A program made the position numbers and the translations under genes. From Methanosphaera stadtmanae DSM 3091 (GTDB taxonomy: Archaea > Methanobacteriota > Methanobacteria > Methanobacteriales > Methanobacteriaceae), in contig NC_007681.1 of assembly GCF_000012545.1 (NCBI RefSeq), forward strand, positions 630,001-662,000: a DNA stretch of 32,000 bases, in the 5' to 3' direction. This document shows positions 1 to 32,000 of this stretch, one piece after another. How positions within the stretch are numbered: position 1 is the stretch's first letter; each line of letters opens with the position of its first letter. The notes below the pieces were generated by a model. That model saw only the letters and a list, made by a program, of their open reading frames with translations. It was not told the origin of the DNA and made no database searches.

Positions 1-2
1 TT

Positions 3-827
3 AATAAGCTTAGACAATATGGTGTAGGTATAAACCATATAGTTTATGGTGGAAGACGTTTAGGTATTTATTATATGGAAAAAGGTGCAAGTCAGAGACC
101 TTCAAAGGTAATTTATGATAGGGCTTTTTCTTCAATATCTGAGGCAGAATCTTGTGATTTTGATTGGGAAACCATATTTGAAGATGCTTCATGGTTTCAT
201 TTTTCAGGTATAACTCCTGCATTATCTGATAACTTGGCAGAAATTACATTAGAGGCATGTATTGTTGCAAAAAGTATGGGTATTACAATTAGTTGTGACT
301 TAAATTATAGATCTAAATTATGGACACAAGAAAAAGCAAACAAAGTAATGACAAAACTCATTAAATATGTTGATGTTTGTATTGCAAATGAAGAAGATAT
401 AGAAAAGGTATTTGATATTAAAGCTTCTGATTCTGATGTGGATAGGGGAATATTAAATTATGAATCATATAAGGAAGTTGCAAGAGAGATTCATGAAAGA
501 TTTGGATGTAAATATATTGCATGTACTCTTAGAACATCCATATCAGCAAGTGATAATAAATGGACATCATTAATATACTATGGGAATAAATGTTATCAAT
601 CTAAGGAGTATTCTATTCATATAACAGATAGGGTTGGTGGAGGAGATAGTTTTGTTGCAGGACTTATATATGGATTTATGAAAAATATGAACATTGATAA
701 AACTATGGAATTTGCAACAGCAGCAAGTTGTCTTAAACAAACAATAGAAGGGGACTTCAATTTAGTTACAGAGGAAGAAGTTAATTTACTTGCAAATGGT
801 AATGCTTCTGGACGAGTTCAACGATAA
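3..827 (+). CDS. PfkB-family sugar kinase, 2-dehydro-3-deoxygluconokinase (KdgK)-like; 5' end lies outside the window
   Basis: The frame of the 75..827 ORF stays open back to nt 3 (NKLRQYGVGINHIVYGGRRLGIYYMEKGASQRPSKVIYDR), so the listed ATG is internal. It carries the PfkB signature DRVGGGDSFVAGLIYG near the C-terminus, and the overall sequence looks KdgK-like. Confidence 0.85.
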   Translation, partial: NKLRQYGVGINHIVYGGRRLGIYYMEKGASQRPSKVIYDRAFSSISEAESCDFDWETIFEDASWFHFSGITPALSDNLAEITLEACIVAKSMGITISCDLNYRSKLWTQEKANKVMTKLIKYVDVCIANEEDIEKVFDIKASDSDVDRGILNYESYKEVAREIHERFGCKYIACTLRTSISASDNKWTSLIYYGNKCYQSKEYSIHITDRVGGGDSFVAGLIYGFMKNMNIDKTMEFATAASCLKQTIEGDFNLVTEEEVNLLANGNASGRVQR

Positions 828-862
828 TACATAAAAATAATTTAATTCAAGGAGACAATATA

Positions 863-2674
863 ATGAAAATAAGAGTAGCAGATTATATAGCAGAATTTTT
901 AGCTGAAAACAACATAGATACATTATTTACAGTTGTAGGTGGAGGTGCAATGCATCTTAATGATGGATTTGGTCATAATGAAGATATTAAATGTATCTAT
1001 AATCATCATGAACAAGCATGTGCAATAGCAGCAGAAGGTTATTATAGAATGTCAAATAAACTACCTGCTGTGTGTGTAACAACAGGACCTGGGGGAACAA
1101 ATGCACTAACTGGAGTACTTGGAGCATATCTTGATTCAATACCAATGCTTGTAATATCAGGACAAGTAAAATATGAAATGACAGTAGATAGTACAGGGCT
1201 AGATCTTAGACAACTAGGGGATCAAGAATGGAATATTGTCTCAACAGTAGATTCAATGACAAAATATGCACATATGATAAAAAATCCTAATGAAATAAAA
1301 TATGTTCTTCAAAAAGCATTATATCTTGCTACTTCTGGAAGACCAGGACCATGTTGGATAGATGTTCCATTAGATATTCAGGGAGCTATTATTGATACTG
1401 ATGATTTAATAGAATTTAATGAAGATGAATTGGATATAGATTTAGGTGTTAAAGTAACAAAAGATACAATTGAAAATGTTATTTCCAAACTTAAATCTGC
1501 TAAAAGACCAGTTATTTATGCTGGTAGTGCTATTAGAACAAATAATGCACATGATGAATTTTTAAAACTTGTAAATAAATTACAAATACCTGTTGTAAAT
1601 GCATGGAATGCTACAGATTCACTTGAATATGATAATAAATTAACAGTAGGTTGTGGTGGATCATTTGGAGATAGACCAGCAAACTTCGCTGTACAAAATA
1701 GTGATTTAATACTATCCTTAGGTTGTAGATTAAGTACTAGACAAGTTTCATTTGCATATGATAAATGGGCATATGATGCATATAAGATAATGGTGGAAAT
1801 TGATAAGGCTGAAATAGAAAAACCAACAATTAATATAGATATGCCAATACAATCAGATATTGGTGATTTCCTAGAAATATTTAATAAGGTACTTGATGAA
1901 GAGTATATGGGCTATGAATTTAATTACAATCAATGGGTAGATAAATGTAATGAGTGGAAAAATAAGTATCCTGTATGTGATAAATTAAAATACCAACAAA
2001 AAAGTCCTATAAATGTATATGCATTTCTAGATACATTATCTTCAAATATGATGGAATATGAGAAGATCGTGGTTGCTAATGGTTCAGCATGTGCATGTAT
2101 TCATGGATATAAACTTAAAAAAGGACAAAGATTGGTTGTAAATTCTGGTGTTGCTTCAATGGGATATGACCTGCCTGCTGCTTGTGGTGCATGTTTTGGT
2201 ATTGGTAAAAAACGTCTTGTATGTGTAAGTGGAGATGGAAGTATTCAAATGAATCTCCAAGAATTACAAACAATAGTGCATCATAAACTACCTATTAAAT
2301 TATTTGTAATAAATAACAATGGATATCAGTCAATAAGAATAACACAAAGATCATTCTTTGAAAGACCATTTGTTGGAATTGGTGGAGATAGTGGTGATGT
2401 AAGCTTCCCACAAATGAAAAAAATAGCTAATGCTTATTCTATTCCATATTATTCATGTAATGATATTAGTAAGTTAGATGAAACTGTTAATAAAACATTA
2501 AATCATGATGGATATGTGATGTGTGAAATATTTGTAGATACAAAACAGGAATTTGAACCAAAATCTGCATCTAAAAAGCTTCCAGATGGAAAGATGGTTT
2601 CAGCACCACTTGAAGATATGAAACCATTCCTACCAAGAGATGAACTTGAAGAAAATATGATTATTAAGAAGTAA
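863..2674 (+). CDS. Thiamine-diphosphate-dependent enzyme of the acetolactate synthase large-subunit / YerE-like family
   Basis: 603 aa. N-terminal Pyr domain with the catalytic-Glu context NHHEQACAIAAEGYYR and TTGPGGTNALTG...DSIPMLVISGQV. C-terminal TPP motif GDGSIQMNLQELQT...INNNGY. RBS AAGGAG lies upstream of the ATG at 863. Confidence 0.85.
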   Translation: MKIRVADYIAEFLAENNIDTLFTVVGGGAMHLNDGFGHNEDIKCIYNHHEQACAIAAEGYYRMSNKLPAVCVTTGPGGTNALTGVLGAYLDSIPMLVISGQVKYEMTVDSTGLDLRQLGDQEWNIVSTVDSMTKYAHMIKNPNEIKYVLQKALYLATSGRPGPCWIDVPLDIQGAIIDTDDLIEFNEDELDIDLGVKVTKDTIENVISKLKSAKRPVIYAGSAIRTNNAHDEFLKLVNKLQIPVVNAWNATDSLEYDNKLTVGCGGSFGDRPANFAVQNSDLILSLGCRLSTRQVSFAYDKWAYDAYKIMVEIDKAEIEKPTINIDMPIQSDIGDFLEIFNKVLDEEYMGYEFNYNQWVDKCNEWKNKYPVCDKLKYQQKSPINVYAFLDTLSSNMMEYEKIVVANGSACACIHGYKLKKGQRLVVNSGVASMGYDLPAACGACFGIGKKRLVCVSGDGSIQMNLQELQTIVHHKLPIKLFVINNNGYQSIRITQRSFFERPFVGIGGDSGDVSFPQMKKIANAYSIPYYSCNDISKLDETVNKTLNHDGYVMCEIFVDTKQEFEPKSASKKLPDGKMVSAPLEDMKPFLPRDELEENMIIKK

Positions 2675-2701
2675 GTATGTACTTAAATTGTTGTGGTATT
2701 T

Positions 2702-3601
2702 ATGAGGTATATAATTACTGGTGCTACTGGTATGATTGCCATTAGTATTATGAATCTTTTAAAGGAAAATAATGAAATATATGCAATAGTAAGGCCTGGT
2801 TCTTCAAAAATCAAGAATATTCCCGTGGATTCTAATATTCATGTTATTGAATGTGATGTAAGTGATTTATGTAATGTATCTCTTCCAGATTCTGATGTAT
2901 TATTTCATCTTGCATGGAAGGGGACTATTGATGGACGTGATGATTCATATACTCAGCTTGATAATGTTAAATATACATTAGATGCATGTAAACTTGCAAA
3001 AAAATCTAATTGTAGTGTATTTGTTGGTGCAGGTTCACAAGCAGAGTATGGATTAAAAGAAGAAGCATTAAATGGAAATATGTCAGTAGATCCAGTAACA
3101 GGGTATGGTGTATGTAAGTATACTGCAGGTAAATTAAGTAGAATATTTGCACAAAACATGGGACTACGGCATATTTGGGTTAGAATACTTAGTGTTTATG
3201 GTCCAGGAGATAATAAAAAAACACTCATATCTTCATGTATTGGTAGTATTCTTAATAATAAACCATTTGACACAACAGAAGGAAATCAAATGTGGGATTA
3301 CATATATTCTGAGGACTGTGCAAGGGCATTTATTAAAGTAGCAACAAGTGGTGTTGATGGTAAAGTTTATACCATTGGTTCTGGAAAAATTAGGCCTTTA
3401 AGAGAGTATATTGAAATTATACGTGATAATATTAATCCGGATTTTAATGTTGGATTTGGAAGACGTGCTTATAATAAAAATCAGGTCATGTATCTTAAGG
3501 CAGATATTAGTGAACTTGTTATTGATACTGGATTTGTACCTCAAATAACATTTGAGGAAGGTATTAAAAGAACAATTAAATGGTTTAGAAGAAATAATTA
3601 A
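2702..3601 (+). CDS. NAD-dependent epimerase/dehydratase/ketoreductase (extended SDR)
   Basis: MRYIITGATGMIA Rossmann GxxGxxG motif at the N-terminus and the YxxxK catalytic pair in YGVCKYTAGK. I prefer the ATG at 2702 over the listed GTG at 2693 because the Gly-rich loop normally starts within about 10 aa of the N-terminus. Confidence 0.8.
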   Translation: MRYIITGATGMIAISIMNLLKENNEIYAIVRPGSSKIKNIPVDSNIHVIECDVSDLCNVSLPDSDVLFHLAWKGTIDGRDDSYTQLDNVKYTLDACKLAKKSNCSVFVGAGSQAEYGLKEEALNGNMSVDPVTGYGVCKYTAGKLSRIFAQNMGLRHIWVRILSVYGPGDNKKTLISSCIGSILNNKPFDTTEGNQMWDYIYSEDCARAFIKVATSGVDGKVYTIGSGKIRPLREYIEIIRDNINPDFNVGFGRRAYNKNQVMYLKADISELVIDTGFVPQITFEEGIKRTIKWFRRNN

Positions 3602-3622
3602 TTACGTGTTTAGGTGAGTTCT

Positions 3623-4690
3623 ATGATTGAAGAAAAGATGGAAATAATATTAATCACATATAATCGAAGTAAGTACTTGGATAATACTTTAAATCAATTT
3701 TTAAATAGTCCATTTAAGAATTGTAAATTCACAGTACTTGATAATTGTTCACCAGATAATACTCCAGAGATATGTGCTAAGTATGAAAAATTATTTCCAA
3801 ATATGCATATAGTAAGACATTCAACTAATATTGGTGGTAATGCTAATATTCTTCGTGCTGTTGAAACTTCAGAGTCAAAATATACCTGGATTTTGGGTGA
3901 TGATGATAACTATGATTTTTCAACTGTTGATGATGTGATAGATGCAGTAGTTTCTGATAAGTATGATTTTATTTATGTGACCTCATGTTTATTACCAACA
4001 AATAAGAAAAATCCCTCTGATAAATCATTGAATGATATTTTAGAAGAAGAAAATAATATAACTAGTACTAATAAGACTTCATCTAGAGAAATTCATGTTA
4101 GGGAATTAATTGATATTATGAAGGGTAAATATTTCATGGACATGGCATTTATTTCAGCATATATTTTTAGAACTGATAGTTATGATTCTAATACTCTTAT
4201 TCAAGCATATGATAATGTTCCAAATTTCTTTCCACAATTTGCATTTATTTCAAAATCTGTGGATGAGAATTATTATGTTTATAAGTCAAAGAATGATATT
4301 ATAATTCAGGGGGATAATCCTGATACTGATAGTGAGCATACATATACCTTTACTAAGTTTTATGATGGATGGTTAAATTCTGCACTAATGCTTAAGGATG
4401 ATAATATACGACGTATCTGTTATCAAAATTTAGATAATCATTCTCTTACAACAAATTATTATATTATAGTGGTACTTGTTGCTATTATGGTTGATAAGGC
4501 AACAGGTCGTCCTAATATTAAAAATAATGTTTTATCATTAATTTCAGTTTTATATAAGTTAACAGGGTGGATTAAGGGATTTTTAATATCCATACTAATA
4601 TTACTTGTATATGTAGTTCCAAGTGGTATTTATGCAAGATTATATAAGCCTGTTTATGAAAAACAACAGGAAAAACTAGGTAAAAATTAG
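3623..4690 (+). CDS. Family 2 glycosyltransferase with C-terminal transmembrane segments
   Basis: ILITYNRSKYL...LDNCSPDNTPEI...ILGDDDNYD is the typical GT2 N-terminal core. The hydrophobic C-terminus is LTTNYYIIVVLVAIMV...FLISILILLVYVV. AGGTGA precedes the ATG at 3623; the ORF-track start at 3614 is a GTG inside that RBS. Confidence 0.75.
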   Translation: MIEEKMEIILITYNRSKYLDNTLNQFLNSPFKNCKFTVLDNCSPDNTPEICAKYEKLFPNMHIVRHSTNIGGNANILRAVETSESKYTWILGDDDNYDFSTVDDVIDAVVSDKYDFIYVTSCLLPTNKKNPSDKSLNDILEEENNITSTNKTSSREIHVRELIDIMKGKYFMDMAFISAYIFRTDSYDSNTLIQAYDNVPNFFPQFAFISKSVDENYYVYKSKNDIIIQGDNPDTDSEHTYTFTKFYDGWLNSALMLKDDNIRRICYQNLDNHSLTTNYYIIVVLVAIMVDKATGRPNIKNNVLSLISVLYKLTGWIKGFLISILILLVYVVPSGIYARLYKPVYEKQQEKLGKN

Positions 4691-4769
4691 TGTTTTTATA
4701 TATTAGGGGTTTATTTAAAATAACTTGTTAAATAGAATTATATATTAATAATAAATGGAGATAATTATA

Positions 4770-5327
4770 ATGGAAAAATTTAAATTTAATGAAACTTCAA
4801 TTGATGGAGTGTATATTATTGAACCTACAGTTTTTGGAGATAATCGTGGATACTTCATGGAAACATATCAGAAGGAAGTATTTAGTAGGGCTGGAATATC
4901 TTCAGAATTTGTTCAAGATAATCAGTCTAAATCTAAAAAGGGTGTTCTTAGAGGATTACATTTTCAACGTACACAGCCTCAGGGAAAACTTGTTCGTGTT
5001 ATAAAAGGGGAAGTTTTTGATGTTGCTGTTGATTTAAGAAGTAATTCAAGTACATATGGTAAGTGGGTTGGTGTTATTTTATCTAGTGAAAATAAGAAAC
5101 AATTCTACATACCTGAGGGTTTTGCTCATGGATTTTTGGTTTTATCTGATGAAGCAGAGTTTACATATAAATGTACTGATTATTATAAGGCTGATGATGA
5201 AGATGGAATTAAGTGGGATGATGAAACTATTGGTATTAAGTGGCCTTTAGATGATGTTGATGAGATTATATTATCTGATAAGGATAAGTTATGGAAGTCT
5301 TTAGAAGAAACTAATGTTGATTTCTAA
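4770..5327 (+). CDS. rfbC: dTDP-4-dehydrorhamnose 3,5-epimerase (RmlC cupin family)
   Basis: FKFNETSIDGVYIIEPTVFGDNRGYFMETY, VQDNQSKSKKGVLRGLHFQ and YIPEGFAHGF are hallmark RmlC motifs. The ATG at 4770 sits at proper distance from the TGGAG RBS. Confidence 0.9.
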   Translation: MEKFKFNETSIDGVYIIEPTVFGDNRGYFMETYQKEVFSRAGISSEFVQDNQSKSKKGVLRGLHFQRTQPQGKLVRVIKGEVFDVAVDLRSNSSTYGKWVGVILSSENKKQFYIPEGFAHGFLVLSDEAEFTYKCTDYYKADDEDGIKWDDETIGIKWPLDDVDEIILSDKDKLWKSLEETNVDF

Positions 5328-5368
5328 TTTCTTCTATTTTTTTAGTAAACTTTTTTTTTTTATTTTGT
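5328..5368 (+). terminator. Oligo-T archaeal-type termination region after the sugar gene cluster
   Basis: T7 followed by a T11 run (5351-5361), immediately downstream of the rfbC stop and upstream of the next RBS. Confidence 0.4.
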
Positions 5369-5396
5369 TATTCAATGATTTTTTTTAGGTGATTAT

Positions 5397-5969
5397 ATGA
5401 AAGTTGTAGGAATTGTAGGTAGTCCAAGAAGTAATGGTAATACAGAATATCTTGTTAGAAATACATTAGATGAAATAAGTAAAAATGGAATTGAAGTAGA
5501 ACTTATTACTTTATGTGATAAGAAAATTGATTATTGTACTGGATGTGACTATTGTAAGAAAAATAACAAGTGTCATATAGATGATGATATGGTTTTATTA
5601 ACATCTAAAGTAAAAGAAGCCGATGGTATAATCATGAGTAGTCCAGTTTATTTTGGAGACATGACAGGACTTGCAAAATCATTTATTGACAGACTACGTC
5701 CACTACGAAATATACATGCATTTAAATATAAGGTGTGTGGAGCACTAAGTTGTGGAGGTTTCCGTAATGGAGGACAAGAAAGTACTATAGCATCAATTCA
5801 TGACTTTTTTTTAATACAAGGTGCAATAATAGTAGGAGATGATAGACCTACAGCACATTATGGTTGTACAGGGGTGGGTGATACAAAAAAAGATACTGTT
5901 GGATACGATACTTCAATATATTTAGCACATAGGATGTGTGATGTTCTTAAAAAAATAAATAATAAATAA
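5397..5969 (+). CDS. Iron-sulfur flavoprotein (ISF) / NADPH-dependent FMN reductase family
   Basis: VVGIVGSPRSNGNT flavodoxin-like N-terminus. Compact Cys motif CTGCDYCKKNNKC (CX2CX2CX5C), as in Methanosarcina ISF. SSPVYFGDMTG. AGGTGA RBS. Confidence 0.8.
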   Translation: MKVVGIVGSPRSNGNTEYLVRNTLDEISKNGIEVELITLCDKKIDYCTGCDYCKKNNKCHIDDDMVLLTSKVKEADGIIMSSPVYFGDMTGLAKSFIDRLRPLRNIHAFKYKVCGALSCGGFRNGGQESTIASIHDFFLIQGAIIVGDDRPTAHYGCTGVGDTKKDTVGYDTSIYLAHRMCDVLKKINNK

Positions 5970-6090
5970 TTAATATTTTCTAATATAATTTCAATTTTAC
6001 TTTAAAATATAAAAATAATGTTTAATATATATAGTAACAGAATTTTAAAAATATTAAATTAATAAAAACACAACACAGGACACGAAGAAA

Positions 6091-6798
6091 ATGAACAAAG
6101 AAGACATACCACCAATAACATCAAGTATATATATTGTTTTATCCTGTTACAATGAAGAAGAAACACTTGAAGAAGTAACAACAGAACTTGTTAAACGTGG
6201 ATTTAAGGTTTTAATTATAGATGATGGATCAGTAGACAGTAGTCCAGAGATAGCAAAGAAATTAGTTGATAAATTCTCACCCATGGTATATCTCTACAGA
6301 CATACTATTAATGTTGGATTAGGGGGAGCTATTAAAACTGGAATAAAAGCAGCCCTAAGTAAAAATGCTGATATAATAATTACATTTGATGCAGATGGAC
6401 AACATAATCCAGATGACTTGTATAATATGTATCCACCTCTACAAGATGGAAGTGCAGATGTTGTTATAGCTTCAAGGGATTTTAATGACATGCCAAAGGG
6501 TAGACGTTTTGGAAATACTGTTATGAACTATATAACATATATATTTCAGGGAAAAATGGTTACTGATTCACAATCAGGTCTTAGAGCATTTACAAATGAA
6601 GCAGCACGTAAATTAAATCTAAAATCTCCACAATATGGTGTATCATCTGAAATTATTGGTGAAATAAAAAGACGTAATTTAAGATTAAAAGAAGTACCAA
6701 TGACTACAATATATGATAAAAGAACAATAGAAAAGGGTACAAATACAATTGTAGGATTAAAAATTATATTAGAATTTCTTAATGAAACATTCAAATAA
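6091..6798 (+). CDS. Family 2 glycosyltransferase (dolichyl-phosphate sugar synthase-like)
   Basis: YIVLSCYNEEETL, LIIDDGSVDSSPEI and the ITFDADGQH DXD motif. 235 aa, soluble, Dpm1/GtrB-like size. Confidence 0.8.
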   Translation: MNKEDIPPITSSIYIVLSCYNEEETLEEVTTELVKRGFKVLIIDDGSVDSSPEIAKKLVDKFSPMVYLYRHTINVGLGGAIKTGIKAALSKNADIIITFDADGQHNPDDLYNMYPPLQDGSADVVIASRDFNDMPKGRRFGNTVMNYITYIFQGKMVTDSQSGLRAFTNEAARKLNLKSPQYGVSSEIIGEIKRRNLRLKEVPMTTIYDKRTIEKGTNTIVGLKIILEFLNETFK

Positions 6799-6813
6799 TA
6801 GGGGAGATTTACA

Positions 6814-7146
6814 ATGGAATTATATCAAATAATAATTATTGTAGTTAGTGTTGCTGTTATTTTATTGGTAAGTAAACGTTTTCGTAACGATACACTTAGT
6901 ATAGGAACATATATTGAATGGTTGGTTATATGGATTTTAGTTATATTAGCAGCATTATTTCCACAGATAAGTATAAATTTAGCATCATTTGCTGGACTTG
7001 GAAGGGGATTAGATGCATTGTATATACTTTCTATAATAATTCTATTCTATCTTTTATTCAAATTATACAATAAAATAGAAGATCAGAAAAAGCGTATAAA
7101 TAAATTAGTTAGTGAATTAGCACTAGATAATGAAAATAAAAAATAA
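6814..7146 (+). CDS. Small membrane protein, DUF2304-like partner of the preceding GT2
   Basis: 110 aa with three hydrophobic helices followed by an amphipathic coiled tail (KIEDQKKRINKLVSELAL). The start is 16 nt after the GT2 stop, with a GGGGAG RBS. Confidence 0.6.
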   Translation: MELYQIIIIVVSVAVILLVSKRFRNDTLSIGTYIEWLVIWILVILAALFPQISINLASFAGLGRGLDALYILSIIILFYLLFKLYNKIEDQKKRINKLVSELALDNENKK

Positions 7147-7175
7147 GAATTTTAAATATTAATATCCACCCCTAA

Positions 7176-7204
7176 TTTTTTTTTATGAAAAAACTATTTT
7201 TCAT
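7176..7204 (+). terminator. Oligo-T tract plus short AT hairpin
   Basis: T9 at 7176-7184, then ATGAAAAA/TTTTTCAT 8-bp inverted repeat (7185-7192 / 7197-7204), downstream of the 6814-7146 CDS. Confidence 0.35.
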
Positions 7205-7347
7205 TTATTAGCTTATTAATTATACCTAATTTTAATATAATAATAAGCATATATATTTATAAAGATATAGAATTTTAATAAAATATTTTATTTTAAATTA
7301 ATAAAATCTCAAATTCAAACAGATAATCTAAAATGGAGGAATTAATA

Positions 7348-7725
7348 ATGTTTCCAGGTGGAAAAATAAATCCTAAACAATTAAAACAAATGGAAAGAAC
7401 AATGAAAAAAATGGGAATGAACATGAAGGAGCTCAAAGGAGTTGAAGAAGTAGTAATTGTTCTTAAAGATAAAGAACTTGTTATAAAAGATGCTGAAGTA
7501 AGTATGATGAATGCAATGGGTCAAAAAACTTATCAAGTAACAGGTAAAGCTGAAGAAAGAATAAAAGGAAGTGGAGATAGTTCTGCTAGTGAAGAAAAAG
7601 CTGAAATATCCGATGATGATATAGAATTAGTAGCATCACAAACTGGAAAATCAAAATCTGAAGCTCAAAAAGTTCTTGAAGAAACTAATGGTGACTTAGC
7701 AGAAGCAATTATGAGGTTATCATAA
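7348..7725 (+). CDS. nac: Nascent polypeptide-associated complex protein (archaeal NAC alpha homologue)
   Basis: MFPGGKINPKQLKQMERTMKKMGMNM N-terminus, NAC beta-barrel core (VEEVVIVLKDKELVIKDAEVSMMNAMGQKTYQVTG) and C-terminal UBA-like SEAQKVLEETNGDLAEAIMRL. A TGGAGG RBS favours the ATG at 7348. Confidence 0.9.
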   Translation: MFPGGKINPKQLKQMERTMKKMGMNMKELKGVEEVVIVLKDKELVIKDAEVSMMNAMGQKTYQVTGKAEERIKGSGDSSASEEKAEISDDDIELVASQTGKSKSEAQKVLEETNGDLAEAIMRLS

Positions 7726-7726
7726 A

Positions 7727-8458
7727 ATGACAAAGATTGTCCACATTTCTGATTTACACACTGGTTATGCTCAATTTAGAGAAGATCTTCTACTTCAAAC
7801 AATCGATGAAATAAACAAAATACAACCATCAGCCGTAGTAATATCTGGAGATTTAACTGATCAAGGATTTTATAGGGAATTTATAGAAGCAAAGGAATAT
7901 ATAGACTTAATACAACCGAAAACATTGATAGTTCCTGGAAACCATGATGCACGAAACATTGGTGACACAGTATTTGAGGAATTATTCGGTAAAAGATACA
8001 GTGTACTTGAATTAAAAGAAGAAGCAATAAAAATAATTGGTTTGGATAGTAGTGAACCAGATTTAGGACATGGAAAGATTGGTAGATTACAAAAAAAGTT
8101 TATGGAAGATGAAATAGCTGATGCAAAAGAAAAAGGATTATTTATCATAATAGTACTACATCATCATATAATATCAATACCAAATACTGGTAGGGAAAGA
8201 AATATTTTAAGTGATGCAGGAGATATCTTACTAACAATATTAGAAAACAATGTAAACTTAGTATTATCAGGACATAAACATGTACCACATGCTTGGAAGA
8301 TGAATAATACACTATTTGCAACTGCAGGAACAGTTTCATCTATGAAGTTACGTGGAAATACATGTCCATCATACAATGTAATTGATATTAATAATCAGTA
8401 TATTGAAATAATGTTACATAATTCTAATGGAACAATAAAACCATTAAGACATCCATAA
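7727..8458 (+). CDS. Calcineurin-like metallophosphoesterase
   Basis: The full motif set is present: HISDLHTG, SGDLTDQG, PGNHD, VLHHH, SGHKH. It starts 1 nt after the NAC stop. Confidence 0.85.
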   Translation: MTKIVHISDLHTGYAQFREDLLLQTIDEINKIQPSAVVISGDLTDQGFYREFIEAKEYIDLIQPKTLIVPGNHDARNIGDTVFEELFGKRYSVLELKEEAIKIIGLDSSEPDLGHGKIGRLQKKFMEDEIADAKEKGLFIIIVLHHHIISIPNTGRERNILSDAGDILLTILENNVNLVLSGHKHVPHAWKMNNTLFATAGTVSSMKLRGNTCPSYNVIDINNQYIEIMLHNSNGTIKPLRHP

Positions 8459-8566
8459 CACTAATTCCATATAATTTAAAAAAGTAAATATATCAAAAAT
8501 AATATAAATATATTAATAAATAAATTAGAAAATTTTAAAATAAATAGAATAAAAAAAGGTGATCTT

Positions 8567-9607
8567 TTGAAAATAATTGTTGATGGGTCTAATGTAGCAT
8601 ATTATGGACAGCAACCCAACGAAGAAACAGGAAAGGTAACTCCAAGTTTAAAAACTCTTAAAGTTGCTATAAATACTCTTAAAAAACTAGGACATGAACC
8701 AATTGTTCTATCTGATGCACCATTACGACATGAAATTGATGATAAAGATGGCTTTAATGAAATGATCCAAAATGAAGAGGTGTTTCCAGTACCTGCAGGT
8801 ACAATAGCAGATCATTATATATTAAACCTAGCTTATGAGAAAGATGCTAAAATATTATCAAATGACTTCTTTAGAGATTATCAGGATGAATTTCAAGATA
8901 TTAACAGTAGACGTCTACCATACAGAGTTAAAAATGGTAGATTTCAAATAGGTAAACCAGCACCTCCTAAGAAAGTAAAAAACATACTACAAAAAATCTG
9001 CTCAAATTCATTAAATGAATTTGAAAGAAGGGGTTTTGATGTATATAAATCTAAGAAAAATAGAAAATTTTCAGGATTATCTGTAGCTCAAGAGGCAATA
9101 AACAGGGTAAGTAAAGAGGATGAAAATGCAATAGATTCAAAACTAGAAAATATCTTCCTTAAAGTACCAATATTAAATAAGATGGTAAGCTTAGTAGATG
9201 AAGATATAGATGAATCAGATTTTCTCATATTTGTACTTGTAAATCCTAAAGATTACAAGGAAGCAGTACGTAATGCAGGAACAATAGCAGTTACTGTACG
9301 TAACAAATTAAACTTAGATCATTCCCCACTAGTAGCAGTACGTAATGATCTATTTACAAGACCGGGAACATTTGAATTGAATATAATATATTCTGATGAA
9401 ATTCTTGAAGAATCACCATATAATGTGGATATAATAATAAATGATACAGATTACTCATTTATTAAACATAATTCAAGAAATATTGCAAGTACACTTGCAG
9501 CAAGACTTGGAACATGGAAATTCCCAATTGTATCAGTAAAACCAAGTATGTTAATGGAAAAACCTGGACAATTTGAAATTTCTATAGAAAGAGGGGGTAG
9601 AAATTAG
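8567..9607 (+). CDS. NYN (Zc3h12a-like) ribonuclease domain protein with an uncharacterised ~190-aa C-terminal domain
   Basis: The N-terminus MKIIVDGSNVAYYG...IVLSDAPLRHE...ADHYILNLAYEKDAKILSNDFFRDY matches the NYN/PIN-like Asp pattern. TTG start 4-5 nt after AAAGGTGA. I do not recognise the C-terminal half. Confidence 0.7.
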   Translation: MKIIVDGSNVAYYGQQPNEETGKVTPSLKTLKVAINTLKKLGHEPIVLSDAPLRHEIDDKDGFNEMIQNEEVFPVPAGTIADHYILNLAYEKDAKILSNDFFRDYQDEFQDINSRRLPYRVKNGRFQIGKPAPPKKVKNILQKICSNSLNEFERRGFDVYKSKKNRKFSGLSVAQEAINRVSKEDENAIDSKLENIFLKVPILNKMVSLVDEDIDESDFLIFVLVNPKDYKEAVRNAGTIAVTVRNKLNLDHSPLVAVRNDLFTRPGTFELNIIYSDEILEESPYNVDIIINDTDYSFIKHNSRNIASTLAARLGTWKFPIVSVKPSMLMEKPGQFEISIERGGRN

Positions 9608-10822
9608 ATGGCTTTAGATAGGATTCTAAAAAGCCTATTTTCACAACTTCTACATAAAAAAGTTGTTAGTATTGGAACAAAGTACTATGCAACTAATGAC
9701 TTAGAAACAGAGTATGTTTCTTTAATAAACCTCACAAAAACAATGCTTGTAGAAATTAAACCTGCACAAATAAATGCTAAATCAATATTTCAAAATCTAG
9801 AAAGAGAAATAGACCAAAGAGATCTACCACTTAATAGGAAATTTATTGAAATTAAACCTGCTGAAAATGAAGTAAATGAATATGCACTTCTAAGTAATAT
9901 TATCATGGGAAATGATAGATATCTTTATATTGAATTGTTTAGACCATCTCCTCTTATAGAAACATTTGCAAAAATGGTGGAAGTAGTTGATGGAAAGATC
10001 ATTGAAAGAAGTAAAACAGAAATGGTTGCTCTTATGCCATCAAAAAAGGAAGGAATAAGATTAGCTATTAAAATGATATCTCTTGGAATGAAACAAGGGG
10101 TAAATGTACGTGGTTCAATAGGAATGACTGGAGCAGCATCTATCGAAAGGGCAATAGATATGAATGCTGCAATAGGAGAAGTTTCTGGAGTTGGATTTAC
10201 AAAACTTGGTGGAGAATATGGAGTAATATTTGAAACTGTTCCAACTACTAAAAAAGTTGAATTGAAACCAGTACCAGCAGATAATTTCATGTACATTGAT
10301 GCAAAAGATTCTACAGGATTTATTTCAAGATATGGAAAAGATAAACTTATAGAAATAATGAATGATATCAACTCATATATTGAAAATGAAAGTGATGGAA
10401 AAATAGAAGGATACCGTGTTGGTGGGGATGATTTAATAATTAATTATCCTGATAAATCAACAGCACTGAAAATAGGACTTGACTGTGCATGGTATGCTAT
10501 GAATAATGGATTAAATCTAAGGGTAGGATTAGGAAATAGTAGACGTGAAGCTGCAGAAAATGCACATATCACTGATTCAATAAAAATAAGAGAAAATACT
10601 CCAGTTATAGTGTTTGACTTAGCAAATGGTAAATATGCATACTATATTCCAACAGAATTCACAAGATCTGCAATAACTTTCCTATCAAATCAAACTCTAA
10701 CCTTAATTGGTATATTTATATTCATATTTATAGTAACTTTAATAGGATGGAATTTAAATATCATATGGCTAGGAATAGTAGCTATGATAGTTTCATTAAT
10801 TATGGTGGCAATTAAAGACTAA
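9608..10822 (+). CDS. Membrane-anchored protein with tandem GGDEF/Cas10-like palm domains (degenerate copy plus a copy retaining D-x-x-D and GGDD)
   Basis: aa 227-320, FMYIDAKDSTGFISRYGKDKLIEIMNDINSYIEN..GYRVGGDDLIINYPDKSTALKIGLDCAWYAM..LNLRVGLGNSRREAAENA, follows the GGDEF-domain order element by element: beta1 Asp, helix, GGDD hairpin, helix, hxhShG strand, helix. aa 104-190 repeat the same pattern without the acidic residues. Two C-terminal TM helices lie at aa ~361-402. Its ATG directly abuts the TAG of the NYN gene. Confidence 0.55.
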   Translation: MALDRILKSLFSQLLHKKVVSIGTKYYATNDLETEYVSLINLTKTMLVEIKPAQINAKSIFQNLEREIDQRDLPLNRKFIEIKPAENEVNEYALLSNIIMGNDRYLYIELFRPSPLIETFAKMVEVVDGKIIERSKTEMVALMPSKKEGIRLAIKMISLGMKQGVNVRGSIGMTGAASIERAIDMNAAIGEVSGVGFTKLGGEYGVIFETVPTTKKVELKPVPADNFMYIDAKDSTGFISRYGKDKLIEIMNDINSYIENESDGKIEGYRVGGDDLIINYPDKSTALKIGLDCAWYAMNNGLNLRVGLGNSRREAAENAHITDSIKIRENTPVIVFDLANGKYAYYIPTEFTRSAITFLSNQTLTLIGIFIFIFIVTLIGWNLNIIWLGIVAMIVSLIMVAIKD

Positions 10823-10838
10823 TGGGGAGGTAATAATT

Positions 10839-11258
10839 ATGAATCCAAGTACTAATTCAAAGTTATTTCTTGTATTGGTAGTGGGTGTTGTGGCAATGTT
10901 ATGTGGATCTGTAGGGGCATCATTTATTCGTTTTGATGCACCAAACTTATCTATTGGAGAGTTATTTCAAGGTAATGAGGACAATCCTCTAAATGACTTA
11001 AATAATTCAACACTAAATCAGTCAAATCAAAGTCAATCATCTAATTCATATTCAAAGTATACATCATCACCATCACAACAAAGTACTTCTAAACAAGCAT
11101 CTGTAAAACAACAGAATAAACCGAAAACAACATCATCCAATAATAATCAGAATACTAAACCATCTAAACCGAGTGGTGGTTCTCAAGGTAGTAACACAAA
11201 CCCTAATGGTCAAGATAACCCTTCTGTACATGAGAATGATAATGACTTAATAGCATAA
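10839..11258 (+). CDS. Small N-terminally anchored protein with S/N/Q/K-rich low-complexity ectodomain (paralogue 1)
   Basis: 139 aa. Hydrophobic N-terminus LFLVLVVGVVAMLCGSVGA, then a low-complexity region. GGGGAGG RBS. Its C-terminal third is almost identical to the next gene. Confidence 0.6.
   Translation: MNPSTNSKLFLVLVVGVVAMLCGSVGASFIRFDAPNLSIGELFQGNEDNPLNDLNNSTLNQSNQSQSSNSYSKYTSSPSQQSTSKQASVKQQNKPKTTSSNNNQNTKPSKPSGGSQGSNTNPNGQDNPSVHENDNDLIA
11078..11182 (+). repeat. Direct repeat copy 1 (105 nt, 1 mismatch to 11488-11592)
   Basis: Base-by-base comparison: 11078-11170 is identical to 11488-11580, there is a single mismatch at 11171/11581, then 11 more identical nt. Confidence 0.95.
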
Positions 11259-11275
11259 TATTTTGGAGAAGTAAT

Positions 11276-11659
11276 ATGAGGGAAAATAATTTAATAGTGT
11301 TAATAGTAGCAGTAATACTTGTAGGTGCTATTGTAGTGGGAGTATTTACTGGATCATCTCCATCAAATGATAATAACACAACCATAACTGATACAGTTAA
11401 TATGACAAATAACACTACAAACATGACAAATGAAACAAATGCAACATCAACTACAGATGATACTATTCAATCATCAAATTCAAAGTCACAAAGTACTTCT
11501 AAACAAGCATCTGTAAAACAACAGAATAAACCGAAAACAACATCATCCAATAATAATCAGAATACTAAACCATCTAAACCTAGTGGTGGTTCCACAGACA
11601 GTAATACTAATCAACATAACCCTTCTGTACATGAGAAAGATAATGACTTAACAGCATAA
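11276..11659 (+). CDS. Small N-terminally anchored protein with N/T/S-rich low-complexity ectodomain (paralogue 2)
   Basis: 127 aa. N-terminal helix LIVLIVAVILVGAIVVGVF, NxT/S-rich segment, then the shared tail STSKQASVKQQNKPKTTSSNNNQNTKPSKPSGGS...NPSVHE.DNDL.A. Confidence 0.6.
   Translation: MRENNLIVLIVAVILVGAIVVGVFTGSSPSNDNNTTITDTVNMTNNTTNMTNETNATSTTDDTIQSSNSKSQSTSKQASVKQQNKPKTTSSNNNQNTKPSKPSGGSTDSNTNQHNPSVHEKDNDLTA
11488..11592 (+). repeat. Direct repeat copy 2 (105 nt, 1 mismatch to 11078-11182)
   Basis: Same comparison as copy 1. A second, shorter conserved block follows (11215-11258 vs 11616-11659) after a 9-nt length difference. Confidence 0.95.
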
Positions 11660-11763
11660 ATATAATCTAAAGAATAAGAAAAATCGGAAAAATTAATTTA
11701 TAACCACCCAATTTTAAACTTATTTTTTTATTAAATAATTTTTTTTAAGGGAGAAGAGAACTT

Positions 11764-12960
11764 ATGAAAATTTTAGAAAATGGAATATGTTCCATTAGTA
11801 GTATAAAAGCTAGTGGATATAGAGAGGGCAAATATGGTGTAACAGTTTTGTACCATGAAAATTCAACAGCAGCTGCAGTATATACAACAAATAAGGTATA
11901 TGCAGCTCCTATTGATATTACAAGAAAACATTTGGAAAATGGTAAGATTTCAGCAGTTATTGTAAATAGTGGTAATGCAAATTGTTATACTAAAGAAGAT
12001 GGAATAAAAAAAGGATTGGAATTAGCAAGTCTTGTTGCTGATACATTAAATATTCCTGTTGAAGATGTTGCAGTAGCATCAACTGGTGTTATTGGTAGAC
12101 AAATGCCAATGGATATTATTAAGCCTGTTGCAATTGAATCTCTAAAAAGATTGGATAATAGTAGAGAATGTGCAAATGATGCATGTAATGCTATATTAAC
12201 TACTGATACTACTCCAAAGGAATGTGCTATTGAATCAACATTAGATGATGGAACAAAATTTAAGGTTGCAGGTATTTGTAAAGGTTCAGGAATGATAGCA
12301 CCTAATATGGGTACTATGCTAGGATTTATTACAACAGACTTAGATGTTTCAAGGGATATTCTTCAAGAAGCTCTACTCAGTAGTGTTAAAAGATCATTTA
12401 ACATGGTTGTAGTTGATGGTGATGAAAGTACTAACGACACAGTACTTGTTATGAGTACCAATGAAGTTAAAGGAGAGTATGATAATAACTTCCAAGAAGC
12501 ACTTGATTATGTATGTATGAGTCTTGCTAAACAAATTGCAAAGGATGGAGAAGGAGCTTCTAAATTTATGGAAGTAGTATGTAATGGTGCAAAAAGTGAA
12601 GAAGATGCAATATGTGTTTCTAAAAGTGTTGTATCATCTAGTTTAGTTAAAACAGCACTTGCAGGGGCTGATCCTAATTGGGGTCGTATAATTTGTGCTA
12701 TGGGTTATTCTGGTGTGGAATTTGATCCTGATTGTGTTTCTATTAGTATTGGCTCAGGTAGTGAGAATGTTGTTATTGTTGATAAGGGTAATATAACAAC
12801 ATATGCTAATCCTGAAATACTTGAGGCTGCAGAAGTTATAATGAATAAAAAAGAGGTTGTTATTAAATTGGATTTACATGATGGATGTTATAGTGCAACT
12901 GCATATGGTTGTGATTTAACATATGATTATGTAAAGATTAATGCTGAATACACCACATAA
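11764..12960 (+). CDS. argJ: Bifunctional ornithine acetyltransferase / N-acetylglutamate synthase
   Basis: 398 aa. Self-cleavage region APNMGTMLGFITTDL, plus VVDGDESTNDTVL, ADPNWGRI and the C-terminal DLTYDYVKINAEYTT are hallmarks of ArgJ. Confidence 0.92.
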   Translation: MKILENGICSISSIKASGYREGKYGVTVLYHENSTAAAVYTTNKVYAAPIDITRKHLENGKISAVIVNSGNANCYTKEDGIKKGLELASLVADTLNIPVEDVAVASTGVIGRQMPMDIIKPVAIESLKRLDNSRECANDACNAILTTDTTPKECAIESTLDDGTKFKVAGICKGSGMIAPNMGTMLGFITTDLDVSRDILQEALLSSVKRSFNMVVVDGDESTNDTVLVMSTNEVKGEYDNNFQEALDYVCMSLAKQIAKDGEGASKFMEVVCNGAKSEEDAICVSKSVVSSSLVKTALAGADPNWGRIICAMGYSGVEFDPDCVSISIGSGSENVVIVDKGNITTYANPEILEAAEVIMNKKEVVIKLDLHDGCYSATAYGCDLTYDYVKINAEYTT

Positions 12961-12982
12961 ATAGTTAAATGGAGTTTAAATA

Positions 12983-13879
12983 ATGGTTGATCAAGAACAA
13001 TTCGATATTAGTAATGTTTTAATTGAAGCATTACCCTACATAAAAAAGTTTCATAATAAAAAAATCATGATTAAGTATGGTGGTCATGCAATGATTGATG
13101 AGAATGCTATGAGTTCCACAGCACGAGATACTGTACTTCTTAAATATGTTGGTATGCAACCTATTGTTGTTCATGGTGGAGGTCCAGAAATTTCCAGATC
13201 CATGGATAAAATGGGTAAAGAACCTAAATTTATTGGTGGTTTAAGAGTTACAGATAAAGAAACTATGGAGATTGTTAAAATGGTTTTGGTGGGTAAAATC
13301 AACACTGAAATTGTTTCTAAACTTGGATTCCATGGTGGAAAGAGTGTTGGTATTTCTGGTAAAGATAGTTATCTTGTTGAAGCATCAAGAAAAGGACTTA
13401 CTAAGGTTAAACATGAGAATGGTGAAGTTTTAGAAGTTGATTTAGGTTATGTTGGTAAGATTGACAGGGTAAATAAACAACTTGTTGATGATTTAACTAA
13501 CAACAATTATATACCTGTTATTTCACCTTTAGGAATTGATGATGATGGAAATACTCTTAATTTGAATGCTGATACTGTTGCAGGTTCTATTGCATCTGAG
13601 GTTAATGCTGAAAAGCTTATTGTACTTACTGATGTTCCTGGTATTTTAACAGATCCTGATGATCCTGAGAGTATGATTAGACGTATTCGTACTGATGAAT
13701 TGAAGGAACTTATTAAGGATGGTATTATTACTGGAGGTATGATTCCTAAGGTAGAAACTTGTATTAATGCTGTTGAAAATGGTGTTAAAACTGCTCATAT
13801 TCTTGATGGTAGACTTAATCATTCTATTTTATTAGAAATCTTCACAAAACATGGAATAGGTACAATGGTACGTGAATAA
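12983..13879 (+). CDS. argB: Acetylglutamate kinase
   Basis: [40 protein letters not shown] and [10 protein letters not shown] are amino acid kinase family/ArgB motifs. Confidence 0.92.
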
Positions 13880-13919
13880 TAATGTATCTCTTTTTTTAAT
13901 TATTTTTTCAAGTGTTTAT

Positions 13920-14801
13920 ATGAAATCAGTTAAATTATCAAATAGTGAAATTAAATCTTTTATGGAAAAAACCAGTACATTTCATCATTTAAATCCAAAA
14001 CAATATGAGAGTATTCGTATTAAAGATGGTGATGTTTTTTTTGTTTTATATAATTCTGGTAAACTTGTTTATAATGATACAAGGGGATGTTTATCTATTT
14101 TAGATGATATTTTAGAAAAGAGGGATTATTTTAAAGAGAATTCATTTGGAAAAAATGAAAATTCTATTTATAATAATACTATTTCTATGAAGAAGTATCA
14201 GTATATTATAGGTTCTGATGAAACTGGTAAAGGTGAATGGTATGGACCATTAGTTGTGTGTGCTGTATGTACATCAAATGATGATATTTTAAAATTAAAA
14301 AGTATTGGTGTTAAGGATAGTAAGAAATTATCAACAAAGGAAATATTTTCATTATATGAAAAAATAGAAAAACTAAATATAACATATGAAGTAATAGTTC
14401 TAAAACCATTTAGCTACAATAAACTATACACTAAATTCACAAATGAAAACAAAAACCTCAATCATCTACTAGCACATCTTCATTATAAGGTAATAAATCA
14501 ATTACTTACAAAAATTAACACAACTGATGTACTTGTAATTATTGATAAATTTGATTATAAGAAGATGAATCAGTATCTTGACATAAATCCAAAAATAGAT
14601 GTAATACAAGAGACTAATGGAGAAAAATATATTCCAGTAGCAACAAGTAGTATTATTGCCAAGTATTATTATGAAAAAACATTAAAAGAAATAGAAGAAA
14701 GATATAATATTAATAGAAAGATAAAACCCAAAAACATAGAAAAAGATATAATAGATAAAGTTGCAAAAACACACTTTAAAAATATTAAACCATACACATA
14801 A
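13920..14801 (+). CDS. rnhC: Ribonuclease HIII-like protein (RNase HII/HIII fold with N-terminal RNase HIII-type domain)
   Basis: IGSDETGKGEWYGPLVVCAVC (the GKG..YGPL variant typical of RNase HIII rather than the GRGPLAGP of HII), GVKDSKKLS and SSIIAKYYYEK. The N-terminal ~90 aa contain YNSGKLVYNDT, like the HIII TBP-like domain (YxSGKvlfQG). I prefer the ATG at 13920 over the GTG at 13872, which overlaps argB. Confidence 0.7.
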   Translation: MKSVKLSNSEIKSFMEKTSTFHHLNPKQYESIRIKDGDVFFVLYNSGKLVYNDTRGCLSILDDILEKRDYFKENSFGKNENSIYNNTISMKKYQYIIGSDETGKGEWYGPLVVCAVCTSNDDILKLKSIGVKDSKKLSTKEIFSLYEKIEKLNITYEVIVLKPFSYNKLYTKFTNENKNLNHLLAHLHYKVINQLLTKINTTDVLVIIDKFDYKKMNQYLDINPKIDVIQETNGEKYIPVATSSIIAKYYYEKTLKEIEERYNINRKIKPKNIEKDIIDKVAKTHFKNIKPYT

Positions 14802-14828
14802 AGAAAATGGTTTTTAGGAGTATAAAAT

Positions 14829-15857
14829 ATGAGTAAAATAGATGTTGCAATAATAGGTGCAAGTGGATATACTGGGGGAGAATTAGTTAGATTATTAACA
14901 AGACATCCAAGGGTAAATATTTCCACAGTAACAAGTAGAAAAAATAATGGTGAAGACCTATCATCTCTTCATCCAAATCTGCAGGATTTAGATTTAAAAT
15001 TCACAAATCCTGATACTAAAGATATAGATGCAGATGTAGTATTTAGTGCACTACCACATGGTGTATCAATGAAATTAGTACCAGAATACTTGGATAATGG
15101 GGCTCGTGTCATTGATTTAAGTGGAGACTTTAGATTTAGTGATGTTTCTGTATATGAAAAATGGTATGGAATGAAACATGAACATCCAGATTTAAAAGCA
15201 GTATTTGGACTTCCAGAAATTAACAGAGATAAAATAAAAGATGCAACTTTAATAGCAAACCCTGGATGTTTCCCAACAGGAGCAATACTATCGAGTCTTC
15301 CAATAGTAGAAAATAAATTAGTAGATAGAATAATATTAGATAGTAAAAGTGGAGTAAGTGGTGCTGGAATATCACCAAATAACAACACACACTATCCTAC
15401 ATGTGCTGATAACATAAAACCATATGCAATAGCAAATCATAGGCACACACCAGAGATACGAGAACAATTAAGAAACTTTGGGACAGGCACTGTTAAAGTA
15501 TCATTTACACCACATCTTGTACCAGTAATTCGTGGAATAATAACAACAAATCATAGTTTCCTACTTAAAAATGATGTTTCAGCTAGTGATGTTCATGATT
15601 TATACATGGATTATTATAAGAATGAACCATTTGTAAAAGTATTAAAAGATAACAACATACCTTTACTTGCTAGTGTAAGAGGATCTAATTACTGTCAAAT
15701 AGGTGGTATTTCATTAGATGATGAAGATGAGCTTGTTGTTGTCTCAGCAATAGATAACCTAGTAAAAGGAGCTTCAGGTCAAGCTATTCAAAACATGAAT
15801 ATCATGTTTGGATTTGATGAAACTGAAGGACTTAAAGAATTAGGATTATATCCATAG
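14829..15857 (+). CDS. argC: N-acetyl-gamma-glutamyl-phosphate reductase
   Basis: [18 protein letters not shown], the catalytic Cys context [10 protein letters not shown], and [24 protein letters not shown]. Confidence 0.92.
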
Positions 15858-15865
15858 GTGAATAT

Positions 15866-16327
15866 ATGTCAGATTTAGTAGTGTATTATACAAGAACAAA
15901 TACAACTAAAAATGTTGCTAGTATCATTAAAGATGAGTTAGATGCTGATGTATTGGAAGTTATTGATAAGAAAAATAGACAAGGACCAATAGGTTATCTT
16001 CGTGGAGGGCTTGATGCAATAAGATCTAAAAAAACATCAATAGAATATGAAGATGTTAACTTTGAAAAATATGATAACATATACATTGGTACACCTGTTT
16101 GGGCATCAAAACCTACACCAGCTATTATGGAGTTCATATCTCAAAATAACTTCACTAATAAAAATATCATACTCTTTGCTACAATGATGAGTAGTGGTGG
16201 TGAAGAAACAGTAGATATTATGAAGAAGTTAATTGAAGATAAGGATGGTATTGTAGTTAATTCTTTTGTTATTGCAACTAAAACAGATGATATTACTGAT
16301 GTAACATTAAAAGCTATTAGAAATTAA
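15866..16327 (+). CDS. Flavodoxin-like protein (Flavodoxin_4-type), paralogue 1
   Basis: VVYYTRTNTTKNVA phosphate-binding loop, IYIGTPVWASKPTPAI and NIILFATM. It starts 8 nt after argC, with an AGGTGA RBS. Confidence 0.75.
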   Translation: MSDLVVYYTRTNTTKNVASIIKDELDADVLEVIDKKNRQGPIGYLRGGLDAIRSKKTSIEYEDVNFEKYDNIYIGTPVWASKPTPAIMEFISQNNFTNKNIILFATMMSSGGEETVDIMKKLIEDKDGIVVNSFVIATKTDDITDVTLKAIRN

Positions 16328-16647
16328 AAAGAATTTTTCTTTTTTTCTATTTTTCTTGAAAAATAAGGGTGTATGACAATTATTTTTGTTCTATTAATTG
16401 TATAAATTTTTATTAGATATATTATACAAAACAACACCAACTATTTTATAATTATAAACATAGTAACAACATAATCTTGTTTAAAAACATTAAAACAGAA
16501 TTGTTATGTGTTCTCAAATTTATTTTTCATGTTTTTAAAAGTTATATGTCTAAAAGAGTATTATTTATACAAGTTTAGGTATAACTAATAATTGTAGTAT
16601 TAAAAATAAATTTCTAAAAAAAATATAATTTAAAGGAGGCATGCTTT

Positions 16648-17118
16648 TTGAAGAGTATAATCATTTACTATTCAAGAACAGGAAGAACTAAACTTATTGC
16701 ACAGACACTTGCAAAGGAAAAAAATATGAATATAGTGGAAATTAAAGATAAAACTAATAGATCTGGTGCAATAGGTTTTATAAAAGGAACTTTAGATTCT
16801 ATGATAAATAATAGTACTACAATAGAACCTGTAACAATTGATTTAGATAAATATGATACAGTATATATTGGTACACCTGTTTGGGCATCAAAAATAACTC
16901 CTGCAATAAAGCAAATACTGGATAATATTAACCTAGAAAATAAAAATGTAATAACATTTGTAACATTAAATAAAAATGGTGCAAAAGAGGCATTGAATTC
17001 TCTAAATTCCACAATAAAAGATAAAGGTGGAAAAATAATAAATTCCTTTTCTATAATAACAAAAGGGAGGGATATTGAATCCTTAACTAAAGATATAGTA
17101 AAAAACTTGGGGAAATAA
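16648..17118 (+). CDS. Flavodoxin-like protein, paralogue 2
   Basis: IIYYSRTGRTKLIA and VYIGTPVWASKITPAI. TTG start 9 nt after AAAGGAGG. Confidence 0.75.
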   Translation: MKSIIIYYSRTGRTKLIAQTLAKEKNMNIVEIKDKTNRSGAIGFIKGTLDSMINNSTTIEPVTIDLDKYDTVYIGTPVWASKITPAIKQILDNINLENKNVITFVTLNKNGAKEALNSLNSTIKDKGGKIINSFSIITKGRDIESLTKDIVKNLGK

Positions 17119-17119
17119 A

Positions 17120-17587
17120 ATGAGAAGTATTGTAATATTCTATTCAAAATCTGGAAATACTTTAACAGTTGCAAATACTATAAAGAAATTATTAGGTGCA
17201 CATACAAAAGAAATAACTGATTTTACAGTTCATAGAACTATCCTGGATTATTTGTTTCCAAATATCTTAGATTCATCTAGAATACAACCAAGAAAGGTGG
17301 ATATTGATTATTATGAAACAATCTTCATTGGTACACCAGTATGGCTAGGAAGTATAACACCTGCTATAAAGAAAATTATAGATAATATGGATTTCAAAAA
17401 TAAGAATATAATATTATTCACCACAACAAAAGGAATTGGTGATGAAATTGCCATGAGAAAATTAACTAAATTAGTTAATAAACATAATGGTAATATTATA
17501 GGAAGATTTTCTATTATATCAAATGGTGGTACAGAGAAATTAATTAACTGTACTAACATGGCATTAGAAGATTTAAATTTAATATAG
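17120..17587 (+). CDS. Flavodoxin-like protein, paralogue 3
   Basis: VIFYSKSGNTLTVA and IFIGTPVWLGSITPAI. The ATG is 1 nt after the preceding stop. Confidence 0.7.
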   Translation: MRSIVIFYSKSGNTLTVANTIKKLLGAHTKEITDFTVHRTILDYLFPNILDSSRIQPRKVDIDYYETIFIGTPVWLGSITPAIKKIIDNMDFKNKNIILFTTTKGIGDEIAMRKLTKLVNKHNGNIIGRFSIISNGGTEKLINCTNMALEDLNLI

Positions 17588-17601
17588 TTCAAGGGATTAT
17601 C

Positions 17602-18090
17602 ATGTCTGTTTTAGTTACATATTCATCAAATAATAAGATAAAAATTGTTTCGGAATTTATTGCAAATAGGATAGATGCAGATTCTATTGAAATTAAAGAT
17701 TTAAAAAGAAAAAATGGTTTTTTTAACAATATACGTAATAATTATAATGCAATATGTTTAAATAAAACAGAAATCAGTCCAGAAGTAATAGATTTTACTA
17801 ATTATAATCTAATACTACTGGGTACTCCTTCAACTTGTGGAAATCCATCACCTGCCATATTAACATTAATAGATAATTGTAACTTTAAAAATAAGGATGT
17901 GATTATCTACACTACTACAAATTCAAAACAAGGAACAGGTGTTTTAAATGAACTTAAAAAACGAGTTGAAATAAGGGGTGGAAGAATAATAAATTCATTT
18001 ATTGTTAGAGTAAATGATAAATCCAATGATGAATTAATTAGAAATACATTAAAAGTATTATATGAATTGGATTTAGAGATTTATATCTAA
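17602..18090 (+). CDS. Divergent flavodoxin-fold paralogue 4 (cofactor-loop motifs degenerate)
   Basis: Same length and architecture as the other three, but the loop reads VTYSSNNKIKIV and the PVW motif is replaced by LLGTPSTCGNPSPAI. Confidence 0.6.
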   Translation: MSVLVTYSSNNKIKIVSEFIANRIDADSIEIKDLKRKNGFFNNIRNNYNAICLNKTEISPEVIDFTNYNLILLGTPSTCGNPSPAILTLIDNCNFKNKDVIIYTTTNSKQGTGVLNELKKRVEIRGGRIINSFIVRVNDKSNDELIRNTLKVLYELDLEIYI

Positions 18091-18103
18091 AACATTTTAT
18101 ATA

Positions 18104-19534
18104 TTATTCTTTTAATTTATTTAATGTTACATTCCACACATCATGTTCTTCACCACACCCTGATACAACAACATATTTATATTCACTTTCATTTATTGAA
18201 TCAATAATACCAGAAGCTCTTTTTTCAAAGTCATATTCAATAGATTTAAATGATGCATTTAAATTATTATCTTTTATTTGAGTGTAATATGTCTTAGCAA
18301 CATCTACAGATACACGTCCTGGTATGACTGTTATATGTGTTGGATTGATTTTTTTTAGAATATTTAGATGATCTTCAAATATCTCTTCTTCATTTAAATC
18401 AGGAGTACAGTAGATAAATTCATAATCATTTCCTTGAATAAAATGATTCATATAATCATAGTTAACTTTAAGGGCATCTCCATTATCTCCTTGTCCAATA
18501 CCAACTAATTTATCAGCATATTCTAAAACTTCAAAACGTCCTGGTGGTAATATTGATAAATCAATATTATTAAAGTAATTTTTTAGTTTTTCTTCAATAT
18601 TTTCAGGTTTTGGTGTAAAACAGGCATAAGTTGATGTTGCAGCAAGTACATTATACACATTATGAACCCCAAATAGTGGAAGTTCTAAATCTAGAGTAAA
18701 TGAGATATTTTCATCTACAAAATAATTATATACATTAGCATCTATTGTTATGATATTTTTATTATTTTCAATGGAATATTTTGTTATTTTAACATCAGGT
18801 TCACATCTTTTAAATCCACAACTACAGGAATATACTCCCCTTTGATTCATGTATTTATGTGAATATGTAAGTGGTTTATTACATTTTGGACACATCACAC
18901 TAACATCAGTGTCATCTTCAATATTATCTACATTAAATCCATAGTAAACTACATGACCATCGTTTTGTTTTTCCTGACCAATATTACATATTATAGGATC
19001 ATCTGCATTAGCAACAACTATTCCATCTTTCATATTCTTGGATAGTAATGTTTTTGCTTTAACATAATCCTCAAATGAATTTTTAACACCAAGTACTTGT
19101 GTATGTTCACGTGATACATTTGTATACACAACAACTTTTGGTTTAATATTTTTTTCAACTACATCAGGTATTCCATGTTTCAAATCCCTAATTCCATATT
19201 CAAAAATACCAATATCTGATTTTTTTGCAAGAAGTGCTGTTGTTAGAGCATATATTGTGTTATTATCTACACTTTTAGATATATTAACATCATTTGACAT
19301 TAAATCAATGATCATGGTGGTTGTGGTTGTTTTTCTATTTGTTCCTGTGATTAATATAGAGCCATCTTTTATTTGTTCCTTAGCTAAATTACCTAATGAA
19401 TCAAGTCCTGCATACCTTAGAAATAAGTATCCAGGATAACTTTTTCCACCAGTTGGTAATATTTTTAATAAATTATATGATAAATAACCCACAGTTTTCA
19501 TTAAACTGTATTTTAATCCCTTTTTCATAAACAT
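18104..19534 (-). CDS. Mur ligase family protein, MurT-like (pseudomurein-type peptide ligase/amidotransferase subunit homologue)
   Basis: P-loop ILITGTNRKTTTTTMI and the central-domain Cys4 ribbon CPKCNKPLTYSHKYMNQRGVYSCSCGFKRCEPD, as in MurT. 476 aa. Confidence 0.7.
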   Translation of the reverse strand: MFMKKGLKYSLMKTVGYLSYNLLKILPTGGKSYPGYLFLRYAGLDSLGNLAKEQIKDGSILITGTNRKTTTTTMIIDLMSNDVNISKSVDNNTIYALTTALLAKKSDIGIFEYGIRDLKHGIPDVVEKNIKPKVVVYTNVSREHTQVLGVKNSFEDYVKAKTLLSKNMKDGIVVANADDPIICNIGQEKQNDGHVVYYGFNVDNIEDDTDVSVMCPKCNKPLTYSHKYMNQRGVYSCSCGFKRCEPDVKITKYSIENNKNIITIDANVYNYFVDENISFTLDLELPLFGVHNVYNVLAATSTYACFTPKPENIEEKLKNYFNNIDLSILPPGRFEVLEYADKLVGIGQGDNGDALKVNYDYMNHFIQGNDYEFIYCTPDLNEEEIFEDHLNILKKINPTHITVIPGRVSVDVAKTYYTQIKDNNLNASFKSIEYDFEKRASGIIDSINESEYKYVVVSGCGEEHDVWNVTLNKLKE

Positions 19535-19572
19535 TATCTCTTTTTTTTCTATAAAAAAACTTTTTCAGATGA

Positions 19573-19601
19573 ATATAACTAAAGATACTTTTTAGTTATA
19601 T
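19573..19601. promoter_or_regulatory. Perfect 11-bp inverted repeat (7-nt spacer) in the divergent murT-like/secF intergenic region
   Basis: ATATAACTAAA (19573-19583) and TTTAGTTATAT (19591-19601) are exact reverse complements. They lie 39-67 nt upstream of the minus-strand start codon at 19534. Confidence 0.3.
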
Positions 19602-19951
19602 TTTTATTCTTAAAAAAACTAATAAGAATAGTATTTTTTTATATCTAATATAACTTGGTTGGAAATTATATTTAAAGAATATGGTAATGAGTAATAAAGT
19701 AACTTATCTAAATAGGTATTGATTGTTTTTTAACAAGTTTAATAACTTGGATATTTATAGTAATAATTAGTTAATAGCATATTAAAAAAATCTTTAATAA
19801 AAATATATTTAATTTTATATAGTTTTAGAAATATAACTTAGTATATAATAAATATCAGAAATTAGATATTTTATTTAATATTTTATTAAAAATAAACTTT
19901 TAATAAATATGGAGGCATTATAATTAAAATCACAGATAGGAGAGTTGTGAT

Positions 19952-20803
19952 ATGGTAGAAATAATTAAATATATCACACGTCAATCTCATAAACCTCTGA
20001 TTTTAATTCCAGTGATATTAATGATTCTATCTCTTTTATATATAAGCGTCTTCGGATTAAATGAAGGTGTAGATTTAAAAGGAGGAACATTAGTTACAGT
20101 TGAACTTAATCAGCCAATGACTCAATCACAAGTTACTCAACTTGTTAAAGATAAACTTGGTATTAATGATGTAAAAACATCTATGTCTGATAATACAGCT
20201 ACAATAACAATATCTGGTAGTGTAGATCAGAGCCAATTTAATGAACTATTTAGTAGTGAATTTAAAGTTCTGAGCTTTAGAAGTGTAGGAGCTCTACTTA
20301 GTGATGCAGCTCTAGGACAGATATACTATGCATTATTATTTGCATTTGTATTCATGTCAGTAACTGTATTCTTTGTATTTAGAGATTTAACACCTTCACT
20401 TGCTATTATATTATCAGCAGTTTGTAACTTATCCATAGCTGTTGGTAGTATGTCCTTGTTTGGAATACCATTATCAATTGCTAGTGTAGGTGCATTATTA
20501 ATGCTTATAGGGTATGGTGTAGATACAGATATTCTACTAACTACACGTCTATTAAAACGTAGACATGGAAGTTTAGATGATCGTGCTGAAGATGCTTGTA
20601 GAACAGGTTTAACATTAACATTTGCAACATTAGCAGCTATGATTGTATTATTTATTGTAGTAAAAGTATTTATACCAACAGCTCAAGTATTAGAAGATAT
20701 ATCTGCTGTACTTATCATTGGATTACTATCAGACTTATTATCCACATGGCTTATGAACCTAGGAATACTTAAATGGCATATAGAAAGGGGTGGTCACGAT
20801 TAA
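19952..20803 (+). CDS. secF: Protein-export membrane protein SecF
   Basis: 283 aa. N-terminal [20 protein letters not shown], a periplasmic-type loop, then six hydrophobic segments including [25 protein letters not shown]. Confidence 0.88.
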
Positions 20804-22121
20804 TCAATCCACCAAACAATTCCTAAAAAAACCAAGAACATTATTACTGATAATATTACTTATTGCAAGTGTTGTTTCAGTAGCAGTCTTTGGTCTTCAA
20901 GAAGGTCTTGACCTTGCAGGAGGTTCAATGATACAATTACATCTTGAAAAACCTGTTGATCAAGATACAATGTCTACAGTAACAGCAATATTAGATAAAA
21001 GGTTAAATGCATTTGGTATAAGTGATGTACAAGTAAGACAAAGTGGAGATCAGGATGTTATCGTTGAAATAGCGGGTGTGCAGCCTGATGAAGTTAAACA
21101 TATTATAAGTACACCTGGTAAATTTGAAGCAAAAATAAACAATAAAACAGCTCTAACAGGTGCAGATATATCCACAGTATCAGCAGCAGAAGTAACAGGA
21201 ACAAGATGGAAAGTACCATTTAGTGTTTCAACAGAAGCAGCAAATAAATTTGCAAATGTAGCAAAAGGTCAAGCTGGAGCTACAGTAGATATGTATCTTG
21301 ATGATAAACTAATATCATCACCACAATTAGATGCAGGTTTAGCAAATGGTGTGGGTTCTACTGATATAGAAGTTTCAGGTGGAGAACAATCTAAACAAAA
21401 AGCACAAGAACAAGCAACAGAAATACACACAGTTCTAGAATCAGGAGCATTACCTGTAAAACTAGCAATTAGTGGAGTAAATAGTGTATCTGCAGAGTTA
21501 GGTTCACAATTTGAAACAGGTTCTCTTGTTGCAGGATTACTTGCACTACTGGCTATTGTAGCAGTAGTATCATTTAAATATAAATCTCCATCATTGGTAG
21601 TTCCTATTGTAATAACTAGTTTATCAGAATTAATTATTATTCTAGGATTTGCTTCAATAACACATTGGAACTTAGATTTAGCAGCTATTGCTGGTATAAT
21701 TGCATCTATTGGTACAGGTGTAGACGACCAAATTGTAATGACAGATGAAGTACTTGCAAGACGTGATAAAAGTGAAAGAAAAAACATAGTTAAATCACGT
21801 ATTAAAAATGCATTCTTCATTGTATATGCATCAGCAGGTACATTAATAGCAGCAATGTTACCTTTAGCTTATATAGGATTTGCAAGAGGAGCAACAGGTA
21901 TTGGTATGCTTACAGGTTTTGCAGTAACAACTGTTGTTGGTGTAATAGTAGGTATATTTATAACAAGACCTGTGTTTGCAGATTATATGGAAACATTCCT
22001 TATTAAAAGTCCTAAAGATCAAATAAATATTACCTCATCTGGTAAAAGTAAAAAAACTAAAAGAAATAAGAAAAAAGGTAGAAAAACCATTGCAAGAGAA
22101 GAAGCTGAAAAAAATAGATAA
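20790..22121 (+). CDS. secD: Protein-export membrane protein SecD
   Basis: 443 aa. [41 protein letters not shown] and the C-terminal RND-like bundle with [16 protein letters not shown] start overlaps secF by 14 nt; the exact start is uncertain. Lys/Arg-rich C-terminal tail. Confidence 0.85.
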
Positions 22122-22250
22122 GAATATTCTTCTCTATAATTCTTATTTTTTCAAATATTTACATTCTATTTTTTCTAATTAATATTAAACAATAAATTTT
22201 TCCACATATATACTAAACTTCTAAATATTAGAAAGTACTTATCTTATTAT

Positions 22251-22991
22251 ATGTTAAATAAAGATCATCCTAGATATCAATCATTAGTATATAGAGAAAA
22301 AATTGTAGAAGCACATGAAAATGGAATCCTTGCAGATTCTGGTATGATAGCTCATGGACGTGGAGAGACATTTGATTATTTAATTGGTGAAAAAACAACT
22401 CCCAACTCACAAAATACTATTGATGTAGCAGCATGCTATTTTTTAACAAGAAAACATCCAGTTTTAAGTGTAAATGGTAATACTACAGCTTTAGTAAGTG
22501 AAGATATAGCTAAATTATCAGAATTATTGGATATTCCAGTAGAAATTAATTTATATTACAGAACACCTGAACGAATAGAAAATATAGAAAGAGTATATAA
22601 GGATTTGGGTGTGAAAGAAATTTTAGGTACTGATGAAGATGATTTTATAGACACTCCTAATCTTAATGGTCCAAGATCACCTGTGAGTATTGAAGGTATT
22701 AAAAAATCAGATTTAGTTTTTATTCCATTAGAAGATGGAGATAGAGCAGAAAAACTATATGATTTAGGTAAAGACATAATAAGTGTTGATTTAAATCCAT
22801 TATCTAGAACAGCACAAACATCAACAGTAACAATAGTAGATAATATTGTAAGAGTAATACCGGCATTAATTGAATCTGTAAAAAAATATGAAAACTATGA
22901 TAAAACTGACATCCAAGAAAAAATAGATCTATTTAATAATAAAACTAATTTAAATATAGCAATAAAGGATATTATAAAAAGATTTGAATAA
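22251..22991 (+). CDS. 4-phosphopantoate--beta-alanine ligase (archaeal phosphopantothenate synthetase, DUF137/COG1701)
   Basis: DHPRYQSLVYREKIVEAHENGILADSGMIAHGRGETFDYLIGEKT closely matches the conserved N-terminus of archaeal PPS. The length (246 aa) fits. Confidence 0.8.
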   Translation: MLNKDHPRYQSLVYREKIVEAHENGILADSGMIAHGRGETFDYLIGEKTTPNSQNTIDVAACYFLTRKHPVLSVNGNTTALVSEDIAKLSELLDIPVEINLYYRTPERIENIERVYKDLGVKEILGTDEDDFIDTPNLNGPRSPVSIEGIKKSDLVFIPLEDGDRAEKLYDLGKDIISVDLNPLSRTAQTSTVTIVDNIVRVIPALIESVKKYENYDKTDIQEKIDLFNNKTNLNIAIKDIIKRFE

Positions 22992-23011
22992 AACAAGAAG
23001 GAGTAGTAATA

Positions 23012-23770
23012 TTGAAAGTTTTTGGAGTAACAGGTCTTCCAGGTTCTGGTAAAAGTATTATTTCACGTATAGCTAAAAAAGAGGGAATTTACACAATAAG
23101 TATGGGGGATGTTATACGTGAAGAAGCAGAAAGAAATAGATGTTCAACAGGAGTTGCTGCAGTAAATCTTAGAAAAAAATATGGAAATAATGTAGTTGCA
23201 GATCGTTGTGTTCAGAAAATAAAAAACTATTCAAAAAATAGATATAATCAGAAAACAACAGTAAAAAAAATGTACAATACCCATACAAACAATCAAACAC
23301 CGAAGAAATATAGAAAAATAGAACAGGATATCTACATAATCGAGGGATTAAGAAGTCCACAGGAAGTTTCATATTTTAAAAAACATTTTAAAAACTTCAA
23401 AATAATAGCTATTCATTCTAATCCACAATCAAGATTTAATAGACTCAAAAGAAGAAAAAGAAACGATGATTCAACGGATTATAAAGTATTTAAAGAAAGA
23501 GATAATAGGGAATTAAAATTTGGTATTGGTAATGTTATTTCCCTTGCTGATTATATGCTTATAAATGAAGGTCCAATTCAAATCTTTAAAAAAAATGTGA
23601 GAGCTCTGATTTTAAATGAACTTAAACCAAGAAATAATAAAAAATACATCAGTAAAAATAAAAACAAAAATAAATCTAACAGAAGATATAAACAAGGTAA
23701 AAAACAGTATAAAAAACATAATCCCCGAAAAAATAACAATAAACACCACAGACAAGGAAATACTCATTGA
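23012..23770 (+). CDS. UPF0200-family P-loop nucleotide kinase (dephospho-CoA-kinase-like) with a low-complexity insert and C-terminal extension
   Basis: MKVFGVTGLPGSGKSIISRIAKKEGI..SMGDVIREE Walker A region, then IIEGLRSPQEV, RLKRRKRNDD and ISLADYMLINEG. TTG start after AAGGAG. The family-typical end is near ...VRALILNEL, yet the ORF continues for about 50 K/N/R-rich aa. Confidence 0.75.
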   Translation: MKVFGVTGLPGSGKSIISRIAKKEGIYTISMGDVIREEAERNRCSTGVAAVNLRKKYGNNVVADRCVQKIKNYSKNRYNQKTTVKKMYNTHTNNQTPKKYRKIEQDIYIIEGLRSPQEVSYFKKHFKNFKIIAIHSNPQSRFNRLKRRKRNDDSTDYKVFKERDNRELKFGIGNVISLADYMLINEGPIQIFKKNVRALILNELKPRNNKKYISKNKNKNKSNRRYKQGKKQYKKHNPRKNNNKHHRQGNTH

Positions 23771-24014
23771 AAGTGATGTTACTTTGTTGGATAATATACA
23801 TAAACTTGTTAAAACAAATAAATTAGAAGAAGTGACTGTTAATATATTAAATAAAAATAAAACAGAAGGTAGGTTACTGTTTTATGTTAATAAACAAGCT
23901 GCTTTTCATAATAAATTTCATATTATAGATGAAAACATGTCTCCATTAGATGATATTGAGGTATTAATAGAAACTAGTAATCCAGATAGTATAATAAAAT
24001 GGATTACATCTTAA
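23616..24014 (+). CDS. UPF0201-family small protein (COG1931, predicted RNA-binding)
   Basis: SVKIKTKINLTEDINKVKNSIKNIIPE matches the conserved N-terminal strand-helix of UPF0201. This family typically sits next to UPF0200 in Methanobacteriales. The ATG at 23616 is directly preceded by an in-frame TAA. Confidence 0.7.
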   Translation: MNLNQEIIKNTSVKIKTKINLTEDINKVKNSIKNIIPEKITINTTDKEILIESDVTLLDNIHKLVKTNKLEEVTVNILNKNKTEGRLLFYVNKQAAFHNKFHIIDENMSPLDDIEVLIETSNPDSIIKWITS

Positions 24015-24036
24015 ACTCTTTTTTTTAGATAATTAT
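24015..24036. terminator. Shared oligo-T/A spacer between convergent genes
   Basis: 22-nt gap between the UPF0201 stop (24014) and the dph6 stop (24037), containing T8 at 24019-24026. Confidence 0.35.
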
Positions 24037-24732
24037 TTAAATACTATAATCATATTTTTCTTCAAGATGTGCTTTTTTAATGTTATATATTCCATTATCA
24101 ACATTCCAAAGAATTTCAGCATCATCAATTACTATACGTCTATCATATATTGGAGCATCAAGAACGAGTGTTTCAGCTTCACCACCTTCAAAAGCTGGAT
24201 GAACATGATATTTTTCATTTAATTTCTCAAGTTTATTTATTGTTTCTTTTGTTATTCTTTGTCCTAACCATTTTTCATCCAGTCCATATGCAGCAACACC
24301 TGTTATTATAATTTCAAAACCTAAATCTACTAGTTGATTCATATAGTCAATTGGATTAATATGCCAAAGTGGAGATATTGCCTTTAAATCTAGTTTTTCA
24401 CAGATAGCTTCTATTCTGGATTTTTGATACACTGATTCTAGTGCTCCAGTATATACAGCTTCAACACCCTTTTGTTTAACTCTTCTTAAAACACCTTCAA
24501 GGTCATCTAGTTCTTTTTCCTTTATACCATCAGTGGATATGTCAATGGATGGAATTTCCATGGCTGCAGAACAGTAGTCAACCATGTGAATATCAGGAAC
24601 ATGAAACATGTATGATTCCTTGTTACGTGATACCATTGTAATCAATGCATAAATATCATCACCATTTTCCAGTGCATGATATAGGGCCATTGTACTGTCT
24701 TTTCCTCCAGAATATAAAATAACTGACTTCAT
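24037..24732 (-). CDS. dph6: Diphthine--ammonia ligase-type PP-loop ATPase (MJ0570/DUF71 family)
   Basis: VILYSGGKDSTMALYHAL PP-loop and FEGGEAETLVLDAP. 231 aa, the single-domain archaeal form. GAGGT RBS. Confidence 0.8.
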   Translation of the reverse strand: MKSVILYSGGKDSTMALYHALENGDDIYALITMVSRNKESYMFHVPDIHMVDYCSAAMEIPSIDISTDGIKEKELDDLEGVLRRVKQKGVEAVYTGALESVYQKSRIEAICEKLDLKAISPLWHINPIDYMNQLVDLGFEIIITGVAAYGLDEKWLGQRITKETINKLEKLNEKYHVHPAFEGGEAETLVLDAPIYDRRIVIDDAEILWNVDNGIYNIKKAHLEEKYDYSI

Positions 24733-24894
24733 ATATTAACCTCTAAAATTTAATATTATCTATTATATACATTTAAAACAAAATAAGTAATTAATCTTTC
24801 TATAAAAAAAAGGTTTTTTTTTAGATTCATGATTTTAGTATTTTTTTAAAAAAAAGTTTGGAATAAAATGTAAAGAAAGTGGATTTAATAGTTT

Positions 24895-26001
24895 TTAATC
24901 CTTTCTTTTTGGTCTAAATCTAGGAGTTCCATTTGTATTAGAACCTTTTTTAGGCACATCTTTCTTATTATTTTTATTTATTCCACTAAAAATTCCAGAT
25001 ACTTTTTTCTTTCTATTTGAATCTGAGTTATTTTTTGATTTTAAGTCTGATTCTGTTAATTGTTTGAAATTTTTATTTGATCCAATTGTTTGTTTTGAAC
25101 TTTTATCAAATGAATCATTAAAAATATCTATTGAATCTCTTTTCGATGATTTTTTATTAGTTCTTGGAACTGTTTTTCTCTTAATTTTATCTCTAGGTGA
25201 AGTTTTTCTAGATTTCTTTTTAGTTTTAGAAGTAAACGTAAATATACTGTCTATAAAGAATCCTACAGTAGCAACAACCACACCAAGAATACCTGAGATT
25301 AATATTACATTTGTCTTATCTGGAACATATTTATTAATAGTTGCAATTTGATCCTCTGTTGGACCAGTTACATTTAATATTACAGCACCACTATTTCCTA
25401 CTGCTGACATTATCTTCGTAATATTATTTGCTGCAACTGTTGCATTTGCTTTCATTGATGTGTATCTAAGGTGAATATATGTGTTTGAACTGAATGTTTG
25501 ATAAATACTTGTAAGTACACTTTGAGGGTCTCCACCATCAGTTATTCTTACAAAGAATTCTTTTTCACCTCTATCTTCAACATTACTTATGTTTTCATTA
25601 CTATTATTTAAGTTATTGATAAAACGTGCCCTATCATTATCAGTAGCGAAGTTTTCATTGATTTTTATAGTAATTCCTTCATAACTAACATTCTGAACTC
25701 CAGTTATTGAAGATATATTTTCTATAATTTGTGTTAGATTTCCATTTGTTGATAGATCTAGTTCCATTAAATCTGTTCCTTCAACACTTTCTTCCACTAT
25801 TGTACGGGTAAAATCAGGAATATCATCTACTATTGGTGATAGTAGGAATGCTCCCCCAACTAGTCCCACTACAAGACCTAACATTAGTACAGAAATAAAA
25901 TTCTTTTTACCAATGTATGGTGTTAAAAGTGCCGTGGAAAATATAAATATCATGGCTAGAATAAACAATATCAACATTATTATTATTGTTAATACATCCA
26001 T
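24895..26001 (-). CDS. Hypothetical membrane protein (2 N-terminal TM, ~170-aa extracytoplasmic domain, 1 TM, long K/S/N-rich cytoplasmic tail)
   Basis: Hydrophobic segments are LTIIIMLILFILAMIFIF, VLMLGLVVGLVGGAFLL and VILISGILGVVVATVGFFI. The last ~100 aa are a basic low-complexity tail. I recognise no family. Confidence 0.55.
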   Translation of the reverse strand: MDVLTIIIMLILFILAMIFIFSTALLTPYIGKKNFISVLMLGLVVGLVGGAFLLSPIVDDIPDFTRTIVEESVEGTDLMELDLSTNGNLTQIIENISSITGVQNVSYEGITIKINENFATDNDRARFINNLNNSNENISNVEDRGEKEFFVRITDGGDPQSVLTSIYQTFSSNTYIHLRYTSMKANATVAANNITKIMSAVGNSGAVILNVTGPTEDQIATINKYVPDKTNVILISGILGVVVATVGFFIDSIFTFTSKTKKKSRKTSPRDKIKRKTVPRTNKKSSKRDSIDIFNDSFDKSSKQTIGSNKNFKQLTESDLKSKNNSDSNRKKKVSGIFSGINKNNKKDVPKKGSNTNGTPRFRPKRKD

Positions 26002-26233
26002 GTTTTAATCCACTCTCTCAAAAAAAAGAATAAAATGATTCTTTCTCCATATTTTTTAATTATTCAATTAAGATTTTTATATATTAACTTATTAGTATTT
26101 TATTATTTTTTTCTTTAATAAAATTCATTATATAATATAAGTAAATATAATATTATATATACAGAAAATGTATAAAAAAATAGATTAATTTAATTATAAA
26201 GAATATAAAACCCAATAAAAACGAGGTTATACT

Positions 26234-27262
26234 ATGAAAAGTTTATTAAAAAAATTATCTGAAGCTTGTGGAATTTCAGGCTTCGAAGATGAAGTACGTG
26301 AAATCTTAAAAGATGAATTAAAAGATCATGTTGATGATATGGAAACAGATATTATGGGTAATCTTATAACAACCCATAAAGGTAAAGAAGGAAAACCTAG
26401 TGTAATGTTAGCTTCACATATGGATGAAATTGGTCTTATGGTAAGTTTCATTGATGATGATGGATATTTAAGATTTGTTAAAATTGGTGGAATCAACGAT
26501 CAAATGTTATTAAATCAGAAAGTGTATGTACAAACAGAAAATGGTGAAGTACCTGGTATTATTGGTTCCAAACCACCTCATATTACAAGTGCTGCTGAAG
26601 CTAAAAAAATTATTCCATACAAAAATATGTTTATAGATATTGGAGCTAAAGACAAAGAACAAGCAGAAAGTCTTGTTTCTATTGGAGATGCTGTTGTATT
26701 CCATACTGAATTTGAAGAATGTTTAAACGATCTTGTAATGGGTAAAGCATTAGATAACCGTGTAGGTTGTGCTGTTATGGCAGAAGTAATGAAACAAACA
26801 GATTGTGATGCAACAGTATATGGTGTTGGAACAGTACAGGAAGAAGTAGGATTAAAAGGAGCTAAAACATCAGCATTCAAGTTAAATCCTGATATGGCTA
26901 TTGCATTAGATGTAACCATTGCTGGAGATCATCCTGGAGTAAAACCTGAAGATGCTCCTGTAAAAGCAGGAAAAGGTCCTGTAATATCATTTGCTGATGC
27001 TAGTGGTAGAGGATTATTAACTCATCCTATGATGAAAAAATTATTAGTTGAAGCTGCTGAAGCTGCTGATATTGATTACCAAATAGAAGTAGGTGATGGT
27101 GGAACAACTGATGCAACAGCAATTCACCTTACTCGTGAAGGTATAGCAACTGCAACTTTATCAAGTGGTTCAAGATATATTCACACACCTATTAGTGTTG
27201 TAAATGTAAAAGATTTAGAAGACACAGTAAAACTCATACTTGAATTCTTAAAAAGATTATAA
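26234..27262 (+). CDS. M42 family metallopeptidase (TET/FrvX-type aminopeptidase)
   Basis: [46 protein letters not shown] and ALDVTIAGD form the M42 metal-ligand pattern. GAGGT RBS. Confidence 0.88.
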
Positions 27263-27330
27263 AATCTTTTTTTATTCTATTTTTTTAATTAAAATACTAT
27301 TATCATATTTTATTCTCAAAAAAAAAGTTG
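27263..27330. terminator. Bidirectional oligo-T / oligo-A termination region between convergent genes
   Basis: T7 runs at 27267-27273 and 27281-27287 serve the + strand gene. An A9 run (about 27317-27326) reads as oligo-T for the minus-strand gene ending at 27351. Confidence 0.35.
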
Positions 27331-27350
27331 GAAGGGGAATTTTAGTGAAT

Positions 27351-28160
27351 TTATTCCATATTTAATCCACCAATTTTTATATCATTATTTAAATTGAATT
27401 TATCATTTGATGAATCATAGTTGGGGGATGTGTATGTAATATATTCAGTATTACTTGGGTTATTTTTAATATTACTTCCACCTAATTCAATATGTGAATT
27501 GATATTTGCTACATCTTTATTTAAGTCTAATTCTACTCCACCTATTGTAACAGTGGATGTCATAGTTGTTTCTCCACTAGGTGTACCTTCAATACTTATA
27601 CCACCAAGTGTTAAATCAACATTTACATTGTTAATACTTCCACCATTTAAATTAAATACATAAGCTCCAAGTGTGTTGTTGAAGTTCATTGAATTGATCT
27701 TACTATTTGCTGTTGAATTAGTAATTACTGCTCCAGAGACTATTTGACCATTTATGTTATATGTGTATTTATTACTTAGTATGATTTCATTTTCTGCATC
27801 TTTTGAGTTAACATTAACATCTAAACTTCCATCTGGATTGGATGTGTATGTTACATCTGTTTTAGTATTTGCATCATTTTTTGATTTTATATTATAGATA
27901 TTATCACTATCTGCAAATTTAATATCTATTGATCCAGTTTTTTGTTTAATATTAAGATTTACCACTGATATATTTGTAGGTGTATCATTTTTACTTAATT
28001 CATCTATTAACTGATTTTCAGTAAGTGTTATATTAGTTACACTTTTGTTACTACTATTATCTGCTGTAGTAGGATTTAATGTTGTACTATATACAGTTAG
28101 TCCAATAGATAATATTAATATGAGTATTATTATTATTCCACCAATTTTTTCAAGATTCAT
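27351..28160 (-). CDS. Hypothetical N-terminally anchored, Asn/Thr-rich beta-repeat protein (recurrent [LI]GG strand motifs)
   Basis: N-terminal TM IGGIIIILILILSIGLTVY. The C-terminal half has spaced motifs LNGGSINNVNVDLTLGGISIEG, VTIGGVELDL, IELGGSNIK and IKIGGLNME, suggesting a repetitive beta structure. The start overlaps the upstream stop (TAATG). Confidence 0.5.
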   Translation of the reverse strand: MNLEKIGGIIIILILILSIGLTVYSTTLNPTTADNSSNKSVTNITLTENQLIDELSKNDTPTNISVVNLNIKQKTGSIDIKFADSDNIYNIKSKNDANTKTDVTYTSNPDGSLDVNVNSKDAENEIILSNKYTYNINGQIVSGAVITNSTANSKINSMNFNNTLGAYVFNLNGGSINNVNVDLTLGGISIEGTPSGETTMTSTVTIGGVELDLNKDVANINSHIELGGSNIKNNPSNTEYITYTSPNYDSSNDKFNLNNDIKIGGLNME

Positions 28161-28684
28161 TATAATACCCCCATTAGTATGGTTATAATTAATATTATTA
28201 TTCCATATGCTGCTAGGAAGGATCTTCCATATCCAAGTTCATATTCACTATGTACAGCCAAAGTATTTATAACAAGTTTCCATAATGAAACTAGTATATA
28301 TATTGGTATGAAAATCAATGGTTTAAATGAAAATATACTAAGTACAAATATGAAAAATATGTCTAGTACACTTGTATATGAAATTAAATTAAATAGATTT
28401 AATAAATTTCCAGTACCACCTAGTATTCTTGCTATGATACTTGTAATAATAGAATGAATGATATTATTTAATAGTACAAGTATGATTGCACACACTATAA
28501 TACCAATTGTTACTATTATATCTTTTAAATATATACCTAAGATTAAACCTAGAAATGCAGTGAAAAATATTGAAGTAAGTACTCCCTCATAATTTTTATA
28601 CTGACTTTTTAGGTAAAAAAGTTCATCTGGGGCTGTTATAACTTTAGCACAATCTGTGAAAAAGTCAATAATTCTAGTTTTCAT
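28160..28684 (-). CDS. Yip1-domain-like polytopic membrane protein
   Basis: 174 aa. Soluble N-terminal ~35 aa, then about five hydrophobic helices. ARILGGTGNLLNLFNLISYTSVL and LWKLVINTLAV resemble the Yip1 domain pattern. Confidence 0.5.
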   Translation of the reverse strand: MKTRIIDFFTDCAKVITAPDELFYLKSQYKNYEGVLTSIFFTAFLGLILGIYLKDIIVTIGIIVCAIILVLLNNIIHSIITSIIARILGGTGNLLNLFNLISYTSVLDIFFIFVLSIFSFKPLIFIPIYILVSLWKLVINTLAVHSEYELGYGRSFLAAYGIIILIITILMGVL

Positions 28685-28881
28685 ATTTTAAAATTTATAC
28701 TGATTAATATAAATATTTTATTATTTAAAAGGATTTATGTATGTTATTTATACAAAATAAAGTTTAAATGTATGATAATTATCAATTTGAGTAAAATAAA
28801 TTATTTAACTTTTTTTTTTAAATATAGAATAAGTTTATATAGGTTCCTGTTTGATATAATTAAACATATAAGGTGATAAAT

Positions 28882-29427
28882 ATGAAAGCTATAACTGTTA
28901 TTGCAAGTCCAAGAATGGAAGGTAACTGTAGAAAAATTGTTGATTCAATTACAGAAGGAATTAATGAAAATAATGGTGAAAATAAAATATATTATGTTGA
29001 TAAAATTGATATAAAACCTTGTCAAGCATGTGGTGGATGTAGAAATCCTGAAAAACCAAGTAAATGTGTAATAAATGATGATTTTAGAAAAATAATGGAT
29101 GAGGTAGAGGATGCTGATTGTTTTATATTTGCATCACCGAATTATTTTGGAGAAATAAATGCACAAGGTCATATATTTATGGATAGGTTTTATTCAATGA
29201 CTAAAAATACTTCAAATCAATTAAAAGGAAATCAGAAGGCTGTAATAGTATTTACGTATGGTGCACCTACAGGAACATATGATGAATATATAAACTCTAG
29301 AGTAAAGATTTTCGAATCAATAGGTCTTAATGTTGTAGAAGTAATGTCTGTTGGTGGAAATAAGCCTTCAAGTGGTGATAGTGAAGATGTTTATAAAAAA
29401 GCAAGAGATATAGGCTTAAATCTATAA
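28882..29427 (+). CDS. Iron-sulfur flavoprotein-like NAD(P)H-dependent FMN reductase family protein
   Basis: MKAITVIASPRMEGNC, Cys cluster CQACGGCRNPEKPSKC (CX2CX2CX8C) and FASPNYFGEINAQ. I prefer the ATG at 28882, after AAGGTGA, over the GTG at 28873 that lies inside the RBS. Confidence 0.75.
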   Translation: MKAITVIASPRMEGNCRKIVDSITEGINENNGENKIYYVDKIDIKPCQACGGCRNPEKPSKCVINDDFRKIMDEVEDADCFIFASPNYFGEINAQGHIFMDRFYSMTKNTSNQLKGNQKAVIVFTYGAPTGTYDEYINSRVKIFESIGLNVVEVMSVGGNKPSSGDSEDVYKKARDIGLNL

Positions 29428-29446
29428 TTTATAATGGTGGGTACAT

Positions 29447-30007
29447 ATGATAGAAGATAAATTATTTGATATTATTAAAAATGAAGGTAACATAATAGTA
29501 TCAGATATTATGACTGATGAAATGAAAAAGGAAGTTATTAAATTAGAAATGAAAAGATTAGATGAAATGGTACCATTGATTAATAAGGGTTTACAAGAAG
29601 CATTTGATTTAGATTCATCTATTGTTATTATTCAAGATAAGACAAATATCACACTACCTGTTGAGGAATTAATTCCTACATTAACTCTACAATCAGAAAG
29701 TGGTACAATTATAGGGGAAGAGATATATGATCCTGAGGAATTGGAAGAAATAAGACAAGATCCTTCAGTATATTTTATATCTGATAATTTTCCAACCTAT
29801 CCTAATCTATCAGTTCCAGGAGAAAAACAGTTTTTTGTAGTATCTGAAACAATAGGTATGCTTAAATGTGAGGATAGATTAAGAAGTGCTGTTAGTAAGA
29901 TGATTATTGCAGCACCATCTACTGAGGCTGATGGTTATATTAAGGATTGTTATAACATTCCACATGAAGAAAAAATCACAACACTAATAATAGGATTTAA
30001 TAAGTAG
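29447..30007 (+). CDS. Hypothetical protein, unrecognised family (paralogue A)
   Basis: 186 aa, acidic, no TM. About half its residues are shared with the next ORF in the blocks KKEV.K.EMKRLDE.VP.INKG, DPSVYF.SDNF.TY, KQFFV and PST..D.YIKD.YNIPH.E.I.T.IIGF. GGTGGG RBS. Confidence 0.6.
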   Translation: MIEDKLFDIIKNEGNIIVSDIMTDEMKKEVIKLEMKRLDEMVPLINKGLQEAFDLDSSIVIIQDKTNITLPVEELIPTLTLQSESGTIIGEEIYDPEELEEIRQDPSVYFISDNFPTYPNLSVPGEKQFFVVSETIGMLKCEDRLRSAVSKMIIAAPSTEADGYIKDCYNIPHEEKITTLIIGFNK

Positions 30008-30018
30008 GGAATGATTTT

Positions 30019-30591
30019 ATGGATAATGAATATGAAATAGTTTCAATGTTAAAAGAGGATGATGGAGTACTAATTTCACAGTTAATAGATAATGACTTTA
30101 AAAAAGAAGTTTTAAAATGTGAAATGAAAAGATTAGATGAATTGGTACCATTTATAAATAAAGGTATGGAAGATGCATTTAATGAAGAAGAAGCTTTGGT
30201 ATTGATTAAAAAACATGACCCTAATCATAAAAGAGAAATTAAAAGTGATAACTCAACTTTCACACTTAGAACAGAAAATGGTGATATTGTAGGTGAAACA
30301 ATAACGGATGAAGAAGAACTTGAAGAATTAAGAAATGATCCTAGTGTATACTTCTTATCAGATAATTTTGTAACATATACTAATATTGGAATGCCTAATC
30401 AGAAACAATTCTTTGTAATGGAGGGCGAAACAAGTGATTTTATAACTAACAAAGACATAGACAGTACAGTTAAAAGTCTTGTAGTGGCCATTCCATCAAC
30501 ACAAACAGATCATTATATAAAAGATTACTATAACATACCACATGATGAAGATATTGGAACTATAATAATAGGATTTACTCCAAGGTGTTAA
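30019..30591 (+). CDS. Hypothetical protein, unrecognised family (paralogue B)
   Basis: 190 aa, with the same conserved blocks as paralogue A. It starts 11 nt after A. Confidence 0.6.
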   Translation: MDNEYEIVSMLKEDDGVLISQLIDNDFKKEVLKCEMKRLDELVPFINKGMEDAFNEEEALVLIKKHDPNHKREIKSDNSTFTLRTENGDIVGETITDEEELEELRNDPSVYFLSDNFVTYTNIGMPNQKQFFVMEGETSDFITNKDIDSTVKSLVVAIPSTQTDHYIKDYYNIPHDEDIGTIIIGFTPRC

Positions 30592-30594
30592 ATT

Positions 30595-31272
30595 ATGTTA
30601 ATGGATTATGTTAAATCATTAAGTGATGTTTGTGGAGTTGCAGATTTTAGAAAAGATAGTCAACAGTTAATTGAAACATATGGTCAAGATATATGTAAAT
30701 ATCCATATGCAATTGTTATAGGTCATAGATTAAATGAAGAGATTGTATCTAAAATACCCTTATCATATAATGATGATGATATAGCAGAAGAATATCAAAA
30801 TGAATACTTTAATTCATTTAAAAGAATATCTGGTATCTCCCATAAAGTTGAGGATTATATTCATGATTTAGGATATAACTGTGTAATATTAAATGAATTG
30901 GAAAAATATGAAGATATACATCTAAAGACTAGATTTAGTAATAAAGCCAGTGCAAAACTTGCAGGAATTGGTTGGATTGGAAAAAATAATCTCTTAACAA
31001 CAAGAGAATATGGTCCAAGACTCACATGGTCAACAATTATAACAGATGCTCCACTTAGTAAATACACAGGAAATGTTATGGAATCATTATGTGGGGATTG
31101 TAATATATGTGTTAAAGCATGTCCTGGTGGAGCAATAGTTAACTTAGATAATCCACGCAAATCATACAGTCCAATAAAATGTGGGGATTATATTAAAAGT
31201 AGAAAAAAAGAGGGACATCCAACAGTATGTGGTATGTGTTTATATATATGTCCATATGGGAATAAAATATGA
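30595..31272 (+). CDS. Short QueG/RdhA-like 2x[4Fe-4S] protein (epoxyqueuosine-reductase-like core, lacking N- and C-terminal regions)
   Basis: KASAKLAGIGWIGKNNLLTTREYGPRLTWSTIITDAPL followed by CGDCNICVKACPGGAI and CGMCLYICPYG. This mirrors the QueG segment running from the end of the cobalamin-binding domain into the ferredoxin domain. It is only 225 aa. Confidence 0.65.
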   Translation: MLMDYVKSLSDVCGVADFRKDSQQLIETYGQDICKYPYAIVIGHRLNEEIVSKIPLSYNDDDIAEEYQNEYFNSFKRISGISHKVEDYIHDLGYNCVILNELEKYEDIHLKTRFSNKASAKLAGIGWIGKNNLLTTREYGPRLTWSTIITDAPLSKYTGNVMESLCGDCNICVKACPGGAIVNLDNPRKSYSPIKCGDYIKSRKKEGHPTVCGMCLYICPYGNKI

Positions 31273-31277
31273 TTTTT

Positions 31278-32000
31278 TTATTCTTTTTTATCCTCTTTTA
31301 GTGTTTCATAAATTGTTTTTGCTAATTTTTGATTAATACCTTTTACTTGACATATTTCATCAAAACTTGCATTATAAATATTATCTAAGCTTTCAAAATG
31401 TGTTAAGAGTGCTTGTTTTCTTTTTTTACCAACACCTGGTATGTCATCAAGAATAGATTTTGTAAATGCTTTTGAACGAAGTTTTCTATGGAATGTTATT
31501 GCAAATCTATGTGACTCATCACGTACATATTGAAGAAGATGTAGTGCTGAGGATTGTCTTGGTAGAATTATTGGATTTGTTTGTCCTGGAAGATATACTT
31601 CTTCAAATTTCTTTGCAAGGCCTGCAAGAGGAACATCTGTAATATTTAGTTTTTTAAATACATCAACAGCCATTCCAAGCTGTCCTTTACCTCCATCAAT
31701 TAACACTAGATCTGGATGAATACTAAGTGAATCTGATGTATTATTTGTATTATTAGGTGATATATGGGAGTATCTTCTTGTGATTACTTCCTTCATCATT
31801 GCAAAATCATTTGGACCGGGAGTATTCATCTTAAATTTACGATACATCTTCTTTGCAGGTTTTCCATTTTCAAATACAACCATTGATGCTACAGCATATA
31901 TACCAGAAATATTTGAAATATCAAATGCTTCAATATGGTATGGTAGACGGGGTAGATTAAGGTACTTCTCTAGAGTTAGAAGAGGATTTTCTTCCTCTTT
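31278..32000 (-). CDS. uvrC: Excinuclease ABC subunit C, C-terminal part (gene continues beyond the window end)
   Basis: The frame is open from 32000 (KEEENPLLTLEKYLNLPRLPYHIEAFDISNISGIYAVASMVVFENGKPAKKMYRKF). It carries LIDGGKGQL, RDESHRFAITFHRKLR and the C-terminal HhH LDDIPGVGKKRKQALLTHF. Confidence 0.9.
   Translation of the reverse strand, partial: KEEENPLLTLEKYLNLPRLPYHIEAFDISNISGIYAVASMVVFENGKPAKKMYRKFKMNTPGPNDFAMMKEVITRRYSHISPNNTNNTSDSLSIHPDLVLIDGGKGQLGMAVDVFKKLNITDVPLAGLAKKFEEVYLPGQTNPIILPRQSSALHLLQYVRDESHRFAITFHRKLRSKAFTKSILDDIPGVGKKRKQALLTHFESLDNIYNASFDEICQVKGINQKLAKTIYETLKEDKKE

Follow-up and report, generated by a model that had tools for sequence, protein, structure and literature searches.

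A tail-anchored protein with tandem class III cyclase-like domains and its conserved gene partner in pseudomurein methanogens

What might be the function of a membrane protein with a GGDD hairpin that is encoded directly downstream of a ribonuclease gene in the methanogen Methanosphaera stadtmanae? The two genes lie in a window of 32,000 nucleotides (the whole stretch of DNA that was analysed), and a first-pass annotation proposed that they form a new archaeal signalling or conflict module in which a Cas10- or GGDEF-type palm domain acts with an NYN ribonuclease. Both ORFs are present as described (8567-9607 and 9608-10822, the latter encoding 404 aa), and the intergenic gaps of 0, 16 and 17 nt in the proposed four-gene operon are correct. 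The upstream gene, here called NYN-X after its two domains, opens with a TTG codon at 8567, and its homologues begin at the same residue. Its TAG stop is abutted by the ATG of the 404-aa gene at 9608, which is preceded by GAGGGGGT. The features of the locus are collected in Table 1.

Table 1. Features of the locus, in nucleotide positions of the window
Feature	Position	Strand	Basis
Metallophosphoesterase, Icc/CpdA/Rv0805-like	7727..8458	+	Pfam Metallophos, E 3.4e-18
Shine-Dalgarno-like AGGTGAT	8557..8563	+	Sequence read; precedes TTG start of NYN-X gene
NYN (Zc3h12a-like) ribonuclease domain, aa 1-142 of 346-aa protein	8567..8992	+	PF11977
X domain, aa 133-346 (~210 aa)	8963..9607	+	Match to stand-alone Methanopyrus protein
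N-terminal alpha/beta domain, aa 1-99 of 404-aa protein	9608..9904	+	AF2 secondary structure
Cyclase-homology domain A, degenerate copy, aa 100-215	9905..10252	+	hhalign against domain B
Cyclase-homology domain B, catalytic-looking copy, aa 220-350	10265..10657	+	
C-terminal transmembrane hairpin (tail anchor), aa 363-403	10694..10816	+	AF2 helices 363-382 and 388-403; hydrophobic sequence
Small low-complexity protein with N-terminal TM segment, 139 aa	10839..11258	+	ORF and RBS GGGGAGGT
Second small membrane protein, 127 aa, tandem duplicate of the 139-aa gene	11276..11659	+	
T7 and T8 runs, likely archaeal terminator region	11723..11746	+	Sequence read; terminator function inferred

The architecture cannot be called new. 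The same gene pair was reported as 'cluster D' by Lupo et al. 2025, who list an NYN protein (OG0001213) and a 'nucleotide cyclase' (OG0001214) as specific to pseudomurein archaea, found the pair in five of the five such archaea examined and the cyclase group exclusively in them, and predicted one or two TM segments in the orthologues (PMC11915815). The Methanopyrus kandleri orthologue, AAM01324.1, is annotated as 'Predicted diverged member of adenylate cyclase 3 family', and the genes in the window are the Methanosphaera orthologues. These sources list the pair and supply an InterPro superfamily label, which only the Methanopyrus member carries. Added here are the tandem duplication within the cyclase-like protein, the asymmetry between a live and a degenerate copy, the invariance of the metal site, the identification of the X domain as the conserved partner, and the linkage to a phosphoesterase gene.

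The catalytic-looking domain was originally read against a GGDEF/Cas10 palm template, but by profile and by fold its nearest relatives are class III cyclase homology domains (CHDs). When a family profile (A2) was compared with the PDB, the best match was the CHD of Rv1900c (E 7.8e-5), Ma1120 was recovered at E 0.002-0.009, and all six matches at E<=10 were class III cyclase-type proteins. The profile alignment to Rv1900c places D231 opposite the Asp of FTDIVGST and D274 opposite that of AGDGF, and the corresponding Methanopyrus motif, YLDIVGSS, is similar to FTDIVGST. Class III cyclases were also the best Foldseek matches in the PDB (probability 1.00) for the AF2 model of the 404-aa protein (pLDDT 79.4). 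They include the soluble C1/C2 domain of AC9 (E 1.3e-5, 407 columns), Ma1120 (TM 0.5), Rv1900c, photoactivated cyclases and guanylyl cyclases, with E values that are modest throughout (1e-5 to 1e-3) and to which that of GTP cyclohydrolase III is comparable.

The families named in the first-pass annotation were searched for directly. PF00990 (GGDEF) gave no match at E<=10, and no GGDEF chain appeared in the PDB profile search or among the best 50 Foldseek PDB matches. Cas10 was likewise absent from the Pfam, PADLOC and PDB profile searches (E<=10) and from the best 50 Foldseek PDB matches, as was mCpol from the Pfam, PADLOC and PDB profile searches. Judged by sequence profiles and the predicted fold, the domain is class III-like and not demonstrably Cas10, mCpol or GGDEF. 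The broader idea of a nucleotide-transforming enzyme we count as supported.

The domain occurs twice in the protein. Domains A and B are related by an internal duplication (hhalign probability 97.4%, E 1.1e-11), and the alignment recovers the repeat pairings proposed earlier: LYIELF with MYIDAK, IIERSKTEMVALMP with EGYRVGGDDLIINYP, and VNVRGSIGMTG with LNLRVGLGNSR. The AF2 model runs beta-alpha-beta-beta-alpha-beta-alpha-beta-beta twice before ending in two helices, and places a palm core (beta-alpha-alpha-beta-beta-alpha-beta) at residues 226-346 and again at 105-208. The metal-site motifs of domain B agree with the translation, with YIDAKD at aa 229-234 (nt 10292-10309; D231 codon 10298-10300) and GGDD at aa 272-275 (nt 10421-10432). 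Only domain B carries D231 and GGDD, which bears out the proposed live-plus-degenerate tandem arrangement. The further statement that domain A lacks acidic residues is true of the metal aspartates but not of acidic residues altogether: E109 and T137-E138 stand in for the metal-binding Asp residues, with E109 and E138 at or beside the Asp positions in Methanobacteriaceae, and neither glutamate is conserved in Methanopyrus. Domain A has invariant residues of its own (R104, K146, R151, G172, T174, E180, R181, K199, E203). The N-terminal domain, with invariant G23, T24, Y26, E33 and N41, showed no relationship when compared with domains A, B and X. Membrane anchoring, as had been suggested, is predicted from the two hydrophobic C-terminal helices.

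This organization resembles that of class III cyclases, represented by the C1/C2 domains of mammalian tmACs, Rv1900c and Ma1120, in the palm fold, the G-x-G of strand 4 and the attachment to a membrane. As in class III enzymes, strand 1 bears the first metal Asp, within a D-[IA]-x-x-S-[TS] motif, and a G-D hairpin bears the second. The presence of two homologous domains with the Asp pair in only one of them is a trait of the pseudo-heterodimeric members. Unlike those members, the 404-aa protein carries its Asp-bearing domain second rather than first, and it differs from class III enzymes more generally in being anchored by a TM hairpin at the C terminus where they have N-terminal TM bundles, and in its extra N-terminal domain and obligatory X-domain partner.

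Residue conservation bears on whether domain B is active. Neither D231 nor any residue of G272-G273-D274-D275 varies in 22 Methanobacteriaceae sequences or across Methanopyrus. Thus the earlier expectation that the acidic residues would be conserved among orthologues holds from Methanosphaera to Methanopyrus for D231 and GGDD, but fails for D234, which is invariant in Methanobacteriaceae only and is replaced by G or E in Methanopyrus. The full set of domain B residues that are invariant across the two orders comprises D231, S235, GGDD, P281, K283, G307, G309, S311 and E317. Because D231, S235, GGDD and G307-x-G309-x-S311 persist between Methanobacteriales and Methanopyrus proteins that share only ~22% identity overall, the pattern is consistent with metal and phosphate binding having been retained.

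The same conservation weighs against the possibility, which we regard as unlikely, that the protein is a pseudo-enzyme or scaffold, no longer catalytic, that anchors X/NYN to the membrane or regulates it, for example by localising the RNase there. Several observations favour such a role. The 404-aa protein falls below the threshold of every curated HMM: PF00211 had no match even at E<=10 with the full protein, the isolated domains or 15 family members, and none of the Pfam and NCBIfam cyclase models reached E 10 on any family member. The alignment to CHDs extends no further than strand 4, the region beyond it is shorter than in canonical CHDs, and the transition-state Asn/Arg pair and base-specifying residues of class III enzymes were not identified. 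In addition, the gene is tightly coupled to that of its partner, and the 2005 census by Galperin considered archaeal AC3-like ORFs to be 'highly diverged and probably inactive' (PMC1183210). Against this reading stand the metal-site and G-x-G-x-S residues that remain invariant across Methanobacteriales and Methanopyrales, and the degenerate domain A, which displays within the same protein what loss looks like.

It is somewhat less probable still that the protein is an enzyme that resembles GTP cyclohydrolase III or otherwise transforms NTPs outside signalling, hydrolysing or rearranging a nucleotide for metabolism and yielding no messenger. The M. jannaschii enzyme (MJ0145, 2qv6) is likewise an archaeal, single-chain protein with tandem palm domains from a methanogen, and the Foldseek match to it, which follows those to class III adenylyl cyclases, spans both domains (E 2.9e-4, 271 columns). 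The GGDD hairpin also resembles 'GGDN', the former Pfam name of the GTP cyclohydrolase III family. However, 2qv6 is absent at E<=10 from the PDB profile search, which returned class III cyclases only, and PF05165 gave no Pfam match. Moreover, GTP cyclohydrolase III is soluble, has no comparable partner and performs a different chemistry, and a membrane anchor together with an RNase-fused partner would be unexpected for an enzyme of cofactor biosynthesis.

The NYN identity of the partner was confirmed by PF11977 (E 2.4e-22 over aa 2-142, 79.8 bits against a gathering score of 23) and by PDB matches to MCPIP1 and ZC3H12C, and 16 Methanobacteriaceae sequences share the residues VD6gsN9, AD82H, SND99 and FRD/E103, which include the acidic catalytic positions. 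The view of an RNase as the partner of the cyclase-like protein requires revision nonetheless. An NYN domain is encoded adjacently in Methanobacteriales, but the Methanopyrus orthologue has none; there, a stand-alone protein of 232-238 aa matches the X domain (31% identity, E 1e-34), and its gene lies directly upstream of the cyclase-like gene with a gap of 0-15 nt. This sequence comparison identifies X as the long-conserved partner of the cyclase-like protein, with IAVT, PLVxxRNDL and IASTxAxR...KFPxVxVKxSxL as its invariant motifs. X had no Pfam or PDB sequence match and no recognisable nucleotide-binding fold, the AF2 model being unusable (pLDDT 37), and neither CARF nor SAVED was detected in the C-terminal domain of the NYN protein by Pfam, PDB and PADLOC sequence searches.

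The association of the two genes extends well beyond the window. Gene order (NAC, phosphoesterase, NYN, cyclase, ArgJ, ArgB) is the same in 80 of 80 Methanobacteriaceae loci, although the phosphoesterase is missing from part of the Methanosphaera-type loci, and the NYN-X and cyclase genes overlap or are separated by <=1 nt in 66 of the 80. The proposed operon coupling and the co-occurrence of the genes outside this genome are thus borne out, and in Methanopyrus they apply to the non-NYN part. The locus is single-copy, has housekeeping neighbours (NAC, argJ, argB, RNase HII, argC) and was found in all pseudomurein methanogens tested; the gene pair is core and vertically inherited in these organisms. 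Downstream, the position of the 139-aa gene is conserved, with a gene of the same kind in Methanobacterium, and weak similarity to the protein itself is confined to Methanosphaera loci. The 3' halves of the 139-aa and 127-aa genes are 93-94% identical at the DNA level, and the T-rich runs that follow likely close the unit ahead of argJ.

The metallophosphoesterase gene upstream is complete, as originally noted, with the D-x-H, GD, GNHD and GHxH motif residues in place. Its best PDB sequence matches are Rv0805 and Icc (E 8e-7), and the NCBIfam CpdA model PRK11148 matches it at E 7e-13 with 48.6 bits, under the cut-off of 225. In 54 of the 64 loci that have it, the phosphoesterase gene is 0-9 nt from the NYN gene, and it is operon-fused in Methanobacterium; 11 of the 15 Methanosphaera-type loci lack it, and in Methanopyrus it is not among the neighbouring genes. 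We treat it as an accessory gene of the neighbourhood whose product is a candidate phosphodiesterase for cyclic nucleotides.

This genomic setting also bears on the proposal that a Cas10-, mCpol- or GGDEF-type cyclase makes an oligo- or dinucleotide that signals to the NYN RNase in a conflict or defence module, which we consider very improbable. The GGDD/GGDEF-like hairpin with its YRxGGDD context resembles GGDEF and Cas10 proteins, which belong to the same palm superfamily. The pairing of a live with a degenerate palm domain and an RNase as downstream effector, encoded by the adjacent gene, is reminiscent of Cas10. A fold search of a viral library gave weak matches to GGDEF proteins (E 0.01-0.15), and PADLOC PycC weakly matched the Methanopyrus protein (E 0.034). 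Nevertheless, no specific sequence or fold preference for these families emerged from the searches described above, PADLOC returned nothing significant and no PycC match for the window protein, and Methanopyrus has no NYN domain. No cas genes, HD domain or CARF/SAVED effector were present at the locus, where the neighbours are NAC, phosphoesterase, argJ and argB. Defence islands show the opposite pattern to core, single-copy, strictly syntenic loci. The defence reading is therefore contradicted by a locus that has just these properties and is universal, rather than sporadic, in pseudomurein archaea. Pycsar, in which a PycC cyclase is paired with an effector, offers a partial likeness in that a class III-like cyclase adjoins a putative effector, but here the effector has no cNMP-binding domain, and inheritance is vertical, with the locus carried throughout the clade.

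We give equally little credence to a palm-domain nucleotidyltransferase that acts on RNA ends in a processing or repair unit with the NYN RNase, the phosphoesterase and an RNA ligase: the partner is RNase-fused in Methanobacteriales, an RNA ligase gene (PF09414) lies two genes downstream in Methanopyrus, a metallophosphoesterase gene lies upstream in Methanobacterium, and polymerases too are built from palm domains, but no single lineage has all three RNA-related neighbours, by sequence and fold the closest relatives are cyclases rather than polymerases, and the 404-aa protein showed no nucleic-acid-binding domain.

Our preferred reading, to which we assign a probability of roughly 45%, is that the 404-aa protein is an active pseudo-heterodimeric nucleotidyl cyclase that acts with X/NYN and, in Methanobacterium, with the Icc/Rv0805-like phosphodiesterase encoded in the same operon. 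As such, it would belong to the class III nucleotidyl-cyclase (palm) superfamily and be a membrane enzyme with a tail anchor. Domain B would contribute both metal aspartates (D231 from strand 1, D274 from the GGDD hairpin), and domain A, devoid of these but with invariant Arg, Lys, Thr and Glu residues of its own, would pack against it as an intramolecular pseudo-heterodimer, by analogy with C1/C2 of mammalian adenylyl cyclase. A single active site at the A/B interface would then convert an NTP to a cyclic nucleotide and pyrophosphate on the cytoplasmic side of the membrane. The cyclase-like gene is translationally coupled to that of its partner, whose conserved part, the novel X domain, may bind the cyclase as a regulator or as a receiver of its product. 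Since X gained an N-terminal NYN endoribonuclease in Methanobacteriales, the output there is probably RNA cleavage, and in Methanobacterium the same-operon phosphoesterase would degrade the nucleotide. Besides the sequence features that favour a pseudo-enzyme, the modest Foldseek scores, the comparable score of GTP cyclohydrolase III, the lack of a recognisable nucleotide-binding fold in X and the dispensability of the phosphoesterase in many Methanosphaera speak against this reading. Of the whole picture, the analysis shows the fold, the duplication, the conserved residues, the synteny and the phyletic range, whereas catalysis, the identity of the product, complex formation and control of the RNase are inferred.

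A cyclic-nucleotide product would be of interest in light of earlier work. Detection of cAMP in Methanothermobacter dates from 1986, and a 2023 review notes that proteins for making, degrading or binding cAMP have yet to be characterised in archaea (PMC10249747); the archaeal CYTH 'class IV cyclases' proved to be triphosphatases (PMC8233210). The gene pair described here is a plausible candidate for the cyclic-nucleotide synthase of pseudomurein methanogens. A more far-reaching version holds that the pair is the missing cyclic-nucleotide system, in which the cyclase makes the cAMP of Methanothermobacter or another cNMP, X is a new partner or receiver that gates the NYN RNase in Methanobacteriales, and the phosphoesterase resets the signal. 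We consider this version doubtful; if true, it would provide a direct route from a second messenger to RNA decay at the membrane. Given that the module occurs in every pseudomurein lineage and nowhere else, it might link the state of the envelope or of growth to RNA turnover.

There is thus one family of archaeal class III-like ORFs in which the two-metal site is intact across the split between Methanobacteriales and Methanopyrales and in which the tandem architecture is C1/C2-like. If the cyclase is inactive, the family would represent a conserved pseudo-cyclase scaffold. If it is active, the locus would supply the synthase, and possibly the degrader and effector, for signalling by cyclic nucleotides in methanogens that are a major group in the gut and the environment.

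The 346-residue protein with the NYN domain and the 404-residue tandem palm protein were found exactly where the first-pass annotation had placed their ORFs, and the same is true of the YIDAKD and GGDD motifs and of the gaps of 16 and 17 nt that precede the two small downstream ORFs. The TTG start at 8567 is credible because AGGTGAT is present at 8557-8563 and because the first residue is shared by all homologues in the alignment. The ATG of the second gene abuts the TAG stop of the first, and GAGGGGGT is located ahead of this ATG, inside the 3' end of the NYN gene. Runs of T7 and T8 lie between the fourth gene of the unit and argJ.

Features of the locus, in window coordinates
Feature	Position (nt)	Strand	Remarks
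Metallophosphoesterase gene	7727-8458
NYN-X ORF	8567-9607	+	346 aa, TTG start
Tandem palm (cyclase-like) ORF	9608-10822	+	404 aa, ATG start
YIDAKD motif	10292-10309	+	404-aa protein
GGDD motif	10421-10432	+	404-aa protein
First small gene	10839-11258
Second small gene	11276-11659
RNase HII-family gene	13872-14801		309 aa

Both small genes encode proteins that start with a TM helix and end in a low-complexity tail rich in Ser, Asn, Gln and Thr. They arose by recent tandem duplication: 11078-11200 matches 11488-11610 at 93% identity, and identity over the final 49 nt is 94%. The same kind of small gene occupies the same position at a Methanobacterium locus (L027, 7296-7649), although the sequences cannot be aligned. 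Further downstream, an RNase HII-family protein (PF01351, E 8e-27) with an unassigned N-terminal extension of ~110 aa is inserted between argB and argC. GC content is ~23-35% throughout the window (1-32000), and neither tRNA genes nor Rfam families at gathering score were detected across the whole 32 kb.

Within the 404-aa protein, residues 100-215 (domain A) and 220-350 (domain B) align with each other in hhalign at a probability of 97.4% and E 1.1e-11, so the chain contains an internal duplication; residues 1-99 showed no relation to either copy by the same method. The earlier proposal of one live and one degenerate palm thus holds, down to the residue pairings. Among 22 Methanosphaera and Methanobacterium homologues, D231, D234 and G272-G273-D274-D275 are invariant. 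When Methanopyrus sequences, ~22% identical to the Methanobacteriaceae group, are added to the alignment, D231, S235, GGDD, P281, K283, G307, G309, S311 and E317 remain so. Of the acidic palm residues first pointed out, D231 and those of GGDD are thus conserved throughout, but D234 is not; the strand-1 motif in the Methanopyrus homologue reads YLDIVGSS. In domain A, the Asp positions are taken by E109 and T137-E138, which are not conserved in Methanopyrus, and for this reason we regard it as the degenerate copy. In domain A, E133 occupies the Lys/Glu position, but we rejected it as a guide to base specificity, as this position is also not conserved in Methanopyrus.

The likeliest reading, in our judgement, is that the protein is a tail-anchored and active nucleotidyl cyclase, an intramolecular pseudo-heterodimer that would operate in complex with the X-domain protein, X being the conserved C-terminal part (residues 133-346) of its upstream partner. 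The analysis establishes the fold, the duplication, the conservation of the metal site, the coupling of the genes and the phyletic range, whereas catalysis, the product, complex formation and control of the RNase are what we infer in proposing this. A pseudo-enzyme scaffold is one alternative; against it stands the metal site of domain B, retained in both groups.

The AlphaFold model (pLDDT 79.4, pTM 0.67) exhibits a beta-alpha-beta-beta-alpha-beta-alpha-beta-beta topology twice, plus two C-terminal helices. Its top Foldseek match in the PDB is the soluble C1/C2 tandem of adenylyl cyclase 9 (E 1.3e-5, 407 columns), followed by Ma1120, Rv1900c, photoactivated cyclases and guanylyl cyclases, and no GGDEF or Cas10 chain is among the top 50. 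A hydrolase resembling GTP cyclohydrolase III is another possible identity, as the M. jannaschii enzyme appears at ranks 7-8 (E 2.9e-4) with both domains covered. A family profile including Methanopyrus was also run against every sequence in the PDB, and the matches were class III cyclase-type proteins only: the cyclase homology domain of Rv1900c (E 7.8e-5), several Ma1120 entries (E 0.002-0.009) and 3mr7, annotated as an adenylate/guanylate cyclase (E 1.4). A further alternative, an RNA-end nucleotidyltransferase, would suit the NYN RNase as partner but not these matches. In the alignment to the Rv1900c domain, D231 pairs with the Asp of FTDIVGST and D274 with that of AGDGF. Because this alignment ends after strand 4, where the model proceeds directly into a helix, the class III Asn/Arg region could not be mapped.

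Class III cyclases were reached only with the Methanopyrus-including profile; a single-sequence PDB search with the 404-aa protein gave no match, nor did Pfam or NCBIfam. Searches of Pfam, NCBIfam and PADLOC with the full protein, its isolated domains and 15 family members yielded no cyclase, GGDEF or Cas10 match, and the window protein is not recognised by the PF00211, PF00990, PF05165, PADLOC Cas10, mCpol or PycC models. A viral fold library returned nothing below E 0.001, with only weak cyclase and GGDEF matches. Judged by profiles and the predicted fold, the protein belongs to the class III cyclase superfamily, although it has diverged strongly, and a likeness to Cas10, mCpol or GGDEF proteins in particular could not be demonstrated. 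The first-pass assignment to Cas10/mCpol is accordingly abandoned, and its expectation of nucleotide chemistry is retained for a class III-like protein with a conserved metal site that would support catalysis.

When 1.84 billion cluster representatives were searched with the profile, a single full-length cluster and some fragments came up, along with one distant relative that is also full-length (P0251, E 1.6e-25). The latter is from Methanopyrus, and its cluster includes M. kandleri AAM01324.1, named 'Predicted diverged member of adenylate cyclase 3 family'. No full-length relatives were found among these representatives outside Methanobacteriaceae and Methanopyrus, and consequently there is no informative distant homologue. 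Two ENA metagenome matches are partial. P0277 (251 aa) is a VWA-domain protein ending in 'ANGLYAYYIPSDFTR' and then a TM hairpin; this end corresponds to aa ~336-400 of the family, its C-terminal module, so the anchor appears to be reused in another protein context. P0260 (447 aa) is equivalent only at aa 69-138 (YALVSNIIMGSDRYFYVE), within unrelated sequence, which probably makes it a chimera or a copy in decay.

The upstream protein carries an NYN domain (PF11977, aa 2-142, E 2.4e-22) whose acidic residues are conserved among homologues, in agreement with its prior description as an RNase. However, the part originally chosen as the conserved partner is not the one that is kept. At four Methanopyrus loci, a 232-238-aa protein located 0-15 nt upstream of the cyclase-like homologue lacks the NYN domain, has no Pfam domain and aligns to the X domain (31% identity, E 1e-34). 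For this reason, the ancient pair is X plus tandem cyclase, with NYN added in the Methanobacteriales lineage, where RNA cleavage would be a lineage-specific output. The motifs IAVT, PLVxxRNDL and IASTxAxR...KFPxVxVKxSxL are strongly conserved in X, which has no Pfam match, no profile match in the PDB below E 1, and no relation by hhalign to the three domains of the 404-aa protein; its AlphaFold model, from a 14-sequence alignment, has a pLDDT of 37. A weak PADLOC Cas5 match (aa 239-319, E 0.002-0.006) to the X domain (window 8963-9604) is considered unreliable, being seen in only two of nine members. It could be due to chance, or it could point to a RAMP/RRM-like fold.

We scanned one genome per GTDB species, found a relative in 231 genomes and fetched the best 80 loci. 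The NYN gene lies directly upstream of the cyclase-like gene in all 80, and in 66 of them the two genes overlap or are at most 1 nt apart, confirming that the two genes co-occur outside M. stadtmanae. Apart from the phosphoesterase, which some Methanosphaera-type loci lack, the order is conserved in this set: NAC, metallophosphoesterase, NYN, cyclase-like, small gene, argJ and argB. In the window, the pair is surrounded by housekeeping genes. On these grounds the locus is a vertically inherited core locus rather than a defence island, and the Cas10/GGDEF defence module first proposed is, as a defence reading, the most clearly contradicted of the alternatives. Downstream context at the Methanopyrus loci (L081, 7356-9732; L082, 7347-9703; L084, 7395-9757) is unlike that in Methanobacteriaceae: the cyclase-like gene overlaps a ThiC-like radical-SAM gene (PF01964) by 4 nt, and an RNA ligase gene (PF09414) is next.

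The best solved relatives of the metallophosphoesterase are Rv0805 and Icc (E 8e-7), which are class III cyclic-nucleotide phosphodiesterases; its match to the CpdA model is below the cut-off. In Methanobacterium, its gene lies 0-9 nt from the NYN gene or overlaps it in 54 of 64 loci, an operon fusion compatible with a synthase/degrader pair. In the window the gene is kept, separated from the NYN gene by a 108-nt AT-rich spacer. It is not obligatory, since 11 of 15 Methanosphaera-type loci (L002, L004-L012, L014) lack it and it is not adjacent to the Methanopyrus pair.

Contrary to the novelty initially claimed, the pair and a cyclase label have been published. Lupo et al. 2025 (PMC11915815) describe it as 'cluster D', comprising OG0001213 (the NYN protein, unannotated for NYN in Methanopyrus) and OG0001214 ('Nucleotide cyclase', >1 TM segment; Gene3D/SUPERFAMILY label on the Methanopyrus member only), in Methanothermobacter, Methanobrevibacter smithii, Methanothermus, Methanobacterium and Methanopyrus. 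As OG0001214 is confined to pseudomurein-containing archaea, a role in pseudomurein biosynthesis was considered. It was not adopted: nothing in the proteins points to glycan or peptide chemistry, those authors judged the cluster unrelated to that pathway, and their list of orthologous groups of pseudomurein archaea includes non-wall genes of the same phyletic pattern, such as cyclic 2,3-diphosphoglycerate synthetase (OG0001215).

According to a 2023 review (PMC10249747), cAMP is present in Methanothermobacter, and no archaeal protein that makes, degrades or binds it has been characterised; archaeal CYTH proteins are not cyclases (PMC10249747, PMC8233210). Judged by its metal site, a family once dismissed as inactive seems to have kept its catalytic equipment, and it gives experimenters a direct way into the unsolved problem of how methanogens make cyclic nucleotides.
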